NCBI GenBank assembly: GCA_944388545.1 | Contig: CALXJE010000003.1 | Location: forward strand, 9,436 to 73,435 | Length of the DNA: 64,000 nt | DNA from: an uncultured Clostridia bacterium | GTDB taxonomy: Bacteria; Bacillota; Clostridia; TANB77; CAG-465 | Reading direction: 5' to 3' | In this document: positions 1 through 64,000 of the stretch, one piece after another | Position numbering within the stretch: the stretch's first letter is position 1 | How the letters are laid out: every line of letters starts with the position of its first letter | The notes under the pieces: generated by a model | Seen by the model: the letters and a program-made list of their open reading frames with translations, nothing else | Told to the model about the DNA's origin: nothing | Databases searched by the model: none | Position numbers and translations under genes: made by a program

Positions 1-674
1 ATGAAGAATTAAATGCATTATCAGAAACATTAGGAGATATAGATAATTATGATAAATATGCAATAACAACGGGAAGAGTGTTTAATAAAGCTAAAAAAAT
101 ATTAAAATATCAAGGAACAAAAACAGCTGAAAATATAGAAAAATTTTTGAAAGATGCAAATACATTCAGTGATGATATAAAATTTGATACTTCTATAGAA
201 AAGGATAATGTATTATCGCATGATATATTAAATTCTTGGAAGAATGTAGACGATAAATTAACTTTTACAGATGCATCATTTAGCATTGAAAAATATATAG
301 AAAAAATAGAAGAATATAAAGATTCTGGAAAAGAATTAACAAAAGATCAAGACAGAATATATAAAGATGCAATGAACATAAAAGAAAGATTAAAAAATTA
401 TAGAAAGGCTGTAGATGCAAATGGAGAAGTAACTATGGACAGAGATGCTAAAACACATAATTCTGTATTTTATAGTATGTTCAAAAATAGATTTAAAGAT
501 AATTCTAGGTCTCTTCCAGAAACACGTGAGGATAATTCAAATCAAAGCCCTATTGTATCAGATAAGGTATTAGATCTTAGTTCTATGGTAAATACTGATA
601 TTACAAGTAGTGATTTGCAAACAAGTAGAGAGGACAATGTTAAAGTAAAAGAAACTGATAATATGCAAAGATAG
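1..674 (+). CDS. hypothetical protein (5' end probably outside the window)
   Basis: The frame of track ORF 78..674 stays open back to base 3 (EELNALSETLGDIDNYDKYAITTGR precedes the GTG at 78). The gene therefore likely starts upstream of the window. It is Lys/Asp/Glu-rich and I recognised no motif. Confidence 0.4.
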   Translation, partial: EELNALSETLGDIDNYDKYAITTGRVFNKAKKILKYQGTKTAENIEKFLKDANTFSDDIKFDTSIEKDNVLSHDILNSWKNVDDKLTFTDASFSIEKYIEKIEEYKDSGKELTKDQDRIYKDAMNIKERLKNYRKAVDANGEVTMDRDAKTHNSVFYSMFKNRFKDNSRSLPETREDNSNQSPIVSDKVLDLSSMVNTDITSSDLQTSREDNVKVKETDNMQR

Positions 675-734
675 ATATTTATGAGAAATGTTAGTAGGGT
701 ACATTTCTCATAAATCATATATTAGGAGGATAAA

Positions 735-1475
735 ATGTCAAAAACAGTTTTAGTAACAGGTGCAGCAAGAGGAATAGGAAAAGAAATAGCAAAAATATTT
801 GCTAAAAATAAATATAATGTACTTATAAATTACAACAAGAGTAGTAAAATGGCGGAAATAACTGCAAATAAATTAATAGGGCAAGGATATAACGTTAAAA
901 TATTTAAAGCAGATGTTTCAAATAGAACAGAAGTAAATAATATGATTACTTATTGCATAAAAGAGTTTGGTAGTTTAGATGTTGTTGTAAATAATGCAGG
1001 AATAACAAATACAAGTATGTTTACAGAAATGACTACTAAGAGCTGGAATGATATTATGGATATAAATTTAAACGGAGTTTTTAATGTTACTCAAGAGGCA
1101 TTAAAACAATATATGATAAACCATAAGAATGGGGCTATAATAAATATTTCCTCAATTGATGGAATAGTGGGTTCTTCTTGTGAAGTGGCATATTCAGCAT
1201 CTAAATCTGCAATTATTGGATTTACAAAGGCGTTAGCAAAAGAGCTAGCATTATCCAATATTACAGTAAATGCTATTGCACCTGGTGCAATTAGCACTGA
1301 TATGCTATATGATAATTATGAAGAAGATGATTTAGAATGTGTAAGAAAAGAAATTCCTATGCAAAGATTTGGAACAGCCGAAGAAATTGCAGAATTAGTA
1401 TATTTTTTAGCATCTGAAAAGGCGAGATATATAACAGGACAGGTAATTAGTCCAAATGGTGGGAGTGTAGTATAA
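735..1475 (+). CDS. short-chain dehydrogenase/reductase, FabG-like 3-oxoacyl-ACP reductase
   Basis: TGAARGIGKEIA Rossmann motif, NNAGI, and catalytic Y-x-x-x-K (YSASKSA). An AGGAGGA RBS sits just upstream of the ATG. Confidence 0.7.
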   Translation: MSKTVLVTGAARGIGKEIAKIFAKNKYNVLINYNKSSKMAEITANKLIGQGYNVKIFKADVSNRTEVNNMITYCIKEFGSLDVVVNNAGITNTSMFTEMTTKSWNDIMDINLNGVFNVTQEALKQYMINHKNGAIINISSIDGIVGSSCEVAYSASKSAIIGFTKALAKELALSNITVNAIAPGAISTDMLYDNYEEDDLECVRKEIPMQRFGTAEEIAELVYFLASEKARYITGQVISPNGGSVV

Positions 1476-1477
1476 TA

Positions 1478-1981
1478 GTGAATAAAAAGGAATGTATATG
1501 TAAAAAATTAAATGATATGAATATAAAATATACAGTTATAAATCATAGAGCTATATTTAGTGAGAAAGATATTAACACAGATTTTTTTGACAAGGATATA
1601 ATTATTGGTAAAAATTTATTTTTAAGAAATGATAAAAAAACTAATTATTATTTGTTTTCTCTTCCGCTTAATAAAAGAGCAAATCTTGAAGAACTTGCTA
1701 AGAAATTAAACGAAAAAAGATTTAGTTTTGCAAATGAAAAAGAATTAGATTATTACTTAAATATATCTGCAGGTTCGGTATCATATTTAAATGTAATAAC
1801 TGCAGCAGAAGTTAGTGATAACTTTAAAAATGTTATATATGTTATAGATAAAGAACTTTTAAATGGAGATAAAATAGGGTTTCACCCTAGTGATAATACA
1901 GCAACTATAATTACAACACCGGATAGTATTTTAAAAATATATGATGAATATAATTTAAAATATTGTATTATAGATATATAG
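1478..1981 (+). CDS. YbaK/ProX-type aminoacyl-tRNA trans-editing domain protein (tentative)
   Basis: 167 aa with a GTG start 3 nt after the upstream stop. It resembles YbaK/EbsC-family deacylases (SAGSVSYLN, GFHPSDNTATI). The assignment rests on family resemblance only. Confidence 0.45.
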   Translation: MNKKECICKKLNDMNIKYTVINHRAIFSEKDINTDFFDKDIIIGKNLFLRNDKKTNYYLFSLPLNKRANLEELAKKLNEKRFSFANEKELDYYLNISAGSVSYLNVITAAEVSDNFKNVIYVIDKELLNGDKIGFHPSDNTATIITTPDSILKIYDEYNLKYCIIDI

Positions 1982-1991
1982 GAGGAAGTAT

Positions 1992-2696
1992 ATGAAGTAT
2001 AAAAGAGTATTAATTAAAATAAGTGGTGAAGCACTTGGAAATGAAGATGGAAGAGGAATTAGTGACCAAAAACTTAGAATAGTTGCAGATCAAGTTGTAA
2101 AAATAAGTAATGAAGGAGTAGAGTGTTGTATAGTTATAGGAGCAGGAAACTTTTGGAGAGGAAAATATGGTTATGATTATATGAGAAGAACAACATCTGA
2201 TTATATGGGAATGATGGCTACGACTATAAACGCATTAGCACTTCAAGATATAATTGAAAGTAAAGGAGTGCCAGTAAGAGTGCAAGCTGCAATAGAAATG
2301 AAACAAGTAGCAGAACCATATATTGAAAGAAAAGCAATAAGACATCTAGAAAAAGGTAGAGTAGTAATTTTTGCTTGTGGTACAGGTAATCCATACTTTA
2401 CAACAGATACAGCTGCAGCTCTAAGAGCGGTTGAAACGAACTCAGAAGTTATACTTCTTGCTAAAAATGTAGATGGTGTATATAATAAAGATCCAAGAAA
2501 CAATAGCGATGCAGTGAGGTATAATGATATAACTTATATGAAGGTAATAAATGATAGATTAAAGGTTATGGACGCAACAGCTATTACACTTTGTATGGAA
2601 AATAATATACCTATATTAGTATTTGGACTTTTAGAAAAAGATTCTATATATAGAGTTGTAAATGGTGAGAATTTAGGCACCGTTATAGACAAATAA
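1992..2696 (+). CDS. pyrH: UMP kinase
   Basis: KRVLIKISGEALG N-terminus, GAGNFWRG, and NPYFTTDTAAALRA. Full length at 234 aa, with a GGAGGA RBS. Confidence 0.9.
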   Translation: MKYKRVLIKISGEALGNEDGRGISDQKLRIVADQVVKISNEGVECCIVIGAGNFWRGKYGYDYMRRTTSDYMGMMATTINALALQDIIESKGVPVRVQAAIEMKQVAEPYIERKAIRHLEKGRVVIFACGTGNPYFTTDTAAALRAVETNSEVILLAKNVDGVYNKDPRNNSDAVRYNDITYMKVINDRLKVMDATAITLCMENNIPILVFGLLEKDSIYRVVNGENLGTVIDK

Positions 2697-2815
2697 AAAA
2701 ATACGTTTAAAATAACATGATTTTTAGACACTCCAACTTAAGTTATAGGCTCAAATTTATTTTAGTTTAAGTACTTCTATTTTTATATAGTGTATGATAT
2801 AATATAATTATATAT

Positions 2816-3173
2816 GGGGATGTAAGGTTTCGACGGATATTTTGAAGTATGGATAGCGAGTAGTGGATTCTCGTTGGCCACTATAAAAACGAGAAATAAA
2901 TATAAACGCAGATAACAATAGTTATGCAATGGCTGCTTAATTTTAAGCACCACGCCAAGAAATCTTTTGCCATAGGGGATTTCAAGGTGTCGATTTATAT
3001 GGCATAACAAATCTATTTTTTCTATTAAAATAGAGGGTATTTTAAATAGATACTATAAACTGGTTTTGTAAATGTTATAAAGTTTATGGGAATTAATTAA
3101 ACATTTACTGCACTCGGAGAAGTCTATATGGAAAGATTTTCGGACACGAGTTCAAGTCTCGTCATCTCCACCA
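2816..3173 (+). ncRNA. ssrA: tmRNA (SsrA)
   Basis: The 5' GGGGATGTAAGGTTTCGACGG pairs with the 3' ...GGACACGAGTTCAAGTCTCGTCATCTCCACCA, giving a tRNA-Ala-like acceptor/T-arm that ends in CCA. The internal tag ORF at 2908..2940 (gca gat aac aat agt tat gca atg gct gct taa) encodes ADNNSYAMAA. An extended -10 TGATATAAT lies at 2795..2803. Confidence 0.92.
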
Positions 3174-3211
3174 GTAACGTTTCTGTTCAAGCTATTGATC
3201 AGATAAAGACG

Positions 3212-3245
3212 AAAATCAATCAGTAAAATGGTTGATTTTTTATTT
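3212..3245 (+). terminator. putative intrinsic terminator after tmRNA
   Basis: AAAATCAA-loop-TTGATTTT hairpin followed by a T-run. Confidence 0.4.
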
Positions 3246-3329
3246 ATATAAAATTTGACGTTAAATAAACTTAAAAGGTTTCATTAAAGAAAAATATAAT
3301 GTATAATAACGATGTAAAGAGGTGATACT

Positions 3330-3890
3330 GTGGAAAATGTATTAGAAATAGTTATGGCTGTATCAACATTTATGTATTCATTTTTAATTCTTTACTTAAA
3401 GCGATCCTCCTTCATATTTGGAGTACTTGCATCAGGAATAATGGGGTATATATTAATATTAGAAGGAGTTTATGTACAAGCAATATTGCATTTTATGTAT
3501 GTTGTTATGTATATTTATTCGTTTTTTAGCTGGAGTACAAAAAATCCACCTAAAGTATCTAATATTACTAAAAAAGGGCTAATAGTGAGTTTAATATATA
3601 TATTAACATTTAGTTTAGTAATGGGATTTGCTTTTTCAAAAATCGAAGCAAGTTATCCATATATAGATGCATTTAGTGCGGCGTGTTCTATGACGGCTGT
3701 TTTCTTACTAAGTAGAAAAGTTATAGAGCATTCATATATTTTTATTGCATCTAATATAGCTTCTATTTGGATTTGTTATATGACAGAAGATTATGTAACC
3801 ATATTATCTTTTGTGGTATATATGATATTTAATATTATAAGAATATATGTATGGGAAAAAATAAGAAATAAAGAAAAATTAACTATATAA
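3330..3890 (+). CDS. PnuC-like nicotinamide riboside transporter (tentative)
   Basis: 186 aa multi-pass membrane protein with a GTG start after a GAGGTGA RBS. Size, TM pattern and the FFSWSTKNP segment resemble the PnuC family. Confidence 0.5.
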   Translation: MENVLEIVMAVSTFMYSFLILYLKRSSFIFGVLASGIMGYILILEGVYVQAILHFMYVVMYIYSFFSWSTKNPPKVSNITKKGLIVSLIYILTFSLVMGFAFSKIEASYPYIDAFSAACSMTAVFLLSRKVIEHSYIFIASNIASIWICYMTEDYVTILSFVVYMIFNIIRIYVWEKIRNKEKLTI

Positions 3891-3904
3891 GAAGGAGGTA
3901 TATA

Positions 3905-4861
3905 ATGATAGAAATATTTAAGACTAATGATAATTTAAAAAAAATTGAAAAGATTAATCAGATAGAAAAAGGTGCATGGATAAATTTATATAATCCAACT
4001 CATGAAGAAATTGAATATATAATAAATAAAACAGGTGCAGATAGAGGATTTATTGAAAATTCATTAGATACAGAGGAAAGATCACATATAGATATAGAAG
4101 ATGAACAAGCATTGATATCTATAAATGTACCTGTAAAAGAGATGACCGCAAAAGCAACTAAAGTAAAAAGATATACTACAATACCACTTGGAATGATAAT
4201 AATTAAAGATGATTATATTATAACGGTATCATCAGAAAAGTTAGAAGTATTAAATAGTATAACAAGTGAAAGAATTATTTTAGGTGAATTTGCTACATAT
4301 AAAAAATCTAGAATTATTTTTCAAGTATTATATAAAGTTGCAGAAGAATATATAGGTTTTCTAGATATAATAAATAAAGATATTGAAAAGTTTGAAGAGA
4401 AATTAGAGAAAACTATGCAAAATAAGGAATTAATAAAACTAATACATTTTCAAAAAAGTATGATATATTTTGATGCAGCACTTAAATCTAATCAATCGGT
4501 AATGGAAAGATTAAAAAGAGGAAAAATTATCAAGTTGTATGATGAAGATGAAGATATATTAGAAGATGCTGCTATAGAAAATAGACAAGCAATGGAAATG
4601 GTTACAACATATAGTGAAATATTAAATGGTATGATAGAAGTTTTTGGAACTATGGTTTCAAATAATCTTAATATAGTAATGAAATTTTTAACGTCAATAA
4701 CAATATTAATATCAATTCCAACATTGATAGCTAGTATATTAGGAATGAATGTTGTGTTCCCATTTGCTACAAATATAGTGGGATTTTGGATAGTTATGTT
4801 AGTTTCAATTGTAGCTACAGTAATTACATGGGCATATTTAAAGAAGAAAGATTTAATATAA
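3905..4861 (+). CDS. corA: CorA-family magnesium/cobalt transporter
   Basis: 318 aa with two C-terminal TM helices and the signature GMN motif (ILGMNVVFPF). Confidence 0.85.
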   Translation: MIEIFKTNDNLKKIEKINQIEKGAWINLYNPTHEEIEYIINKTGADRGFIENSLDTEERSHIDIEDEQALISINVPVKEMTAKATKVKRYTTIPLGMIIIKDDYIITVSSEKLEVLNSITSERIILGEFATYKKSRIIFQVLYKVAEEYIGFLDIINKDIEKFEEKLEKTMQNKELIKLIHFQKSMIYFDAALKSNQSVMERLKRGKIIKLYDEDEDILEDAAIENRQAMEMVTTYSEILNGMIEVFGTMVSNNLNIVMKFLTSITILISIPTLIASILGMNVVFPFATNIVGFWIVMLVSIVATVITWAYLKKKDLI

Positions 4862-4878
4862 TAAAATAAGGAGAAGTT

Positions 4879-6249
4879 ATGGCAAAAGAGAAGATAGTAT
4901 TTTTTTGTAAAGAATGTGGATATGAAAGCTCAAAATGGCTTGGAAAATGTCCTGCTTGTAATAATTGGAATAGTTTTATAGAGGAAAAAGTAAAGATTAA
5001 TGCAGGAAAGGGAACAAGTACAAAGTATAAAGTAGGAGAAGCTACAGTAAAAAAATTAAATGATATACAAAATATCGAAAAAAATAGATTGGATACAGGA
5101 TATGAGGAACTTAATAGAGTTTTAGGGGGAGGATTAGTAGATGGCTCTCTTGTGCTTCTTGGGGGAGAACCTGGTATAGGAAAATCCACGTTAGTTTTAC
5201 AAATATGTAATAATTTAGCAAAGCATGGAACTTTATTATATGTATCTGGTGAGGAATCAGATACGCAAATAAAAATGCGAGCAGATAGATTAAAAGTAAA
5301 TAGCGAAAACTTACTTTTTTTAGGAGAAACAAATATAAATGAAATAGAAGCTCAAATAGAAAAAATAAATCCAAAATTTTGTATAATAGACTCTATACAA
5401 ACTATGTATGACGAGGAAATCTCTTCTGCATCAGGAAACATATCACAAGTAAGAGAAGTTACAGCAAGACTTATGAATATAGCTAAAAGTAAAAACATAA
5501 GTATGATAGTGATAGGTCATGTTACTAAAGATGGTAATATAGCAGGTCCAAGACTTTTAGAACATATGGTAGATGTAGTGTTATATATCGAGGGTGAAAG
5601 ATTTTTAAGTCATAGGATAGTAAGAGGAGTAAAAAATAGATTTGGTTCTACTAATGAAATAGGAATATTTGAAATGAAAGAAGAGGGATTGGTAGAAGTA
5701 AACAACATGTCTGAGATATTTTTAAATAGAGATGAGAGTTCTCTTCCTGGAACGGTTACTACAGCTATACTAGAAGGAAATTCCACTCTTGCAATAGAAG
5801 TTCAAGCACTAACTACACATTCATATTATAACATGCCAAGAAGAGTAGCTAATGGTGTCGATTTTAATAGACTTAGTATGATAATAGCAGTAATTGAAAA
5901 AATGTGTGGTATAAATTTGGGAACCCAAGATATATATATTAATGTTATAGGAGGATTAAAAATAACAGAAACATCAGCAGATATTGCTATAGCATTTGCA
6001 ATAATTTCTAGTTATAAAGGGATACCAATTTCTAAAGATAGTGTTTTTTTAGGAGAAATTGCATTAAATGGTCAAATTAGAAATGTAGTTAATATAGAAA
6101 AAAGACTAAAAGAACTAGAAAAAATAGGATATAAAAAAATATATGCACCTAAAAAACAAATTGATAATTTAAAAGATACATATAACATGAAAATGGTAAA
6201 ATTAAATGATATTCAAAGTATAGTAGAAAAATTTTTAAGTAGTAAATAA
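4879..6249 (+). CDS. radA: DNA repair protein RadA/Sms
   Basis: N-terminal zinc ribbon CKECGYES...CPACNNWNSF, Walker A GGEPGIGKSTL, the RadA-specific KNRFG motif, and a Lon-like C-terminal domain. Confidence 0.95.
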   Translation: MAKEKIVFFCKECGYESSKWLGKCPACNNWNSFIEEKVKINAGKGTSTKYKVGEATVKKLNDIQNIEKNRLDTGYEELNRVLGGGLVDGSLVLLGGEPGIGKSTLVLQICNNLAKHGTLLYVSGEESDTQIKMRADRLKVNSENLLFLGETNINEIEAQIEKINPKFCIIDSIQTMYDEEISSASGNISQVREVTARLMNIAKSKNISMIVIGHVTKDGNIAGPRLLEHMVDVVLYIEGERFLSHRIVRGVKNRFGSTNEIGIFEMKEEGLVEVNNMSEIFLNRDESSLPGTVTTAILEGNSTLAIEVQALTTHSYYNMPRRVANGVDFNRLSMIIAVIEKMCGINLGTQDIYINVIGGLKITETSADIAIAFAIISSYKGIPISKDSVFLGEIALNGQIRNVVNIEKRLKELEKIGYKKIYAPKKQIDNLKDTYNMKMVKLNDIQSIVEKFLSSK

Positions 6250-6259
6250 GGAGCATAAA

Positions 6260-7333
6260 ATGATAGAAAAAGATATTTTAGATATAATTAAGAAAATAGC
6301 ACCTGGAACTAAAATTAGAGAAGGATTAGATAATATTCTTAAAGCTAAAACTGGTGCATTGATAGTGGTAGGAGATACAGATGAAGTAATGAAGGTAGTT
6401 GACGGAGGATTTGAAATTAATCAAGATTATACACCAGCAAAAATTTATGAACTTGCTAAAATGGATGGAGCTATAATTGTAAGTAAAGATTTTAAAAAGA
6501 TATTAAAAGCAAACGTAGAACTTATTCCAGATTATAAAATAAATACAATAGAAACAGGGACTAGGCATAGATCAGCAGAAAGAGTTGCAAAACAAACAGG
6601 AGAATTAGTCATTTGTATATCCCAAAGAAGAGGTATTATAACATTATTTATCGGTAATAATAGGTATATTATAAATGAAACGGATACAATAATAATGAGA
6701 GCAAATCAAGCATTAGAGGTTATGGAAAAATATAAATCTATATTTGATTATACTATATCCAATTTGAACGAACAGGAATTAGACAATATTGTATCTTTAG
6801 ATGTAGTAACTAATGCTATATATCGATCAGAAATGGTAATCAGAATGCAAGAAGAAGTAGAAAAAAATATAATAGAATTAGGAACAGAAGGAAGGCTTAT
6901 TGAAATTCAAGTAAAAGAACTATTACATGGAGTTGAAGCAGAAGAAAGAAAAATTATTCAGGACTATACTTTAAATAGCAAGAAAGTTAAGTCAAATATT
7001 GATAAAATAGTAGAGAATATAAAAAAATTAAGTAAAGAAGATATATTAAATGGAGAAAAGATAGCAAAAGCTTTAGGGTATAAAATAGAGCCAAATATAC
7101 TAGATGAAATTGTTATACCAAGAGGTTATAGAATACTTAGTAAAATACCTAAAATGCCAATTAGTATAATAGAAAATTTAATAGATGCATTTTATAGCCT
7201 TCAAGGAATATGTGCAGCATCAGTGAATGAACTTGATGAAGTAGATGGTATAGGATTGGCAAGGGCTAAACTAATAAATCAAACATTAAGAAAACTTCAA
7301 GAGCAATATTTGATAAAAAACTATAAATTATAA
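6260..7333 (+). CDS. disA: DNA integrity scanning protein DisA (diadenylate cyclase)
   Basis: DAC domain motifs (GALIVVGD, DGAIIV, GTRHRSAERVAKQTG) and a C-terminal helix-hairpin-helix (VDGIGLARAKLI). It sits in the conserved radA-disA arrangement. Confidence 0.9.
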   Translation: MIEKDILDIIKKIAPGTKIREGLDNILKAKTGALIVVGDTDEVMKVVDGGFEINQDYTPAKIYELAKMDGAIIVSKDFKKILKANVELIPDYKINTIETGTRHRSAERVAKQTGELVICISQRRGIITLFIGNNRYIINETDTIIMRANQALEVMEKYKSIFDYTISNLNEQELDNIVSLDVVTNAIYRSEMVIRMQEEVEKNIIELGTEGRLIEIQVKELLHGVEAEERKIIQDYTLNSKKVKSNIDKIVENIKKLSKEDILNGEKIAKALGYKIEPNILDEIVIPRGYRILSKIPKMPISIIENLIDAFYSLQGICAASVNELDEVDGIGLARAKLINQTLRKLQEQYLIKNYKL

Positions 7334-7456
7334 AAAACTATATTATATAAATGTAACAACAATATATTATTTGTATTAAATTTTTGTAACATATATTGTT
7401 ATAAAATACAATTGGTGTTATACTTCTAACATAGAATAACAGATGAGGAGGATATT

Positions 7457-7699
7457 ATGAAAGGTTTTTGGAAAAAAGAGTGGGAATTATTTTTAAAAGA
7501 TATGCAAGAGTTAGGTGAGTTTTTTTTGCAACCAGTTACTTTTGGTAAAAAAGATTTAATGCTTAAACCTACAAAAGAAGAAGTTATAGAAAAATCAGAA
7601 ACAGTTGGAACTTCATTCTGGCAAAGAGAAAAACAAGCATTTTTAAATGATATGCAAGAATTAGGTGAATTCTTTATGCAACCAGTTACATTTAAATAG
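7457..7699 (+). CDS. small hypothetical protein made of two tandem ~27-aa repeats
   Basis: A strong GAGGAGG RBS precedes the ATG. FWKKEWELFLKDMQELGEFFLQPVTFGKK is repeated as FWQREKQAFLNDMQELGEFFMQPVTFK. A strong hairpin follows the gene. Confidence 0.5.
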   Translation: MKGFWKKEWELFLKDMQELGEFFLQPVTFGKKDLMLKPTKEEVIEKSETVGTSFWQREKQAFLNDMQELGEFFMQPVTFK

Positions 7700-7722
7700 A
7701 CTTGTATAAATAAAATTATAAA

Positions 7723-7782
7723 GCAAACAAAAAAGCTATTTATTTATAATGTAAATAGCCTTTTTATGTTTGCTTTTTTTTT
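7723..7782. terminator. bidirectional intrinsic terminator between convergent genes
   Basis: Nested hairpin GCAAACA...GCTATTTA-loop-TAAATAGC...TGTTTGC, flanked by A-runs on one side and T-runs on the other. Confidence 0.6.
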
Positions 7783-7785
7783 AAT

Positions 7786-8760
7786 TTAATCTACAACTAA
7801 TTCATTAATATTTGATATAGTTTTAGCGATAATTCTTTGAACTGCTTCAATACTATTGAATGCGTTATGAGGTGTGATAACTACATTAGAAAGTGCAGTA
7901 AGTTTCTTATTGTTTTCTATTACTTTTGAAGCACCTTCAATTGGCGAATTAAACATATTTTCTTCTATTAATAAGTTTTCACCTTCTAAAACGTCTAAAC
8001 CTGCACCATATATTTTTCCTTCCTCTAGAGACTTAATTAAATCTTTGGTATTTACTAAATCACCTCTTGCAGTATTTATTAGTATAGCACCATGTTTCAT
8101 TCTATTTAAGGACTCACTATTTATTATGTGATGAGTATATTTATTTGAAGGAACATGTAGAGTAACTATATCTGAACATTCTAATAGTTCATTTAAAGAT
8201 ACATATTTAAAATTAATTATTTCTGCTAAAAAATCATCTTGTTTTATATCATAAACCCTTACATGCATACCGAAACTTCTGGCCATTCTAGCAACGTGTA
8301 AACCAATTCTACCACCACCAATTATACCAATTGTTTTATTTCTTAAATCAAAACCCATAAGACCATCAGTTGAAAAATTACCATTTGTTGTACTTATGTA
8401 TGATTCATGTATTTTTCTAGACAGTGATAAAATAAGTGCAAAAGTATGTTCAGCAACTGTATTTTCACCATATAGAGGTACGTTTTTTACAACGATTTTT
8501 TTCTCATTTGCATGCATCATATCTATATGATCTGTTCCAGTTGAACGAGTTGCGATCATTTTTAAATTAGGGCACATATCAATTATGTCTTTTGATACTT
8601 TAGAATGAACAAATACACAAAGAATATCACTATCGCTATATTCTTTAAAATCTACATTTTGTATTGGTTCTTCAAAAAATCTTGCTTTATTATGAGTATT
8701 AAATACCTTATTAAATTCTTTTTTTTCTATATCTGTAACTTCAAAAAATGAAATAACCAT
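7786..8760 (-). CDS. D-isomer-specific 2-hydroxyacid dehydrogenase (NAD-binding)
   Basis: GIIGGGRIGLHVARMARSFGMHV dinucleotide-binding motif, the ILINTARG motif, and the typical ~325 aa length. An AGGAGG RBS lies on the minus strand. Confidence 0.8.
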   Translation of the reverse strand: MVISFFEVTDIEKKEFNKVFNTHNKARFFEEPIQNVDFKEYSDSDILCVFVHSKVSKDIIDMCPNLKMIATRSTGTDHIDMMHANEKKIVVKNVPLYGENTVAEHTFALILSLSRKIHESYISTTNGNFSTDGLMGFDLRNKTIGIIGGGRIGLHVARMARSFGMHVRVYDIKQDDFLAEIINFKYVSLNELLECSDIVTLHVPSNKYTHHIINSESLNRMKHGAILINTARGDLVNTKDLIKSLEEGKIYGAGLDVLEGENLLIEENMFNSPIEGASKVIENNKKLTALSNVVITPHNAFNSIEAVQRIIAKTISNINELVVD

Positions 8761-9117
8761 AAATAACTTTCCTCCTAAAATATATAAATATTATTTGAAA
8801 TATTTTATATTATATACCAAAAGATGGTCAATATAAAGAGATATGAAAAAATATTTAATGTCTTATAATATATTTGTTACTATTCAGACTATAGGCAGAT
8901 AAGAACATAAAATTATTATTTTTTATATATAAAATTTATAAAAAAAGCAATACTGTTTTAGAATTAAGAAATATAGAGCTTTTAATATTTTTTTCTTTTT
9001 AATTTATTGGCTGGTCGGAATAGTAACATATATTTATAAAAAGTTTAATTATTCCATAAATATTGTTATTGACATTTTATATTTTGTAATATATCATACA
9101 AAACAGGAAGTGATTAC

Positions 9118-10137
9118 ATGATTATAAAATATCCAAGTAGCGTTAAAAAAGGTGATACTATAGGAATAACAGCAATATCAAGTAGTGCAAATAAAGATAA
9201 ATTAAAGGTAGCATCAAAAAATTTGAAAAATTTAGGTTATAATATAATAGAAACAGATAATACAAAAACAGAATATAAGCTTGTAAGTTCTAAAGGTGAA
9301 GTTAGAGCAAAAGAATTTATGATGCTCTGGAAAGATGAAAAGGTTAAACATATAATTTCTGCAAGAGGTGGAGAATTTGCAATGGAGATGATACCTTATC
9401 TTCATGAATATAAAGAGGAGTTACATAATCTTCCTCCTAAGTGGATGCAAGGATATTCAGATACAAGTTTAATAAATTTTTATTTAACCACAAATTACAA
9501 TATTGCAACTGTACATGCGCAAAATTTAGGAGATTATGCTATGAAAAAATTACATTCATCATTAATAGATACATTAAATATGGTTAATTTAAGTGAAAAT
9601 GAAGAATATTTTCAAGAAAGTTTTAGTAAATATTCTAAAAGAGATGATTCAGAGGACGTAGAAGCGGAATATGATTTAATATACGATAATGAATACAAAA
9701 GTATGGATGATAAAAATAATCATAAATTTTCAGGTAGACTTATAGGAGGATGTATTGATGTAATAAAAACTATATTAGGAACACCTTATGATAATGTTAA
9801 TAATTTTTGCAAGCAATTTGATGAAGGAATAATATGGTATTTAGAAAATTGTGAATTATCAGTTCCAGATTTGTATAGAGCACTGTGGCAGATGAGAGAG
9901 GCAGGTTGGTTTAATAATGTAAATGCATTCTTAATAGGTAGAACTTTTAGTAAAGATGCAGTAGGAGAATACACATATTTGAATGCATTAGAAGATTCTA
10001 TAGGAAAGTTAAATGTACCAATAATATATGATGTTGATTTAGGACATATACCACCTCAAATGACATATATAAATGGTGCATATGCTGAATTTGAATATTT
10101 AAATGGTAAAGGAATTTTAAAACAAAAATATATATAA
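9118..10137 (+). CDS. LD-carboxypeptidase (peptidase S66 family)
   Basis: ARGGEF, the nucleophile-elbow-like GYSDTS, and a C-terminal DVDLGHIPP histidine motif, all typical of the LdcA/MccF family. Confidence 0.75.
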   Translation: MIIKYPSSVKKGDTIGITAISSSANKDKLKVASKNLKNLGYNIIETDNTKTEYKLVSSKGEVRAKEFMMLWKDEKVKHIISARGGEFAMEMIPYLHEYKEELHNLPPKWMQGYSDTSLINFYLTTNYNIATVHAQNLGDYAMKKLHSSLIDTLNMVNLSENEEYFQESFSKYSKRDDSEDVEAEYDLIYDNEYKSMDDKNNHKFSGRLIGGCIDVIKTILGTPYDNVNNFCKQFDEGIIWYLENCELSVPDLYRALWQMREAGWFNNVNAFLIGRTFSKDAVGEYTYLNALEDSIGKLNVPIIYDVDLGHIPPQMTYINGAYAEFEYLNGKGILKQKYI

Positions 10138-10186
10138 ATGCACACCTTATTAGTATTTAAAATAAAATATTAATAAGGTGACGTTT

Positions 10187-10724
10187 ATGCTAAAATTTTT
10201 TAAACAAATATATGAAGATGCTAAAAACATAAAGGAAAAAGATCCAGCAACTAATAATATTTTTGAAGTTATATTACTTTATCCACGGATTTCATGCTGT
10301 TTTGTGGCATAGGTTAGCACATGCGCTTTATAAAATTAACTTTAAATTTATTGCAAGGTTTATATCTCAAATTGTGAAATTTTTTACAGGTATTGAAATA
10401 CATCCTGGTGCAAAAATAGGAAATAGATTATTTATAGACCACGGAAGTGGTATAGTCATAGGAGAAACAGCAGAAGTAGGTGATGATTGCACAATATACC
10501 ATCAAGCAACATTAGGTGGTACAGGAAAAGATATAAACAAAAGACATCCAACTATAGGAAATAATGTTATGGTAGGAGCAGGAGCAAAAATATTAGGACC
10601 AATATATATAGCAAATAATGTAAAAATTGGAGCAGAAAGTGTAGTTCTTAAAGAGTGTTTAGAAGAAAATGTAACACTAGTAGGAATTCCATCAAGAGTT
10701 GTAAAAAAATTAAATAATAAATAA
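10187..10724 (+). pseudogene. cysE: serine O-acetyltransferase, interrupted by a +1 nt frameshift
   Basis: The ATG at 10187 (RBS AAGGTGA) encodes [33 protein letters not shown] and then stops at 10310. The conserved continuation [16 protein letters not shown]... plus the hexapeptide repeats lie in another frame (track ORF 10263..10724). Deleting one base in 'ccacgg' near 10286 restores ...[16 protein letters not shown]..., which matches the CysE consensus. Confidence 0.8.
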
Positions 10725-10860
10725 AAAGAAATAAGTGACAATAAATTAAATATACAGTAAGATTATATATAAATAAACAAGAAAAGAGGGGAAATATATG
10801 ATAAAAATATATACAATTAAAGTATATAAATAGTACAGGTATAGTTTTTGATATAAAAAC

Positions 10861-10916
10861 ATAAATAGAAAAGTTAGTTATACTAATATATGTGAAGTAT
10901 AACTAGCTTTTTATTT
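10861..10916 (+). repeat. intergenic hairpin repeat, copy A (terminator-like)
   Basis: ATAAATAGAAAAGTTAGTTATAC-loop-GTATAACTAGCTTTTT. The same stem and flanks occur at 26285, 30985 and 37000. Confidence 0.7.
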
Positions 10917-11016
10917 TATAATAAAGTATATACACCAAATATTGCTACAACAATTTAAAAGTGATATAATACCACATATATAATTTATAGTATTAGTATA
11001 GTTGTTTGGAGGAGAT

Positions 11017-12174
11017 ATGTTAAAAAAAAGAGTAATAGTGATAGTATTTCTATTATTTTCTTTGGTTTTTTCTGATTTTTCATATGCAGTAATAGAGAAA
11101 GTAGAAGATGAAAATATCTTTCAAAACACACCTGCTGTTATAGTGAAAAATAATGGTGTGGAAAATGTTGAAGATGAGCTGGACGAAATGTCTTCAGGAA
11201 GAGTTCAAAATCTTGTTGTAGAGGTATTATCAGGAGATAAAAAAGGAAAACAATATAACGCAACATATACTGTTATGGCAAGAGAAGGTAGTAATTTTGA
11301 ATTTGACATTTTAAAAGAAGGAGATAAAGTATATTTAACCATTGATGAAAGAATGGAAGAGCCATTAGTATATGTATCAGGAATACAAAGACATAATTCA
11401 TTGTTAATATTAGCAATAATATTTTTACTTGCAATATTAGTTATTGGTAGAAAGCAAGGAATTAAGACTATAATATCATTAATTATTACTATAATTATTG
11501 TATTTTTTTGGGCACTACCTAGCATAATCAATGGAGCAAGTCCACTTTGGGTAGCAATAGGAGTAAGTTCGGTTATTACTATACTTACATACATAATAAT
11601 TAGTGGATTTCATAAAAAAACAATTGCAGCTATATTAGGTACAGTAGGAGGCTTACTATTATCAGCCCTTATAGTATTAATATTTGGAAAAGCAGCTAGA
11701 CTATCTGGACTTAATGAAGAATCAATGTATTTAGCTTTTTTACCACAAGGTACACAATTTGATTTGGTAGAAATAATATTTGCTGGTATAATAATAGGAG
11801 CTTTGGGAGCATGTATGGATATGGCGATGTCAATAGCTTCTGCATTAGAAGAGATAAAAAAAGAAAATCCATCAGCAAATAGAAGAACTCTATTTAAAGC
11901 TGGAATGAATATAGGGAAAGATGTAATGGGAACAAATACAAATACTTTAATACTTGCTTATGTTGGAAGCTCTCTTACAATATTAATATTATATATGGCT
12001 TATGGAATGAGCTTTTCAGAGATAGCTGATATTGAAATAATATCAGAAGCAATAATACGTTCTTTAGCTGGAAGTATAGGTCTTATAGGAGTAATACCAC
12101 TTACAGCATTTGTTAGTAGTTTACTTTATACGAGAGATAATTATGAAGAAATAGAAGAAGAGGATGAAGCGTAA
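11017..12174 (+). CDS. YibE/F-family membrane protein
   Basis: N-terminal signal/anchor, a soluble ~100-aa domain, then about 7 TM segments. The overall layout and length match YibE/F-like proteins. I prefer the ATG at 11017 after GGAGGAG over the TTG at 11002. Confidence 0.55.
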   Translation: MLKKRVIVIVFLLFSLVFSDFSYAVIEKVEDENIFQNTPAVIVKNNGVENVEDELDEMSSGRVQNLVVEVLSGDKKGKQYNATYTVMAREGSNFEFDILKEGDKVYLTIDERMEEPLVYVSGIQRHNSLLILAIIFLLAILVIGRKQGIKTIISLIITIIIVFFWALPSIINGASPLWVAIGVSSVITILTYIIISGFHKKTIAAILGTVGGLLLSALIVLIFGKAARLSGLNEESMYLAFLPQGTQFDLVEIIFAGIIIGALGACMDMAMSIASALEEIKKENPSANRRTLFKAGMNIGKDVMGTNTNTLILAYVGSSLTILILYMAYGMSFSEIADIEIISEAIIRSLAGSIGLIGVIPLTAFVSSLLYTRDNYEEIEEEDEA

Positions 12175-12187
12175 GGGGGAAAATTAT

Positions 12188-13891
12188 ATGAAAAAAGAAA
12201 TTATACATTATGATGTGCGAAAGATAAAGGATATAAAAGACTTAATAAATAGTAGTGCTGAGATATATCAAGATAAAGCCGCATATCTTGTGAAAAATTC
12301 TATGAGAGAATACGAAGAAGTAAGTTTTAATAAGACAAAACAAAATATGGATGAACTAGGAACAGCACTTATAAATTTAGGATTGAAAAATGAAAAAATA
12401 GCAGTAATAGGAGAAAATAGATATGAATGGGCTATATCGTATTTAGCAATAATATGTGGAACTGGTATTGTTGTACCGTTAGATAGAATGTTGCCAGAAA
12501 AAGAAATAGAAAGTTGCTTAAAAAGAGGAGAAGTAACTGCTGTTATTTATTCTGGAAGAGTGGAAGACGAGATAAGAAATATATCAGAGAAAATAGATAG
12601 TATAAAATATTTCATAGGAATGGATTTAAAAGAAGAAGTAGGAAAATTTAAATCACTAGAATTACTTTTAAAAAGAGGTAGAACTTTACTAGACGAAGGA
12701 AATACTGATTTTACAGATGCTCAAATTAATGTAAATGAAGTAGCAGAAATACTCTTTACATCAGGAACAACTTCAGAATCAAAAGCAGTTATGTTATCAC
12801 ATAATAATCTAGTTTTTAACATAATGAATCAATGTTCAATGCTATATATAGATGATAAAGATATATTCTTATCAGTTTTACCAATACATCATGTATATGA
12901 ATGTGTATGTGGATTTTTAACACCATTTTATAGAGGGTGTACAGTTGCATATTGTGAGGGATTAAAATATATTCAAAAAAATATGCAAGAAGCAAAAGTG
13001 ACAATGATGCTTGGAGTACCATTAATATTTGAGACAATGTATAAAAAAATATGGAATGGTATAGAAAAACAAGGAAAAACAAGATTAGTAAAAAGTATGA
13101 TAAAACTTACTAATTCAATGGGAAGTTTTGGTAAAAAATTAAAAAGAAAAGTATTTAAGAGTATATATAATGAATTTGGAGGAAATATTCGTCTATTTAT
13201 AGCTGGAGCTGCAGCTATAAATCCAGAAGTATCAAAAGGCTTCAAAGATTTTGGGATACTTGCACTTCAAGGTTATGGACTTTCAGAATGTGCTCCTATA
13301 GTTGCACTTAATCCTAATACTTGTCCTAAAGATGATGCAGCAGGTCTGCCATTATTCAATACAGATGTAAAAATTGTTAATAAAAATAGTGAAGGTATCG
13401 GTGAAATTGTTACAAAAGGTAAACATGTAATGCTTGGTTATTATAAAAATGAAAAGGCAACTAAAGAAGCTATTAAAGACGGATATTTTTATACAGGAGA
13501 TTTAGGATATATAGATGATGAGGGTTATATTCATATAACAGGTAGAAAGAAAAATGTTATAATAACTAAAAATGGTAAAAATGTATATCCAGAAGAAATA
13601 GAAGGTTTAATAAATGATTTAGAGTATGTAAAAGAATCAATGGTTTATGGTAAAAAAGAAAAATCGGATATAATTCTTTCAGTTCAAGTTATACCTGATA
13701 GAGATAAGATAAAAGATGAGATAGGAGAGATATCTGATGAAGATATAAAAAATCTTATTTGGAAAGGTATTAAAAAAGTAAATGAAGGACTTGTAGTGTA
13801 TAAAAGAATAAAGAATTTAGAATTAAGAGATAAAGAATTTGAAAAGACTACTACAATGAAGATAAAAAGATATAAAGAAAATATACTTTAA
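12188..13891 (+). CDS. AMP-dependent long-chain fatty acid-CoA ligase
   Basis: AMP-binding signature FTSGTTSESKAV, plus YGLSEC, TGDLGYIDDEGYIHITGRKK and a C-terminal K(I)KR motif. The likely start is the ATG at 12188 after GGGGGA. Confidence 0.8.
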   Translation: MKKEIIHYDVRKIKDIKDLINSSAEIYQDKAAYLVKNSMREYEEVSFNKTKQNMDELGTALINLGLKNEKIAVIGENRYEWAISYLAIICGTGIVVPLDRMLPEKEIESCLKRGEVTAVIYSGRVEDEIRNISEKIDSIKYFIGMDLKEEVGKFKSLELLLKRGRTLLDEGNTDFTDAQINVNEVAEILFTSGTTSESKAVMLSHNNLVFNIMNQCSMLYIDDKDIFLSVLPIHHVYECVCGFLTPFYRGCTVAYCEGLKYIQKNMQEAKVTMMLGVPLIFETMYKKIWNGIEKQGKTRLVKSMIKLTNSMGSFGKKLKRKVFKSIYNEFGGNIRLFIAGAAAINPEVSKGFKDFGILALQGYGLSECAPIVALNPNTCPKDDAAGLPLFNTDVKIVNKNSEGIGEIVTKGKHVMLGYYKNEKATKEAIKDGYFYTGDLGYIDDEGYIHITGRKKNVIITKNGKNVYPEEIEGLINDLEYVKESMVYGKKEKSDIILSVQVIPDRDKIKDEIGEISDEDIKNLIWKGIKKVNEGLVVYKRIKNLELRDKEFEKTTTMKIKRYKENIL

Positions 13892-13944
13892 GTAAAAATT
13901 AAATAAATGTATATATTATATTACTAGAAAGGACGTGCTATTAT

Positions 13945-14637
13945 ATGAAGTCAGATAAGAAAAAAATTGAAATTAATGAGATTATAAGCTGGATAATTAG
14001 GGTATTATTAGTTTTAGCGATAATTGAAAGCATATTTGCTAAGAAATATCAAAATACTTTTGTAGGGATACTTACTTTTGTTATGACTTTTTATCCTAGT
14101 ATTTTAAAGAAAAGATTTAGAGTGTATTTACCATCAGGACTCCAGATAATTATAACTTTATTTATATTTGCAGCTCAGTTTTTAGGAGAATTACATGATT
14201 TCTATTATAAAATACCTTGGTGGGATAATATGCTTCATTGTATATCTGGCAGTGTATTAGGAATTATAGGTTTTATGTTTGTATATTTCTTAAATAAGAC
14301 TCATATAAAGCAAACAAAATTAAGTCCGTTTTTTATAGCTTTATTTGCATTTTGTTTTGCTCTTTCAATGGGTGTGTTTTGGGAATTCTTTGAATTTGCA
14401 GGAGATAGACTATTTGGCCTTAACATGCAAAAATTTAGATTGCCAGGGGAGGATGGACTTATAGATACAATGACAGATTTATTTGTCGATGCAATAGGTG
14501 CATGTATTGTTTCAATAATAGGATATATTTATATGAAAAATCCGAAAATAATTTTGAAAAGAAAATATAAAATGGAAGAATGGATAAAAAAGCAAAGAGA
14601 ATTAGAGATGGAAGCAGATAGCAAACAAGAAAGCTAG
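13945..14637 (+). CDS. multi-pass membrane protein of unknown function
   Basis: 230 aa with about 6 hydrophobic segments and a charged C-terminal tail. No confident family assignment. Confidence 0.4.
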   Translation: MKSDKKKIEINEIISWIIRVLLVLAIIESIFAKKYQNTFVGILTFVMTFYPSILKKRFRVYLPSGLQIIITLFIFAAQFLGELHDFYYKIPWWDNMLHCISGSVLGIIGFMFVYFLNKTHIKQTKLSPFFIALFAFCFALSMGVFWEFFEFAGDRLFGLNMQKFRLPGEDGLIDTMTDLFVDAIGACIVSIIGYIYMKNPKIILKRKYKMEEWIKKQRELEMEADSKQES

Positions 14638-14647
14638 GATTAAATAG

Positions 14648-14675
14648 ATGTACTATAAATATAGTACATTTTTTG
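14648..14675 (+). terminator. intrinsic terminator
   Basis: ATGTACTATA-AAT-ATAGTACAT hairpin followed by TTTTTT. Confidence 0.6.
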
Positions 14676-14768
14676 TTATATAAATTATGTAAATAAATTA
14701 TTTGCAAAATATTGTCGAATGTTGTATACTATATTTGTAATGTAATTAATGTATTTTAGGAGAACTTA

Positions 14769-16316
14769 ATGAAATTATTAGAAAAACTATTTAAAATAAT
14801 ATTTGGTAGAACAACAATAGCTTTAGTTGCTTTATGTTTGCAAATATCAATTCTATACGTAAGTTATAAATTTTATCAAGAATATATTGGGTATATTTTT
14901 ACAGGTTTTGTAGTACTTAGTGCAATTATAGTTATATATATAATAAATGCTAAACAAAATCCAGCATTTAAGCTTGCCTGGATTGTTCCTGTTTTGGTTT
15001 TCCCATTTTTTGGAGTTGTAATGTATTTATTCATAAAAACTCAGCAAACGCCAAAAAGAATAAATAAAAAAATAAAGAAAATAGAACAAGAAATGAAACC
15101 TGATTTAATGCAAGATGAAAGTATTTTAAAAGAGATAGAAAATAAAAGCAGTAGAGTATTTAATTTGGCCAGGTATATGAATAATACAGGTAGCTTTCCT
15201 ATATATAAAAATACTAGTGTTGAATATTTTCCAATAGGTGAGGCTAAATTTAAAAGCTTAATCGAAGAACTTGAAAAGGCAGAAAAGTATATATTTATGG
15301 AATATTTTATAATAGAAAAAAGCAAAATGTGGAATACAATTTTGAAGATTCTAGAAAGAAAAGTAAAAGAAGGCGTAGAAGTTAGAATAATGTATGATGG
15401 TATGTGCTCTTTAACTATGCTTCCTTGGAGTTTCCCAGATATATTAATAAATAAGGGAATAAAATGTAAAATATTTTCTCCAATAGTTCCAGTAATATCT
15501 ACTTGTCAGAATAATAGAGATCATAGAAAAATAGTTGTAATAGATGGAAAAGTAGCATTTACTGGTGGAATTAATATAGGAGATGAATATATTAACGAAT
15601 ACGAAAAATATGGTCACTGGAAAGATACTTCTATAATGATAAAGGGTGAAGCAGTTAAGACTTTTGTTATAATGTTTTTGCAGATGTGGAATATAGAAGA
15701 GAAGAACTTAGAGGACTATAAGCAGTATATAAATGAAAATAATAGTGAATTTGCACATCATGATGATGGTTCATATGTACTTCCATATGGAGAAAACCCA
15801 TATGATGAATATACCATAGCAGAACAGGTATATATGGATATAATTAATACTGCAAAAAAATATATTCATATCATGACTCCTTATCTTATATTAGATAATG
15901 AAATGATGATGGCATTAAAATATGCGGCAAAAAGGGGAGTGGAAACAGTTATAATAATGCCTCATATACCCGATAAAATATATACATATTTACTTGCTAG
16001 AACATATTATGAAGAGTTACTAGAGGCAGGTGTAAAAATATATGAGTATACGCCAGGATTTGTACATGCTAAAGTTTTTATTAGTGATGATGAAGAAGCA
16101 GTAGTTGGAACTATAAATTTAGACTATAGAAGTTTATATCTTAATTTTGAATGTGCAGCGTATATGTATAAAAGTAAAGTTATTAAAGATATAGAAGATG
16201 ATTATAAAAATACACTGGAAGATTGTGAGTTGATAACATTAGAAAACCATAGAAAATATAGTGTATTTAAAAAAATTATAGGACGAGTGTTAAGATTGTT
16301 TGCTCCATTAATGTAA
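14769..16316 (+). CDS. cls: cardiolipin synthase
   Basis: Two N-terminal TM helices and two PLD HKD motifs (HRKIVVIDGKVAFTGGINIGDEY and HAKVFISDDEEAVVGTINLDYRS). Confidence 0.9.
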   Translation: MKLLEKLFKIIFGRTTIALVALCLQISILYVSYKFYQEYIGYIFTGFVVLSAIIVIYIINAKQNPAFKLAWIVPVLVFPFFGVVMYLFIKTQQTPKRINKKIKKIEQEMKPDLMQDESILKEIENKSSRVFNLARYMNNTGSFPIYKNTSVEYFPIGEAKFKSLIEELEKAEKYIFMEYFIIEKSKMWNTILKILERKVKEGVEVRIMYDGMCSLTMLPWSFPDILINKGIKCKIFSPIVPVISTCQNNRDHRKIVVIDGKVAFTGGINIGDEYINEYEKYGHWKDTSIMIKGEAVKTFVIMFLQMWNIEEKNLEDYKQYINENNSEFAHHDDGSYVLPYGENPYDEYTIAEQVYMDIINTAKKYIHIMTPYLILDNEMMMALKYAAKRGVETVIIMPHIPDKIYTYLLARTYYEELLEAGVKIYEYTPGFVHAKVFISDDEEAVVGTINLDYRSLYLNFECAAYMYKSKVIKDIEDDYKNTLEDCELITLENHRKYSVFKKIIGRVLRLFAPLM

Positions 16317-16332
16317 AGGGGGATAAATACTT

Positions 16333-16953
16333 ATGAAAAAATTAAAGTTAAAAAAATATTTTTTGCTATTTATGATGTATTCTATAGTAGGTTGGATAAT
16401 GGAAGTAATACTTGCACTTATTTGCCATCATAAATTTATAAACAGGGGCTTTCTCATAGGGCCATATCTTCCTATTTATGGAGTTGGATGTATATTAATG
16501 CTCCTTTTATTAGAAAGATTTAAGGATAAACCAATACTTTTAGTTATACTTAGTATGGTTATATGTTCTTTATTAGAATATATTACAAGTTATTTATTAG
16601 AAGTAGCATTCAATACTAGATGGTGGGATTATTCAAATAGTTTAATTAATTTAAATGGAAGAATTTGTTTAGAAAATACAGTCCTATTTGGAATACTTGG
16701 AGCACTTATAATATACGTAGTTAATCCATTTTTTATGAGCCTATTAGACAAATTATCTATTAGAACTATAAATATTTTATTTTATATTTTATCAACATTG
16801 TTTATAATAGATGTCTTACTATCTTTTATATCTATGATATTTTTAAGAAATAGTTTTGGAGAGAATGTAAAGGACACTACAGAAGAGTCATCTAGGAAAA
16901 CAATTCAATTTATAAAAAATATATTTAGTAATATAAAAGAAGCAATCACTTAA
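16333..16953 (+). CDS. membrane protein ('putative ABC-transporter type IV'/CmpB-like family)
   Basis: YSIVGWIMEVI...NRGFLIGPYLPIYGVG...RWWDYS pattern, characteristic of that small-membrane-protein family. Confidence 0.5.
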   Translation: MKKLKLKKYFLLFMMYSIVGWIMEVILALICHHKFINRGFLIGPYLPIYGVGCILMLLLLERFKDKPILLVILSMVICSLLEYITSYLLEVAFNTRWWDYSNSLINLNGRICLENTVLFGILGALIIYVVNPFFMSLLDKLSIRTINILFYILSTLFIIDVLLSFISMIFLRNSFGENVKDTTEESSRKTIQFIKNIFSNIKEAIT

Positions 16954-16967
16954 ATTGATTGCTTCTT
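16937..16967. terminator. hairpin shared by convergent genes
   Basis: AAGAAGCAATCA-loop-TGATTGCTTCTT. It spans the stop codon of 16333..16953 and lies just downstream of the murC stop. Confidence 0.5.
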
Positions 16968-16982
16968 TGTATAATGGGCTAA

Positions 16983-18395
16983 TTATAATAAATCGCTTAG
17001 TTTAGTTATAGTACCAGCGCCTATTGTAAGGACAATATCGTTTGGCTCTACTAATTCTTTTATTTTATTTGCTATTTCTTCAAATGAACTTATATACATT
17101 GCATTTACTCCATTTTGTATTAACCTATCTGCAAGCATTTTTGAAGAAATGGTACCGTCATCAATTTCTCTTGCAGCATATATATCAGTTAAAATAACTA
17201 TATCTGCATTATTAAACGCATGTGAAAATTTATCAAATAATAATTTTGTTCTAGAGTAAGTATGGGGTTGAAATACAACAATAACTTTATTCTTTGATTT
17301 ATTTTTAGCTGATTCTAAAGTGGCTTCTATTTCTGTAGGATGATGTGCATAATCATCATATATCGTTACATTATTTTGTATTGTCTTTTTATATTCAAAT
17401 CTTCTACTTGCTCCTGTAAACATCTCTATACTATCTTTAGCAGAGAGTACATCTAAATTATTACTATAGACAGTTCCAAATGTTGCAAGGCTATTTGATA
17501 CGTTATGTTTTCCAGGAGCATTTAATGAGATATTAGCAATAAATTTAGAATTTATATATAAATCGTATTTGTAGCAACCATTATCATTTAAAGTGATATT
17601 ATCAGCAAATAAATTAGCATTTTTATCTTTTAAAGAATAGGTAAGTACATTTATATTATTTTCATTAATAAATGTATTTAGGTGATTAATAACATCAATA
17701 CAATTTTCATCATCTTTGTTAATTATTAGTTTACCATTTTTAGGTAGCATAGATATGAATTTAATAAATGATTCTTTTATTTGATCTATACCACTAAAAT
17801 AGTCTAAGTGTTCTTCTTCTATATTTAGTATTACTGCTGTTTCTGGTGGAAAGTTAAGGAAGCTATCTACATATTCGCATGCTTCTAAAACAAAATAATC
17901 ATTTTTACCGATAAGATAGTTTAAATTATTAAGTTCCTTTAATTTAGATCCTACAAGTACAGTAGGATTAGTATTTAAGTGTATAAACGCACTAGCAATC
18001 ATAGATGTAGTTGTTGTTTTTCCGTGCATTCCTGCTATACATATTGGTTTATTATACTTTTTAAGTAAAATACCTAGGAAAGGAGCTCTTTCAAGTGTAG
18101 GTATACCTAATCGTTTTGCTTCCATAAATTCTTCATCTGTATCTTTTATTGCAGCAGTATACACAACTAAATCTGCATTTTTAATAAGCTCTTTATTGTG
18201 ACCTATAAACACAGGTATATTTTCTTCTCTTAAGATTTTAATCATGTCTCCTTCAGCAGTATCAGAACCTGAAATATTAAATCCAGATTTTTTTAGCATT
18301 ATAGCAATACCACTCATGCTAATGCCACCAATACCAATCATATGGATTTTATTTATTTTACTTAAATCAATATTTGTATTACTCAATATTATCAC
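16983..18395 (-). CDS. murC: UDP-N-acetylmuramate--L-alanine ligase
   Basis: N-terminal GIGGISMSGIA and the Mur ligase P-loop GMHGKTTTTSM. 470 aa. Confidence 0.9.
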   Translation of the reverse strand: MIILSNTNIDLSKINKIHMIGIGGISMSGIAIMLKKSGFNISGSDTAEGDMIKILREENIPVFIGHNKELIKNADLVVYTAAIKDTDEEFMEAKRLGIPTLERAPFLGILLKKYNKPICIAGMHGKTTTTSMIASAFIHLNTNPTVLVGSKLKELNNLNYLIGKNDYFVLEACEYVDSFLNFPPETAVILNIEEEHLDYFSGIDQIKESFIKFISMLPKNGKLIINKDDENCIDVINHLNTFINENNINVLTYSLKDKNANLFADNITLNDNGCYKYDLYINSKFIANISLNAPGKHNVSNSLATFGTVYSNNLDVLSAKDSIEMFTGASRRFEYKKTIQNNVTIYDDYAHHPTEIEATLESAKNKSKNKVIVVFQPHTYSRTKLLFDKFSHAFNNADIVILTDIYAAREIDDGTISSKMLADRLIQNGVNAMYISSFEEIANKIKELVEPNDIVLTIGAGTITKLSDLL

Positions 18396-18515
18396 TTCCT
18401 AAAAAATATTATACTAAAATATATTTTGCATATCAATAATGCATGTAAAAAAGTTAATAAAATTTGCAAAATATACGCATTTATTATATAATATATAAAA
18501 ATTGAGGTAGAGTTT

Positions 18516-19562
18516 ATGTGGTTTGAAAATGTAGTTATAATTCTTACTTGGTTTATTTTATTAATACTATATTTAAAATTATGTTTAAAGAGCAGAAATA
18601 TAGTATGTATTATAACGATATGTTTAAATATAGTTTTTGCTATATTATATTTTATAAAAGATATAGTAAATTTAAAAATAGGTAACTTATTACAAATAGT
18701 ATTTTTTGCTTTTATGTATATTATTCCTCTAATAGAAGTATATATAAATTATAATAATATATCTATAAAGCAAAAAATAGTATGCATTCTCGGAAAAATG
18801 TATTATAACATGGGAAGATATGATATAGCCGCAAAGTTATATATACATAGTATTAGAACAAATAAGAAAAATATAACATCAAATAATTATTATATTTTAG
18901 GAAGATGTCTAAGAAAAGAGAAAAGATATTTAGATTCAAGAGATATGTTAATTGAGGCAATAGAGCTTGACAAGAATAATTTTATGGCATATTATGAACT
19001 GGGGCTCACACTTAATGCATCAGACAAAAAAGATACAGCAATTGTAATGTTTAGTAATGCACTTAAGATTAATAGTGAATTTAAAGAAGCGAAAATAGCT
19101 TTAGCAATTACATATTCTGAAATAGGTAGATATAAAGAGGCTATAGCTTTATATAATGAGATTATAAATAAAGATGAAGCTGATGAAGAAGTATGGTATA
19201 ATTTAGCTAATATTTATTACTATAGTTTAGGAGACTTAAATAAAGCGGAAGAATGCTATAATAAAGCCATAGAGCTTAATAATAAACTTTATGCAGCTTG
19301 GTTTAATCTAGGAATAATAAATTATTTAAAAGGCGATTATGAAACTAGTATTAAGGATTTAATTATAGCTAAACAGAGTAGTGATTTTAAATATAAAGCA
19401 GAATATAATTTAGCAAAAAGTTATGTCGCGATTAAGGGAAATGCAAAAGCAATTAAATTGCTTACAAAAATTATAGAAAGAGATGAAACCTATATAGATA
19501 AAATAAAAAACGAAATAATTTTTGAAGAGATAATTAATGAAGTTATCAAAATAGAAAATTAA
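18516..19562 (+). CDS. membrane-anchored tetratricopeptide-repeat protein
   Basis: Three N-terminal TM segments followed by repeated TPR-like units (YYxLGxxL...A..xYxKAIELN). Confidence 0.6.
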   Translation: MWFENVVIILTWFILLILYLKLCLKSRNIVCIITICLNIVFAILYFIKDIVNLKIGNLLQIVFFAFMYIIPLIEVYINYNNISIKQKIVCILGKMYYNMGRYDIAAKLYIHSIRTNKKNITSNNYYILGRCLRKEKRYLDSRDMLIEAIELDKNNFMAYYELGLTLNASDKKDTAIVMFSNALKINSEFKEAKIALAITYSEIGRYKEAIALYNEIINKDEADEEVWYNLANIYYYSLGDLNKAEECYNKAIELNNKLYAAWFNLGIINYLKGDYETSIKDLIIAKQSSDFKYKAEYNLAKSYVAIKGNAKAIKLLTKIIERDETYIDKIKNEIIFEEIINEVIKIEN

Positions 19563-19621
19563 TAATATTTATATAGACTTTTTATTAAATTTATGCTAAT
19601 ATGTATTAGCATAAAATATAT

Positions 19622-19704
19622 GCCGATGTGGCGGAACTGGCAGACGCACACGACTCAAAATCGTGAGGGAAACCATGTGGGTTCGAGTCCCACCATCGGT
19701 ACCA
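19622..19704 (+). tRNA. tRNA-Leu (anticodon CAA)
   Basis: Cloverleaf with acceptor GCCGATG/CATCGGT, anticodon stem-loop CACGA-CTCAAAA-TCGTG, a long variable arm, a GGTTCGAGTCC T-loop, and an encoded CCA. Confidence 0.9.
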
Positions 19705-19834
19705 AATTATATAACTTACAACTCATAGAAGTGGTCGTGAGTTTTTTGTTTAATCTAAAGTAACCGTTGAAATGTTAGAAATCATCAATAAGTCTACATT
19801 TTTGTTTTTAATATTTAACATATAAGTTGAAATT

Positions 19835-20356
19835 TTAATATATTCCGAAGGCTTTATCATATTCAACAATTCCATATATTGCTTTTGCATTTTGATTTAA
19901 CTTTATTGCCATAAAATAGTTATCTTCAACTTCAAATGGTGCTTTAATATTATAGTTACTTGCAGGAATATACCCTAATTTATGATAGTATTTATCATTA
20001 CCCAAAACAACTGAATAATTATAGTTTAACTGATTTGCAATTTCATGTCCTTTTTTTATCAAATTTGTTCCTATACCTTTTCTTTGATATTCTGGTAATA
20101 TTGCTAATGGAGCAAGTGCTAATTCTGTATTATTAACAATTTTAATTTTAGTAAATAAAATGTATCCAATAATTTTATTATTATCTACTGCAACCAACGA
20201 TAATTCTGGAATGAATGATTTACTTTTTCTTAATTTAATAACTAATTCTTGTTCGTTTCCATCACTATGTTCTGCTGTTTCGAATGCCTTTTTTATAACA
20301 GTATATACTTCTTCATAATCATTTTCATTTTCTTGCCTTATTTTTAACACTTTCAT
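19835..20356 (-). CDS. GNAT-family N-acetyltransferase
   Basis: 173 aa with the acetyl-CoA-binding motif QRKGIGTNLI. Confidence 0.7.
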   Translation of the reverse strand: MKVLKIRQENENDYEEVYTVIKKAFETAEHSDGNEQELVIKLRKSKSFIPELSLVAVDNNKIIGYILFTKIKIVNNTELALAPLAILPEYQRKGIGTNLIKKGHEIANQLNYNYSVVLGNDKYYHKLGYIPASNYNIKAPFEVEDNYFMAIKLNQNAKAIYGIVEYDKAFGIY

Positions 20357-20667
20357 TTCACCTTCAATTTTTAGAATTTATTTCTCTAGTATAATAGATA
20401 AGTAGATTATAGTTTTTGATTAATTAACAATTTAATTTGTTTTAATTTCTTAAAAATTATACTATACAAGTAGAGTAATTTTCAATATACAATATGTAAA
20501 ATTAATTAAACCATTATAGTTAAAATAAACAATATAAAAAGGGAAGTTTAATATATCGATTAATATATTAAAAGTAATCTATAAATATTTAATTAGTTTA
20601 GAAAAAGTCATAAAGTTTAAATTATTTAAAATTATGATATAATGTAATATGTGTATAACAATAAAAA

Positions 20668-20700
20668 ATGAAATTATATATGATTTTAATTAGAAGGTGA
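20668..20700 (+). promoter_or_regulatory. possible 10-codon upstream ORF overlapping the ABC-F RBS (speculative)
   Basis: atg aaa tta tat atg att tta att aga agg tga encodes MKLYMILIRR. Its stop overlaps the GAAGGTGA Shine-Dalgarno of the downstream gene. It lies downstream of an extended -10 TGATATAAT (20635..20643). The uORF has no SD of its own. Confidence 0.2.
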
Positions 20701-22193
20701 TTAAATTGTCAATGATACAAATAAGTAACTTAACTTTCGGATATGATGATAGTATGAACAACGTATTTGAAAATGTTTCTTTTAATTTAGATACAGATTG
20801 GAAGTTAGGATTAATCGGAAGGAATGGAAAAGGAAAAACAACACTATTAAAACTGCTTTTAGGAAAATATGAATATAAAGGACAAATAACAAAAACAGTA
20901 GATGTGGATTATTTCCCTTTTGAAGTAAAAGATAAAGAGAAAATGGCAATAGAAATAATACAAGAAATCTCTAATAATATAGAAGAATGGGAAATAATTA
21001 AAGAATTAAATCTACTCAATACAGATAGTGATATTCTTTATAAAAAATATGAAGTTTTAAGTGGTGGAGAACAAGTAAAAATTCTGTTGGTAAGTTTATT
21101 TTTAAAGAAAAATAATTTTTTATTAATAGATGAGCCGACAAATCACTTAGATATAGAAACAAGAGAAAATCTAATAAAATATTTAAATAAGAAAAAAGGA
21201 TTTGTTTTAGTTTCACATGATAGAATTTTTTTAGATAAAGTTGTTGATCATATTATATCTATAAATAACACTAATATAGAACTGCAAAAAGGTAATTTTA
21301 GTTCTTGGAAAGAAAATAGAGATAGACAAAATTATTTTGAAAAAACTCAAAATGAAAAATTAAGAAAAGAAATAAGCAGATTAGAAATAGCTTCTAGTAA
21401 TACAGCTAACTGGGCAGATAAAATAGAAAAAACAAAGTATGGGACAAATAATTCTGGTTTGAGAGTGGATAGGGGATATATAGGTCATCAATCAGCTAAG
21501 ATGATGAAAAAATCTAAAGTTATAGAAAAAAGAATTGAAAAGAATATAGAAGAAAAAGCTAAGCTGTTAAATAATATTGATAGAAATGATGTTCTTACAA
21601 TAAAACCACTTATAAACAGAAAGAATACATTAGTAATTGCAGATAAATTTCAAATAAAATATGGTGATAAAGAAATATTTGCTCCTATTTCATTTGAAGT
21701 TAAAAATGGAGATAGAGTGGCTATTGTAGGTAAAAATGGAGCTGGAAAATCTAGTATATTAAAACTTATTTTAGGAGAAAATATACAATTTAATGGTTCT
21801 TTTAAGAGAGCACAGGATTTAAAAATATCATATATATCTCAAACAACAGAGAATTTAAAGGGAACATTAAAAAGATTTACAAAAGAAAGTAAAATTGATG
21901 AGGGAATATTTAAAGCTATGCTTTCAAAAATGGGAGTTTCGAGCATGGAATTTGAAAAAGATATACAAGATTTTAGTGAGGGACAAAAGAAAAAAGTCCT
22001 AATGGCCAAAAGTATAACAGAATCAGCAGATATATATGTTTGGGATGAACCATTAAACTACATAGATATTCCAACAAGATTGCAAATAGAAGAGGCTATA
22101 TTAAAGTATTGCCCTACTATTATTTTTGTTGAACATGATGAAATATTTAGGAATAATATAGCAAGTAAAGTAGTAAATTTAAATAAAAAATAA
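20697..22193 (+). CDS. ABC-F ATPase, Lsa-like ribosomal protection type
   Basis: Two ABC cassettes with no TM domain (GRNGKGKTTLL / LSGGE...LLIDEPTNHLD and GKNGAGKSSIL / FSEGQ...YVWDEPLNYID), joined by a charged ~90-aa linker. About 495 aa. By my recollection it is collinear with Lsa(A)-type proteins (DTDWKLGLIGRNGKGKTT, KKKGFVLVSHDR). The true start is more likely the TTG at 20706 or the ATG at 20712 than the GTG at 20697. Confidence 0.75.
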   Translation: MIKLSMIQISNLTFGYDDSMNNVFENVSFNLDTDWKLGLIGRNGKGKTTLLKLLLGKYEYKGQITKTVDVDYFPFEVKDKEKMAIEIIQEISNNIEEWEIIKELNLLNTDSDILYKKYEVLSGGEQVKILLVSLFLKKNNFLLIDEPTNHLDIETRENLIKYLNKKKGFVLVSHDRIFLDKVVDHIISINNTNIELQKGNFSSWKENRDRQNYFEKTQNEKLRKEISRLEIASSNTANWADKIEKTKYGTNNSGLRVDRGYIGHQSAKMMKKSKVIEKRIEKNIEEKAKLLNNIDRNDVLTIKPLINRKNTLVIADKFQIKYGDKEIFAPISFEVKNGDRVAIVGKNGAGKSSILKLILGENIQFNGSFKRAQDLKISYISQTTENLKGTLKRFTKESKIDEGIFKAMLSKMGVSSMEFEKDIQDFSEGQKKKVLMAKSITESADIYVWDEPLNYIDIPTRLQIEEAILKYCPTIIFVEHDEIFRNNIASKVVNLNKK

Positions 22194-22325
22194 CCGAAAT
22201 ATTTTTATTATATATGCTGTATAAATGTCAATTCAAATGTAATAAAAACTCAAAAAACATTTACTTTTCTGCTTTTATGTGTTATAATATAAATGTAGTT
22301 TGAAGTACAGAATGGGGGACGGAAT

Positions 22326-22856
22326 ATGTTTCATATAGGAGATAAAGTAGTGTATCCAATGCATGGCGCAGGAACAATTGAATCAATAGAAGAAAAGGAA
22401 ATGTTTGGTGATAAATCAGAATATTATATAATAAAAATGCCAATGAATGATATGAAGCTTATGGTGCCCACTAAAACAGCAGCAAATGTTGGGGTAAGAG
22501 AAGTTTCTGACGGAAGTATTGCAGAAAAGGTATTTGAAGTTTTAGAAAAACCAAAGCAAGCATATGTACATGAAAATAATTGGAGTAAAAGATATAGGGC
22601 AAATGTCGATAAGATAAAATCAGGAGATATACTAGAACTTGCAGATGTTGTAAGAGATCTTTCTCATAGACATATGGAAAGAGGACTTTCAACTGGTGAA
22701 AAGAAAATGTTAACATCGGCAAAGGAAATATTAATTAGCGAATTAGTATTAGCCCAAGATTTAGATCACAATTTAGTAGACAATGAAATAGAAGAAAAAA
22801 TAAAAGAGTCTTTTGAACTAGGTAGTTCTGTTGAAGGACCTAAAGAACAATTATAG
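22326..22856 (+). CDS. CarD/CdnL-family transcription regulator
   Basis: The N-terminal FHIGDKVVYPMHGAGTIESIEE matches the CarD_CdnL_TRCF RNA polymerase-interacting domain. 176 aa. Confidence 0.8.
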   Translation: MFHIGDKVVYPMHGAGTIESIEEKEMFGDKSEYYIIKMPMNDMKLMVPTKTAANVGVREVSDGSIAEKVFEVLEKPKQAYVHENNWSKRYRANVDKIKSGDILELADVVRDLSHRHMERGLSTGEKKMLTSAKEILISELVLAQDLDHNLVDNEIEEKIKESFELGSSVEGPKEQL

Positions 22857-22867
22857 TGTAACTTTGT

Positions 22868-22897
22868 AAAGCTGGTTTTCCAGCTTTATATTTTTTT
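22868..22897 (+). terminator. intrinsic terminator
   Basis: AAAGCTGG-TTTT-CCAGCTTT followed by ATATTTTTTT. Confidence 0.65.
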
Positions 22898-22972
22898 AAA
22901 AAATTAGTATATATGTATATTAATATTTATTAATATGCTATAATGAAAATATATTATGTAGGAGATAGAAAA

Positions 22973-24406
22973 ATGGATAAAGAATTTGTTAAAGATTTAA
23001 CTAAAATGGATGAGGATTTTGCAAAATGGTATACAGATATTATTATAAAAGCAGAATTAGTTGATTATGCACCAATTAAAGGATTTATGGTTATAAGACC
23101 ATATGGATATGAAATATGGGAAAATATTCAAGCTGTATTAGATAAAAAATTTAAAGAAACAGGACATAAAAATGCATACTTCCCAATATTAATACCAGAA
23201 AGCTTATTAAATAAAGAAAAAGAGCATGTAAAAGGTTTTGCACCAGAAGTTGCTTGGGTAACTTATGGTGGATCAGAGAAACTGTCTGAAAGATTATGCA
23301 TAAGACCAACATCAGAAACTATTATATCGACTATGTATTCTAAATGGATTAAGTCATATAGAGATTTGCCACTTCTTATAAATCAATGGGCAAATGTGGT
23401 AAGATGGGAAAAAACAACAAGACCATTTTTAAGAACAACAGAATTTTTATGGCAAGAAGGGCATACTCTTCATGAAACAGAGGAAGAAGCAAAAGAAGAA
23501 ACTATTAAAATGCTTAATATTTATGCAGATGTTTTTGAAAATTATTTAGCAATACCAGTTATAAAAGGTAAAAAGTCTGATAAAGAGAAATTTGCTGGAG
23601 CAGAAAGCACATATACTATAGAAGCTTTAATGCATGACGGTAAGGCACTACAATCTGGAACATCACACTTTTTTGGAGATGGATTTGCAAAAGCATTTGA
23701 TATAAAATATCAAGGCAGGGATGGAAAACAGAAAAATCCATTCCAAACTTCGTGGGGAGTGTCAACTCGTTCTATTGGTGGTATTATAATGACTCATGGT
23801 GATGATAGAGGATTAAAACTTCCACCAATGATTGCTCCAATTCAGGTTGTAATAGTACCATTTGCGCAACACAAAGAAGGAGTTATTGAAGAAGTAAATA
23901 AATTAGGGGAAAGATTAAAGAAAAAATTTAGAGTGGAATTAGATATAAGAGACTCATATACACCAGGATATAAATGTAATCATTGGGAATTAAAAGGTGT
24001 TCCTGTAAGACTAGAAATAGGACCAAAAGATATAGAAAAAAATGAATGTATATTATTTAGAAGAGATACATTTGAAAAGATATCTGTAGACTTAAAAAAT
24101 GTAGAAGAAGAGATAGATAATCTATTAAAAGATATACAAACTAATATGTATAATATGGCTTTAGAAAATAGGAAGAAGCATACATTCATTGCTAAAAATA
24201 TAGAAGAATATAAAAGTATATTTGAAAAAGATCAAGGATTTGTAAAAATAATGTGGTGTGGAAATAGAGATTGTGAAGATAAAATAAAGGAAGAAACATC
24301 ATCAACAATTAGATGTATACCTTTTGAAGAAGAACATATAGGAGATAAATGTGCAATATGTGGAAAAGAGGCAAAACATATGGTTTATACAGGTAGACAA
24401 TATTAA
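22973..24406 (+). CDS. proS: prolyl-tRNA synthetase, archaeal/eukaryote-like type without the INS editing domain
   Basis: Class II motifs (RPTSET, FLRTTEFLWQEGHT, GTSHFFG), an anticodon-binding domain, and a C-terminal Cys-rich Zn domain (WCGNRDCEDK...CAICGK). The ATG at 22973 follows an AGGAGA RBS. Confidence 0.9.
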   Translation: MDKEFVKDLTKMDEDFAKWYTDIIIKAELVDYAPIKGFMVIRPYGYEIWENIQAVLDKKFKETGHKNAYFPILIPESLLNKEKEHVKGFAPEVAWVTYGGSEKLSERLCIRPTSETIISTMYSKWIKSYRDLPLLINQWANVVRWEKTTRPFLRTTEFLWQEGHTLHETEEEAKEETIKMLNIYADVFENYLAIPVIKGKKSDKEKFAGAESTYTIEALMHDGKALQSGTSHFFGDGFAKAFDIKYQGRDGKQKNPFQTSWGVSTRSIGGIIMTHGDDRGLKLPPMIAPIQVVIVPFAQHKEGVIEEVNKLGERLKKKFRVELDIRDSYTPGYKCNHWELKGVPVRLEIGPKDIEKNECILFRRDTFEKISVDLKNVEEEIDNLLKDIQTNMYNMALENRKKHTFIAKNIEEYKSIFEKDQGFVKIMWCGNRDCEDKIKEETSSTIRCIPFEEEHIGDKCAICGKEAKHMVYTGRQY

Positions 24407-24514
24407 TAATAATAGATAAAAAAATAGCGGCCTTCAATTTTATGGCTTGCAATTTTATGGCTTGCTATTTTTTTATTGACAATAATTAATAAAATGATAT
24501 AATTTACTATAAAT

Positions 24515-24590
24515 GCTGGTGTAGCTCAGTTGGCAGAGCAATTGATTCGTAATCAATAGGTCGTCAGTTCAATTCTGACCATCAGCTCCA
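24515..24590 (+). tRNA. tRNA-Thr (anticodon CGT)
   Basis: Acceptor GCTGGTG/CATCAGC, D-arm GCTCAGTTGGCAGAGC, anticodon stem-loop ATTGA-TTCGTAA-TCAAT, T-arm GTCAGTTCAATTCTGAC, and an encoded CCA. Confidence 0.9.
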
Positions 24591-24647
24591 AATGAATACA
24601 ACTTACGGACTGTAAAATGTTCGTGAGTTTTTCTTTTGTTTAAAATA

Positions 24648-24782
24648 ATGTTCTCTTTCTGGCTATTAATTACACTATCTGAAAAAAGTAAAGAAACAAA
24701 CCAATTAGAATGGACAAAATTAATGAATAATTATAAAAATATGGCTGAAGAAATTATCTTAAATGAATTAATTTATATGTAA
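24648..24782 (+). pseudogene. remnant resembling the C-terminus of transposon protein TnpV (tentative)
   Basis: The 44-codon ORF MFSFWLLITLSEKSKETNQLEWTKLMNNYKNMAEEIILNELIYM ends with a Q-x-EW-x3-MNN-x5-AEEI-x-N-ELIY pattern. I recall this pattern from the C-termini of TnpV-type proteins of clostridial mobilisable transposons. It has no RBS and lies immediately 3' of a tRNA. Confidence 0.35.
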
Positions 24783-25026
24783 AAATTGGACTGCAAAAGC
24801 GTAGCCCTTATTTGTACTCCCGCATAAATTCTTATGTCGGATATCCTCCCAACTACAATATAATAAGTTGAGATAATAGTATTGAGAAAAAGAAATAATA
24901 AATTAAATAATTTAGTAAAAATGATAAAAGACAATGAAATCTAATCACTGTCTTTCAATGTAATAAAATATTAAGATATGTATTTAGTTTAGAGAAGTTT
25001 ATATAATTTGTTTCAAATTATTTTAA

Positions 25027-25440
25027 TTACTTGTTTTTTAACTTAAATAATTTAATTATATTTAAAATAGATGGAATTGTAATTATTGTTAATGCAACAA
25101 TTACAATTAAATTAAAATCAAAATTGGATACTCCGTAGTTTATTTCATACTTATACTCATGGATTGTACTTGGAATGAAACATCCTATAATAATAAGTTT
25201 AATTATGCTATTAATACAAGAATATATTAATCCTTTCTTAATTTTATCTAATGTTATTAAGAAATCAAATACAATTACAAGTAATGCAATAATAGAAGGT
25301 ATTATAAATATAACTCCTATTTGTCCCAAACCATCTGCGCCAATACTTTGTAGACCAATTATTAAACCATATGATGATAAAATTAATCCTATTATACTAC
25401 ATATAATTGATATTACTTTTGATATTCTAAATAGTTTCAT
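25027..25440 (-). CDS. small membrane protein, unknown function
   Basis: 137 aa with 4 predicted TM segments. AAAGGAGA lies 6 nt upstream of the ATG on the minus strand. The overlapping + strand ORF 25175..25528 is judged a shadow. Confidence 0.5.
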   Translation of the reverse strand: MKLFRISKVISIICSIIGLILSSYGLIIGLQSIGADGLGQIGVIFIIPSIIALLVIVFDFLITLDKIKKGLIYSCINSIIKLIIIGCFIPSTIHEYKYEINYGVSNFDFNLIVIVALTIITIPSILNIIKLFKLKNK

Positions 25441-25751
25441 ATGCTTTTCTCCTTTCTTATTTAATGCAATGGGTAAACTATTTTTTAACCTTTATTCATT
25501 GGTAAACTTCTTAGTAATTTTATATTAAAATTATACTATATAATCAAAAAAAACTATATACTTTCATTGAAATTTAATAAAAATTCCTATAAAATGTTTT
25601 TAGAAAGAAAAATATCTAGAAAACTGTGGTTTAATCACTTAAATTAAATTTTTAATCTCATTTATAATGACCATATATTTTTATAATTTAACAATGTGTT
25701 GAATAACACTAAATATAATTTCATATTAATTAATATGGAGGTGATAGTAGA

Positions 25752-26231
25752 TTGCAAAATAGAAATCTATGCTATAGAGGTGATTATTTATTGTACGCTA
25801 TAGCCGAGTTGCGAGGGAATAGTAAACATAGCAATATAAAGGGAAAAGTTAAGTTTTATACATTTAAAGAAGGAAGTATAGTAAAAGTTGAAATTGAGGG
25901 GCTTCCAAATGAGCATAAAAATAATTTTTTTGGATTTCATATACACGAAGGAGAAGGCTGTATAGAAGAAGAGGGAAAGTCTCCTTTTGAAACAGCTGGA
26001 GGACATTTAAATCCAGAAAACGATGAACACCCTCAGCATTTAGGAGATCTACCAATAATATATTCTAATAACGGGTATGCATATATGGAATTTTTTACAA
26101 GTAGATTTTCTCCAGATAAAGTGGTAAATCATACGATAATAGTTCACAAAAACAGAGATGATTTGGTAACGGAACCGGCAGGTAATTCAGGAGAAAGAAT
26201 TGCTTGTGGTAGAATAATGCAAGTTACATAA
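25752..26231 (+). CDS. sodC: Cu/Zn superoxide dismutase family protein
   Basis: Metal-ligand motifs GFHIHEGEGC, GGHLNP, HLGDLP and VHKNRDD, and a C-terminal GNSGERIACG. TTG start after GGAGGTGA. No obvious signal peptide. Confidence 0.8.
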   Translation: MQNRNLCYRGDYLLYAIAELRGNSKHSNIKGKVKFYTFKEGSIVKVEIEGLPNEHKNNFFGFHIHEGEGCIEEEGKSPFETAGGHLNPENDEHPQHLGDLPIIYSNNGYAYMEFFTSRFSPDKVVNHTIIVHKNRDDLVTEPAGNSGERIACGRIMQVT

Positions 26232-26284
26232 AATACATCTGTGTTGTATTAAAAAATAGTACATAATAAATATACTATAATGCA

Positions 26285-26360
26285 AAAATATAAAGTTAGT
26301 TATGTAATAAACTTTCAGTTTAAACATAGCTAGCTTTTTTGTATATAAATGAAAAATCTA
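26285..26360 (+). repeat. intergenic hairpin repeat, copy B
   Basis: AAGTTAGTTATG-loop-CATAGCTAGCTTTTTT followed by TATATAAATGAAAAAT. The stem carries a compensatory C/G swap relative to the other copies. Confidence 0.6.
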
Positions 26361-26564
26361 CATGGTAAAATTTGTAAAATTTGTAAATAATAGATTATCA
26401 TACTAAATTGACAATAGAATCTAGAAGTTTCTAGGACTATAAAAGTATTGATAAAAATATGTAATAAATATGTTACAAAATAAGTAAAAAGACTTGAAAT
26501 TATTTAATTTTATTATATAATAATTGCAGAATGTATAGTGCTTATTATTGAGGAGGGGAACAGT

Positions 26565-27686
26565 TTGTCAGATATAGTAGTAAGTTCTGCAAAAAAGGTA
26601 AATATATTAGATAAAATAATACAAAGCGTAGTAATAATGGTAAACATGGGCAAAATGAACCGAGCTATAGATGAGCATCTTGAAGTAATAAAAAATACTG
26701 ATAGGGATGATCAAAGAGTATATCAAGAAAATATATTAAGAGAAATTATTTATGTTAAATATCAATATGATATAATGCAAAGGACAATGTATGACTTGAA
26801 ATTATCATATTCTGATGAAATAATTGAGAATATTAATTCTACTGATAAAACACAAAGATTGACACTTCAAAAAGAATTTTTAGAGATGGAATATGATAGA
26901 ATAACAAAAATAAGGTTTAAAAACAGAGAAGATTTAAAATATATGCTTCTTATTATTTCAGGAGCTATAGGAACAGTTAAACAAAATATAAAAGATGAGG
27001 GAAAAAATTTAAGATATAATCAAGTAATTAAATGTGCTGAAGATATAGATACTAAAATTAAAGAGAATGAATATTCAGAAGAGTGTTATGATCAAATATT
27101 TAATTATTTAGATGAGTATGTAAGTTATATAAATGATAATTATGATATATCAAAATTACCAGATGATGAAAAAGAAATAATAGAACTTGTCATAGAATCA
27201 ACAATAAACGGTATAGAATCAGATATCGATGAATTAAATTACCAATATGATTTAATCATTAATATATGTAAAAATGCATATAGATATTTTAAAATTGTGG
27301 ATAAAATATTTGAAAAGATACAAAATGTGTATGAAGAGTCTTTAGAAAGACAAAGTATTAATGTTTCAGATTATATTTCTTTTTATAAACAAATATATGA
27401 TAAGAAAATAAAGACTATGGTAAATGATGTTCATAGAACAATTAAAATAGAAGACGAATATTTAGAATATTCTAAGGCGCTTCAAGATGAGACAATAGAT
27501 GAATTTATATTAAGAAAATCGTATGAAACAAGTTCATCTGATAAAACCAAAGAAATTTTACAAGAAGAACTTCAAAAATATATTTGTGAAGAAGAGGAAA
27601 ACGATAAAGAAGAGAGTGCTTCTGATGTTGAAGAAAAAAGTTCGGAAAATAATATAGAGGAAAAAGAAGTTAACGAAGTTATATAA
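26565..27686 (+). CDS. acidic hypothetical protein
   Basis: Long ORF rich in E/D/K/I/Y with a poly-acidic C-terminus and no recognised motif. The TTG at 26565 lies 5-6 nt after GAGGAGGGG, and I prefer it to the track start at 26538. Confidence 0.45.
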   Translation: MSDIVVSSAKKVNILDKIIQSVVIMVNMGKMNRAIDEHLEVIKNTDRDDQRVYQENILREIIYVKYQYDIMQRTMYDLKLSYSDEIIENINSTDKTQRLTLQKEFLEMEYDRITKIRFKNREDLKYMLLIISGAIGTVKQNIKDEGKNLRYNQVIKCAEDIDTKIKENEYSEECYDQIFNYLDEYVSYINDNYDISKLPDDEKEIIELVIESTINGIESDIDELNYQYDLIINICKNAYRYFKIVDKIFEKIQNVYEESLERQSINVSDYISFYKQIYDKKIKTMVNDVHRTIKIEDEYLEYSKALQDETIDEFILRKSYETSSSDKTKEILQEELQKYICEEEENDKEESASDVEEKSSENNIEEKEVNEVI

Positions 27687-27701
27687 AAGAAAATCAAATA
27701 T

Positions 27702-27740
27702 AAATGTGACAATAGGTATAATATATTTATTGCCACATTT
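27702..27740 (+). terminator. hairpin between hypothetical gene and pflB
   Basis: AAATGTGACAATA-N13-TATTGCCACATTT followed by TTAT. It may terminate the upstream gene. Confidence 0.35.
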
Positions 27741-27764
27741 TATGAATTTAAGGAGAGTGGTATT

Positions 27765-30032
27765 ATGGATAAAGATATGTTATATGATGCTTGGAAAGGT
27801 TTTAATGATGGAAAATGGATGGAAGAAATAGACGTTAGAGATTTTATAATATCTAACTATACACCATATGAAGGTGATTATGAATTTTTAGAAAAACCTA
27901 CTCAAAACACAAAAAAATTATGGGACAAGGTTAAGGAATTATTAAAACAAGAGCTAGATAATGACGGTGTTTTAGATGTAGATACAGATATAATTTCAAC
28001 AATCTCATCACACGGACCAGGATATATAGATAAAAACCTAGAACTTATTGTTGGTCTTCAAACAGATAGTCCATTAAAAAGAGCTATAATGCCTTTTGGT
28101 GGAATAAGAATGGTTGAATCATCAGTGACAGAGTATGGGAAAAAACTAAACGAGAACATAAAAGAAATATTTACTAAATATAGAAAAACACATAATCAAG
28201 GGGTTTATGACGTATATACTACTGAGATGAGACTTGCAAGAAAATCTGGTATTATAACAGGTCTTCCTGATGCGTACGGAAGAGGTAGAATAATTGGAGA
28301 CTATAGAAGACTTGCGTTATATGGAATAGACTTTTTGATCGAAGAGAAGAAAGAAGAACTATTATCCTTAGAACTTGATGTAATGGATGAAGAAACAATT
28401 AGATTAAGAGAGGAAATATCAGATCAAATAAAGGCGTTAAATGAATTAAAAGAATTAGGTAGTATATATGGCTTTGATATATCATATCCTGCAAAAAATG
28501 CAAAAGAGGCAGTGCAATGGACATATTTTGCATATTTAGCAGCTGTAAAAGAACAAAATGGTGCGGCTATGAGTATAGGTAGAATATCTACATTTTTAGA
28601 TATATTTATTAAAAGAGATATGGATAAAGGTATACTTGATGAAAAAGGAGCTCAAGAATTAATAGATCAACTAGTAATAAAGCTAAGAATGATAAGATTT
28701 TTAAGGACAAAAGAGTATAATAATTTGTTTGGAGGAGATCCTACTTGGACTACTGAATCTATAGGAGGGATGACGTTAAGTGGAAAAACTTTAGTTACTA
28801 AAAACTCATATAGAATACTAAATACTTTATATAATTTAGGCCCAGCACCAGAGCCAAATTTAACTGTACTTTGGTCTGAAAATTTGCCTAATAACTTTAA
28901 AAAATATTGCGCTAAAGTTTCAATAGAGACAAGTGCTATACAATTTGAAAATGACGATTTAATGAGACAATATTATGGAGACGATTATGCAATAGCTTGT
29001 TGTGTATCTGCAATGCGAGTAGGAAAACAAATGCAGTTTTTTGGAGCTAGATGTAATTTAGCTAAAGCCTTACTATACGCTATAAATTCAGGTAAAGATG
29101 AAGTTTCAGGAAAGCAGGTTGGTCCAAAACTACCAGAATTGACAGGAGAATATTTAGACTATAATGAAGTGATGGAAAGATATGATGAAATCTTAACGTG
29201 GCTTTCAAGATTATATATAAATACACTAAATGTTATTCATTATATGCATGATAAATACTGTTATGAAAAAATTCAAATGGCATTTCATGATAGAGATGTA
29301 TATAGAACAATGGCAACCGGTATCGCAGGACTTTCAGTTGTAGCTGATTCTCTTAGTGCTATAAAGTATGCAAAAGTTAAACCTATAAGAGATGAAAATG
29401 GAATAGCTATTGATTTTAAAGTGGAAGGGACATTCCCAACGTTTGGGAATAATGATGATAGAGTAGATGAGATTGCAGAGTATGTTCAAAAAATGTTTAT
29501 GGACAAACTAAAAAAATATAAAACATATAGAAATAGTGAACAAACAATGTCTATACTTACTATTACTTCAAATGTTGTTTATGGAGAAAAAACAGGTAAT
29601 ACTCCAGATGGTAGAAAAAAAGGAGAAGCTTTTGCACCTGGTGCAAATCCAATGCATGAAAGAGAAAAAAATGGAGCTCTTGCAGCACTTTCTTCGGTCG
29701 CAAAACTAGATTATGAAGATAGTATGGACGGAATTTCATATACTTTCTCTATAACTCCATCTGCACTTGGAAAGACAGAAGAGTGGCAAATAGATAATTT
29801 AGTGAGTATGCTGGATGGATATTTCAAAGATACAGGACATCATATTAATGTAAATGTGTTAAATAAAGAGACCCTTATAGATGCAATGGAGCATCCTGAG
29901 CTTTATTCACAACTTACAATAAGAGTAAGTGGATATGCTGTTAATTTTACTAGATTATCTAGAAAACATCAGATGGAAGTAATTTCTCGTACTTTTTATG
30001 ATAGAATAGGTACCGGAGATAATATTATATAG
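27765..30032 (+). CDS. pflB: pyruvate formate-lyase (formate C-acetyltransferase)
   Basis: 755 aa with the active-site Cys pair (IACCVSAM) and the C-terminal glycyl-radical motif [11 protein letters not shown]. Confidence 0.95.
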
Positions 30033-30049
30033 GGTAAAGAGGAATAAAT

Positions 30050-30787
30050 ATGATTGGAAGAATACACTCTTTTGAGACTTTTGGAACAGTAGATGGACCA
30101 GGGATACGATTTGTAGTATTTATGCAAGGTTGTAATTTTAGATGTAAATTTTGCCATAATCCAGATACTTGGTTTAAAGAAGGAGGAAAAGAATATACTG
30201 AAGAAGAAATAATAAACGAAATAAATAAATATAGAGTATATTATGACAAGTCAAAAGGAGGGCTTACAGTATCTGGAGGAGAGCCTTTACTTCAAATAGA
30301 TTTTTTAATAGAACTTTTTAAATTAGCAAAAAAAAATAATATTAGTACTGCTCTTGATACAGCAGGAGATATAGACATGGAATCTAGTATGTGTTTAAAA
30401 AAAATAGATGAGCTTTTAAAATATACTGATTTAGCATTATTGGATATTAAGGAAATTGATGAAAAAAAACATATTAATCTTACAGGTAAGAGCAATAAAA
30501 ATACCATAAAATTTGCAGAGTATTTAAATAAAAAAAATATCCAAACCATTATTAGATATGTATATGTAAAAGGAATAAATGATTCAGAAGAAACAATAAA
30601 CGGATTAAGACTAATTAAAAGTAACATGAAAAACATATTGGAAATTGATGTTCTTGGATATCATAAAATGGGAGAATATAAATGGAAAGAACTCGGATTA
30701 AATAATGAGTTTATTAATATTACTCCACCAACTAGTAATGAGGTAAAAGAAATAAAGAAATATCTAAATAGTAAAATTAGCAATTAA
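30050..30787 (+). CDS. pflA: pyruvate formate-lyase activating enzyme (radical SAM)
   Basis: Glycyl-radical-activase N-terminus (ETFGTVDGPGIRFVVFMQGC) and the CNFRCKFCHN cluster motif. It lies directly downstream of pflB. Confidence 0.9.
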   Translation: MIGRIHSFETFGTVDGPGIRFVVFMQGCNFRCKFCHNPDTWFKEGGKEYTEEEIINEINKYRVYYDKSKGGLTVSGGEPLLQIDFLIELFKLAKKNNISTALDTAGDIDMESSMCLKKIDELLKYTDLALLDIKEIDEKKHINLTGKSNKNTIKFAEYLNKKNIQTIIRYVYVKGINDSEETINGLRLIKSNMKNILEIDVLGYHKMGEYKWKELGLNNEFINITPPTSNEVKEIKKYLNSKISN

Positions 30788-30859
30788 AATTGAACGCTTG
30801 ACATAGTAAAAAATATAGAGTACTATTAAATAGTAAAAATAAGAAAAGAGGGAAAATAA

Positions 30860-30952
<93 letters not shown>

Positions 30953-30984
30953 ATATAGGTTTTTGCACTCAAAACACAGCCGAA

Positions 30985-31067
30985 AATATAAATAGAGAAG
31001 TTAGTTATACTAAATAAAAAGTATAGCTAGCTTTTTTGCATTTAAGAAGATATAAACATGATAAAAA
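30985..31067 (+). repeat. intergenic hairpin repeat, copy C
   Basis: ATAAATAGAGAAGTTAGTTATAC-loop-GTATAGCTAGCTTTTTT...ATTTAA...TATAAACATGATAAAAA. It shares the 5' flank with copy A and the 3' flank with copy D. Confidence 0.7.
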
Positions 31068-31106
31068 GTCATGTTAATATAATTAAAAATAAAGAAAGAG
31101 AGGAAT

Positions 31107-32360
31107 ATGAAAATGGAAAAGAAAAAAGGACAAAGACAAGGAATATCATTAATAGTACTTGTAATAACAATAATAATAATGATAATCTTAGCAGGAGCAA
31201 TAATCTTAGCATTAAATAATAGCGGAGCCATCGGAAGAGCAACAGAGGCAACAGATAAGAGTGATAAAGCAACACTAAAAGAAGCAGCAAATGTAGCATA
31301 CGGAGAATGGACATTAGCAAGGCAGATGGACGGGGAGACAAAAAGTGCAGATGAATATGTAAAAGAAAAGTTAAAAGCACAAGGATTTAGTGATGAAGAT
31401 TTACAATTAGTATATGTAGATGATTCAGGTAAAATGTCAACAGCAACAGTGCCAGAAGGATTTGTAGCATCAGACATAGAAGGAGAAAACACAATAGCAG
31501 GAGGCTTAGTAATATATGAAGGAACGGAGAAAGTTTCAACAGATGTAGATGCCAAAACAACAAGGAATCAATTTGTATGGGTGCCAGTAGATATATCTGA
31601 GTTTACAAGGACAGCATGGTCAAATAATGTCCCAACATCTGGTTTATCATCAATTTTTACAGAGCCATATTCATATAGCACTGATATAGGAATATCAGAA
31701 GCAAATGATTTAACAGGAGAATATGCAGAGTATAAAGCAATGAGAGCAAGTGTAGAAAAATATGGAGGCTTTTATATAGGAAGATATGAAGCAGGAAGTG
31801 AAACAGAAAGAACAAATGTGGCAAATGGAACAACAAACATGGTAGTAAAACAAGATGCATATGTATATAACTATGTAGGATGGGGACCAAGCATGACATC
31901 AGTAGAAGGAGATGTAACAGATCAAGATAGTAAAAATCAAGGAAAAGGAGCAGTAGAACTATCAAGGAATTTATATAAAGATAATATGTCAGTAAAATCG
32001 ACATTAATATATGGAGTGCAGTGGGATGCAACATTAAGATTTATAGCAGATAGTGAGCATAATGTAAGTGATAGTTCGTCATGGGGAAATTATAGTAATA
32101 ATACAGATAGAACAAGTGTAAGTCCAAATAATCCGGCAAAAACAGGAGCACATGAAAATTGGAAAGCAAAGAATATATATGACTTAGCAGGAAATGTGTG
32201 GGAATGGACAATGGAGGCCGATAGTTCTAGTATCCGTGTTTGTCGCGGTGGTGGCTTCTCGGGCCGCGGTTCTTCCTACCCGGCATCTTTTCGTGGCGAC
32301 GGTAGGCCATCTAGTTGCGGCAGTGACGGCGGCTTCCGTCTAGCACTTTATGTAGTATAG
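31107..32360 (+). CDS. pilin-like N-terminal helix + FGE-sulfatase/C-type-lectin-fold domain protein (putative DGR target), copy 1
   Basis: The N-terminus MKMEKKKGQRQG-ISLIVLVITIIIMIILAGAIILALNN is nearly identical to that of the pilin gene at 45098. The C-terminal half carries FGE/SUMF1-type motifs (GFYIGRYE, NIYDLAGNVWEWT, RGGGF, GFRLA). It has a GAGAGGA RBS and an 85-90% identical paralog at 59850..61109. Confidence 0.8.
   Translation: MKMEKKKGQRQGISLIVLVITIIIMIILAGAIILALNNSGAIGRATEATDKSDKATLKEAANVAYGEWTLARQMDGETKSADEYVKEKLKAQGFSDEDLQLVYVDDSGKMSTATVPEGFVASDIEGENTIAGGLVIYEGTEKVSTDVDAKTTRNQFVWVPVDISEFTRTAWSNNVPTSGLSSIFTEPYSYSTDIGISEANDLTGEYAEYKAMRASVEKYGGFYIGRYEAGSETERTNVANGTTNMVVKQDAYVYNYVGWGPSMTSVEGDVTDQDSKNQGKGAVELSRNLYKDNMSVKSTLIYGVQWDATLRFIADSEHNVSDSSSWGNYSNNTDRTSVSPNNPAKTGAHENWKAKNIYDLAGNVWEWTMEADSSSIRVCRGGGFSGRGSSYPASFRGDGRPSSCGSDGGFRLALYVV
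32229..32330 (+). other. putative DGR variable region (VR1)
   Basis: GC-rich, A-poor block. It differs from the paralog at 27 of 102 nt, against about 5 of 130 nt in the preceding sequence. See findings. Confidence 0.6.
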
Positions 32361-32367
32361 AATATAT

Positions 32368-32402
32368 AAACCCTCTCTATAAAATTATAGGGAGGGTTTT
32401 TT
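32368..32402. terminator. hairpin/terminator between convergent genes
   Basis: AAACCCTCTCTATAA-AA-TTATAGGGAGGGTTTTTT. Confidence 0.65.
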
Positions 32403-32412
32403 GTAACTATTT

Positions 32413-32976
32413 TTATTTTATAAGATAATACAGTAAATCAATATATTCGTTAGGGGTAAGTAAAGTTTCCTTACTATCTGTACAACCTATTGAATGTTTT
32501 AATTTATAGCCTTCTTTTTTTACTTTTTTTATAGCATAACAAAATATAGGAGAGTGATTGTATAAAGAAATATAAGCATTTTTTAAAAGAGTTATATAAC
32601 TATTGCTATGTCTATCTATTTCTTTTCCTTGCCAAAAAACTTTTTGTGTAATGCGCCAATCATCAAATAATGTTCGTATACTATAACAAAATGGACCTGT
32701 TTTTGAACAAACATCTTTTTGCACAAACGAATCGTTTACTTTTAGAGATTGTATAAATGATTCCATGGAAGAACAATATACATTATCAAAAGTAAATGGA
32801 TAAGGGCATAGGTTTGAAAGAGCTTTAGAGATACCTTTGCTTTTAAAACTAATATCAATGGTATTTTCCTCATTTAAAGTATAATTACATGATAAATTAT
32901 TACATTCATATAATGTTGATGTTCCTTTTGTCAGTTCTTTGCCACATTTTGGACAGTGCAAAATTAAATTACTCAT
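32413..32976 (-). CDS. zinc-ribbon protein with weak NADAR/YbiA-like C-terminal region (tentative)
   Basis: N-terminal CPKCGKEL...CNNLSCNY zinc ribbon. The segment LSNLCPYPFTFDNVYCSSMESFIQSLKV resembles the FSNF-P-F-x-G-x-Y-S-EH-FQ-K core of NADAR/DUF1768 proteins. AGGAGG RBS. Confidence 0.35.
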   Translation of the reverse strand: MSNLILHCPKCGKELTKGTSTLYECNNLSCNYTLNEENTIDISFKSKGISKALSNLCPYPFTFDNVYCSSMESFIQSLKVNDSFVQKDVCSKTGPFCYSIRTLFDDWRITQKVFWQGKEIDRHSNSYITLLKNAYISLYNHSPIFCYAIKKVKKEGYKLKHSIGCTDSKETLLTPNEYIDLLYYLIK

Positions 32977-33130
32977 ATATACCTCCTAAAATTATTTGAA
33001 GATTTTATAATAAGATACTATAACATTATACCACAGTTTATAGCACATATAAAGATGAGCCCTGCAAAAAAATATTGCAAGACTCAAATAAAAATAAGGA
33101 GGATTTAACAATGTAATATATAGTTATATA

Positions 33131-33322
33131 TCATTTTTTATCTGGAAGTAAAAGAGCAAGAAGTATATAAGCTAGAAGTCCACTTCCATAGCACCAAGAT
33201 AGGATAAAAAATACTAACCGTATAATAGTAACGTCTATGTTTGTTAAGTCAGATATTCCGGCACATACACCAGATATTATTCCTTCTTTATCATTTTTAT
33301 AAAGTTTATTCATTAATATCAC
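33131..33322 (-). CDS. PspC-domain small membrane protein
   Basis: 63 aa. GVCAGISDLTNIDVTIIRLVF matches the PspC domain and is followed by one TM helix. Confidence 0.7.
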   Translation of the reverse strand: MILMNKLYKNDKEGIISGVCAGISDLTNIDVTIIRLVFFILSWCYGSGLLAYILLALLLPDKK

Positions 33323-33494
33323 TCCTAGAAAAAATAGACTGTTTAATATATTAACATAAACATAAAAATAAAAATATAATAATAGTTTATATTAAATTTA
33401 CTTAAAAATCAAGTACTTTATTTATTGTTTTTTGATATATTGTAAGATATAATATAGAAAATAAGTATTATCAAATTTAATTTGGGAGGAACTT

Positions 33495-36400
33495 ATGGCT
33501 AGGGATTTTGTACATTTACATATGCATACAGAATATAGTCTTTTAGACGGCGCAAATAGAATAAAGGATTTAGTTAAAAAGGTAAAAGAGTTAAATATGA
33601 ATGCGGTAGCAATTACTGACCATGGTAATATGTTTGGAGTAATAGAATTATATAAAGAATGTAAAGCAAATGGAATAAAGCCAATACTTGGAATGGAAGC
33701 ATATGTTGCACCTAGAAGTAGACTTGAAAAGGAAGGTAAAGTAGACTCTGAGCCAAACCATTTGATACTGCTTGCGATGAATAACATAGGATATAAAAAT
33801 ATAGTAAAACTTTGTTCAATAGGATATACTGAAGGCTTTTATTATAAACCTCGAATAGATATAGAAGTTTTAGAAAAGTATAACGAAGGTATTATAGTTC
33901 TTTCTGGTTGCTTAGCAGGAGCTGTTCCAAGAAAAATATTAGAAGGAGATTTAAATGGAGCAAAGGAAATTATTTTAAAATATAAAGAGATATTTAAAGA
34001 TAGATACTATTTAGAAATACAAGATAATAAATATAGCGATCAAATGATAGTTAACCAAAACCTAGTAAAAATGTCAAAAGAATTAGGAGTGCCACTTGTA
34101 GCTACAAATGACTGTCACTATCTAACTAAAGATGATTATTATGCACATGAAGTTCTTCTTTGTATACAAACAAGAAAAAAAATTACAGATGAAGATAGAA
34201 TGTCATTTGAGAAAAATGAATTTTACGTTAAGTCAAAAGAAGAAATGGAAGACTCTTTTAAAAACCTTTTAGAAGCAATTGATAATACTCAGAGGATAGC
34301 GGATAGATGTAGTGTAGAAATAGAATTTGGACATACTATACTTCCTCATATTGATGTAGGAGAAGGAGTATCACATTTAGAATATTTTAAGAAGATATGC
34401 TATGATGGATTAAAGTCAAAATATACGGGAGATAGATATAAAGAGGCGGAAGAAAGATTAAAATATGAAATAGAGGTAATAGAGAAAATGGGATACATAG
34501 ACTATTTCCTTATAGTTGCTGACTTTATAAAATATGCTAAAGATAACGGTATACCAGTAGGACCTGGACGTGGTTCTGGAGCAGGATCTATAGCTGCATA
34601 TTTAAGTGGAATAACAGATATAGATCCTCTTAAATTTAACTTAATATTTGAACGTTTTTTGAATCCTGAAAGAATAAGTATGCCAGATTTTGATGTAGAT
34701 TTTTGTTATGAGAGAAGAGAAGAAGTTATTGAATATGTTTCAAGAAAGTATGGAAGAGACCATGTAGCTCAAATTATAACATTTGGGACAATGGCAGCAA
34801 GAAATGCAATAAGAGATACAGCAAGAGCATTAGATATATCCTATCAAAAGGCAGATATAGTTGCAAAGCTAGTACCTCAAGAGATTAAAATGACAATAGA
34901 TAAAGCATTAAATATTTCTCAAGAATTAAAAACATTATATGAAACAGATGAAGAAGTTAAAAACCTTATAGATATTGCAAAAAAGATGGAAGGACTTCCA
35001 AGACATGCTTCAACCCATGCAGCTGGTGTTGTTATAACTAAAGATCCTGTAGATACATATGTACCGTTATATTTAAATCAAGATGCTATTTCAACTCAAT
35101 TTACAATGACAACATTAGAAGAATTAGGATTATTAAAGATGGATTTTTTAGGTCTTAGGACATTAACAGTTATATCTGATGCAATATATCTTGTTAAAAA
35201 AATACACGGTATAGATGTAGATTTTGGTAAGGAATATGATGATAAAGAAGTATATAAAATGCTTTCTGAAGGTAAAGCAACCGGTGTATTTCAAATGGAA
35301 AGCGGTGGTTTTAGAAATGTAATGAAAGAACTAAAACCAAACTGTTTAGAAGATATAATTGTTATGATATCATTATATAGACCAGGCCCAATGGATCAAA
35401 TTCCTAGATATATAAAAAATAAAAATAACAAAGGGGAAATTGAATATACACACAAGGCATTGGAGCCAATACTTAATGTAACGTATGGATGTATGGTATA
35501 TCAAGAGCAAGTTATGCAAATATTTAGAGACTTAGCAGGATATAGTTTAGGAAGAGCTGATTTAGTAAGGCGTGCAATGGGAAAGAAAAAGCTAGATGTT
35601 ATGAATAAGGAAAGACAGATATTTATAAATGGACTAAAAGATGAAAGCGGTAATTATATTATAGATGGAGCTGTAAGAAGAGGTATAGATGAAACTTCTG
35701 CAAATAAAATATTTGATGAAATGGCAGAATTTGCAAAGTATGCATTCAATAAATCACATGCTGCAGCTTATGCAGTAGTATCCTATCAGACGGCATATTT
35801 AAAGACTCATTATCCGGCAGAGTTCATGGCGGCTACTATGAATAGTATGCTTGGAAATCTAGATAAGATACCAGAGTATATAGCAGAGTGCAAGTTATCT
35901 AATATAGAAGTATTAAGACCAGATATTAATGAAAGTTATGCAAGGTTTGCTGTAATAAATTCAAAGATAAGATTTGCTCTTGCTTCTATAAAAAATGTAG
36001 GAGAAGGCGCAATTGAAACTATAGTTAAAGAGAGAAAACAAAACGGAAAATATTTAGGATTTATTGATTTTTTAAAAAGAGTAGAGTCAGAAAAGGTAAA
36101 TAAAAAATGTATAGAATCATTGATAAAGGCTGGCGCTTTTGATGAGATAGAGCCAAAATACACAAGAAGAGATTTATTAGAAAATTTTGAGAATATAATT
36201 GAATCTATAAATTCTGAAAGAAGAAATAATATTAAAAACCAAGTCAATATCTTTGATACAATAGCAGATAGTAAAGAAGAAAATACAGTTTCTCTTTCTA
36301 TAAAAAAAAGTAATAATGAAATTACTAAAAAAGAAATGTTAGATATGGAAAAAGAGATGATGGGACTATATATATCTGGTCATCCACTTGATGAATATAT

Positions 36401-36983
36401 GAAGGAGATTAAAAAGATATCTACTGTTTCTACAAAAGATCTAGAATCAGAAGAAGATAGCATAGATACAATAGAAAGAAATGAACTTGCAAAAAAATAT
36501 GATGGAACAGATCAAACTATTTGTGTAATCGTATCTTCAATGAAACAGATTTATACTAAAAATAACAAATTAATGGCATTTCTTTTGATAGAAGATTTGT
36601 ACGGAAGTATGGAAGCCGTTATTTTTCCTACAGTGTATGATAAATATGGAAAAGATTTAAAAGTGGGAGAAGTGTTTGAACTTAAAGGTAAGATAAGTTT
36701 AAAAGAAGGAGAAAAAGCAAAAATTCTAGTAAATAGCATAAGGAAACTAGGAAAATATTCAAAAATATATATAAAGGTATCAGGCGAAGTAAATGAAAAA
36801 GAAATATTAGATAAAGTAATATCTAATGTGATTGTAACAGATGGTAACGTACCAATATACATATATTTTGAAGAAAAAGATGAGTTAAAACTTCTTTCTA
36901 AAAAGTGGTGGACAGAAATAGATGATAGTTTAATAGAAAATTTGACTAATGTTTTTGGAAAATCAAACGTAAAACTTTGTTAA
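33495..36983 (+). CDS. dnaE: DNA polymerase III alpha subunit (DnaE type)
   Basis: 1162 aa with an N-terminal PHP domain (FVHLHMHTEYSLLDGA), a polymerase core (PDFDVDF, GLLKMDFLGL), and a C-terminal OB fold. Confidence 0.95.
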   Translation: MARDFVHLHMHTEYSLLDGANRIKDLVKKVKELNMNAVAITDHGNMFGVIELYKECKANGIKPILGMEAYVAPRSRLEKEGKVDSEPNHLILLAMNNIGYKNIVKLCSIGYTEGFYYKPRIDIEVLEKYNEGIIVLSGCLAGAVPRKILEGDLNGAKEIILKYKEIFKDRYYLEIQDNKYSDQMIVNQNLVKMSKELGVPLVATNDCHYLTKDDYYAHEVLLCIQTRKKITDEDRMSFEKNEFYVKSKEEMEDSFKNLLEAIDNTQRIADRCSVEIEFGHTILPHIDVGEGVSHLEYFKKICYDGLKSKYTGDRYKEAEERLKYEIEVIEKMGYIDYFLIVADFIKYAKDNGIPVGPGRGSGAGSIAAYLSGITDIDPLKFNLIFERFLNPERISMPDFDVDFCYERREEVIEYVSRKYGRDHVAQIITFGTMAARNAIRDTARALDISYQKADIVAKLVPQEIKMTIDKALNISQELKTLYETDEEVKNLIDIAKKMEGLPRHASTHAAGVVITKDPVDTYVPLYLNQDAISTQFTMTTLEELGLLKMDFLGLRTLTVISDAIYLVKKIHGIDVDFGKEYDDKEVYKMLSEGKATGVFQMESGGFRNVMKELKPNCLEDIIVMISLYRPGPMDQIPRYIKNKNNKGEIEYTHKALEPILNVTYGCMVYQEQVMQIFRDLAGYSLGRADLVRRAMGKKKLDVMNKERQIFINGLKDESGNYIIDGAVRRGIDETSANKIFDEMAEFAKYAFNKSHAAAYAVVSYQTAYLKTHYPAEFMAATMNSMLGNLDKIPEYIAECKLSNIEVLRPDINESYARFAVINSKIRFALASIKNVGEGAIETIVKERKQNGKYLGFIDFLKRVESEKVNKKCIESLIKAGAFDEIEPKYTRRDLLENFENIIESINSERRNNIKNQVNIFDTIADSKEENTVSLSIKKSNNEITKKEMLDMEKEMMGLYISGHPLDEYMKEIKKISTVSTKDLESEEDSIDTIERNELAKKYDGTDQTICVIVSSMKQIYTKNNKLMAFLLIEDLYGSMEAVIFPTVYDKYGKDLKVGEVFELKGKISLKEGEKAKILVNSIRKLGKYSKIYIKVSGEVNEKEILDKVISNVIVTDGNVPIYIYFEEKDELKLLSKKWWTEIDDSLIENLTNVFGKSNVKLC

Positions 36984-36999
36984 TAAAAATATAATTAAA

Positions 37000-37060
37000 A
37001 AAGCTAGTTATACAAGTATAGCTAGTTTTTTATATTTAATTGGTATAAACATGATAAAAA
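37000..37060 (+). repeat. intergenic hairpin repeat, copy D
   Basis: AAGCTAGTTATAC-AA-GTATAGCTAGTTTTTT...ATTTAA...TATAAACATGATAAAAA. Confidence 0.7.
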
Positions 37061-37218
37061 CTAATATAACAATACATAATATAAGTATATTAGAAAAGAA
37101 TACGAGTATAAATAAAAAGCTATATTTTTTGTTAAAAAAGCTTAAAATGTTGCATTAAATGTAAAATAGTGATATCATTCTATTTTGTAAAGATTATTTT
37201 TTAAAGGAGTTAATATAA

Positions 37219-38184
37219 ATGAAAAAAGAAAATCAGCAAGAATTATTTTATGCAGGAATTCCAACTTTTGTTGGAGGAGATTATGTAAATATAGACGAAT
37301 GTAACAATTATGATGTTGCAGTTATTGGAGTACCATATGATGAAGGTGCAAGCTATAGAGAAGGATGTAAAAAAGCACCTAGAAGAATAAGAGAATACTC
37401 AGCTTGGAAAAGATTTGATAAAGAAGAATGCTATGATTATGATAATCGTAGATATGCTAAAACAAATGTATTAAATGTTTGTGATTTAGGAGATATAAAC
37501 ATATTTAAAGGGAATAGTGTAAAAACTCAAAATGAAATAACAAGCGTAGTATCTAAGATTTCTAAAGTTACATTTCCTGTAATTTTGGGTGGAGATCATA
37601 GTATAACTTATGGTGCATATAAAGGAGTAAAAGAAGGGACTGGTTTAAAAAAAATAGGTCTTATACAGTTTGATGCACATAATGATACAGAGCCAGATGA
37701 TGAGCATCTACCAGAAATATGTCATTCAACACAATTTACTCATTTAATAAATGAAGGATATTTAGACGGAAGTAAAATGATTGCTATAGGATTAAGAGGA
37801 TTTGTTGATAGAAGATGGCATGATTTTGCAGTGGAGAAGGGTATAAACATTATAACAGCAAATGAATTTAATTCAATGAGCGCAGATGAAGTTATTAAAT
37901 ATATTAAGAATGTATTTAAAGACTGTGATGGAGTATATGTAACTTTTGATATGGATAGTTTAGAGGCTGCGTATTCAGAAGGTGTTGGTACACCTAAATA
38001 TAACGGATTAAAGATAATGAAAGTTTTAGATGTAATAAGACGATTAAATGAAATTAATGTAAAAGCTTTTGATTTAGTAGAGTTATGTCCAGATTATGAT
38101 GCTACAGGAATAACAGGCTTTATGGCATGGGAGATATTAAATAATTTCTTAAGTTTTGGGTATAATAAAAAAGAAGAAAAATAG
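37219..38184 (+). CDS. arginase/agmatinase-family ureohydrolase
   Basis: Mn-binding motifs GGDHSITYG, FDAHNDT and TFDMDSL. 321 aa. The substrate cannot be determined from the sequence. Confidence 0.8.
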   Translation: MKKENQQELFYAGIPTFVGGDYVNIDECNNYDVAVIGVPYDEGASYREGCKKAPRRIREYSAWKRFDKEECYDYDNRRYAKTNVLNVCDLGDINIFKGNSVKTQNEITSVVSKISKVTFPVILGGDHSITYGAYKGVKEGTGLKKIGLIQFDAHNDTEPDDEHLPEICHSTQFTHLINEGYLDGSKMIAIGLRGFVDRRWHDFAVEKGINIITANEFNSMSADEVIKYIKNVFKDCDGVYVTFDMDSLEAAYSEGVGTPKYNGLKIMKVLDVIRRLNEINVKAFDLVELCPDYDATGITGFMAWEILNNFLSFGYNKKEEK

Positions 38185-38196
38185 AGGTGTATTTAA

Positions 38197-39675
38197 GTGA
38201 TAACGTTAGATAAAATATTTAAAGTGTTGGAAGATGCAGGACAAGTAGTCAGATATTCAAGAAATCTAAAGTTTGAAGATATAGAACTTAATCATTTATC
38301 ATATAATTCTAAAGATATAAAGCCTAAAACACTATTTATATGTAAAGGAAAGCTTTTTAAATCTGAATATTTGGAAGATGCAGTAAATAGAGGAGTTACA
38401 GTTTATGTATCTGAGACATATTATGAAAATATATCTGAAAACGTAGCATATATAATCGTAAAAGATATAAGAGAGGCGATGTATAAAATTTCTAATGTGT
38501 TTTACGATTTTGCATGGAAGAATATAAAAATAGTTGGGCTTACTGGAACAAAAGGGAAAACTACTACAACATATTATTTGAAAAATATACTTAATAAACA
38601 TTTAAATAAAAGGTGCGCTGTAATTTCTACAATAGATACATATACTGGAATAACAGACGAAGAGTCACATTTAACAACGCCTGAGGCTCCAGATTTACAC
38701 AGGTTATTTTACGAAACAAATAAAAGTAACATACCCATACTCGTAATGGAAGTAGCTTCTCAAGGGTATAAAGTAAAAAGAGTAAATGATGTAATTTTTG
38801 ATATAGGAGTATTTTTAAATATATCAGAAGATCATATAAGTGATGCTGAGCATCCAAATTTTGAAGACTATTTAAATTGTAAGTTGGAGTTTATGAGAAA
38901 TGTTAAAACTGCAATTATAAATAGAAATACTGATTTTTATGAAACTGTTATAGATGCTGCAAAAAATGCAGATAAAATAATTACCTATGGAACAGATGAA
39001 AAAGCAGATTATTATGTATCTGATATTCATAAAGATGAAATATATACAGTATTTAATGTTAATAACGGTGATTATAAAAAAGAATTTAGAACTAATATGC
39101 AAGGAAGATTTAATGTAGAAAATGCACTTGCAGCAATTGTAGTTGCAAAACAGCTTGGAGTAAGTGATGAAGATATTGCATATGGTATAGAAAATACAGA
39201 AGTAAAAGGCAGAATGAATGTGTTTGAAAAAGACGGTATTACTGTTATAGTAGATTATGCACATAATAAACTTAGTTTCACTAAGTTATATGAATCGCTT
39301 ATTTTAGATTATTCGGGAAGGAAAATAATCTCTGTAGGAGGAGGACCTGGAGGAAAAGCATATGCAAGAAGAAAGGATTTTGGAGAAATAGTTGGTAAAT
39401 ATTCTAATTATATATACTTAACTGCCGAAGATCCTCAGTTTGAGAGTGTAGAAGATATTTGTATGGATATAGCATCGTATATAGATAAAGGTAAATATGA
39501 AATAGTAGAAGATAGAAAAGAAGCAGTACTTAAAGCTTTAAATAATGCTAAATCAGGAGATGTTGTAGTTCTTCTTGCAAAAGGGGAAGAAAATTATCAA
39601 AAAGTAAGAGGTGTTTTTACACCGTATGAGTCTGATCTTAAACTTACTGAAGATTGGGTAAATGGTAAAATATAA
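38197..39675 (+). CDS. murE: UDP-N-acetylmuramoyl-L-alanyl-D-glutamate ligase (MurE family)
   Basis: Mur ligase P-loop GLTGTKGKTTTTY with central and C-terminal Mur domains. It has EDPQFE where DAP-type enzymes carry DNPR, so the third-residue specificity is uncertain. GTG start after GAGGTG. Confidence 0.8.
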   Translation: MITLDKIFKVLEDAGQVVRYSRNLKFEDIELNHLSYNSKDIKPKTLFICKGKLFKSEYLEDAVNRGVTVYVSETYYENISENVAYIIVKDIREAMYKISNVFYDFAWKNIKIVGLTGTKGKTTTTYYLKNILNKHLNKRCAVISTIDTYTGITDEESHLTTPEAPDLHRLFYETNKSNIPILVMEVASQGYKVKRVNDVIFDIGVFLNISEDHISDAEHPNFEDYLNCKLEFMRNVKTAIINRNTDFYETVIDAAKNADKIITYGTDEKADYYVSDIHKDEIYTVFNVNNGDYKKEFRTNMQGRFNVENALAAIVVAKQLGVSDEDIAYGIENTEVKGRMNVFEKDGITVIVDYAHNKLSFTKLYESLILDYSGRKIISVGGGPGGKAYARRKDFGEIVGKYSNYIYLTAEDPQFESVEDICMDIASYIDKGKYEIVEDRKEAVLKALNNAKSGDVVVLLAKGEENYQKVRGVFTPYESDLKLTEDWVNGKI

Positions 39676-39760
39676 ATATAAATGTCGAATTTGTAAAAGA
39701 AAAATCTAAAATGCTCTAATAAAAATACAATTGTTGATGGACAAATTATATAAATGGTAT

Positions 39761-39797
39761 ATATAGCCTAAGCGTATAGCTTTGGCTATATTTTTAT
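39761..39797 (+). terminator. intrinsic terminator after murE
   Basis: ATATAGCC-loop-GGCTATAT followed by TTTTAT. Confidence 0.55.
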
Positions 39798-39813
39798 ATA
39801 TAAGGAGGGAAAA

Positions 39814-41699
<1,886 letters not shown>

Positions 41700-41748
41700 A
41701 TGATGTAATGGTTGTCTAAAAATAGAGTTAAATTTTAAAACTATTAAA

Positions 41749-41795
41749 GGAGTATTTTCAATAAAGATATTTGTTGGGAATACTCCTCCTATTTT
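41749..41795 (+). terminator. intrinsic terminator after groEL
   Basis: GGAGTATT-loop-AATACTCC followed by TCCTATTTTT. Confidence 0.55.
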
Positions 41796-42121
41796 TATAT
41801 AGAATAATAAATTTTTGGTTTTTTCTTAATAAACTTTAATTAAAATAATCATTAAATTAATTTAAATAAAGTGTATAAATTTTTTCAAAAATATAAATAT
41901 ATTTTGTTATAATATTTATTTTTTTACTCAAAATATTACAAAAACATTACAAAAAAATGTTTTTTGTATGGCATGCGTAATAGCAAGTTGATTTTGTAAT
42001 ATCTATATGATAGACTATGTTTATCTAAAAAATATGGCGAAAAAAGTGTAATTAATATGCTTTAATATAGCAATTAATAGTTATATGTTATCCAAGTTTA
42101 TTATGATAAGAGGAGAGATTA

Positions 42122-43726
42122 ATGGAAAGGTGTTTGGGTATATACATTGGTGATAAGATAATAAAATATGCCAAGTTGCATATGGACAAAAATAAAAATA
42201 TTGATGTAGAAGCATCAAACGTCAAATATGTCCTTGGTGGAATAAAAGAAGTGATTGATGAAATAATTGTTGAAACAAACAGTCAAAACACTCCTATTTC
42301 TATTAACATTCCGACGGAACACCATGAGAAGATGGAAATCTTAAAACAGATTTCTAGAAATGATATAGCAAGTATGGTAGAACTTGAAATTGAAGATATT
42401 GCAAATAAACAAGGTATAAATAATAAGTTATTGTTATATAAATTCAATATTCAAGATTCCCTTACAAATAGAGATAACAATAGGATCAATATATTATATA
42501 CTGATAAGACGGAAATAGAACAATATTCTAAAGTTGAAGGATTTAATATAAGTGGTGCATATCCTTTGTCAACGGTAATAACTGATCTTGTACCAAAAGA
42601 AGAAAAAAGTTATGCGGTTATTAATATAGAAGAAAGGACAACTATAAGTATTGTTTTAAATGGAAATATTATTGATACTATTGTTCTTGATGTTGGAATG
42701 AAAGAAGTTATTGACAGTTTATCAGAACAACTTGGTTCTTATGCTAAAGCTTATGATATGTGTAAAACAATTAACGTTTATACAGAGGATGAAAATCCAA
42801 ACAATCCAGAAGTAGAAAGAATAGTAGAGCCAATTTTACAAGACATATTAAGAAGAATTGAAGATAGTATAAAACCATATAGAGGAAAGTTTGAAAAGTT
42901 ATTTTTATCTGGTATGGGTGTATTATTTACTAATATAGACATACTATTTGAGCAATATTATGGTATGCCATCTGAAATATTGAAACCAGCGTTTACAAAA
43001 AGGGAAGTAGGAATAAGAAATATGGCTGAAATTATTGAAACTAATTCAGCTATAGCTCTTGCGAACTCACTTCTTACTGCATCAAAAGATGAATTAAACT
43101 TTATGATTCAAATAAATAAAAAACAACCTAAAAACAACAATGGAAATGGAGGTAAACTAAAATCAGGTCTTGATTTCTTCAGAAATGCTAAATTTAGTTT
43201 TAGTGGCGACACCTCAGATATATTACAGAAGCTTATATTTGCAGATTTAGTTATAGGTACAGTGCTTGTTGGTTATATTCTTTTTGGAGTAATATATTCT
43301 GCTCAAACTTCAAAAGTAGAAAAAGATATTAGAGCATCAATTTCTTCAATAGAAGAACAATCTGCTCTTGTAATGTCAGACGTTAATTATATAAATAATA
43401 ACAAAGATCAATATAAAGAAATAAATGATATGGTTACTGATATTGTTGATAAAATTCAATCTAATGAAATTGGTTCTTTAAGGACATATAATGTTGCAAA
43501 CTTTATGCAGAAAATAATGAAATTTATACCAAATAATATGCAACTTGTATCAATTGAGTCAAATGATAATAAGCATGTAACAATAGTTGCAAAATCAAGC
43601 TCTTATGCGGCACTAGGATATTTCGTATCACAACTTAAATTAGAAGGAATAATAAATAACGTGAAAATAGAAAGTGTAACTCATGGTACAGAAATTCAGG
43701 TAAGTATAGGCGGTGATTTACCATAA
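42122..43726 (+). CDS. pilM: type IV pilus assembly protein, PilM-PilN fusion
   Basis: An N-terminal actin-like ATPase-fold region of ~330 aa typical of PilM, then a TM helix (LIFADLVIGTVLVGYILFGVIY), a coiled coil, and a PilN-like C-terminal domain. GAGGAGAG RBS. Confidence 0.7.
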   Translation: MERCLGIYIGDKIIKYAKLHMDKNKNIDVEASNVKYVLGGIKEVIDEIIVETNSQNTPISINIPTEHHEKMEILKQISRNDIASMVELEIEDIANKQGINNKLLLYKFNIQDSLTNRDNNRINILYTDKTEIEQYSKVEGFNISGAYPLSTVITDLVPKEEKSYAVINIEERTTISIVLNGNIIDTIVLDVGMKEVIDSLSEQLGSYAKAYDMCKTINVYTEDENPNNPEVERIVEPILQDILRRIEDSIKPYRGKFEKLFLSGMGVLFTNIDILFEQYYGMPSEILKPAFTKREVGIRNMAEIIETNSAIALANSLLTASKDELNFMIQINKKQPKNNNGNGGKLKSGLDFFRNAKFSFSGDTSDILQKLIFADLVIGTVLVGYILFGVIYSAQTSKVEKDIRASISSIEEQSALVMSDVNYINNNKDQYKEINDMVTDIVDKIQSNEIGSLRTYNVANFMQKIMKFIPNNMQLVSIESNDNKHVTIVAKSSSYAALGYFVSQLKLEGIINNVKIESVTHGTEIQVSIGGDLP

Positions 43727-44514
43727 TGGATAAAAATATTATTAAAATTATAGGGCTTTTAGTTGGATTAGTTCTTTTAATAACTATTATAGTGCTTATA
43801 GCTATTAATGGTTTAACTATAGGGCCGCTTAATGCAGTATCAATATCAGGAATAGCTGATAAAAAAGATAGTGTAGAAAAGGCGAAAGATGATTTAGCTA
43901 AAGCCGAGTCACAATATGAAATTAATATGCAAAGTTTAGAAACATCAAAAAAAGAGTTTAAAACTCAAAAAGATGCATATGAACTTATTAGTGACGAAAC
44001 AATAGCAGCAATAAAAGAAGCTACTAAAGAAGAAGAATATTTTATAGAATATTTATGGATTACTTTAGGAAATTATGCAACAGCGCATAATTTGTCTCTT
44101 GCAATAGTTGAACCAGGTGGAACAGTGGCACAAGGAACAACAAATACAAATACTAATACTAATGCAGATACAGATGTAACAAACGTTTCTACCGGAACTG
44201 GGATTACAGGTAATGCATCAGGTGTAACTTCTACAGAAAATACAACTACAACTTCATCAACACAGACTGAAAATGAAGATGTAACAAATACTTCAACTAA
44301 TAACACAGTAACTAACATTACATCAAGCCAAAATGATTTAACAGTTCAAGTTAAAGGAAGTTATATAGATTTAGCAGATTTTGTATTTGAAGTTGAAAAT
44401 GACCAATCTTTAAGATTTAGATTAGATAACATTAAAATGAATTCAGCAGGAGGAAATGAAGTAATAACATCATTTAATGTAAAAGATTTTACTGTGCTAA
44501 AGTCTTTAGAGTAA
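43726..44514 (+). CDS. pilO: PilO-like pilus assembly protein with Thr/Asn-rich insert
   Basis: N-terminal TM helix, coiled coil, and a C-terminal LTVQVKGSYIDLADFVFEVEN...FRLDNIKM PilO-like fold. The start overlaps the pilMN stop (TAATG). Confidence 0.6.
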   Translation: MDKNIIKIIGLLVGLVLLITIIVLIAINGLTIGPLNAVSISGIADKKDSVEKAKDDLAKAESQYEINMQSLETSKKEFKTQKDAYELISDETIAAIKEATKEEEYFIEYLWITLGNYATAHNLSLAIVEPGGTVAQGTTNTNTNTNADTDVTNVSTGTGITGNASGVTSTENTTTTSSTQTENEDVTNTSTNNTVTNITSSQNDLTVQVKGSYIDLADFVFEVENDQSLRFRLDNIKMNSAGGNEVITSFNVKDFTVLKSLE

Positions 44515-44540
44515 TTTTATAGAAAGAAGGTAAAGAGTAT

Positions 44541-45023
44541 ATGGGTAGAAATTCATGGATAATGTTTGGAATGATAGCAATAGTAATAATGTCAATATTA
44601 CTTGTAGCTCTTCTTATATTAGTACCACAAAGCAGACCAATTACATCCGGAGTTGGCGAAGATTATGAAGCAATTACACAATCTGAGTTTTCGTATACTC
44701 AATCTAAAGATATTTCAACGGATGCAATGAAAGAAACATATAGCATAACTACTGAAGATATTGAAGAGGGAAAATCTTCTAAGTTGTATAAACAAGGAAA
44801 TACAGATCCTTTTGTAGATAAGAGCATATCTAATAATTCAGGAAATACTTCTACAGGAGGTAGTTCAAATACAGGATCTTCAGGTGGTAATACAAATACA
44901 AGTGGATCTAACAATACAAATACTAACACAAATACAAATAATAACAATAATACAGGTAATAGCAGTAATAGTGGTAATGATACTATAAATGATGAACCAC
45001 CATATTCTGCAGATAATAAATAA
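44541..45023 (+). CDS. membrane-anchored low-complexity protein in the pilus operon
   Basis: One TM helix and then an S/T/N/G-rich tail (NTNTSGSNNTNTNTNTNNNNNTGNSSNSGN). Unknown role. Confidence 0.45.
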   Translation: MGRNSWIMFGMIAIVIMSILLVALLILVPQSRPITSGVGEDYEAITQSEFSYTQSKDISTDAMKETYSITTEDIEEGKSSKLYKQGNTDPFVDKSISNNSGNTSTGGSSNTGSSGGNTNTSGSNNTNTNTNTNNNNNTGNSSNSGNDTINDEPPYSADNK

Positions 45024-45032
45024 ATTAGGTTT

Positions 45033-45075
45033 AAACATCGCCTCTTACCTTGGCGTGTTTGAATATATATTTTTT
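45033..45075 (+). terminator. hairpin upstream of the pilin gene (attenuator/terminator candidate)
   Basis: AAACATCGCC-loop-GGCGTGTTT followed by GAATATATATTTTTT. Confidence 0.35.
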
Positions 45076-45097
45076 GATGTATAGGAGGAATTATATT

Positions 45098-45478
45098 ATG
45101 AAAAAAGGTATTTCATTAATCGTATTAGTTATCACAATAATAATTATGATAATTATAGCTGGGGCTATAATATTAACATTAAATTCTTCAAACATAACAG
45201 GAAGAGCAAATTTTGCTACATTATTATCTGATAGAGCAAACTATCAAGCAAAATATGCTACATTAGTTGCAGATGCAATTGATGAAGATAATCCTTCACC
45301 AGTAATAGAAGCAGATGCATTAGGTTTTGCAACACATTCTTATGGAACTTGGAGTTTAGATAAAGCAGAAGGTTCAGTTGAATTTGTTATAAATTCTGGT
45401 GTTAACTTGAAAAATACATTTGGAATAGAATCTATAGATAGTACTAAATATCCTTGGTTAACACAAGCTGGTGCTTAA
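45098..45478 (+). CDS. type IV pilin-like protein (major-pilin candidate), Glu5-less
   Basis: ATG at 45098 after AGGAGGA. MKKG-ISLIVLVITIIIMIIIAGAIILTLN fits the prepilin pattern G-[FILVMY]-[ST]-[LT]-[LIVP] but has Val in place of Glu at +5. It is 126 aa and is followed by a strong hairpin. Confidence 0.6.
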   Translation: MKKGISLIVLVITIIIMIIIAGAIILTLNSSNITGRANFATLLSDRANYQAKYATLVADAIDEDNPSPVIEADALGFATHSYGTWSLDKAEGSVEFVINSGVNLKNTFGIESIDSTKYPWLTQAGA

Positions 45479-45522
45479 TAAATTTAATATAAAAACTAAT
45501 ACGAAAGCAAAAATGATAATGA

Positions 45523-45555
45523 GGTCATATACAAAAAGTATATGGCTTTTATTTT
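45523..45555 (+). terminator. intrinsic terminator after the pilin gene
   Basis: GGTCATATAC-loop-GTATATGGC(T) followed by TTTTATTTT. Confidence 0.55.
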
Positions 45556-45686
45556 ATATATATTTCTGAAATATTACAAGCGTGTATAAAATATATTACA
45601 TATAGTTTTATTAGTATAAATTGTATTTGATTTATGGTAGAATAAAGTAAAATATATAGTGATTTAAACATGTATTGGAGGGGCAA

Positions 45687-46481
45687 ATGGAAGTAGATCA
45701 ATTTATAAATATTGTATATATGATTAGCTTTTTTATAATAGGAACTCTATTTGGAAGTTTCTTTACTTTAGCAACATATAGAATACCTAGAAAACAAGAT
45801 ATAATGATTAAAAGATCATATTGTACAAATTGTAAACATGAATTGTCTTTTTTTGATTTGATTCCGGTTTTAAGCTATGTATTTTTAGGTGGAAAATGTA
45901 GATATTGCAAAGAAAAAATAAGTATAAGATATCCTTTGTTTGAAATAGCTAATGGATTATTTTTTCTAATTACTTATTATCTACTTGGTATTTCATGGAT
46001 TTTATTTGCAACCTTAATAATATATATAGCATTTTTCTTAGTAATTGGTTCTTATGTTATGAAATATAAAATGAATAAACAAGACCCAAATATTGCATAT
46101 AGTAAAAAAGGAGTTTTTAATGTTGAGCTTCTTGTTGCAGTTTTTGCTTTTATAATTTACTATATAGCAACAATATATACTACAAGAAACTACGAAGAAA
46201 CTTTGATGCAAGCTAAATTAAGATCAGATGCTATGAATCTAGCTGTTAATATATTAGAAGAAAACAGAGCTAAAGGCTTTGAATTTGTTGACAATGTGAA
46301 TAATGAAAATATAAAAATTGATGATCGTACATATTATTACAATTTAAGTGTTGAAGAATACGAAGATATTTCAGGAGATAGTAATACTGTGGATTTAAAA
46401 AGATTACAAGTCGATGTATCATATAAATATGATAGTAAGTCATATAACGTGAGTTTTCAAACAGTAATATATGAGGAGTAA
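45687..46481 (+). CDS. prepilin-peptidase N-terminal domain fused in frame to a GspI/PilV-like minor pilin (no A24 catalytic domain)
   Basis: Residues 1-~125 are TM1 plus the CTNCKHELSFFDLIPVLSYVFLGGKCRYCKEKISIRYPLFEIANG Zn-finger domain of PilD/ComC. No Asp/GxGD peptidase motifs follow. From the internal ATG at 46071 the sequence reads MNKQDPNIAYSKKG-VFNVELLVAVFAFIIYY, a canonical class III signal with Glu5. Confidence 0.6.
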   Translation: MEVDQFINIVYMISFFIIGTLFGSFFTLATYRIPRKQDIMIKRSYCTNCKHELSFFDLIPVLSYVFLGGKCRYCKEKISIRYPLFEIANGLFFLITYYLLGISWILFATLIIYIAFFLVIGSYVMKYKMNKQDPNIAYSKKGVFNVELLVAVFAFIIYYIATIYTTRNYEETLMQAKLRSDAMNLAVNILEENRAKGFEFVDNVNNENIKIDDRTYYYNLSVEEYEDISGDSNTVDLKRLQVDVSYKYDSKSYNVSFQTVIYEE

Positions 46482-46488
46482 TGAATAT

Positions 46489-47619
46489 ATGAATTTGAGT
46501 AGTAAAAAAGGAATAACAGTAACCTCAATAGTTGTATATGTAATTCTTTTCTTTGTATTTACAACAACAGCAATAGTTATATCATCTAGATTTAATAGAG
46601 AACTTTTTGATGATAGAGGTAAAGCTATTAACATTACAGCTATAAATAAGTTAGAATATAATTTGCTTAAAAGTGCTAAAGAAAGTAATTTAGCTCAAGG
46701 TTCTGTAGATGGAAATAAAACAACTATAACTTTTTCTAATTCAGATGTATACATTTTTGATTTAGATAATCACATAATATATAAAAATGGTGGAAAGTTA
46801 GTAAAATTTGTTAAAGAATGTAAAATAAAGTTAGTAAATAATTTAATAGATATTAATGTAACTTTAAATAAATATACAAATGAAATTACAAGAAATATAA
46901 AGGTAAGAGTACCTACAAAAGTAGTTTACACAACTAATGGATTAATTGCTTATTATGATGGAATAGATAATGTAGGTGATGGAAGTCATGATAGCAAAGT
47001 TAGAACTTGGAAAGATACAAGTACAAGTAATGTAACAGCACAGTTTAGTTCTGCATTTACAAATGATGGAATAAATGATGGCTGGGTAGAAGACGGAGTG
47101 TTATTTCCGATTGCTAGTAATGATTTTGATAGTGGATCGGATTATAATGTGACAGGTAGCTATTCAAGCAATGCGTATTCAAGCATATCATTTGAGCTTA
47201 CCTTAACAGTTTTAGATGAGCTTGGAACATTAGGAGATTCTTATATATATCCTTTAAGAATAAGAGCAAGTAGTGGTATTGTATCTTTGAATTTTGCGAT
47301 GAGAAAAAATGTAGGGTTAATGTATGGCTCTGGAAATAGTACAGTTTTTTATATAGGTAGAAATCTAGAAAAAGATAAAACATATACATTTACGTTTGTA
47401 CAAGAAAATTTGACAACGAGGGCAATATATCTTAACGGAGAATTTATTGAAAGGCAAACAGGATTTGCATTAAACCAAATAAATTTTACCAATATAATTA
47501 TGCAGGCTCATGCAAAGGGTCATTATATAATACATAGTGTTAGAGCATATAATAGAGCACTTACTGAAAATGAGGTTATTAAGAATTTTAATACAGATAA
47601 ATTAAGATATAATATCTAG
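46489..47619 (+). CDS. modular minor pilin-like protein with C-terminal LamG/concanavalin-A-like domain
   Basis: ATG at 46489 after GAGGAG. The N-terminus is MNLSSKKG-ITVTSIVVYVILFFVF. The C-terminal ~210 aa has the LamG_3-type pattern (GLIAYYDG...W.D.S......GW..DG..F......VRAYNRALTENEVIKNFN). Confidence 0.55.
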   Translation: MNLSSKKGITVTSIVVYVILFFVFTTTAIVISSRFNRELFDDRGKAINITAINKLEYNLLKSAKESNLAQGSVDGNKTTITFSNSDVYIFDLDNHIIYKNGGKLVKFVKECKIKLVNNLIDINVTLNKYTNEITRNIKVRVPTKVVYTTNGLIAYYDGIDNVGDGSHDSKVRTWKDTSTSNVTAQFSSAFTNDGINDGWVEDGVLFPIASNDFDSGSDYNVTGSYSSNAYSSISFELTLTVLDELGTLGDSYIYPLRIRASSGIVSLNFAMRKNVGLMYGSGNSTVFYIGRNLEKDKTYTFTFVQENLTTRAIYLNGEFIERQTGFALNQINFTNIIMQAHAKGHYIIHSVRAYNRALTENEVIKNFNTDKLRYNI

Positions 47620-47630
47620 GAGGAGTATTT

Positions 47631-47828
47631 ATGAAAAAAAGATTGGATAAGTTAAAAGGTTCAGGGACACTTATTATTATAATATCAGCAATTGTCTTTT
47701 TAACATATGCAACATCAACTTTTTCAGATGTTAGACATATGAAGTATATGCAAGAAAAATATGAAAATAATATTAGAGAAATATATGAGAAAGACTTAGA
47801 AGTTTTAGAGTCAGAAAATTATATATAA
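47631..47828 (+). CDS. small pilin-like protein
   Basis: AGGAGGAG RBS. MKKRLDKLKG-SGTLIIIISAIVFLTYATSTF is a basic leader, then Gly, then a hydrophobic helix. 65 aa. Confidence 0.4.
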   Translation: MKKRLDKLKGSGTLIIIISAIVFLTYATSTFSDVRHMKYMQEKYENNIREIYEKDLEVLESENYI

Positions 47829-47863
47829 AATAGGTTAATAATTACATTTGGAGGTAATATATT

Positions 47864-49504
47864 ATGTTTGAAAATATTAAAAGCAGAAGAAGTCCGTTAG
47901 GTGCAGAGCTTATAAATAAAGGACTTATAACAGAAAGACAACTAGATGAAGTATTAGAGTATCAAAAAACACATCCTGAGTTTAAAATAGGTGAAATAGT
48001 TGATATTTTAAATATGTGTGATAAAAAGAAACTTCTTTCAGTTGTAGCAGAGCAATTAAAACAAAAAAGCGTAGATTTAACCAAAGGAATATCAATTGAT
48101 TATACAGAATTCTTACCTAGAGATGTTGTTATAAATAACAAGGCTTTTCCTTTTGCTATAGATGGAACAACTGTAAAAGTAGCTTTTTCTGACCCACTTG
48201 ACGATAAGGCAACAAATGAAGTAAAATTACTTTTAGTAAATAGAGGATTTCAAATGGACAAATACTTTACACTTTATTCTATGATAATGGAACAAATACA
48301 AGATGTAAAGAATGTTCAAGATAAGTTTGTTGATACGAGAGAAAAAGATACAACAGTGTTAGTTGATAATATAATACTAACTGCTATGAAACAAAGAGCT
48401 AGTGATATACATGTAGAACCTATGGAGAAAAAAGTAAGAATTCGTTATAGAATAGACGGTGAGTTAGTAGAAGTATCAGAGCTTCCAAAATCTAGACAGG
48501 GAGTTCTTACAGGAAGACTTAAATCTATTTCTAATATGCACCAAGAAGTTACAACGGACCAGGATGGTAGAATAAGTTCATATGATAACTATAGTATCCG
48601 TGTATCTACACAAAAAAATATAAATGGTGAAAAATTTGTTCTTAGATTATTAAAGAAAAATTCAGATATAAGAACGTTAAAAGAATTAGGATTTCCAACT
48701 GAAGAAGAAGGTTTAGTAGATAGGTGTTTTGACAAGAAAAATGGTATTATATTACTTTGTGCACCAACAGGTGAAGGTAAAACAACCACATTATATAGTA
48801 TATTGGACTATTTAAATAAGCCTAATATTAATATTGTTACAATTGAAAATCCGGTTGAAATAAGAATGCCTGGAGTAAATCAAGTTGAAATTAGTCACGA
48901 TACTTCTTTTAATGGTGCGTTAAGAACAGTTTTAAGACAAGATCCAAACATTATACTTGTAGGAGAGATAAGAGATAAGGAAACAGCTCAGACTGCTGTT
49001 GAATCAGGACAAACAGGACATTTGGTTTTAAGTACAATTCATACTATAAATGCAATTGAAGCTATAACAAGAATAAGAAAAATGGGAATTTCTGATTATG
49101 ATGTAGCATCTTCATTTGTTACAATAATATCTCAAAGACTTATAAGAAGACTTTGTAATAAATGTAAAAAACCACATAATATTACTGAAGAAGAAAAAAA
49201 ATATATTAATCAAGTTGAAAAATTGACAGGATATAAATTTGATTTAAGTAAAGCTAATATGTATGAACCTGTAGGTTGTGATGAATGTTCAAATCTTGGT
49301 TATTTTGAAAGAATAGGGGTATTTGAAATATTATATGTTGATGAGTACATAAAAGAAATGATATCTTCTGGAAAATCATCAATAGAAATAAAGAAATATG
49401 CTATAGAAAATACTGATTATAATCCACTTATAATCGATTCAATAAACAAAGCATTACAAGGAATAACTACTATAGAAGAAATTCAAAAGAAGATGAGTAT
49501 ATAA
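47864..49504 (+). CDS. pilB: type IV pilus assembly ATPase PilB (GspE family)
   Basis: T2SSE N-terminal domain, Walker A APTGEGKTTT, Walker B ILVGEIRD, His box, and the tetracysteine motif CNKCKK...CDECSNLG. Confidence 0.9.
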   Translation: MFENIKSRRSPLGAELINKGLITERQLDEVLEYQKTHPEFKIGEIVDILNMCDKKKLLSVVAEQLKQKSVDLTKGISIDYTEFLPRDVVINNKAFPFAIDGTTVKVAFSDPLDDKATNEVKLLLVNRGFQMDKYFTLYSMIMEQIQDVKNVQDKFVDTREKDTTVLVDNIILTAMKQRASDIHVEPMEKKVRIRYRIDGELVEVSELPKSRQGVLTGRLKSISNMHQEVTTDQDGRISSYDNYSIRVSTQKNINGEKFVLRLLKKNSDIRTLKELGFPTEEEGLVDRCFDKKNGIILLCAPTGEGKTTTLYSILDYLNKPNINIVTIENPVEIRMPGVNQVEISHDTSFNGALRTVLRQDPNIILVGEIRDKETAQTAVESGQTGHLVLSTIHTINAIEAITRIRKMGISDYDVASSFVTIISQRLIRRLCNKCKKPHNITEEEKKYINQVEKLTGYKFDLSKANMYEPVGCDECSNLGYFERIGVFEILYVDEYIKEMISSGKSSIEIKKYAIENTDYNPLIIDSINKALQGITTIEEIQKKMSI

Positions 49505-49522
49505 ATATTATAAAGGGGTATT

Positions 49523-50608
49523 ATGGAAAAGTTTTTTAAAATCTTAGACGAAGCTCTAAAACTCGATGCATCAGATATCCATTTGCTTAATGGTAAACCT
49601 CCAGTTTTTAGAGTAGAAAAAAAACTTATAGAATTTAACGAGATAGAACCACTTACTAAATACGATTTAGAAGGTTTAATGGAATATTTAGTTAATGATA
49701 GTATTGAGCTTGTAGATATATTTGAAAATGCAAAAAAATTAGATATATCTTATGAATATATGAAAAAAAGATTTAGAGTAAATGCAAGTATGTCTTTTGG
49801 GGTTCCTACATTTTCTATAAGAATAATTCAAAATGAAGAAATTGATATAAAGAAATTTAACTTGGAAAAAATGGTAGGAATAATTAAAAAGTTTAACTCG
49901 GGACTTATTCTTATAACGGGAAAAGTTAATTCTGGTAAAACTACTACATTAAATGCATATGTTCAAACTATTAATAAAGAGAGAAATAAAAAGGTAGTAA
50001 TGCTAGAAGAACCAATAGAACATAGACATACATCTGATAAATGTGTTATAGTTCAAAAAGAAGTAGGCAAGACAGGAGACGTACCTTCATATTATGACGG
50101 AGTAATAAATTTGCTTAGAGAAGATGCAGATATTGCAATAGTTGGTGAGATAAGGGACAGGCAAACAATGGATGCAGTTTTAGACTTAGCAGAATCAGGT
50201 ACTTTGGTAATAGGTACACTTCATACAAGAGCTTGTGGTGAAACATTAGATAGGATATTAGGTCTTTATTCGCCTAGTGAGCAAAAATCAATAAAATATA
50301 TATTATCTACAGTTTTGAAAGCAGTAGTGTCACAAAAACTTGTTAAAGATAAAGAGGATCATGTAATAATGGTGCCAGAAGTAATGATTAATAATTCTAC
50401 TATTTCTGCTCTTATAAGGCAAGAAAACTTTAGTATTTCTGAAATACAAGATGCCATAGACAGAAAAAGTGAAAAAGGAATGATAAGTTTTGAAAGATCA
50501 TTTGCTAAGTTATATGAAGATGGTCAAATAACACTAGAAAGTATAAGAGAGAATGTTGAAGACGAGCAATACCAATATATATTGAAACTATTAGGAGGGG
50601 ATAATTAG
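49523..50608 (+). CDS. pilT: pilus retraction ATPase PilT
   Basis: 361 aa with ASDIHL, Walker A GKVNSGKTTT, AIVGEIRD, and the TLHT His box. Confidence 0.85.
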   Translation: MEKFFKILDEALKLDASDIHLLNGKPPVFRVEKKLIEFNEIEPLTKYDLEGLMEYLVNDSIELVDIFENAKKLDISYEYMKKRFRVNASMSFGVPTFSIRIIQNEEIDIKKFNLEKMVGIIKKFNSGLILITGKVNSGKTTTLNAYVQTINKERNKKVVMLEEPIEHRHTSDKCVIVQKEVGKTGDVPSYYDGVINLLREDADIAIVGEIRDRQTMDAVLDLAESGTLVIGTLHTRACGETLDRILGLYSPSEQKSIKYILSTVLKAVVSQKLVKDKEDHVIMVPEVMINNSTISALIRQENFSISEIQDAIDRKSEKGMISFERSFAKLYEDGQITLESIRENVEDEQYQYILKLLGGDN

Positions 50609-51969
50609 TGCCAGATTTTAAATATAGAGCGGTTTTAAGAAATGGAAAAATAATAAGAGGAATTCTTAACGCAAAATCAAAAGCAGAAGTAATACAGATG
50701 ATAAAAGACACTAAAATGACTCCTATATCTATAAATGCAAAGAAAATAAAAAGACCTGCTGTTCAAAAGAAAAAAATAGATTTAAAAAAAATAAGTAAGG
50801 TTGCAGATAAGAATAGTAAAAGATCAAGATCATTTGCTATGAATGCTCCTAAAGGGGCAACATCTAAAAAAGACAAAATTATGTCTATACTTACTTCTGA
50901 TGTAAGTTTTTCAAGAGGTGTTAAGCCAAAAGATGTCCTTATATTTACAAATGCTTTGTATATACTAAAAAAAGCAAAATTTAATAATATAACAGCGCTA
51001 GAATCAGTATACAATAGTACAGAAGATAAAAAGTTAAAAGACATAATTGAAGAAATAATTATAGGAGTTGAATCAGGAGAAACAATATATTCTACTATGG
51101 CGAAATACCCAAATGTATTTCCACCACTTTATGCTAATTTCGTAAAAGTTGGTGAAGAATCAGGGTCACTTGATACAGCACTTCAATATGGTAGACAATA
51201 CATGGAAAGTAGTATAAAGCTTAGAAAAACAATTAGAGGTATATTAATTCCAAAAATATTACTATTTGTTATTGTTATAGCATTAATGATGGTAGCGTTA
51301 TTATTTGGTGCTCCTTTAATAGAAAATGTATATGATATGTTTGGATCTGATAGAGAGCTTCCAGCAGCTACTCAGGCAGCTATAGCATTTTCTGAAGCTA
51401 TAATAAATAATTGGTATATTGTTTTAGGTGTTATAGTAGCAATTTATATAGGATTTAGAGTATATATATCTACACCTATGGGTAGATATAATTGGGATAA
51501 ATTAAAAATTAAATTCCCTATATTTGGAAGGCTAAACTTGAATATTTTAACAAATAAATTCTTCCAGGCAATGTCACTTAACTTAAGAAACGGAATGAGA
51601 TTACAAGATAGTTTAGAGATTTCAAAAAGTGTTACTAATAACTATTATTTCCTAGCTCTTATAGAGACAGGAAAAAACAATCTTTTATCTGGAGGAACTT
51701 GGGTTGACCCATTTGAAATAGAAGGGGCATTTTCTCCTATGATTTTAGAAATGATTAATATAGGTATGCAAACAGACCTTGTTGAGATGATGTCTAAAAT
51801 AGAAGAGTATGTTGAAGAAGAAATTAATGAATCAATTAATAGAATTATTAAGATACTACCAGATTTAATGTATGTATTCGTAGGTATTGTACTTATAATA
51901 TTCGTAATAACAGTAATGATTCCACTTATAGATGTATACATGGGAGGATTCTTATTTGATACATTATAA
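50608..51969 (+). CDS. pilC: type IV pilus platform protein PilC (GspF family)
   Basis: Two T2SSF repeats with 3 TM segments. The GTG start overlaps the pilT stop, after a GGAGGGG RBS. Confidence 0.85.
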   Translation: MPDFKYRAVLRNGKIIRGILNAKSKAEVIQMIKDTKMTPISINAKKIKRPAVQKKKIDLKKISKVADKNSKRSRSFAMNAPKGATSKKDKIMSILTSDVSFSRGVKPKDVLIFTNALYILKKAKFNNITALESVYNSTEDKKLKDIIEEIIIGVESGETIYSTMAKYPNVFPPLYANFVKVGEESGSLDTALQYGRQYMESSIKLRKTIRGILIPKILLFVIVIALMMVALLFGAPLIENVYDMFGSDRELPAATQAAIAFSEAIINNWYIVLGVIVAIYIGFRVYISTPMGRYNWDKLKIKFPIFGRLNLNILTNKFFQAMSLNLRNGMRLQDSLEISKSVTNNYYFLALIETGKNNLLSGGTWVDPFEIEGAFSPMILEMINIGMQTDLVEMMSKIEEYVEEEINESINRIIKILPDLMYVFVGIVLIIFVITVMIPLIDVYMGGFLFDTL

Positions 51970-52047
51970 AAAAGACAATAAAGTAATTATATAAAATAAA
52001 TTGGTGATAAATATTTGATAGCTATAAATCAATAAAAATTAGTATAG

Positions 52048-52077
52048 TTGAAATTTATATATAAAATATGATATAAT
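52048..52077 (+). promoter_or_regulatory. sigma-A-type promoter candidate for murB
   Basis: TTGAAA-N18-TATAAT with a TG extension (TGATATAAT). A hairpin at 52079..52107 follows in the leader. Confidence 0.4.
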
Positions 52078-52147
52078 ACACCCAGCATATAAATAATATG
52101 CTGGGTACCTTAATATTATATAGTATAAAAGATTGTGAGGATTGTAT

Positions 52148-53056
52148 ATGTTAAATATATCAAATATAGTAGATGTAATAGATAATTCAAAAGTTAAATT
52201 TAACGAACCTATGAGTAATCATACTACTATAAAAGTAGGTGGAAAAGCAGATGTCTTAGTTGTTCCAACTACAAAAGAGGATATAATTAATGTACTAAAA
52301 TTCGCAAAGGAAAATTCTATACCTGTTACTGTTATCGGTAATGGAAGTAAACTTTTGGTAAGAGATAAGGGTATAAGAGGTATAGTAATAAAAATAAGTA
52401 GCAAATTTAGTGATTATAAAATAGAAGAAAATAAAGTCATAGTATGTGCAGGAATGTCTATGCCTAAATTATCTAGGATTGTTATGAAGGAAGGATTATC
52501 AGGACTTGAATTTGCATGTGGAATACCGGGTGTTGTAGGCGGTGGAATTAGAATGAATGCAGGGGCTTATGGTGGAGAAATTTCAGACGTGCTTGTAAAT
52601 ACTACATACATAGATGATAACTTAAACATTAAAATACTAGACCATAAAGATCACAATTTTTCATATAGATATAGTTATTTTAAGGATCATCCATCTTTCG
52701 TTATAATTTCAGCAGAATTTAAATTAGTTAAAAAAGATATAGTAGAAATACAAAAAGAAATGGATAAAAATTCTGCATCAAGAAAAGAAAAACAGCCATT
52801 AGAATTTCCTAATGCAGGTAGTACATTTAAAAGACCAGAGGGCTTTTTTGTAGGAACTATGATAGACGAACTAGGTCTTAAGGGATATAGTATAGGTGGG
52901 GCAGAAATATCTACTAAGCATGCGGGATTTATAATAAATAAAGGCCAAGCTACAGCAGATGATGTTATATCATTAATGGAATATATTAAAGATAAAGTAT
53001 TTAAAAAATATGGTGTAAAACTTGAAAATGAAATAGAGGTAATAGGAGAAGAATAA
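52148..53056 (+). CDS. murB: UDP-N-acetylenolpyruvoylglucosamine reductase
   Basis: FAD-binding domain (TIKVGGKADVLVVP, GNGSKLLV) and a C-terminal MurB domain (PNAGSTFKRP). The ATG at 52148 follows GTGAGGA. Confidence 0.9.
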   Translation: MLNISNIVDVIDNSKVKFNEPMSNHTTIKVGGKADVLVVPTTKEDIINVLKFAKENSIPVTVIGNGSKLLVRDKGIRGIVIKISSKFSDYKIEENKVIVCAGMSMPKLSRIVMKEGLSGLEFACGIPGVVGGGIRMNAGAYGGEISDVLVNTTYIDDNLNIKILDHKDHNFSYRYSYFKDHPSFVIISAEFKLVKKDIVEIQKEMDKNSASRKEKQPLEFPNAGSTFKRPEGFFVGTMIDELGLKGYSIGGAEISTKHAGFIINKGQATADDVISLMEYIKDKVFKKYGVKLENEIEVIGEE

Positions 53057-53092
53057 CGAAGATGATTTATTATTTAAGAAAAGAGGATAAAA

Positions 53093-54673
53093 ATGCGAAT
53101 ATTATTAGAATGGCTTAGACCAGGAGTAAAGATAAAAAGATATATATTAATGCAATTAGTATTTATATCAACGTTGGTATATTCAATATCAACATTAGTA
53201 ACAAGAGACAATATGTCGCTTAAAACTCTTATAGCGTATATTGCCCTTATAACAGTGTCAATTTTTATGACAATTTATTCATTTATATTAGCTCAAAGAA
53301 GTGTTCTTATGGCAACACTTAAAGGATTAGCATATAAAGGTAAAAATGTAGATATAAGAAGATTGTTATATACAGAAAGTGTTCTTAAAAAAGGACCTAA
53401 GGTTGTAATAATAGGTGGAGGAAAAGGATTATCCAATATATTAAGTGGATTAAAAGAATACACATCTAATATTACATCAATAGTATCAACATTTGATGAT
53501 GGAGGAAGTACAGGAAGACTTATGCAGCAGATGGACATACTTCCACCAGGAGATATCAGAAAATCTATAATTGCTTTATCAGAAGCAGGACCTGTTATGG
53601 AAAGTTTACTTAGTTATAGATTTTCAGAAGGTAAAGTAGATAACCATTCTTTAGGGAATCTATTTTTAGCAGCTCTTACAGAGATAACAGGTAGTTTTCC
53701 AGAAGCTATTCAAAAAATGTCAGATATATTTAATGTAAGAGGAAATATTTTACCTGTAACCATAGGAAAGGCAAAATTATGTGCAGGGCTTGAAAATGGG
53801 GAAATAGTTGTAGGTGAAGATAATATAAGACCAAGAGTATTAGAATCAAAAAGTAAAATAAAGCAGATATTTTTAAAAGACGGAGAAGTTACACCAGCAG
53901 ATGGGGTTATAGAAAGTATAAGAAATGCTGATGTTGTAGTTATAGGGCCAGGAAGTTTATATACTAGTGTAGCATGTAATTTTTTAGTAAATGATTTAGG
54001 TAAAGCTGTAATGCAAACAAAGGCAAAAAAAATATTTATATCTAACCTTATGAATGAACCTGGTGAGACTTTAGGATATACACTTGCTAAACATGTTAAT
54101 GAAATAGAAAGATATATAGGTAAACATGTACTTGATTATTGTATTTGTAACAATGGTGAAATTACTAAAGATATGATAAAAGACTTTAATCAAGGAGAAT
54201 CTACTCCCGTTACCATTGATTTAGACAATATACAAAACAGAGCAATTTCTATAATCCAAGAAGATTTAGTTGTAACTGCTCCTGGAGCAATACTACATGA
54301 TAATCATAGGGTGGCTGAAATAATAATTGAAATAGCCAAGAGAAAAAAAGGTGGAAAATTAAATTTACTAAAAATCAAGAAAAAACATAAAGTAGTAGCA
54401 AAAAAACTAAATAATAAAGAAAAGACAGAAGCTAAAGCTAAGTCTAAAGCTGCTTCTAAAAAAATAGAAGATATTAATATTTCTGAAATAACTGCTAAAA
54501 AACATAAAGATGCAATAAAAAAAGCAGAGTCAAAAGTAGCTTCAAAAAATAAAAACACGGTTAAGAATAATACTGCTAAAAAAAATACTAAAGTGGATGC
54601 AGCAAAGAATTTAGAAATTAAAAATGAGGTAAAAAAAATAACAGCAAAAACAAAGTCTACTACTAAGAAATAA
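53093..54673 (+). CDS. YvcK/CofD-family (UPF0052) protein with N-terminal TM segments and Lys-rich C-terminal tail
   Basis: The core GGGKGLSNILSGLK...FDDGGSTGRL...GPGSLYTSV matches the gluconeogenesis-factor YvcK family. It is preceded by ~90 aa with two hydrophobic helices and followed by a ~110-aa K/A/N/T-rich tail. Confidence 0.75.
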   Translation: MRILLEWLRPGVKIKRYILMQLVFISTLVYSISTLVTRDNMSLKTLIAYIALITVSIFMTIYSFILAQRSVLMATLKGLAYKGKNVDIRRLLYTESVLKKGPKVVIIGGGKGLSNILSGLKEYTSNITSIVSTFDDGGSTGRLMQQMDILPPGDIRKSIIALSEAGPVMESLLSYRFSEGKVDNHSLGNLFLAALTEITGSFPEAIQKMSDIFNVRGNILPVTIGKAKLCAGLENGEIVVGEDNIRPRVLESKSKIKQIFLKDGEVTPADGVIESIRNADVVVIGPGSLYTSVACNFLVNDLGKAVMQTKAKKIFISNLMNEPGETLGYTLAKHVNEIERYIGKHVLDYCICNNGEITKDMIKDFNQGESTPVTIDLDNIQNRAISIIQEDLVVTAPGAILHDNHRVAEIIIEIAKRKKGGKLNLLKIKKKHKVVAKKLNNKEKTEAKAKSKAASKKIEDINISEITAKKHKDAIKKAESKVASKNKNTVKNNTAKKNTKVDAAKNLEIKNEVKKITAKTKSTTKK

Positions 54674-54712
54674 AAATAATTATTAAAACATAAGAAGAGG
54701 TAATGTAAGGAT

Positions 54713-56536
54713 ATGAGTATATACAAAAAAGGAATTAATAAATTAGAACAATGTAAAGATATTGAATTTACGATGTCAAATAATTGTGGTGTATACATGA
54801 ATTTAACCGTGATAGGGGAAAACAGCTCTCCTTACCACGGTTTATTCATAAAGCAAGACGAAGAAAATGATGAAATATATTTGTCTAAACTAATAGAACA
54901 AATAAAAATAGGGTCAAAAACATATTATATTAAAGATATAGTTACAAATGAAGAAAAATATGGTGGAGCAGAATATTTAGAAGAGTTTGATAGATACCCC
55001 GTTCCTATTATGAGATATAATATAGAAAATGAGATAAATATGGAAAAAAGATATATATTTGACGTGCAAAGCAATGTACTTTGCGTAGATTATACTATCG
55101 AAAATTTATCTAAAACAAATAGTAATATTAAAATATTACCACTTACTACAAAAAGAGGATTATTTACTACCAAAAGAGAAAGTATGCTTAAATTTAATAC
55201 AGATCACCTAAGTGATGGAGTAAAAGTTACTCTTAGTATAACACAAAATAAATTTTTGTATTTAAAAAGTTTAGACGCTAAATTTAAACAAAAACCACAT
55301 TATATAAATGGTATAAAATATAGTTATAAAGTTACTAAAGATGAGGAGAAGATGTATATTGAAGATGTATATGTTCCAGGATATTTTGAGTTTAACGTAA
55401 AAGCAAATTCAAAACAAAATATTCAAATATATATATCTTGTGATAATATTAATATAGAAGATGAAATATATAGTGTAAGTAATTTGTATAATAAACAAGT
55501 AGAGAAAAATAAAATGTTAACTGTAGGGATAGAAGAAAGTTTTTTCGAGCTTAAATCTTTAGCAATGACAGCATCGGAACTTAGTTATATAGATAAGATA
55601 GATAAGAAATTTATTCTACTTAAAAGTTTGCCAAATATTCAAAATAAATCAGAATATTTAAAACATATAATAAAATCTATAGAAGGAAATTATATACTTC
55701 TCAATAAGTTTAAAGAAGCATATAAGATATTACAAGGTATAAAATATAGGTTAGAAAATGAAAAAGAAAATTATAATAAGTTAGAGTATTATGAAACTTT
55801 GTTAGTATACATAGAAGCGTTAAATAAATATGCTAATTCTGACAAAGCTTTAAAATCAGAAAAACAAGAAATATATAGCTATATAAAAGAGAAGATAGAT
55901 GAAATTTTAAATTTAAATAATGAAAATAGAATAATAGATGATAGTTATATTGTAAATATTGAAAATAAAAGATATCTTTTAATAAATATTTATTGGTATA
56001 ATGCGTTAAGAATTTATTTAAATATTACTAATGACAATATTAATAAAATATATGAAATTACAGAAAAATTAAAAGATAATTTGATTGATACATTTTTTGA
56101 TGATACTGCTAAAGTTCTAAAATATGAGGCTTCAGAGGAAGCTTATGCTAATTCTGACATGCTATTTGCGATGGATTTAACTTATCCATTAATTTATGAT
56201 AAAATATCTATGAAAGTAATAGACACAGCATTTAAAGAGCTATATACTCCTTATGGGATAAGAAAGTTTGCTATTAATTCTGATAAATATGATGGATATG
56301 TATATCCACATTTAATGACTACATTTGTAAATAGTAACTTGAGACAAAATGGAGTTACTAGAGCAACACAAAAGATATCATATAATCTAGTTAAAGAACT
56401 TTTAGCAGAAATAAATAAAGAAACAGTAGGGACAGTAAAATATAAATATGACGAGAAAACTAAAAAAGCATATGGTATGCCTGTAAATGCACTTACAAAT
56501 GCAGAACTTATTAGATTATATAATATGCTTACATAA
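54713..56536 (+). CDS. glycogen-debranching-enzyme-like protein (amylo-alpha-1,6-glucosidase family, divergent; tentative)
   Basis: The N-terminal FTMSNNCGVYMNLTVIGENSSPYHGLFI resembles the GDE_N motif (TNGLGGY...G.NTRRYHGLL). The 607-aa length and helical C-terminal half are consistent with an (alpha/alpha)6 barrel. Confidence 0.4.
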   Translation: MSIYKKGINKLEQCKDIEFTMSNNCGVYMNLTVIGENSSPYHGLFIKQDEENDEIYLSKLIEQIKIGSKTYYIKDIVTNEEKYGGAEYLEEFDRYPVPIMRYNIENEINMEKRYIFDVQSNVLCVDYTIENLSKTNSNIKILPLTTKRGLFTTKRESMLKFNTDHLSDGVKVTLSITQNKFLYLKSLDAKFKQKPHYINGIKYSYKVTKDEEKMYIEDVYVPGYFEFNVKANSKQNIQIYISCDNINIEDEIYSVSNLYNKQVEKNKMLTVGIEESFFELKSLAMTASELSYIDKIDKKFILLKSLPNIQNKSEYLKHIIKSIEGNYILLNKFKEAYKILQGIKYRLENEKENYNKLEYYETLLVYIEALNKYANSDKALKSEKQEIYSYIKEKIDEILNLNNENRIIDDSYIVNIENKRYLLINIYWYNALRIYLNITNDNINKIYEITEKLKDNLIDTFFDDTAKVLKYEASEEAYANSDMLFAMDLTYPLIYDKISMKVIDTAFKELYTPYGIRKFAINSDKYDGYVYPHLMTTFVNSNLRQNGVTRATQKISYNLVKELLAEINKETVGTVKYKYDEKTKKAYGMPVNALTNAELIRLYNMLT

Positions 56537-56554
56537 AAGAAAAGAGGGATTGTT

Positions 56555-57118
56555 TTGATAATACTTGGAATTGATCCTGGATTTGCAAGACTTGGTTATG
56601 GAATAATTGAATATTCTAATAATAAATATAAAACGATAGAGTATGGAACAATATCTACTAAGGCTTCTGAGCCATTACACGAAAGATTAAAAAAGATAAA
56701 TACAGATTTAAAAGAAATAATAAACAGATACAAAATAGATGCTGCATCTATAGAAGAATTATTTTTTAATACAAATACTAAGACTGCTATACATGTTGCG
56801 GAGGCAAGAGGCGTAATACTTTATACTTTATCAGCAGCGGGTATTGATATATTTGAATATACACCACTTCAAGTAAAACAAGCTTTAGTTGGTTATGGTA
56901 GAGCAGATAAACTGCAGGTAAAAGAAATGGTAAAAAACTATCTAAAATTAACTTCTATGCCAAAACTAGATGATACAACTGATGCACTTGCACTTGCAGT
57001 ATGTCATTCACACAGCTGTAAATATGATAGTTTAACAGAAGTAAAAGGAAAAAATAAATTAGAGATACTAATTAAGGAATATGAAAGCAAAAAGAAAGCC
57101 AATACTAGTAAAAAGTAA
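56555..57118 (+). CDS. ruvC: crossover junction endodeoxyribonuclease RuvC
   Basis: ILGIDPG catalytic N-terminus, EELFF, and DDTTDALALAVCH. TTG start after AGAGGGA. Confidence 0.85.
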   Translation: MIILGIDPGFARLGYGIIEYSNNKYKTIEYGTISTKASEPLHERLKKINTDLKEIINRYKIDAASIEELFFNTNTKTAIHVAEARGVILYTLSAAGIDIFEYTPLQVKQALVGYGRADKLQVKEMVKNYLKLTSMPKLDDTTDALALAVCHSHSCKYDSLTEVKGKNKLEILIKEYESKKKANTSKK

Positions 57119-57178
57119 CAGAAACAATGGATTTACATATAATACACTAAATAGATTTATCTAGGAGGTGTATTTTTT

Positions 57179-58141
57179 ATGTCCTTAGGACTTGCATTAA
57201 GCGGAGGAGGCTCTAAAGGCGCAGCTCATATAGGAGTTTTAGAAGCATTAAAGGATAATAATGTGACAATAGATTATATATCTGGAACGAGTAGCGGTAG
57301 TATAATTGCTGGACTATATGCAGCAGGTTATTCTCCTAATGAAATGCTTAGGATAATTATGAAGAACGCAAAAAATAATAAAATATTAGATTATGATAAA
57401 AAAGCACCATTTAAATTAATGAAACTATTATTTTCAAGAAAAATAAATTTAAGTGGATTTGTAAAAGGTGATAAAATAGAGCAACTTATAAGGGAATATA
57501 TGTTAAACAAAAATATAAGAGATATATCTGATTTTAAAATGCCAATTTCTATACCAATTGTTAACGTTAGAACAGGAGAAGTAGTATATTATACAAATAG
57601 TAGAGTCAGAACTTTAAACGAAGAAGAAACTATGCAAGAGGAATGCTGTGAAGACTATTTTAATAATGGTGATTATGTTGGGAAAGGAACGTATAATAAA
57701 AATAAGCATTACGATGATATTCCAGAATATAGATATAAAGGAGATATTGCGGATATAATAAGAGCCAGTATAAGTTTTCCAGGTGTTTTTAAACCTAAAA
57801 ATATAGATGGTCAGTTATATATAGATGGTGGAGTAAGGGTTAATACTCCTGTTAATGTTTTAAAACAAATGGGAGCAGATAAAGTAATTGCAGTATCTTT
57901 TGATTGTAATAAAATGAATAAAAATAATTTAAAAAGTTTTATTGGAATAACAAGTCAAGCATATGACCTATTAAGTCATGAAGCAAGTGAGTCAGAAAAA
58001 GAATTTGCAGATATAAATATTAGAGTATGTACAAAAAATGTAACATTATTGGATTTTTCAAAATCAGTTTTTTTAGCAAAAAAAGGATATTATATTGTAA
58101 ATAACAATATTAATTATATAAAATCGCAAATAGGAATATAA
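57179..58141 (+). CDS. patatin-like phospholipase
   Basis: Oxyanion GGGSKGAAHIGV, the nucleophile elbow GTSSGS, and the catalytic Asp motif IDGGV. Confidence 0.8.
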   Translation: MSLGLALSGGGSKGAAHIGVLEALKDNNVTIDYISGTSSGSIIAGLYAAGYSPNEMLRIIMKNAKNNKILDYDKKAPFKLMKLLFSRKINLSGFVKGDKIEQLIREYMLNKNIRDISDFKMPISIPIVNVRTGEVVYYTNSRVRTLNEEETMQEECCEDYFNNGDYVGKGTYNKNKHYDDIPEYRYKGDIADIIRASISFPGVFKPKNIDGQLYIDGGVRVNTPVNVLKQMGADKVIAVSFDCNKMNKNNLKSFIGITSQAYDLLSHEASESEKEFADINIRVCTKNVTLLDFSKSVFLAKKGYYIVNNNINYIKSQIGI

Positions 58142-58235
58142 TTTAAAAAAAATCAAATAATATTTGCATAATTAATTTTTTATGGTATAATTGTTAGCAG
58201 GTAATAATTATATGTTGTTAGGAGGAAAGATAATT

Positions 58236-58772
58236 GTGAGTCCGATGGAAAATTATGCAAAATTGCAAGAGTTATGTATAAACATAAGACCAATAGGTAA
58301 AACAAAAGCTTTAGATAATGTGGACTACGAATTCTATTTCGCTATTTCGGACATATTATCTAACAAAGTTGTAATGTCTTCAGATGCTATAATGCATCAT
58401 TCTAAAACGTCTTGCTATAGACATATGTTTAATGTAGCATACTATAGTTATAAAATGTGTAAAGCATTAAAATTAGACTATGTAGCGGCTGCAAGGGGTG
58501 CTATGCTTCATGATTTGTATTTGTATACATGGCATAAGGAAAGAGGAGTAATCATAGAAATTTTAAAGAGGCATCCGTGGATACATCCTAAAATAGCACT
58601 TCAAAATTCAACTAAGTATTTTGAGTTAAATGACGTTGAAAAAGACATTATTAGAAACCATATGTGGCCAGTTACCATTAAACTTCCTAAATATGCAGAG
58701 ACGCTTATTGTTAGTATTGCTGACAAATTCTGTTGTGTAATGGAAGTGTTTCACGATTTATTTAAAAGATAA
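58236..58772 (+). CDS. HD-domain phosphohydrolase
   Basis: H...HD metal-binding pattern (CYRHMFNVA...AMLHDLY). The GTG at 58236 lies 9 nt after GGAGGA, and I prefer it to the track start at 58191. Confidence 0.65.
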   Translation: MSPMENYAKLQELCINIRPIGKTKALDNVDYEFYFAISDILSNKVVMSSDAIMHHSKTSCYRHMFNVAYYSYKMCKALKLDYVAAARGAMLHDLYLYTWHKERGVIIEILKRHPWIHPKIALQNSTKYFELNDVEKDIIRNHMWPVTIKLPKYAETLIVSIADKFCCVMEVFHDLFKR

Positions 58773-58883
58773 GAATATATGTTAATCATAAATTCTTATC
58801 TTTTATTATAAACTTAAAAAATATAATATATTTACATACCTTTTAAGTCATGATATAATTTAAACATAATTAGGAGGTATGTA

Positions 58884-59765
58884 ATGTTTTTTTCTAAAAT
58901 AAAAGAAAGTTTTTCAACTAGAATAAATAGCATATTTGGTTCAAATAAAGAAACAGATCAAATAATAGATGAGATAGAAGAGACTTTAGTTTGTGCAGAT
59001 ATTGGAATAGAGACGTCAATGGAGATATGTGATAATTTAAGAAAAAAATTAAAAAGTGAAAAAGATAAATCAGAAGAAACTATAAAAAGATTGCTAAGAG
59101 AAGAAATGATAAATATATTAAATATACAAGAGACAGATACAGCTAAGGATAATAGCGATAAAAGATGTATTTTAGTAGTAGGAGTAAATGGAGTAGGAAA
59201 AACAACTTCTATAGCTAAACTAGCAAATATGTATAAAAATAAAGGAAAGAGAGTACTTCTTGTAGCAGGAGATACATTTAGAGCAGGAGCGATAGAGCAA
59301 TTACAAATTTGGGCAGATAGATTAGGTATTAATTGCATAACTGGTAAAGAAGGTGCAGATCCATCTTCTGTTATGTTCGAGGGTTCTAAACTTTTTAAAG
59401 ATTCAGATTATGATATATTAATCTGTGATACAGCAGGAAGACTTCATAATAAAAAAAATCTAATGGATGAATTAGATAAAATGAAAAGAACAATAGAGAA
59501 GAATATTAATAAAGACATGATTGAAGTGTATATGGTATTAGATAGTACTACAGGTCAAAATGGTATACTTCAAGTTAAAAGTTTTTATGAAAGAACAAGT
59601 ATAGATGGTTTAATACTTACAAAACTAGATAGCACTTCAAAAGGAGGAGTAGTATTTAGTATCCTTAAGGAATTAAATATTCCTATAAAATACATTGGAA
59701 CTGGTGAAAAAGCAGAGGATATAGCAGAATTTAATGCAAAAGAATTTGTTGAAAGTATAATATAA
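58884..59765 (+). CDS. ftsY: signal recognition particle receptor FtsY
   Basis: SRP-GTPase NG domain: GVNGVGKTTSIAKLA, DTAGR, TKLDSTSKGG. Confidence 0.9.
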   Translation: MFFSKIKESFSTRINSIFGSNKETDQIIDEIEETLVCADIGIETSMEICDNLRKKLKSEKDKSEETIKRLLREEMINILNIQETDTAKDNSDKRCILVVGVNGVGKTTSIAKLANMYKNKGKRVLLVAGDTFRAGAIEQLQIWADRLGINCITGKEGADPSSVMFEGSKLFKDSDYDILICDTAGRLHNKKNLMDELDKMKRTIEKNINKDMIEVYMVLDSTTGQNGILQVKSFYERTSIDGLILTKLDSTSKGGVVFSILKELNIPIKYIGTGEKAEDIAEFNAKEFVESII

Positions 59766-59849
59766 ATATAAAGATGCAATTAAAAATGACTACTTGGCAC
59801 ATAGAAAATTATACGATAATATAAAATTATAAAATAGGAAAAGAGGAAG

Positions 59850-61109
59850 ATGAAAATGGAAACAAAGAACAGCCAGAGGGAAGGAATATCTTTAATAGTG
59901 CTGGTAATAACAATAATAATAATGATAATACTAGCAGGAGCAATAATATTAACATTAAATAATAGTGGAATAATCGGAAGAGCAGAGGAAGCACGAGATA
60001 AAAGTGACACATCAACACTAAAAGAGGCAGCAAATATAGCATACTCAGAATGGACATTAGCAAGACAGATGGACGGGGAGACAAAAAGTGCAGATGCATA
60101 TGTTAAAGATAAGTTAAAAGATCAAGGTTTTAGTGACGAAGATTTACAACTAGTATATATAGAAGATACAGGTAAGATATTGATAGCAACAGTGCCAGAA
60201 GGATTTGTAGCATCAGATATAGAAGGAGAAAATACAGTAGCAGAAGGACTAGTAATATATGAAGGATCCGAGAAAGTATCAACAGATACAGATGCAAAGA
60301 CAACAAGAAATCAATTTGTATGGGTGCCAGTAGATATATCAGAGTTTGAGAGAACAGCCTGGTCAAATAATGCACCAGCATCTGGTTTATCATCAATTTT
60401 TACAGAGCCATATTCATATAGCACTGATATAGGTATATCAGAAGTAAATGATTTAACAGGAGAATATGCAGAGTATAAAGCGATGAAAGCAAGTGTAGAA
60501 AAATATGGAGGCTTTTATATAGGAAGATATGAAGCAGGAAGTGAGACAGAAAGAACTAATGTAGCTAATGGGACGACAAACATGGTAGCAAAAAAAGATG
60601 CATATGTATATAATTATGTAGGATGGGGACAAGATATGTCAACTACAGAAGGTGATGTGTATGATTGGGATTATAATTTAAATCAAGGAAAAGGAGCAGT
60701 AGAACTATCAAGAAATTTATATAAAGATAGTGATTCAGTAAAATCAACATTAATATATAGTGTGCAGTGGGATGCAGTATTAAGGTTTATAGCAGATAGT
60801 GAGCATAATGTAACAGATAGTACATCATGGGGAAATTATTATAATAATCCAGATAGAACAAGTGTAAGTCCAAATATTCCAGCGAAAACAGGAGCACATG
60901 AAAATTGGAAAGCAAAGAATATATATGATTTAGCAGGAAATGTGTGGGAATGGACAATGGAGGCCGATAGTTCTATTTTCCGTGTTGGTCGCGGTGGTAG
61001 CTACTCGCGCTACGGTTCTAACTACCCAGCCTCTTATCGTACCTACGTTAGTCCGTCTTGGTGCGTCAGTAGCGCCGGCTTCCGTCTAGCACTTTATGTT
61101 ATTGTTTAA
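59850..61109 (+). CDS. pilin-like N-terminal helix + FGE-sulfatase/C-type-lectin-fold domain protein (putative DGR target), copy 2
   Basis: MKMETKNSQREG-ISLIVLVITIIIMIILAGAIILTLNN. It has the same domain motifs as 31107..32360 (NIYDLAGNVWEWT, RGGSY, GFRLA). Homology to copy 1 begins ~35 nt upstream of the ATG and ends at ...gcactttatgt. Confidence 0.8.
   Translation: MKMETKNSQREGISLIVLVITIIIMIILAGAIILTLNNSGIIGRAEEARDKSDTSTLKEAANIAYSEWTLARQMDGETKSADAYVKDKLKDQGFSDEDLQLVYIEDTGKILIATVPEGFVASDIEGENTVAEGLVIYEGSEKVSTDTDAKTTRNQFVWVPVDISEFERTAWSNNAPASGLSSIFTEPYSYSTDIGISEVNDLTGEYAEYKAMKASVEKYGGFYIGRYEAGSETERTNVANGTTNMVAKKDAYVYNYVGWGQDMSTTEGDVYDWDYNLNQGKGAVELSRNLYKDSDSVKSTLIYSVQWDAVLRFIADSEHNVTDSTSWGNYYNNPDRTSVSPNIPAKTGAHENWKAKNIYDLAGNVWEWTMEADSSIFRVGRGGSYSRYGSNYPASYRTYVSPSWCVSSAGFRLALYVIV
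60975..61076 (+). other. putative DGR variable region (VR2)
   Basis: Counterpart of 32229..32330, with the same A-free scaffold codons but different residues at the variable codons. Confidence 0.6.
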
Positions 61110-61148
61110 AAAGCAGAGAGGATGTGTAAATAATTTTGTGTAATTTAA

Positions 61149-61180
61149 AAGAGAATAAGCCTATAAGGGTTTATTCTCTT
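61149..61180. terminator. hairpin between convergent genes
   Basis: AAGAGAATAAGCC-TATAA-GGGTTTATTCTCTT. It overlaps the engB stop codon. Confidence 0.45.
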
Positions 61181-61745
61181 CTAATATTTTTAATATATCC
61201 TGAACACCTACTTTATTTTCGCTTGAGAAAGGTATAATTTCATTATCTGCAAATAGTTTTTTTCGTATTATTGTAAGCATTTGTTGTACTTTGGTTTTAG
61301 ATATCTTATCTGCTTTATTTGCTACTATAGTGCAAGGTATTTCTTTTGATACAATCCAATCATACATAGTCCTATCATTTTCTGTGGGTTCGTGCCTTAT
61401 ATCTACTAAAAAGAATATGTGACGAATGTTTAAATTGGTTTCTAAAAACGAATTTGTTAATTTATTTATATTTTCTTTTTCTTTAAGAGACATTTTTGAA
61501 AAACCATAACCAGGAAGATCTACTAAATAAAATTCATTATTAATTTTAAAATAGTTAATACTCCTTGTTTTACCAGGACTGCATCCAACTTTAGCTAATT
61601 TTTTATTATTAGTAAGTGCATTTATAAATGAAGATTTTCCAACATTTGATTTACCTACCATTATAAAAGTGGGTAAATTATCTTGAATTAAATCTTTTTT
61701 GCTAAATATTGATTTTACAAAGATGGCATTTTTTAAATATTCCAT
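61161..61745 (-). CDS. engB: ribosome biogenesis GTPase EngB/YsxC
   Basis: G1 GKSNVGKSSFINAL, G3 DLPGYG, G4 NKADK. 194 aa. Confidence 0.9.
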   Translation of the reverse strand: MEYLKNAIFVKSIFSKKDLIQDNLPTFIMVGKSNVGKSSFINALTNNKKLAKVGCSPGKTRSINYFKINNEFYLVDLPGYGFSKMSLKEKENINKLTNSFLETNLNIRHIFFLVDIRHEPTENDRTMYDWIVSKEIPCTIVANKADKISKTKVQQMLTIIRKKLFADNEIIPFSSENKVGVQDILKILEENKPL

Positions 61746-61755
61746 AAATTCTCCT

Positions 61756-63033
61756 TTATTTTTTAGGTAATTCTATTTTTGTTTTACCACCCATATATGG
61801 TATTAAAACATCAGGTATAGTTACTGTACCGTCTTCATTTTGATAGTTTTCTAAAATAGGTATTAATATTCTTGGAGATGCAATAGCCGTGTTATTTAGA
61901 GTATATACATATTTAGTAGTACCATCATCATCTCTGTATTTTATATTACTTCTTCTTGCTTGAAAATCATTAAATGAAGAACAAGAATGAGTTTCAGAAT
62001 AACTATTTCTAGAAGGCATCCAAGCTTCAATGTCATGTTTCCTTATTTGACCAATACCAATATCTCCTGTACATACCTGAACAACTCTATATGGTATTTT
62101 TAAATCTTGAAGTATTTCTTCAGAATTGTTTAATAAGAAGTCATGTATTTTGTATTGTTCATCACTATCTGCAGTGCAGATTGCAACCTGTTCTATTTTG
62201 GTAAATTGATGAACTCTATATAATCCTCTTGTATCTTTTCCATATGTACCTGCTTCTCTTCTAAAACAGTTAGAATATCCAGCATATAGAATAGGCAAGT
62301 CTTTTTTGTTTAATGTTTCTGAATTATGATAAGATACTAAAGAAACTTCAGAAGTACCAACTAAGTATAAATCATCTTCTGTTATTGCATAAGCTTGTTC
62401 TTTTCCTAGAGGAAAATATCCTGTTCCTTTCATTGCAACGTCTTTTACCATAACAGGTACTGTCATAGGACAGAAACCTTTTGATACTAATTTATCAAGT
62501 ACAAATCTACATATTGCCATTTCAAGTAAAACAGCATCATTTTTTAAGTAGTATGTACGTGCACCAGCTATTTTAGAAGCATGAGAAAAATCCATTAAGT
62601 CAAGCATTTGACCTAGTTGAACATGGTCACGTGGTTTAAAATCAAATTCACGAATAGTACCCCATTTTCTAAGTTCTACATTATCATTTTCATCTTTTCC
62701 TACTGGAACTTCAGGTAGAGTAGGATTTGGAACTGTAAGCATAATATTATCAAATTCTTCCTTTAGAGGAAAAATCTCGTTTTCTATTTTAGTGATATCC
62801 TCTTTTAAATTTTTAACGTGATTTATTTTCTCCTGTTTTTCTTCTTGAGATAAGGATGGTATTAAACTAGATAGTTTGTTCCTTTCTTCTTTTAACTCAT
62901 CAAGCTTTTGATTTAATTTTTTTAATTCAGCATCAATCTGTAATAGTCTATCAATATCAACATTAAATAACTTGTCTTTTGCAGCTTTTTTAACAATATC
63001 TGCATTTTCCCTAATAAATTTTATATCTAACAT
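61756..63033 (-). CDS. serS: seryl-tRNA synthetase
   Basis: N-terminal coiled-coil arm (MLDIKFIREN...) and class II motifs (FRREAG, GLYRVHQFTKIE, TLNNTAIASPR). Confidence 0.92.
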   Translation of the reverse strand: MLDIKFIRENADIVKKAAKDKLFNVDIDRLLQIDAELKKLNQKLDELKEERNKLSSLIPSLSQEEKQEKINHVKNLKEDITKIENEIFPLKEEFDNIMLTVPNPTLPEVPVGKDENDNVELRKWGTIREFDFKPRDHVQLGQMLDLMDFSHASKIAGARTYYLKNDAVLLEMAICRFVLDKLVSKGFCPMTVPVMVKDVAMKGTGYFPLGKEQAYAITEDDLYLVGTSEVSLVSYHNSETLNKKDLPILYAGYSNCFRREAGTYGKDTRGLYRVHQFTKIEQVAICTADSDEQYKIHDFLLNNSEEILQDLKIPYRVVQVCTGDIGIGQIRKHDIEAWMPSRNSYSETHSCSSFNDFQARRSNIKYRDDDGTTKYVYTLNNTAIASPRILIPILENYQNEDGTVTIPDVLIPYMGGKTKIELPKK

Positions 63034-63175
63034 AATAACCCTCCTTAAATATATTAAATATTATAGTATAAAAGCTTTAATAATTCAACTTATATTATAT
63101 TTAATTGATTTGAATAATTAAAAAAATAAAGGAAATAATATAATTATACAACATATTAGGAAAGGATGTATAATA

Positions 63176-63400
63176 ATGAGAAGAAGAAAAGATAATGAAT
63201 ATGATGGAAATATAAAGATTAATTGTAATGTATCTTCTTGCGCTCACAATTGTGTAGAAGATAGTACATGCTTATTAAAAGAAATTAGAGTTGCAAGAAT
63301 TAAAGCTGAAGAAAGTGGAGATGCAGATAAGGATACGGCATGTCATAGTTATAGATATATAGGAAATGAAAATTCTCATCTAGGAAATTATAGAATGTAG
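63176..63400 (+). CDS. DUF1540-domain small Cys-rich protein
   Basis: The C-x5-C-x6-C pattern INCNVSSCAHNCVEDSTCLLKEIRV is typical of DUF1540 proteins. Confidence 0.6.
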   Translation: MRRRKDNEYDGNIKINCNVSSCAHNCVEDSTCLLKEIRVARIKAEESGDADKDTACHSYRYIGNENSHLGNYRM

Positions 63401-63507
63401 CAAAAAAAGGCAAATTTTGTAATTTAGTTGTCATAAAATTTAAAATGTGATATAATATATATCTATTTAAAATATACCTATTACATAATTAGAAAGGGGA
63501 CTAAAAA

Positions 63508-63867
63508 ATGAGTATTTTTAAAGCAAGCTACATAGGAGGACTAAAAGATTGTTGTTTAAAATTTGGAGAAGTTTACAAAGTTAAGCGGATATTAGCAAAA
63601 GATAATGGAAAACTATTTTTTATACTTGAAGAAATAGAAGGTGAATACGAAAGTTCTTTATTTCATGAATTAAAAAATAAAGGTTTTTTCTATTTGGCTA
63701 GTGGAGAAATTCCTAAAGTAGGTAGCTATATGAGATTAATAAAGCATAAAAATGATATGAATGAGTTCATGACAGGTGAAGTAAAGGTTGTTGAAAATTC
63801 AAAAATTCCAGGAGTATATATAGCGTATACAGAAAAGAATGCTTATTCAGTATCTTCAATTATTTAG
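63508..63867 (+). CDS. hypothetical protein
   Basis: 119 aa with an AAGGGGA RBS. No motif recognised. Confidence 0.4.
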   Translation: MSIFKASYIGGLKDCCLKFGEVYKVKRILAKDNGKLFFILEEIEGEYESSLFHELKNKGFFYLASGEIPKVGSYMRLIKHKNDMNEFMTGEVKVVENSKIPGVYIAYTEKNAYSVSSII

Positions 63868-64000
63868 GTTAAAGAGGATGTACATAAATATGTGCATCCT
63901 TTTTATTCAAACGTTCAAGTTGACATAATTTGTATAGTATGATATAATATACATATATATTTTTTATATATAATATATAATTATTATATTATGGAGGTTT

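Follow-up and report, generated by a model that had tools for sequence, protein, structure and literature searches.

Adenine-poor tails of two paralogous lectin-like genes are probable variable regions of a diversity-generating retroelement encoded outside the surrounding 64 kb or lost

Introduction

Two paralogous genes in a 64-kb stretch of DNA (the window, meaning the whole stretch that was analysed) end in tails that are GC-rich and poor in adenine, although the window as a whole is 27.5% G+C and 41% A. The locus raises the question of what wrote these tails, and whether the machinery that did so is encoded beside them. Diversity-generating retroelements (DGRs), in which a template repeat (TR) and a reverse transcriptase (RT) rewrite a variable region (VR), are the candidate considered here. 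The founding DGR is the Mtd/Brt system of Bordetella phage BPP-1, in which adenine-directed rewriting alters a C-terminal C-type-lectin-fold surface on an adenine-free scaffold. That system is phage-borne, serves a single adjacent target, and has defined IMH and hairpin elements. Other arrangements have been described. In Treponema denticola, seven FGE-type targets lie at separate places on the chromosome, and there are strains that retain targets in the absence of an RT or TR (PMC4891356). Catalogued DGRs include ones with targets away from the cassette and ones with MutS-like (MSL) accessory genes (Wu et al. 2018, PMC5758913), and contig-based surveys explicitly state that they miss VRs without a nearby retroelement (PMC8144416).

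Results

The genes, their candidate VRs and the constant block that follows are listed below.

31107..32360, forward strand: target gene copy 1, an ORF of 417 aa with a predicted hydrophobic N-terminal anchor, helical stalk and FGE-type C-type-lectin domain
59850..61109, forward strand: target gene copy 2 (P0003), 419 aa, with 83% protein identity to copy 1; the gene bodies have 88.5% DNA identity
32217..32348, forward strand: VR1, 44 codons (GCC...CTT), 60% G+C and 11% A, aligning gap-free with the 132-nt TRs that homologous cassettes carry
60963..61094, forward strand: VR2, 44 codons, 55% G+C and 14% A
32331..32353, forward strand: 3' constant block GGCTTCCGTCTAGCACTTTATGT, 23 nt identical in VR1, VR2 and the related copies L001 and L082

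Both target ORFs are intact; the public gene call for copy 1 (P0001) starts two codons later, at 31113. The two loci are arranged as pflA-X-dnaE and ftsY-X-engB, X being the target gene. The Pfam FGE-sulfatase profile (PF03781) matched residues 321-413 of copy 1 at 27.5 bits, above the gathering cut-off of 23.3, and scored copy 2 at 20.4 bits, under that cut-off. This match spans only the C-terminal 40% of the profile, and the whole-domain fold is backed by a structure model and Foldseek. The AlphaFold model of copy 1, built from 91 sequences, had a pLDDT of 91 (19 close sequences gave 49) and included a long N-terminal helix; its best Foldseek match was T. denticola TvpA (2Y3C, E 2e-5). Profile matches across the tail were obtained with 1Y4J (E 1e-4) and with TvpA 2Y3C (E 0.03). 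Profile and model together support an FGE-type C-type lectin with the VR at its end, as proposed in a preliminary description of this DNA. The same description had called the proteins pilin-like. A weak geopilin domain 1 profile match over residues 2-66 (E 0.08-0.18) is in keeping with that name, but no pilin or N_methyl domain was found in the target protein by Pfam at E up to 0.01, and the N-terminal sequence KGISLIVLVITIII lacks the Glu at +5 of the prepilin motif. Both proteins are anchored in the membrane and are probably exposed on the cell surface.

Codon usage switches in the tail as first described, from GGA, AGA and TCA in the rest of the gene to the adenine-free synonymous codons GGT/GGC, CGT/CGC and TCT/TCG. 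Exact counts for 32229..32340 gave 10 A in 112 nt and 62.5% G+C, close to the hand estimate of about 10 A and roughly 60% G+C in an AT-rich window; the body of gene 1 contains 43.6% A. Segments of 112 nt with 10 or fewer A numbered 15 of 63,889, all starting at 32224-32238, inside the gene 1 tail. Elsewhere, G+C of 50% or more was reached only by the paralog tail, plus a single borderline segment at 19621. VR1, VR2 and the VR of L001 are 52-60% G+C compared to 27.5% for the genome. At the columns of the tail that are invariant among VR1, VR2, L001 and L082, adenines occupy 5 of 93, compared to about 44% of the gene body.

The paralogs were compared without gaps at an offset of 28,746. The 130 nt preceding 32229 differ at 5 positions, the number reported earlier, and the stretch 32229..32330 (102 nt) shows 25 differences rather than the 27 first counted. 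Among these 25, there were 17 transversions, 20 changes at codon positions 1-2, and 14 positions at which one copy has A, so that the earlier account of mostly transversions at codon positions 1-2, with A in one copy about half of the time, stands. The tail excess alone was modest: 34 sites (11%) differ in the upstream 300 nt and 25 (19%) in the 132-nt tail, an approximately 1.7-fold density (p 0.047). The signal is carried by composition and by the placement of the differences. When VR1, VR2, L001 and L082 were taken together, codon positions 1-2 held 32 of the 39 variable columns. Only three of the tail differences are synonymous, and all three fall at CCA/GCA/CCA-type codons, where one copy has A, as had been noted. 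At codons whose third base is never A, synonymous variation among VR1, VR2 and L001 was 0/21, compared to 18/75 in the upstream 300 nt (p 0.01). The lack of synonymous variation at these third positions favours a shared template over protein-level selection. Close homologs (74-83% identical) likewise have hypervariable tails on the same scaffold.

Distant homologs from gut metagenomes (30-35% identical) carry a canonical DGR cassette. Its order, on one strand, is target with VR, MutS_I-like ORF, bAvd (PF22296, E 2e-18), RT (PF00078, E 1.5e-20, with a YMDD motif) and TR immediately 3' of the RT. An RT adjoins target homologs in 32 related loci. In 21 related metagenome loci, a repeat of 134-136 nt lies approximately 2 kb downstream of the homolog 3' end, and A is on the downstream (TR) copy at 83-96% of mismatches. 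The lineage typified by locus L016 had 18 identical TRs and 43 different VRs across 44 loci, and 363 of its 392 TR-to-VR mismatches were at TR adenines. At the family level, these proteins are bona fide DGR targets.

The window tails align codon for codon with both TR types over 44 codons. TR adenines lay under 32 of the 39 variable columns and 18 of the 93 invariant columns of VR1, VR2, L001 and L082 (odds ratio 19, p 1.5e-11), and the same test with the second TR type gave an odds ratio of 23 (p 2e-12). We infer the adenine specificity of the window tails from these TRs, which belong to cassettes whose targets are just 30-35% identical; at that remove, the coincidence (p about 1e-11) bears out the adenine-directed DGR signature claimed in the preliminary description. 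The template predicted there shares AAC/AAT-type codons on an adenine-free scaffold with the one proposed here, but placing A at every differing position over-calls: stop codons arose in such a template once more copies were added, because two of the differences in a relative's copy are plain C-to-T changes. Similarly, the tail region had been placed correctly but its start had not, since TR homology puts the start 12 nt before 32229 (VR at 32217-32348, 132 nt). A variable residue six codons before the VR was considered as part of it and rejected, as it lies outside the TR homology; in L016-type loci, nearly all variation at this codon comes down to two alleles that follow lineage and go with synonymous changes. 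The GGCTTCCGTCTAGCACTTTATGT block, originally reported as identical in both copies and now also found in L001 and L082, sits where TR/VR homology stops in the related cassettes and appears IMH-like by position only.

The window was searched for the retroelement itself. Blastn at lenient settings (word size 7, E up to 10) with both VRs and the predicted TR recovered the two tails only, and a degenerate pattern with 3 mismatches allowed matched just 2 sites in the 64 kb. For RT and Avd, tblastn and an unfiltered RT profile over the 187 six-frame ORFs of the window gave nothing below E 0.3. The statement in the preliminary description that the window contains no TR copy or RT agrees with these results; the chance that a TR or RT lies inside the window and was missed is negligible. 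Scaffold DNA-pattern scans of genome, metagenome and viral contig collections gave no match; the pattern of the first genome scan was too strict, as it fixed a G that is variable in L001. A search with the profile of the related RT found only close relatives of the query, none on contigs known to hold close homologs of the window genes. No phage relatives were found for the protein family or the predicted TR. Since the window has neither TR nor RT, both genes would be targets at a distance, which a cassette elsewhere in the genome serves in trans or which have outlasted it. These are exactly the two alternatives, remote targets or fossil VRs, named at the outset, and T. denticola provides examples of both.

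In the genome of a close relative, at least five genes of this kind lie dispersed between housekeeping genes, and no RT or TR was found within 10 kb of four of its paralogs. At L083 (close relative, ENA sample ERZ24773294), the gene after a paralog is a shortened MutS-like accessory gene, and infC comes immediately after that. At L085 (another sample), an accessory gene 98% identical to that of L083 is followed by a 20-aa Avd remnant, and RT and TR are absent; this locus, reached through a search with the L083 MutS-like gene, was rejected as an intact cassette because it proved decayed. The cassette-like loci found in the lineage are only decayed ones. Of the 101 columns on which VR1, VR2 and L001 agree, 14 differ from VR1 in the L083 VR and 42 in the L084 VR, whose G+C is down to 40%. 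P0006 has a frameshifted VR. P0007 and P0012, of the window's own clade, are 14% different overall, yet their C-terminal regions of approximately 130 residues, including the VR, are 100% identical. The paralogs are mosaic, with exchanged C-terminal segments.

Gene 1 is also flanked by candidate expression signals.

30798..30826, forward strand: promoter-like TTGACA-17-TACTAT ahead of the gene 1 leader, a consensus match only
30860..30952, forward strand: leader ORF with a ribosome-binding site, MLTKERKRVVGV(HT)n..., containing (AC)17 at 30895-30928, with an early stop at 30950-30952 at n = 17
30993..31038, forward strand: stem-loop and T-run between leader ORF and gene 1, read from its fold as an attenuator terminator
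32369..32403, forward strand: stem-loop with a 13-bp stem and T-run after the stop codon (-22.8 kcal/mol, z -4.9), interpreted as an intrinsic terminator for gene 1

The only frame that stays open for long after the repeat stops at a TAA at 31015-31017, in the loop of the 30993-31038 stem-loop. The layout of leader ORF, repeat and terminator also occurs in five other lineages (L002, L016, L035 type, L070 and L001), and the L001 equivalent of the leader ORF (42 aa) is called as a gene. In all five layouts, two of the frames after the tract end within 6-24 nt and the third ends at 79-89 nt, in the hairpin loop. The (AC)n tract has n = 8, 10, 12 or 18 in L016-type loci; the flanks shown are identical among those with n = 8-12, and L016 (n = 18) differs at several flank positions. 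By sequence, and by analogy with Streptococcus gallolyticus pil1, the (AC)17 leader and terminator of gene 1 look like a phase-variable attenuator. In pil1, GCAGA repeats in a leader ORF set the frame, and a long leader peptide takes the ribosome to a terminator stem-loop (PMC3894217). The likeness is to the gene 1 leader and not to the VR, and consists of a short-repeat tract in a leader ORF followed by a terminator stem-loop. The repeat here differs from that of pil1 in being a dinucleotide, and what it is predicted to control is a DGR target and, at related loci, perhaps a whole cassette.

The hairpin after VR1 had been put forward as a possible DGR cruciform. The structure exists, but the role was rejected: the hairpins of the two genes are unrelated in sequence, and each is a stem with a T-run, which points to ordinary terminators rather than a conserved cruciform. 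The gene 1 hairpin has no conserved counterpart after copy 2 or in L001, and no hairpin was found after the VR in L001 or L016. Rfam gave one sub-threshold chance match only, on the terminator.

Discussion

We conclude, with a probability of approximately 90%, that the 132-nt tails of both paralogs are VRs of a DGR. The tails are a new example of a known system, with the retroelement outside the window or lost. According to this mechanism, a TR of the same 44 codons, AAC/AAT-type on an adenine-free scaffold, would be transcribed, the DGR reverse transcriptase would copy it and misincorporate opposite template adenines, and the cDNA would replace the VR. The ligand-binding face of the FGE-type C-type-lectin domain would thereby be rewritten at approximately 20 codons, and the adenine-free scaffold (CGT GTT. 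CGC GGT GGT ... GGC TTC CGT CTA GCA CTT) would be preserved. The base composition, the codon-by-codon alignment with TRs from related cassettes, the fit of the variation to their adenines, the fold and the lack of a TR or RT in the window are shown here; from them we infer both the authorship of VR1 and VR2, namely the lineage's own TR, and its timing.

One possibility, with somewhat less than even odds, is that a DGR wrote these VRs in the past and that, its working RT and TR now gone, they are frozen and subject to ordinary evolution. The shortened MutS-like gene beside infC at L083, the Avd remnant at L085, the VRs of L083 and L084 that have drifted from VR1, the frameshift in P0006 and the VR shared by P0007 and P0012 are all consistent with such decay, and T. 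denticola strains without RT or TR retain such genes (PMC4891356). However, synonymous drift at non-A third positions is absent from VR1, VR2 and L001, their tails are still far above the G+C of the genome (27.5%), and both window ORFs are intact. Furthermore, the absence of TR and RT applies to 64 kb of an 80,396-bp source contig.

A reading without any DGR is already disfavoured, and we consider it very improbable. The tail would then be a binding loop rich in Gly, Arg, Ser, Cys and Tyr under diversifying selection, with its GC-rich codons due to amino-acid content or gene conversion between paralogs. The mosaic paralogs with swapped C-terminal segments, the mere 1.7-fold substitution density of the tail, and the fact that TR and RT have not been seen for this lineage are compatible with it. 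Nevertheless, amino-acid content leaves the use of adenine-free synonymous codons unexplained, and it accounts neither for the overlap between variable columns and TR adenines nor for the missing synonymous variation at non-A third positions.

As DGR targets, the window genes most resemble those of T. denticola. In both, an FGE-type C-type-lectin domain carries the VR at its C-terminal end (TvpA family; 2Y3C; Le Coq and Ghosh 2011; PMC4891356) and paralogous targets are dispersed, far from RT and TR; TvpA is also the best structural match to the window target, aligning over the tail. In contrast, the TvpA family are spirochaete lipoproteins, whereas the proteins described here have an uncleaved-looking hydrophobic N-terminal anchor and a helical stalk; the T. 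denticola cassette has an HRDC accessory gene, whereas cassettes related to the window genes have MutS-like and Avd genes; and the host here is Firmicute-like with 27.5% G+C, with sequence identity to TvpA of about 17%. The related cassettes (target-MSL-avd-RT-TR on one strand) are like DGR "Architecture D" (MSL and avd, PMC5758913), and a relative of the window organism retains an MSL gene beside a target, but the window has no such component and its own lineage shows decayed versions only. The genes share with BPP-1 a C-terminal C-type-lectin-fold binding surface on an adenine-free scaffold; unlike in BPP-1, they are chromosomal, among housekeeping genes, without phage relatives and without a conserved hairpin after the VR.

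A broader and more speculative scheme, which we think rather unlikely as a whole, would combine two layers of contingency. At least six scattered membrane-anchored lectins would share one template and one DGR acting in trans, with individual copies also turned on and off by a leader (AC)n tract acting on a terminator. Because this switch lies upstream of the target-MSL-avd-RT-TR cassette in related gut bacteria, hypermutation itself may be phase-variable.

These findings indicate that DGR VRs are recognisable from sequence composition alone, whether or not a retroelement is nearby. They add a multi-copy, chromosomally scattered family of FGE-lectin targets from a poorly sampled low-G+C lineage. 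Its copies include both fresh-looking and decayed VRs as well as a degenerate cassette, a series useful for learning how DGR targets spread and disappear. For the same genes, the (AC)n leader switch suggests that two independent stochastic mechanisms may vary the expression and the sequence of these surface lectins.

Two paralogous genes with GC-rich tails

Two paralogous genes, 83% identical in protein and 88.5% identical in gene-body DNA, are embedded among housekeeping genes in the window, which as a whole is 27.5% G+C and 41% A.

31107-32360, + strand: copy 1 (gene 1), an ORF of 417 aa
59850-61109, + strand: copy 2 (gene 2), an ORF of 419 aa

Copy 1 is preceded by pflB/pflA and followed by an opposite-strand T4 gp30.3-like gene and then dnaE; copy 2 is preceded by ftsY and followed by engB and serS. 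The T4 gp30.3-like ORF (32413-32976, - strand, 187 aa; Pfam Phage_30_3, E 7.5e-27) stands alone between copy 1 and dnaE, the rest of the context being housekeeping.

The preliminary description had called the 3' tails of these genes variable regions (VRs) of a diversity-generating retroelement (DGR). Its hand count of about 10 A over 32229-32340 is borne out (exactly 10 in 112 nt, at 62.5% G+C), and so is its estimate of about 5 paralog differences in the 130 nt preceding the tail (the number is 5). The excess of differences over the 102 nt at 32229-32330 was also real, but the number is 25 and not 27; 17 are transversions, 20 fall at codon positions 1-2, and 14 have A in one copy. Only 15 of 63,889 segments of 112 nt contain 10 or fewer A, all beginning at 32224-32238, and sustained G+C of at least 50% is found elsewhere in the window only in the tail of the paralog. 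The paralogs diverge at 19% of sites in the tail versus 11% in the 300 nt upstream (p = 0.047), an excess so modest that substitution density by itself is weak evidence. As had been noted, the window lacks a template repeat (TR) and reverse transcriptase (RT): no third copy of the tail, and no RT or Avd, was found within the 64 kb.

Protein fold

The C-terminal part of the Pfam FGE-sulfatase domain scored above the cut-off in copy 1 and slightly under it in copy 2. Across the tail, the family profile matched human pFGE/SUMF2 (1Y4J, E 1e-4) as well as Treponema denticola TvpA (2Y3C, E 0.03); a weak match to geopilin covered residues 2-66. A structure model built from 19 close sequences was poor, and one from 91 sequences was confident (pLDDT 91); the best PDB match of the 91-sequence model was TvpA, a DGR variable protein (E 2e-5), with the FGE family next. 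A hydrophobic anchor and then helices make up the N-terminus, KGISLIVLVITIIIMIILAGAIIL, which has no Glu at +5; no pilin or N_methyl families were found in the Pfam scan (E <= 0.01).

DGR cassettes beside distant relatives

The decisive evidence for the DGR reading is in more distant relatives. Scanning metagenomes with the family alignment yielded 80 loci, 30-42% identical and chiefly from the human gut, and each was compared with itself. At 21 loci, the 3' end of the gene is imperfectly repeated (134-136 nt) about 2 kb downstream, and the downstream copy has A at 83-96% of the mismatches. Between the repeat copies are a MutS_I-like ORF, bAvd (PF22296) and a 336-aa RT (PF00078, with a YMDD motif), and the TR begins directly after the RT. 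An RT was found in 32 loci. In the lineage typified by locus L016, 18 TRs are identical and 43 different VRs occur over 44 loci with near-identical flanks; 363 of 392 mismatches fall at TR adenines. These cassettes are a canonical, active DGR with the MutS-like-plus-avd architecture of Wu et al. (PMC5758913).

L016-type cassettes also carry a second paralog just downstream of the TR (L016 13875-15086), with equivalent ORFs in L035, L036, L046, L047, L053, L059 and L075. Its tail is 44% G+C and 33% A in 8/8 loci and does not match the TR; this paralog seems not to be diversified, unlike the copy next to it.

Matching the window tails to the templates

Counted from the GCC of '...TMEA' through '...GCA CTT', the window tails and the two TR types each span 44 codons and can be aligned gap-free, which sets the VR limits at 32217-32348 (VR1) and 60963-61094 (VR2). 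Variable columns were scored among four copies with one scaffold: VR1, VR2, and the homologs L001 and L082. The L016-type TR has adenine at 32 of the 39 variable columns versus 18 of the 93 invariant ones (odds ratio 19, p = 1.5e-11); the L008-type TR has it at 33 and 18 columns, respectively (odds ratio 23, p = 2e-12). The tails have A in 5/93 invariant columns. Their synonymous differences occur only at CCA/GCA/CCA-type codons, and synonymous variation at tail codons that never end in A is 0/21 versus 18/75 upstream (p = 0.01). Frozen synonymous sites combined with hypervariable non-synonymous sites would be predicted if the copies came from a common template, but not under protein selection. 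The original reading of the tails is upheld: they align with the TRs of homologous cassettes and vary mostly at TR adenines. We place the probability that a DGR wrote them at roughly 0.9. The two genes are non-adjacent targets of the FGE-lectin family, and the retroelement is outside the window.

The proposed template, with A at each differing position, fared less well. The L082 changes TAC to TAT and TCG to TTG are ordinary transitions, so placing A at every variable column over-calls and even makes stop codons. The 23-nt block GGCTTCCGTCTAGCACTTTATGT has the same sequence in four copies, as reported for two, and sits at the end of TR/VR homology in related cassettes; it is thus IMH-like by position alone. 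Each of the two stop codons is followed by a hairpin made of a stem and T-run; the one after copy 1 had been suggested earlier as a cruciform element. They were rejected as a conserved DGR hairpin, since their sequences differ and neither L001 nor L016 has one; they are read as terminators.

Six codons before VR1, outside the TR/VR homology, lies TGG at 32198-32200 (Trp in GNVWEWTMEA). Across the family this residue is W, R, V, Y, H, L, D or S, with multi-base codon changes. It was rejected as a DGR product: nearly all L016-type loci have one of two lineage alleles (TAT or AGG), linked to synonymous changes, the exception being a single CAT in L055. The residue may be a selected contact residue.

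An AC-repeat leader upstream of gene 1

30798-30826: promoter-like site, TTGACA-17-TACTAT
30860-30952: leader ORF with a ribosome-binding site, ATG at 30860
30895-30928: (AC)17 tract inside the leader ORF
30993-31038: 19-bp stem-loop and T-run, just ahead of the gene 1 ribosome-binding site

Two of the frames following (AC)17 stop early, and the third extends 89 nt past the tract and ends in the hairpin loop. L002, L016, the L035 type and L070 share this layout, without conservation of the leader peptides, and the long frame ends in the terminator loop in every layout compared. L016-type repeat numbers are n = 8, 10, 12 and 18; the flanks compared are identical among loci with n = 8-12, with several positions changed in L016 (n = 18). 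The observed frame is the long one in L016 (n = 18), L035 (n = 8) and L070 (n = 9), and the short one in the window (n = 17), L002 (n = 15), L029 (n = 12) and L041 (n = 10). The tract of L001 has shrunk to (AC)3, with the ORF fixed in the long frame. The upstream region of copy 2 has no such leader. By analogy, the gene 1 leader is likely a phase-variable, translation-coupled attenuator on a DGR target. Its design matches Streptococcus gallolyticus pil1, where the gating of a terminator by repeat-driven leader-peptide length is experimental (PMC3894217), whereas for gene 1 the mechanism is inferred.

Close relatives and possible continued rewriting

A database search returned 7,249 homologs, with the window's own protein, on an 80,396-bp NCBI contig, ranking first. 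In homologs at 74-83% identity, approximately 370 residues are conserved, and the tails combine a fixed scaffold (RVxRGGxYxxxGSxYPASxRxxxSPxxCxSxxGFRLALYVV) with hypervariable positions. ENA sample ERZ24773294 holds four of these, each at about 7.5x coverage, at separate chromosomal sites.

L001: between mutS and mutL
L082: beside fur, with another copy at the contig end
L083: after gyrB, before infC
L084: beside the topA/czcD group

The four sites and the further copy indicate a minimum of five or six scattered copies in the lineage. No RT, Avd or TR lies within 10 kb of any of the four.

The chances that the window tails are still being rewritten are about even. The alternative is past activity only, with VRs written in the past and now fossil, and several observations in relatives favour it. 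Downstream of the L083 target come a truncated MutS-like gene (MutS_I-like, 11419-11883, 154 aa) and then infC; L085, from another sample, has the gene at full length (25-666, 193 aa; 98% identical), then what remains of Avd (20 residues). RT and TR are missing from both loci, whose gene content reads as a decayed DGR cassette in close relatives. Among 101 columns invariant in VR1, VR2 and L001, the L083 VR differs from VR1 at 14 and the L084 VR at 42, the latter having drifted to 40% G+C. Among close homologs of the window genes, the VR of P0006 is frameshifted, and that of P0007 is identical to that of P0012 despite 14% background difference. In favour of recent or current activity, scaffold drift is absent in VR1, VR2 and L001, which are still 52-60% G+C, and both window genes are intact.

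The P0007/P0012 and P0014/P0015 pairs differ by 10-14% overall. The differences cluster in the N-terminal two-thirds, and identity is 100% over at least the last ~130 residues, VR included (from about residue 207 in P0014/P0015), a pattern of mosaic paralogs or recombination with the VRs unchanged. In P0006 (437 aa, on a 30,734-bp NCBI contig), the normal stop is read through into conserved downstream sequence (...ELGLIFTRLDK...) common to L001 and L083 after their stops; it is probably a pseudogene.

Both conditions, targets served in trans and targets orphaned, are seen in T. denticola, where one cassette serves seven scattered FGE-type targets and some strains keep targets after loss of RT and TR (PMC4891356). 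GC-rich tails (52-58% G+C) also occur in the distant members L004, L007, L011, L012, L018, L026, L057, L064 and L073, and no RT is present in these nine loci, in which the sequence extends 3-10 kb downstream. Across the family as a whole, VR-bearing copies that are non-adjacent or orphan seem to be common.

Follow-up and report, generated by a model that had tools for sequence, protein, structure and literature searches.

Two lectin genes with pilin-type N-termini suggest a pilus displaying hypervariable adhesins in an uncultured Clostridia bacterium

The DNA analysed here, hereafter the window, is a 64 kb stretch from an uncultured gut Clostridia bacterium. It contains two paralogous genes, paralog A and paralog B, at exactly the coordinates given in an earlier sequence-only reading. 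The two genes and the features associated with them are:

30798-30826, plus strand: promoter-like site TTGACA-17-TACTAT upstream of the paralog A leader, a consensus match only
30860-30952, plus strand: small leader ORF, MLTKERKRVVGV(HT)nHKYNLEII and a stop, with a ribosome-binding site in front
30895-30928, plus strand: perfect (AC)17 tract inside the leader ORF
30993-31038, plus strand: intrinsic-terminator-like hairpin (19 bp stem and T run), past the leader ORF and ahead of paralog A
31107-32360, plus strand: paralog A, an ORF of 417 aa
31107-31271, plus strand: pilin-like N-terminal module of paralog A (leader and alpha1; the stretch common with the small pilin-like gene by BLASTP and codon comparison)
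32216-32348, plus strand: candidate DGR variable region (VR) at the 3' end of paralog A, with invariant 3' GGCTTCCGTCTAGCACTT
59850-61109, plus strand: paralog B, 419 aa, with the architecture of paralog A
60962-61094, plus strand: variable-region-like 3' end of paralog B, by its A content
31010-31555 (181 aa), 59780-60010 and 59827-60099: ORFs antisense to the paralogs

The paralogs have 87.5% nucleotide identity over 1250 nt. Besides each other, they match only one other stretch of the window, 80 nt at 45105-45184 (81% identity). Paralog A consists, from N- to C-terminus, of a basic leader (aa 1-12, ending in Gly12), a pilin-type hydrophobic helix (aa 13-37), a low-confidence linker, a helical stalk and a TvpA/FGE-type C-type-lectin ectodomain. 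In line with the FGE/lectin assignment of the sequence-only reading, PF03781 (FGE-sulfatase) matched the C-terminus of paralog A with 27.5 bits, above the cut-off of 23.3, and that of paralog B with 20.4 bits, below it. The structure prediction which that reading had proposed gave an AlphaFold model of paralog A with a pLDDT of 91.1, a helix at residues 15-38 and low confidence at residues 37-51. The model thus has a break of low confidence just past the membrane helix, and it shows no separate pilin head domain. Its best PDB match in Foldseek was TvpA (2y3c, E 1e-5), and a sequence profile of the lectin family also matched SUMF2 and TvpA. These results support, from modelling, a DGR-type variable lectin fold for the C-terminal domain of both paralogs.

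Between the two paralogs, 10 kb downstream of one and 8 kb upstream of the other, lies a type IV pilus operon:

42122-51969, plus strand: type IV pilus operon, with synteny kept in L029, L081, L082 and 39 metagenome loci
42122-43726, plus strand: PilM/N fusion
43726-44514, plus strand: PilO-like gene
44541-45023, plus strand: ORF in the operon
45098-45478, plus strand: small pilin-like gene in the pilin position, 126 aa, starting MKKG/ISLIVLVITIIIMIIIAGAIIL...
45675-46481, plus strand: fusion of a PilD N-domain with a pilin-like part
46471-47619, plus strand: LamG pilin-like gene
47631-47828, plus strand: pilin-like gene of 65 aa
47864-49504, plus strand: PilB
49523-50608, plus strand: PilT
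50608-51969, plus strand: PilC

The small pilin-like gene has 343 homologs, in which the first 30 aa are near-invariant and the remainder is variable; in relatives, a Wzy_C gene directly follows it. AlphaFold predicted its product with a pLDDT of 90.9 as a helix (residues 3-60) with a small sheet. A profile of the small pilins matched PilA5 and geopilin; Foldseek of the model against the PDB gave no significant match (PAK pilin, E 2.5). We surveyed the operon in 39 related metagenome loci, each of at least 12 kb. All 39 contained pilB, pilMN and pilC, and in all 39 the PilD-like gene is preceded by small pilin-like genes. These genes start with G/ISLIVLV (21 loci), G/ITL[VI]ALV (17) or G/VTLVALV (1). 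Across the 50 operon pilin-like genes, the residue at -1 was always Gly and the residue at +5 was Val or Ala. A sequence of these types was the only pilin candidate in each of the 39 operons. With the LamG pilin-like ORF as query, phmmer found nothing among PDB sequences. We had also considered whether this ORF provides a second operon N-terminus fused to a lectin domain; the idea was dropped after BLASTP found no similarity between the ORF and P0018.

The PilD-like gene at 45675-46481 and its more than 120 homologs contained PF06750 alone, with no recognisable protease domain. A Pfam search found no PF01478 in the PilD-like genes of the related operons, which have a multi-TM C-terminal half that this model does not recognise. 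Likewise, a regular-expression search for the A24 catalytic motif GxGD[VA]K found none in the window or in any of the fetched loci. Neither the window nor these loci thus yielded a catalytic domain of a prepilin peptidase, which leaves cleavage after Gly12 unsupported; such a peptidase may be encoded elsewhere in the genome.

The N-terminus of the paralogs closely resembles that of the small pilin-like gene. From the Gly on, the first 27 residues of this gene are identical to those of either paralog at 24-25 positions (24 for paralog A), and BLASTP of paralog A against it gave 70% identity across 47 aa. Over the same 27 residues there were 12-13 synonymous differences (12 for paralog A) and 17 nucleotide differences. 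For instance, GGA ATA TCA TTA ATA GTA CTT GTA stands against GGT ATT TCA TTA ATC GTA TTA GTT, codon strings that the earlier reading had quoted correctly. Identical residues despite this many synonymous differences support its view that selection on the peptide, rather than a recent DNA exchange, probably explains the match.

In a class III signal peptide, a short hydrophilic leader with Gly or Ala as its last residue precedes a stretch of about 21 hydrophobic residues (PMC8179133). The paralogs have this arrangement; in paralog A the leader is MKMEKKKGQRQG, followed by a hydrophobic tract of 24 residues. Among the 111 motif-bearing members of the lectin family, the leader had a median length of 8 aa and a net charge of +3, and the residue at -1 was Gly in 100 and Ala in 11; in the small pilins it was Gly in 120 of 120. 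The lectin family carries two N-terminal types, and these are the two main types of the operon pilin-like genes (G/ISLIVLV and G/ITL[VI]ALV). Moreover, the profiles of the lectin family and of the small pilins matched solved pilins in register at the Gly: geopilin with E 0.0014 and 0.0068, and PilA5 with E 0.04. The best of these matches, of the lectin-family profile to geopilin 9egp, covered positions 2-66 with a bias of 0 and placed V opposite Glu5. Comparison of the sequences thus supports the view that the paralogs begin with the N-terminus that this clade uses for the pilins of its type IV pilus operons.

Two expectations were not borne out. Glu5 is nearly universal among bacterial type IV pilins. 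Both paralogs and the small pilin-like gene have Val at +5, and Glu at this position was found in none of the 111 lectin-family members, 120 small pilins and 50 operon pilin-like genes. The sequence-only reading held that the missing Glu5 would fit a subunit located at the tip, as in GspK. Since Glu5 is also missing from the gene in the pilin position and from all 50 operon pilin-like genes, its absence is a property of the clade and holds no information on tip location. Furthermore, the suggested search with N_methyl models (PF07963/TIGR02532) found no match to the paralogs at E<=1 (ncbifam) or, with N-terminal fragments, at E<=10 (pfam), a search of low power given that the Glu5-bearing pilin-like segment at 46089-46478 was likewise unmatched.

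In a rival reading, the paralogs are DGR-diversified receptors that stay in the cytoplasmic membrane via an uncleaved signal-anchor helix. Their likeness to pilins would then reflect common descent of an anchor favoured in this clade rather than assembly into a pilus. Most cellular DGR targets have an N-terminal transmembrane segment and are taken as membrane-anchored binders (PMC8144416). The operon and the paralogs together lack Glu5, a match to N_methyl and a protease domain in the PilD-like gene, and the lectin genes are scattered among housekeeping genes, with none located within 7 kb of the 39 related operons. The module of 55 aa, moreover, starts 1358 protein clusters of 46-1183 aa, many of them unrelated adhesin-type proteins, with LRR, Ig-like and GLUG adhesin domains among the partner domains. 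We count this modularity for the pilin reading, but a conserved N-terminal anchor that recurs across such a range of adhesin-type proteins would also suit simple anchoring in the membrane. Generic anchors, however, are not conserved residue by residue, whereas here the first ~25 mature residues have been kept despite saturated synonymous change; they are the best-conserved part of a lectin family whose members are otherwise 40-50% identical. The residue at -1 is strictly Gly or Ala, and each of the 39 pilus operons has this same sequence as its sole pilin candidate. In L029, a homolog of the operon's pilin-like gene of 65 aa is even fused to a lectin domain of the paralog type, just upstream of pilB. 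Hence, we regard the membrane-anchor reading as a serious contender, if a somewhat improbable one.

The 3' ends of the paralogs bear on the proposal that they are DGR targets. The last ~130 nt of each gene are depleted in adenine. In paralog A, the VR contains 10% A versus 44% in the remaining gene, and its GC content is 60% versus 35%; in paralog B, the VR contains 14% A versus 43%. Differences between the two VRs were concentrated on the A sites of heterologous template repeats (TRs) from relatives (19 of 47 sites, versus 6 of 86 elsewhere; p = 9e-6). At nearly all predicted non-A positions the VRs are identical, and the rest of the genes differs by 12.5%, which suggests recent homogenisation by one TR.

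In relatives, full cassettes, in the order target, Avd, reverse transcriptase (RT) and TR, lie beside family members in L017, L024, L031 and L037. Comparison of TR with its own VR in relatives gave mismatches at 26 of 54 A sites and at none of 85 non-A sites. The TR of L024 also corresponds to VRs on two other contigs of its MAG, with mismatches at 19/49 A versus 1/85 non-A sites and at 23/49 versus 4/85, and the TR of L037 matches L043. Targets distant from the RT are the rule in these relatives. Our results thus show that DGRs of relatives target the lectin family, next to the RT as well as far from it. Within the 64 kb window itself, no RT motif and no third VR copy or template repeat was found. 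By the lectin fold, the depleted 3' ends, the distribution of differences and the relatives, the two genes are candidate DGR targets.

An alternative explanation might be that both genes are decayed former DGR targets, which lost their retroelement, have frozen VRs and now encode ordinary fixed adhesins. This would agree with the lack of RT and TR in the window. It would also agree with the 0 matches that the TR/VR pattern expected here, CGTGTTNNTCGCGGTGGTNNCNNCTCGNNCNNCGGTTCT, gave in scans of JGI collections of metagenomes and viral sequences; these collections evidently do not include this species, given that even the VRs themselves were absent from them. In addition, the family member P0093 was identical across 24 contigs, so not all family members are actively varied, and the 3' end of the lectin gene in L029 is not VR-like. 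Against decay, the VRs of the paralogs (10-14% A) are more depleted in adenine than those of proven cis targets in relatives (19-21%), they have remained near-identical at predicted non-A positions in genes that diverged by 12.5% elsewhere, and remote targets are usual in relatives. We therefore consider decay quite unlikely.

The sequence-only reading also raised a foreign or phage origin, based on composition. The coding strand of the paralogs is indeed moderately T-poor (23-25% T versus 28-32% in neighbouring genes), and the antisense ORFs that it linked to this composition are present, those over paralog B as two overlapping frames. GC content is 37% versus 27.5% in the neighbours, and a GP30.3-like gene adjoins paralog A. 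Yet derivation from phage receptor-binding proteins or prophage remnants is rejected as highly improbable: only 6 related loci occurred in 2.9 million viral contigs versus at least 515 in bacterial genomes, the neighbours are housekeeping genes (pflA, dnaE, ftsY and engB in the window; mutS/mutL, lon and sigma factor genes in relatives), and composition shifts most strongly in the variable region, the pattern expected from a DGR.

The region upstream of paralog A adds a possible layer of regulation. Paralog B starts 84 nt past ftsY and lacks a repeat-bearing leader. Ahead of paralog A, the small leader ORF contains the (AC)17 tract and is followed by the terminator-like hairpin, a segment with a dG of -29 kcal/mol (z = -4.7). 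Of the three leader frames, one has no stop before the TAA at 31015-31017, within the hairpin. The same pattern was found at all 13 tract loci, the window included: two frames stop within ~25 nt of the tract, and the third reaches into or past the terminator hairpin. Among the repeat tracts of this type in 1.35 Mb, 12 of 13 were located 87-365 nt upstream of a pilin-like gene. Tract length varies between homologous leaders, with (AC)16 in L089 and L091 versus (AC)15 in L090 and L092, where both the flanks and the downstream protein are identical; L011 contains three near-identical leaders with (AG)11, (AG)13 and (AG)8. Assembly error is a possible source of the differences in both cases. An Rfam search of the leader region returned only a sub-threshold chance match.

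This layout, with a repeat in a leader ORF, a terminator and a frame-dependent extension, resembles a known phase-variable attenuator. In Streptococcus gallolyticus, a repeat in the leader peptide of pil1 changes peptide length, and when the peptide is longer, the ribosome can disrupt the premature terminator ahead of the pilus genes (PMC3894217). The order of ribosome-binding site, repeat-bearing small ORF, terminator and gene is the same at paralog A. However, the repeat is GCAGA in pil1 (PMC3894217) and (AC)n or (AG)n here, and sortase pilus genes lie downstream there whereas here it is a single pilin-like lectin gene.

Taken together, the two genes suggest, but do not prove, a pilus displaying hypervariable adhesins. 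A module common to the paralogs and the small pilin, a lectin fold and an adenine-depleted variable region are present in both proteins. In the model that we propose, each protein would be a surface adhesin of three parts. The first would be the pilin-type N-terminus, made up of a short basic leader to the Gly, a hydrophobic helix of ~24 residues and ~20 more residues, a module that the small pilin of the operon in this genome also carries. A flexible linker and a helical stalk would form the second part, and the TvpA/FGE-type C-type-lectin domain, with its variable region in the last ~40 codons, the third. A DGR elsewhere in the genome would copy its TR into both VRs with adenine-specific errors and thereby rewrite the ligand-binding surface. 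The pilin-type N-terminus would let PilB, PilC, PilMN and PilO treat the lectin protein as a pilin, so that the pilus would display the lectin domain, most probably at the tip in view of the domain's bulk. Slippage of the (AC)17 tract might switch paralog A on and off, by setting the frame of the leader peptide and so deciding whether the ribosome disrupts the terminator ahead of the gene. Against this model we count the absence of Glu5, the unmatched N_methyl models, the lack of a peptidase domain, the position of the genes outside the operon and the absence of RT and TR from the window. Weighing these points, we lean modestly towards the model as a whole, in which pilus-displayed adhesins are varied by a DGR and paralog A is phase-switched.

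Several known systems share parts of this model. TvpA of Treponema denticola is exported as a lipoprotein. Like the paralogs, TvpA (PDB 2Y3C) has an FGE-type C-type-lectin fold, a C-terminal VR rewritten by a DGR and a location at the cell surface. Here, by contrast, the N-terminus resembles that of a pilin, and the family comprises a large number of copies, the majority of them distant from the RT.

The modular pilins PilB (vWA module) and PilC (concanavalin-A-like lectin module) of Streptococcus sanguinis also combine a class III-type N-terminus with a bulky adhesive module for display on type IV pili, as is predicted for the paralogs (PMC8179133; PMC9934059). The operon in the window has a comparable gene in its LamG-type pilin-like gene. 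Unlike the paralogs, the S. sanguinis proteins have a canonical Glu5 motif, a complete PilD to process them and a small head module of the pilin type; their genes belong to the pil locus and are not hypermutated. In the paralogs, the recognisable pilin module is limited to alpha1 (~45-55 residues), and the additional lectin module is clear. GspK and other tip minor pilins resemble the paralogs in being pilin-like, without Glu5 and with an extra domain; in contrast, every pilin-position gene of this clade lacks Glu5, and no similarity to GspK was found.

Diversification of pilus adhesins has a precedent in another phylum. The type V pili of Bacteroides belong to an unrelated assembly system, with lipoprotein precursors and strand exchange. 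In these gut commensals, as in our model, a DGR acts on pilus-associated adhesins and diversifies ligand-binding residues of adhesive subunits (bioRxiv 10.1101/2024.11.15.621889); type IV pili, Firmicutes and prepilins go unmentioned in that paper. Enrichment of DGRs is seen in Firmicutes and the human gut (PMC8144416), and the cellular DGR targets of Roux et al. 2021 (PMC8144416) share with the paralogs an N-terminal transmembrane segment and a C-terminal C-lectin VR. There, the segment was taken as a plain anchor and pili were not mentioned, whereas here it is the same as the N-terminus of the pilins in the clade's pilus operons.

These precedents narrow the earlier assertion that a pilin module hypermutated by a DGR was undescribed. 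DGR-varied adhesins of type V pili have been published, a survey of modular pilins includes the architecture IPR012902-IPR005532, in which a pilin motif is joined to an FGE domain (8 proteins; PMC8179133), and a GspG-type pilin domain is named in a DGR survey among the targets that hold a VR. If the proteins ride on type IV pili, they would be the first instance that we have found of a DGR rewriting the binding surface of a subunit of such pili.

More broadly, and tentatively, this clade of uncultured gut Clostridia may use a non-canonical type IV filament, without Glu5 and with a PilD-like protein that has no recognisable protease domain, for display of a large and dispersed repertoire of lectin adhesins. 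The binding sites would be hypermutated in trans by one retroelement, and many of the genes would be individually switched by a repeat-in-leader attenuator, which would make adhesin display combinatorial and stochastic. We consider this wider picture doubtful as yet. If true, the findings would unite modular pilins, targeted hypermutation and repeat-driven phase variation in abundant uncultured gut Clostridia. Standard pilin detection, with motif models that require Glu5, would then overlook the pilins of an entire clade, together with more than 1000 protein clusters bearing their N-terminus. How such pilins are processed becomes a concrete question, since all that the operon provides is a PilD-like protein in which no protease domain is recognisable. 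Many of the DGR targets catalogued in gut Firmicutes as having an 'N-terminal transmembrane' segment could be re-examined accordingly.

The sequence-only reading had described two ORFs with a pilin-like N-terminus and a C-terminal lectin domain, and both are present as described:

31107-32360, + strand, paralog A, ORF of 417 aa
59850-61109, + strand, paralog B, ORF of 419 aa

The paralogs share 87.5% DNA identity. Elsewhere in the window, similar DNA is limited to a stretch of 80 nt (45105-45184, 81% identity), which belongs to the 5' end of the gene 45098-45478 (126 aa) in the type IV pilus operon. The protein similarity between a paralog and this gene covers 47 residues at 70% identity. From the leader-end Gly on, 24-25 of 27 residues are identical, despite 12-13 synonymous codon differences over the same stretch. 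This upholds the earlier argument for selection on the peptide, and the codon strings cited for it were correct. The operon is composed as follows:

42122-43726, PilM/N fusion
43726-44514, PilO-like gene
44541-45023, ORF without assignment, 160 aa
45098-45478, small pilin-like gene, 126 aa
45675-46481, PilD-like gene, PF06750 plus a pilin-like segment
46471-47619, LamG-containing pilin-like gene
47631-47828, pilin-like ORF of 65 aa
47864-51969, PilB, PilT and PilC

The product of 46471-47619 starts with KKG|ITVTSIVVYVILFF... and ends in a Laminin_G_3/concanavalin-A-like domain that, at 20.2 bits, stays under the cut-off; the modular pilin PilC of S. sanguinis has a module of this kind. The PilO-like protein and the 160-aa ORF next to it (43726-45023) carry long Asn/Thr/Ser-rich low-complexity tails, for which the coding sequences are (AATACA)n-like repeats (44140-44172, 44889-44978).

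The N_methyl HMM models, proposed earlier as a check, gave no match. The family of the small gene (343 matches, none annotated) shows the pilin pattern of about 30 near-invariant first residues followed by a variable remainder, the model of the small gene's product is a kinked helix of 58 residues with a small sheet after it (pLDDT 90.9), and the top of the list in a comparison of the family profile with the PDB consists of pilins only, namely PilA5 and two geopilins. The lectin-family profile matches geopilin in register over positions 2-66 (E 0.0014), with Gly on the cleavage-site Gly and Val opposite Glu5. Position -1 is Gly in 120/120 small pilins, and Gly (100) or Ala (11) in all 111 motif-carrying lectin-family members, which is consistent with the published definition of class III signal peptides (PMC8179133). 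In the model of paralog A, the membrane helix is followed by a low-confidence break, and a pilin head is not present.

The strongest evidence on the lectin-family N-terminus came from the pilin-position genes of related operons. We fetched these operons via the PilD-like gene and counted 39 loci that span 12 kb or more. All 39 contain pilB, pilMN and pilC, and in each of them 1-4 small pilin-like genes closely precede the PilD-like gene. These small genes start with G|ISLIVLV in 21 operons, G|ITL(V/I)ALV in 17 and G|VTLVALV in one; -1 is Gly in 50/50, and +5 is Val or Ala but never Glu. The first two starts are exactly the two N-terminal types found on the lectin family, including the cis targets of the retroelement cassettes in loci L024 and L037 of related MAGs. 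The lectin genes thus start with the N-terminus that the pilins of an unusual type IV pilus system without Glu5 have. Glu5 is likewise missing from both paralogs and the small pilin-like gene of the window. Its absence had been suggested to fit a tip subunit like GspK. Since every pilin-position gene in the clade lacks Glu5, this cannot mark the tip. In this clade of gut Clostridia pilus operons (L093-L172; for instance L147 6643-6870 and L116 4938-6810), some pilin-position genes have only 70-78 aa, and some stand in tandem, with up to four paralogs in a row. In two relatives (L081 10481-11851, L082 7697-9067), a Wzy_C (O-antigen-ligase-like) gene that is not in the window lies directly 3' of the small pilin gene. 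The pilin glycosylase TfpO follows pilA in Pseudomonas, and the position of the Wzy_C gene is reminiscent of this and other pilin O-glycosylases.

Display of the lectin proteins on pili is the best-supported mechanism, and we give it about an even chance. The lectin genes of the window lie outside the operon, and none was found within 7 kb of 39 other operons. In locus L029 (7179-8306), immediately upstream of pilB, a homolog of the 65-aa ORF at 47631-47828 carries the same lectin domain as a fusion, which physically ties the lectin module to the operon; the 3' end of this fusion lacks a composition like that of a variable region (VR). In the L029 operon, seen in one MAG, the stretch from the PilO-side ORF to the PilD-like gene contains no small pilin gene of 55 aa or more. 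An alternative explanation, with roughly one chance in three, is that the conserved N-terminus simply tethers adhesins to the membrane. The 55-residue N-terminal module occurs in 1358 protein clusters of 46-1183 aa, at the extreme N-terminus every time, and some of its partners are BspA-type LRR, Ig-like or GLUG domains. A conserved anchor heading many adhesins is also consistent with tethering, and targets of this type were previously read as membrane-tethered (PMC8144416).

Putative cleavage at Gly12 raises the matter of the peptidase. Of a prepilin peptidase, the PilD-like protein (45675-46481) carries just the N-terminal zinc finger (PF06750), which is joined to a pilin-like segment whose +5 residue is acidic (KKG|VFNVE). 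The same form, about 265 aa long, recurs in over 120 homologs, and NCBI calls some of these 'prepilin peptidase'. The PilD-like gene of the G|ITL operons has a multi-TM C-terminal half, which PF01478 did not recognize. Nor did the A24 peptidase model match the PilD-like genes in the operons of the clade L093-L172. An A24 protease domain was not found in the window, nor the A24 catalytic motif in any of the fetched DNA.

PF03781 matched the C-termini of both paralogs, in line with the earlier expectation. AlphaFold modelled paralog A with confidence (pLDDT 91.1); the closest PDB structure to this model is TvpA, a variable protein of a diversity-generating retroelement (DGR) of Treponema denticola, with formylglycine-generating enzymes next. 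The last ~130 nt of both paralogs have 10-14% A and 55-60% GC, against 43% A and 34% GC in the remainder. Neither a reverse transcriptase (RT) motif nor a template repeat (TR) was found in the 64-kb window, so that the DGR has to be inferred. The lectin family has more than 7,000 matches and is multi-copy in MAGs of uncultured gut Clostridia (human, rabbit and chicken). Even if the count is restricted to the 80 best loci, a single MAG has 7-8 separate ones. Downstream of a lectin-family member at L017, L024, L031 and L037 come an accessory gene, Avd and RT. A TR was looked for and found 3' of RT at two of these cassettes, L024 and L037. Compared with the L024 TR, its own VR deviates at 26/54 adenines and 0/85 other bases. 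This TR also matches VRs on two further contigs of the same MAG, with differences at 19/49 adenines and 1/85 other bases in the first, and 23/49 and 4/85 in the second. The L037 TR similarly matches a VR in L043. From these matches, one DGR serves several dispersed paralogs. The VRs of A and B differ at 19/47 adenine sites vs 6/86 sites elsewhere (p = 9e-6), where heterologous TRs from relatives served as a map of positions only. Two scans of metagenome and viral collections found neither a cognate TR nor the window VRs themselves. From these sequence patterns, paralogs A and B are very probably remote DGR targets. Some paralogs are apparently not diversified at present, since the lectin-family protein P0093 (L089-L092) is identical down to the VR in 24 or more contigs, which come from many samples. 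At L003 (9989-17800 and 19624-21060), several lectin-family members stand in tandem on one contig (starts 9989, 13883 and 16562); the locus also encodes a pilin-like protein of 477 aa that ends in a LamG-like domain, and a protein of 677 aa with the same N-terminus.

A phage origin of the lectin genes, considered earlier, is rejected: viral loci number 6 and genomic ones at least 515, and housekeeping genes flank the family members. Paralog A and dnaE are separated by a single gene (32413-32976, - strand), whose product matches the phage GP30.3 family (PF08010, E 7.5e-27) and has an N-terminal zinc ribbon. The suggested novelty calls for qualification. Our literature search turned up no paper that connects DGRs to type IV pilins. 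Related cases are published: DGR-diversified adhesins of Bacteroides type V pili (bioRxiv 10.1101/2024.11.15.621889), a GspG-type pilin domain among the rare VR-holding domains of a DGR survey, and a pilin motif with an FGE domain in 8 proteins of a modular-pilin survey that does not mention DGRs (PMC8179133).

Between pflA and paralog A (30798-31106) lie, in this order, a promoter-like site, a small ORF with a repeat tract, and a hairpin:

30798-30826, promoter-like site
30860-30952, small ORF preceded by a ribosome-binding site
30895-30928, perfect (AC)17 tract within the small ORF
30993-31038, strong hairpin with T run, terminator-like

No leader of this type precedes paralog B. Dinucleotide tracts other than AT with 6 or more units occur only 13 times in 1.35 Mb of fetched DNA, and 12 of these lie 87-365 nt upstream of a same-strand pilin-like gene, each within a short leader ORF with a terminator next. 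With (AG)n or (AC)n, this arrangement also stands ahead of pilin-like genes at 12 loci besides that of the window. At all 13, two reading frames end within about 25 nt of the tract while the third is open into or past the terminator, a pattern with a joint probability of 10^-7 by shuffle control, which overstates the significance because the loci are related. One orthologous locus in four assemblies (L089-L092) has (AC)16 in some samples and (AC)15 in others, with identical flanks and downstream protein. The same layout is known from the pil1 pilus of Streptococcus gallolyticus, where a phase-variable attenuator was shown experimentally (PMC3894217). The leader of paralog A resembles a phase-variable attenuator of the pil1 leader-peptide type. 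Under the pil1 model, the present leader frame in the window, which is short, would predict that paralog A is 'off'.

Follow-up and report, generated by a model that had tools for sequence, protein, structure and literature searches.

Known DGR systems and their targets

Targeted hypermutation of proteins is known to occur naturally in prokaryotes only through DGRs. The DGR of Bordetella phage BPP-1 (Mtd, Avd, template, Brt) resembles the mechanism proposed below in its pairing of a template with a variable region, in the mutagenesis of adenines, and in a variable region that forms the C-terminal part of a CLec fold and has an initiation of mutagenic homing (IMH) element at its 3' end, but it is phage-borne, has a single adjacent target and contains no MutS-like gene. 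Hairpins are known downstream of DGR target sites, and the variable protein TvpA of Treponema denticola is described as a lipoprotein. The T. denticola DGR, like the one considered here, is cellular rather than phage-borne, and its one cassette is thought to diversify several scattered related genes; seven remote targets are recorded for the Treponema element (PMC5758913). Non-adjacent targets were found for 45 of 372 surveyed DGRs, and 16 DGRs, including one of Legionella, have both MSL (MutS-like) and Avd accessory genes (PMC5758913). Large metagenome surveys of DGRs cannot, by their own account, detect remote targets (PMC8144416).

The window (the whole stretch of DNA analysed, 64,000 nt) carries two related genes, copy 1 and copy 2; copy 2 is probably a remote target gene of a DGR acting in trans, with 60966-61076 as its variable region. 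Systems of this kind are known and nothing about the mechanism is new, so that copy 2 would be a well-supported but ordinary trans-acting DGR target. More unusual are the N-terminus, which resembles that of type IV pilins, and the dispersal of the gene in multiple copies, and the target family has been little described.

Two paralogous genes, probable DGR targets

The target genes and their 3' features are as follows.

31107..32360, + strand: copy 1 target gene, paralog of copy 2, 417 aa
32220..32330, + strand: variable region of copy 1, from codon tables
32331..32353, + strand: invariant 3' boundary GGCTTCCGTCTAGCACTTTATGT of copy 1, candidate IMH, same as in copy 2
59850..61109, + strand: copy 2 target gene, 419 aa from 59850 (ORF listing)
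60960..61099, + strand: stretch of copy 2 predicted to be homologous to the template repeat, GAGGCC...GCACTTTATGT, from the GC jump and ends matched to relatives' cassettes
60966..61076, + strand: variable region proper of copy 2, 37 codons, containing all sites that vary among paralogs with the same scaffold (codon tables)
61077..61099, + strand: invariant 3' boundary GGCTTCCGTCTAGCACTTTATGT of copy 2, candidate IMH, identical across paralogs
61149..61180, no strand assigned: terminator-like hairpin separating copy 2 from engB, which converge on it, from sequence and predicted fold

The two copies are full-length paralogs with a start-to-start spacing of about 28.7 kb, and the stretches flagged in the first-pass annotation are their 3' ends; its account of the sequence at 60955-61095 and of both translations was correct. 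Copy 2 lies between ftsY and engB, the latter being convergent with it, and copy 1 is at the pflA locus. In the database version of copy 2 (P0001) the start is at 59856. The protein begins with a hydrophobic, pilin-like segment and continues with a central domain; the C-terminal part is an FGE/C-type-lectin domain with the variable region at its end. The Pfam FGE-sulfatase domain was detected above the curated cut-off in copy 1 (E = 3.1e-6) and below it in copy 2 (residues 326-414, E = 4.5e-4).

The AlphaFold model of copy 2 has a mean pLDDT of 90.4, and its best fold match in the PDB is 2Y3C, the DGR variable protein TvpA of Treponema, followed by FGE enzymes. The model thus indicates that the C-terminal domain of the targets has an FGE/C-type-lectin fold, tolerant of variation, with the variable region at the C-terminus, as in TvpA. 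The likeness is structural: sequence identity between TvpA and the window proteins is about 16%, the latter start with a prepilin-like hydrophobic segment, and their own cassette was not seen.

A conserved downstream hairpin was considered as a homing signal and rejected, because each copy is followed by its own terminator-like hairpin, unrelated to the other. The hairpin at 61149..61180 is a possible but unproven counterpart of those downstream of DGR target sites, and any part in homing would be conjectural.

Substitution pattern of the variable regions

The GC content of the 111-nt variable span is 0.53 in copy 2 and 0.60 in copy 1, against 0.34 in the gene bodies and 0.275 in the whole window. 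The bodies of the two genes differ at 129 of 1113 sites (11.6%), distributed over the three codon positions as 33/30/66, with 73 transitions and 56 transversions. In the variable regions, 25 of 111 sites differ (22.5%), the codon positions are represented as 10/10/5, and transversions outnumber transitions by 17 to 8. Ordinary paralog divergence had been named in the first-pass annotation as the reading to be checked against; its pattern is absent, since the differences fall mostly on first and second codon positions, are mostly transversions and are denser than in the body. 'Homogenised synonymous sites' were dropped as a separate argument, as third-position divergence (5/37 in the variable region, 66/371 in the body) does not differ significantly.

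Comparison of copy 1, copy 2 and L001, a conspecific paralog from a second strain, divides the variable region into 31 variable and 80 invariant sites. Only six of the invariant sites are adenine (7.5%), compared with 42.9% adenine in the gene body (Fisher p = 1e-11). Eight sites show three states across these sequences, where a uniform-rate model predicts about 2.3. Adenines are retained at 16 positions in copy 2 and 12 in copy 1, in agreement with the earlier remark that copy 2 had kept more of them. The assignment of a DGR-type variable region is supported by this substitution pattern and the A-poor, GC-rich scaffold, together with the FGE/CLec fold and the canonical cassettes of relatives described below.

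The scaffold and 3' boundary are common to both copies, as had been noted: the 23-nt sequence GGCTTCCGTCTAGCACTTTATGT has two occurrences in the window and no more, one at 32331 and one at 61077, and none is expected by chance (100 shuffles). A search for further paralogs with this boundary, suggested earlier, found it in L001, L105 and L106, and it is identical in all five paralogs despite containing adenines. Its place directly 3' of the last mutagenised position suggests that it is the IMH element.

Dispersed paralogs and their scaffold

At least five or six paralogs are present in this species, scattered among housekeeping genes. A second sample of it, in which the housekeeping proteins are identical, has them at mutS-mutL (L001), gyrB-infC (L002) and the pflA locus (L103), with two more in L105 and L106.

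The scaffold is identical or nearly so at non-adenine positions in four paralogs (copy 1, copy 2, L001 and L106), which supports the proposal of the first-pass annotation that one template serves several dispersed targets. Copy 1, copy 2 and L001 show no difference at 97 inferred non-adenine positions despite being 10-13% apart in their gene bodies, so the scaffold appears to have been rewritten after the paralogs diverged. Since the A sites were predicted from these three sequences, L106, from the same second strain as L001, served as an independent test paralog. Mismatches between L106 and the inferred template occur at 22 of the 40 sites predicted to be A and at only 5 of the 97 non-A sites (p = 3e-10), the predicted A sites accounting for 22 of the 27 differences. 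L002 and L105 depart from the scaffold at 13-14 non-adenine positions, which requires a second or older version of the template.

DGR cassettes in related lineages

Complete cassettes are present in relatives. In L081, a human-gut metagenome contig, the target is followed by MutS_I (MSL), bAvd, an RVT_1 RT with IGNYTSQ and YMDD motifs, and then the template, which lies downstream of the RT, in contrast to BPP-1, where it is upstream. L071 has the same complete set of target, MSL, bAvd, RT and template; an RT is found downstream of the target there and in L046, L018, L064 and L077, and BPP-1 Brt detects the relatives' RTs at E = 1e-38. L026 has a pilin-like target and, after it, an RT that is truncated and fused to the template.

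The targets of L081 and L071 are homologous to the window proteins (34-38% identity) and have the same variable-region layout, RV.RGG...P.S.R...GFR.ALY. Template and variable region are homologous in the relatives' complete cassettes from the equivalent AGGCC, which is the 5' end of the template, to CACT(C/T)TA. At the 3' boundary the variable region reads CACTTTA where the template has CACTCTA, the one recurrent non-adenine mismatch; this CTTTA/CTCTA difference, a further likeness, marks the boundary. Unlike the window copies, which are at least 9-35 kb from any cassette, the L081 and L071 targets adjoin the RT; moreover, the L081 target has a plain membrane anchor and no pilin-like N-terminus, whereas that of L026 does have one.

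Eight orthologous variable regions, from different metagenome contigs of a related lineage, were compared with one template. Among 184 differing positions, 169 (92%) are template adenines, and eight of the remaining 15 mismatches are the single CTCTA/CTTTA boundary position. Such adenine-specific mismatches among orthologs indicate that diversification is active in the related lineage.

The presence of MSL and bAvd in L081 recalls the Legionella-type DGRs, as does L002, from the same species as the window, which keeps an MSL beside its paralog with no avd, RT or template there; in contrast to that type, no MSL adjoins either window copy. Remoteness from the RT is the rule within the target protein family, an RT being nearby in only 2 of the 30 members that combine a GC-shifted tail with 3.5 kb or more of sequence downstream. 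The earlier view that the placement of the two copies is atypical therefore does not really hold, given also that remote targets are documented (PMC5758913). The target family thus shows remote targets as the norm, with several copies per genome among housekeeping genes.

Search for the cassette in this genome

Searches of the window, of 9.3 kb upstream of it and of 6.9 kb downstream (a flank of about 16 kb on a contig of about 80 kb in all) revealed no RT, Avd or template repeat, so that the lack of an adjacent RT or accessory gene, reported earlier for each copy, extends to the whole contig. A blastn search inside the window for a third scaffold copy or template repeat returned only the two variable regions. 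The alignment of variable regions proposed in the first-pass annotation was made with L001 and L106.

When BPP-1 Brt and the RT, Avd and MSL of L081 were compared by phmmer with six-frame ORFs of the window, L001-L012 and L097-L106, only the MSL of L002 was matched. No Avd or MSL homolog was found near either window copy; such an accessory gene marks the cassette, not a remote target. Degenerate scaffold patterns had no match in genome, metagenome and viral collections, where the window's own variable regions were also unmatched, implying that this genome is absent from those collections. A profile search with the relatives' RTs yielded 4,911 proteins, none of them tied to this genome. The protein family had no match in IMG/VR and hence gave no sign of a phage-borne element. 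With its own template and RT unseen, the DGR assignment for this genome draws on indirect and family-level evidence.

Proposed mechanism and alternative explanations

We infer that a DGR cassette is located elsewhere in the genome, outside the contig of about 80 kb, and that it would comprise an RT, Avd, a template repeat some 136 nt long and probably a MutS-like gene. The template RNA would be copied into cDNA by an error-prone RT misreading only adenines, and the cDNA would take the place of the homologous 3'-terminal sequence in every target gene, its homing being guided by the invariant boundary GGCTTCCGTCTAGCACTTTA. The predicted template, which has the pattern GAGGCCNNTAGNTCTNNTNNCCGTGTTNNTCGCGGTGGTNNC...GGCTTCCGTCTAGCACTCTA, would read:

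GAGGCC GAT AGA TCT AAT AAC CGT GTT A(G/A)T CGC GGT GGT AAC TAC TCG AGC AAC GGT TCT AAC TAC CCA GCA TCT TAT CGT AAC AAC (G/A)AT AGA CCA TCT AAA TGC GAC AGT AAC AAC GGC TTC CGT CTA GCA CTC TA

One such template would serve copy 1, copy 2 and further paralogs among the housekeeping genes, and the paralogs, alike in their FGE/C-type-lectin scaffold, would thereby each present a ligand-binding surface of their own.

It is possible, if rather unlikely, that the variable regions are relics, written by a DGR in the past and now frozen as ordinary coding sequence after the cassette was lost or inactivated. Loss of the element in this genome is conceivable because related lineages hold decayed cassettes, namely the truncated RT of L026, fused to the template, and the orphan MutS-like gene beside L002, left alone in the same species. 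The cassette-free contig and the drift of L002 and L105 from the scaffold would also be expected of a relic. The copy 2 locus is 100% identical in its only other assemblies, which probably come from the same sample, and gives no sign of current activity; the variable regions of P0121 and P0004 are likewise identical. No variable-region differences between samples are demonstrated for the species, the copy 2 assemblies being probably one sample and the second-strain contig of copy 1 stopping inside the gene. Against a relic stands the perfect agreement of copy 1, copy 2 and L001 at the 97 non-adenine positions on bodies that are 10-13% divergent. Moreover, the search that found no cassette covers only about 80 kb of the genome, and most family members with the variable-region signature are far from any RT.

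Two further explanations were considered. Paralogs that simply diverged under diversifying selection, perhaps exchanging sequence by gene conversion and with no part played by a retroelement, would suit a multi-copy family in which identical C-termini occur on different bodies (the mosaics P0005/P0009 and P0014/P0015) and in which the x of GNVxEW, upstream of the variable region, is hypervariable in a manner that does not fit adenine mutagenesis. This explanation is disfavoured and very unlikely, as it does not account for several features of the variable regions: adenine is almost lacking where sites are fixed, variable codons have an unchanging C in third position, transversions are in excess, some sites have three states and GC content jumps locally. 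Nor does it account for the relatives' RT and template with 92% adenine-specific mismatches. An assembly artefact, in which the second copy or its variable stretch would come from a chimeric or mis-joined contig of the metagenome-assembled genome, is suggested by independent assemblies that break inside these genes (L097 starts at window position 60695 and L098 at 60946, while L102 and L103 end in the N-terminal part) and by P0121, in which the variable region of L001 is combined with an ending of the copy 2 type, YVIV. Such an error is extremely improbable: each copy has its own unique flanks and a distinct body (11.6% divergence), the copy 2 variable region with its downstream flank is exactly reproduced in two other assemblies, and the upstream flank of copy 1 is reproduced in the second strain. 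A remote DGR target gene thus remains the preferred reading of copy 2.

Pilin-like N-termini and the type IV pilus gene cluster

A type IV pilus gene cluster is located between the two target genes, and the features relevant to it are listed here.

42122..51969, + strand: type IV pilus gene cluster (PilM/N-like, pilin-like, peptidase, LamG protein, PilB, PilT, PilC)
45095..45478, + strand: small pilin-like gene, 127 aa, with the N-terminus of both targets, directly upstream of the prepilin peptidase gene
45675..46481, + strand: prepilin peptidase (peptidase A24 N-terminal domain, Pfam PF06750, E = 4e-31)
59883..59960, + strand: N-terminal segment G-ISLIVLVITIIIMIILAGAIILTLN of copy 2, with the look of a class-III (prepilin-type) signal or membrane anchor, from repeat family D3 and translations

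The segment G-ISLIVLVITIIIMIILAGAIILTLN is common to copy 1, copy 2 and the small pilin-like gene of the cluster; at the nucleotide level it corresponds to repeat family D3, with 81% identity among 31138-31217, 45105-45184 and 59881-59960. The prepilin motif of copy 2 (...QREG|ISLIVLVITIIIMIILAG) has the leader, the Gly and the hydrophobic stretch, with Val at +5 in place of the conserved Glu5. The Pfam N_methyl motif was not detected in copy 2 and scored weakly, under the cut-off, in the relative L026 (E = 0.0035). In the AlphaFold model the N-terminal region of copy 2 is helical and does not form the canonical pilin alpha-beta roll.

Modular type IV pilins of Gram-positive bacteria, PilB and PilC of Streptococcus sanguinis, likewise combine a pilin-type N-terminus with a grafted adhesive or lectin module in a genome with pilus machinery (PMC8179133, PMC9934059). 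These pilins are not known to be hypervariable, and their genes belong to the pilus locus, whereas the window targets lie outside it. With Glu5 missing, N_methyl undetected and no canonical alpha-beta roll, the window targets are, in comparison with these proteins, of unproven membership among pilins.

The target proteins are most likely surface adhesins and are possibly displayed on, or assembled by, the type IV pilus of this cluster; the A24 peptidase is a candidate for their processing enzyme. A broader reading is advanced only tentatively. In this lineage of gut Clostridia, at least five or six dispersed, DGR-diversified genes of prepilin type would be processed by the peptidase and placed on or at the tips of type IV pili, so that one trans-acting template could continuously re-tune a whole panel of lectin-like adhesins carried on pili. 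If so, DGR surveys across metagenomes would systematically have missed this class because its targets are remote from the RT. In the papers searched, DGRs in connection with type IV pilus adhesion receive a passing mention only, and a functional pilin-like N-terminus would link DGR diversification to such adhesion in abundant gut Firmicutes. Within the cluster, PilB, PilT and PilC are encoded at 47864-51969, and the LamG protein also has a pilin-like N-terminus.

Two paralogous genes with variable 3' ends

The interval 60955-61095, where the first-pass annotation placed a second variable region of the diversity-generating retroelement (DGR) type, forms the 3' end of an ORF of 419 codons, copy 2 (59850-61109, + strand). 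Its paralog in the window is copy 1 (31107-32360), and the alignment spans both genes end to end. The translations given for both variable ends were right. Codon alignment with copy 1 delimits the following feature.

60966-61076, + strand: variable region of copy 2, 37 codons from GAT (60966) to GCC (61076)

Between the bodies of the two genes 129 of 1113 sites differ (33, 30 and 66 at the three codon positions; 73 transitions, 56 transversions), whereas the variable regions differ at 25 of 111 sites (10, 10 and 5; 8 transitions, 17 transversions). Ordinary paralog divergence, named earlier as the alternative, is at odds with this excess of transversions and with a distribution over codon positions unlike that of the body. 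The GC content is 0.34 in the gene body, 0.275 in the whole window, and 0.53 (copy 2) or 0.60 (copy 1) in the variable region, the jump coinciding exactly with the 37-codon stretch in both copies. The common boundary that had been proposed was confirmed, since GGCTTCCGTCTAGCACTTTATGT (23 nt) has just two occurrences in the window, at 32331 and 61077, with a chance expectation of none.

Codon x of a GNVxEW motif (60946-60948 and 32200-32202) is also hypervariable from paralog to paralog, coding for W, Y, R, V, L, H, S or D and differing by more than one base. The boundary of adenine mutagenesis is downstream of this codon, and the adjoining codons are invariant though they contain adenine; this variation is unexplained by DGR mutagenesis as inferred for the window copies.

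DGR cassettes in related loci

A protein search revealed thousands of relatives, the closest being 70-83% identical in the body and carrying hypervariable C-termini on the fixed scaffold RVxRGGxYxxxGSxxPASxRxxxSPSxCxSxxGFRLALYVV. All relatives from reference genomes belong to MAGs of uncultured gut Clostridia, one with at least eight paralogs. A Brt-like reverse transcriptase (RT) lies directly downstream of a family member in 7 of 80 metagenome loci (E down to 1e-38). The cassette of locus L081 is complete, comprising in order the target, a MutS_I-domain gene of the MSL (MutS-like) accessory class (PMC5758913), bAvd, an RVT_1 RT with IGNYTSQ and YMDD motifs, and the template repeat. Mismatches between template and variable region fall on template adenines in 21/24 cases at L071, 21/23 at L081, 15/19 at L026 and 5/5 at L046. 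The single template common to L071 and L081 was compared with the orthologous variable regions of eight contigs: every region had 21-25 mismatches, all eight were mutually distinct, and template A accounted for 169 of 184 mismatches. Eight of the 15 others represent one recurrent position, CTCTA in the template and CTTTA in the variable region, which would be the expected difference of the IMH/IMH* type (IMH, initiation of mutagenic homing); the window variable regions end in CACTTTA, as in cassette-bearing relatives.

At L026 the ORF after a pilin-like member joins a truncated RT and its template in one reading frame.

L026, 11679-12191: RT-template fusion ORF, 170 residues, containing the N-terminal third of a DGR RT and the template repeat

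This arrangement indicates that pilin-like members are also DGR targets, and that cassettes in the family decay. A small SSB-like ORF follows the fusion. Non-diversified members exist as well (P0098, without GC shift, identical on at least 24 contigs). Judged by these sequences, the target proteins form a true family of DGR targets.

Dispersed paralogs and the inferred template

A second sample, ERZ24773294, holds the window species, as housekeeping proteins of 245 and 246 residues are identical. Further paralogs outside the window, for which a search had been advised, were found there at five places, on contigs of equal coverage (7.6-8.3x).

Paralogs in sample ERZ24773294
L001: mutS-mutL interval
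L002: gyrB-infC interval
L103: pflA locus, copy 1 ortholog of this second strain, truncated by the contig end
L105: adjoining an ISL3 transposase
L106: adjoining fur

Among copy 1, copy 2 and L001, 80 of 111 variable-region sites are invariant, with A at only 6 of these 80, where the body has 42.9% A (p = 1e-11); 8 of the 31 variable sites carry three bases, where about 2.3 would be expected under uniform rates. Setting every variable site of these copies to adenine yielded an inferred, unseen template that encodes ADRSNNRVSRGGNYSSNGSNYPASYRNNDRPSKCDSNNGFRLAL and is AAC-rich, as are typical DGR templates. The independent paralog L106 differs from it at 22 of 40 A sites but at just 5 of the 97 non-A sites (p = 3e-10); of these five, two or three are probably hidden adenines. 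At non-A sites L002 and L105 show 13-14 differences, several common to both, so both took their last rewrite from another template or an older one. The proposal that one template serves dispersed targets is supported for the scaffold of copy 1, copy 2 and L001 and for L106, but not for L002 and L105.

The L002 paralog, whose variable region has drifted from the common scaffold, is accompanied by an orphan accessory gene, beside which no avd, RT or template was found.

L002, 11419-11883: orphan MutS_I-domain (MSL-type) gene, 3' of the paralog, matching the L081 MSL (E = 6e-11)

Upstream leaders of about 250 nt define paralog subgroups, copy 1 and L001 in one, L002 and L105 in the other; the latter pair also has a deviant variable-region scaffold in common. 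In the protein pairs P0005/P0009, P0014/P0015 and P0121/P0004 the variable region (one and the same in P0121 and P0004) or C-terminal half is identical and bodies or endings differ, reflecting either paralog recombination or assemblies chimeric across these repeats.

Cassette search and remoteness of the targets

Within the window, blastn found no third variable-region copy and phmmer with Bordetella phage Brt no RT. Scaffold scans of genome, metagenome and viral collections, from which this genome is absent, gave no hit even to the window's own variable regions, and an RT profile search returned thousands of proteins, none of them assignable to this genome. L099 adds 9.3 kb on the upstream side of the window and L097 6.9 kb on the downstream side; both are 100% identical in DNA, apparently come from the same sample, and complete essentially the entire 80,396-bp source contig. 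Neither an RT, Avd or MutS-like gene nor a sequence resembling a template is present in them, in agreement with the first-pass annotation, which saw no RT or accessory gene adjoining either copy. At the copy 2 locus, the other assemblies match the window exactly and likely derive from the same sample.

The first-pass view of this placement as atypical is not borne out. A GC-shifted tail is present in 65 of 94 family members, and of the 30 with such a tail whose downstream sequence reaches 3.5 kb or more, only two have an RT nearby, so that the window arrangement is typical for the family and no anomaly. Remote targets are documented, with seven in a Treponema DGR and non-adjacent targets in 45 of 372 curated DGRs, mostly elements not phage-borne (PMC5758913), and were explicitly missed by large metagenome surveys (PMC8144416). 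The window variable regions are classed as remote DGR variable regions of this documented kind, their DGR origin overall being highly probable. A cassette is rather likely to be present elsewhere in the genome, outside the examined contig; that they are relics of a lost cassette, as decay of the L026 kind would allow, is unlikely.

Protein fold and pilin-like N-terminus

The C-terminus matches Pfam FGE-sulfatase, over the curated cut-off in copy 1 and slightly under it in copy 2. An AlphaFold model of the target protein (79 homologs as input, mean pLDDT 90.4) has its top solved-structure match in TvpA, the DGR variable protein of Treponema denticola (2Y3C), with formylglycine-generating enzymes next. 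In the N-terminus, …QREG-ISLIVLVITIIIMIILAGAIILTLN, a short and charged leader is followed by a glycine and then by a long hydrophobic helix, and this segment also opens a 127-residue ORF (81% DNA identity).

42122-51969: complete type IV pilus cluster, including PilB, PilT, PilC, prepilin peptidase and the 127-residue ORF
45095-45478: 127-residue ORF
45675-46481: prepilin peptidase gene (PF06750, E = 4e-31), just downstream of this ORF
46471-47619: LamG-domain gene with pilin-like N-terminus, inside the cluster

The target proteins may be type IV pilins, a reading kept hypothetical because the prepilin motif check of copy 2 found no Glu5, Pfam N_methyl was undetected in copy 2 (weak in the relative L026), and the modelled N-terminal part is predicted to be helical with no canonical pilin fold. 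Both pilin-like genes of the pilus cluster (45095-45478 and 46471-47619) have N-termini without the usual Glu5. In the literature searched, type IV pilins diversified by a DGR are not described for Firmicutes; a pilin domain of the GspG type with a variable region is mentioned once, in passing.

Other features near the copies

Between pflA and copy 1, an (AC)17 repeat (30895-30928) within a small leader ORF (start about 30861) might serve copy 1 as a phase-variation switch that works by strand slippage; the AC count is unchanged in the second strain (L103), and the homologous L001 leader carries only (AC)3. A palindromic terminator-like element, …AAATAGAGAAGTTAGTTATAC…GTATAGCTAGCTTTTTT, has three window copies (10853-10934, 30980-31058 and 36983-37020), one of them in the leader that precedes copy 1. 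Downstream of copy 1, the gene at 32413-32976 (- strand), earlier labelled zinc-ribbon, matches Pfam Phage_30_3 (bacteriophage GP30.3, E = 7e-27).
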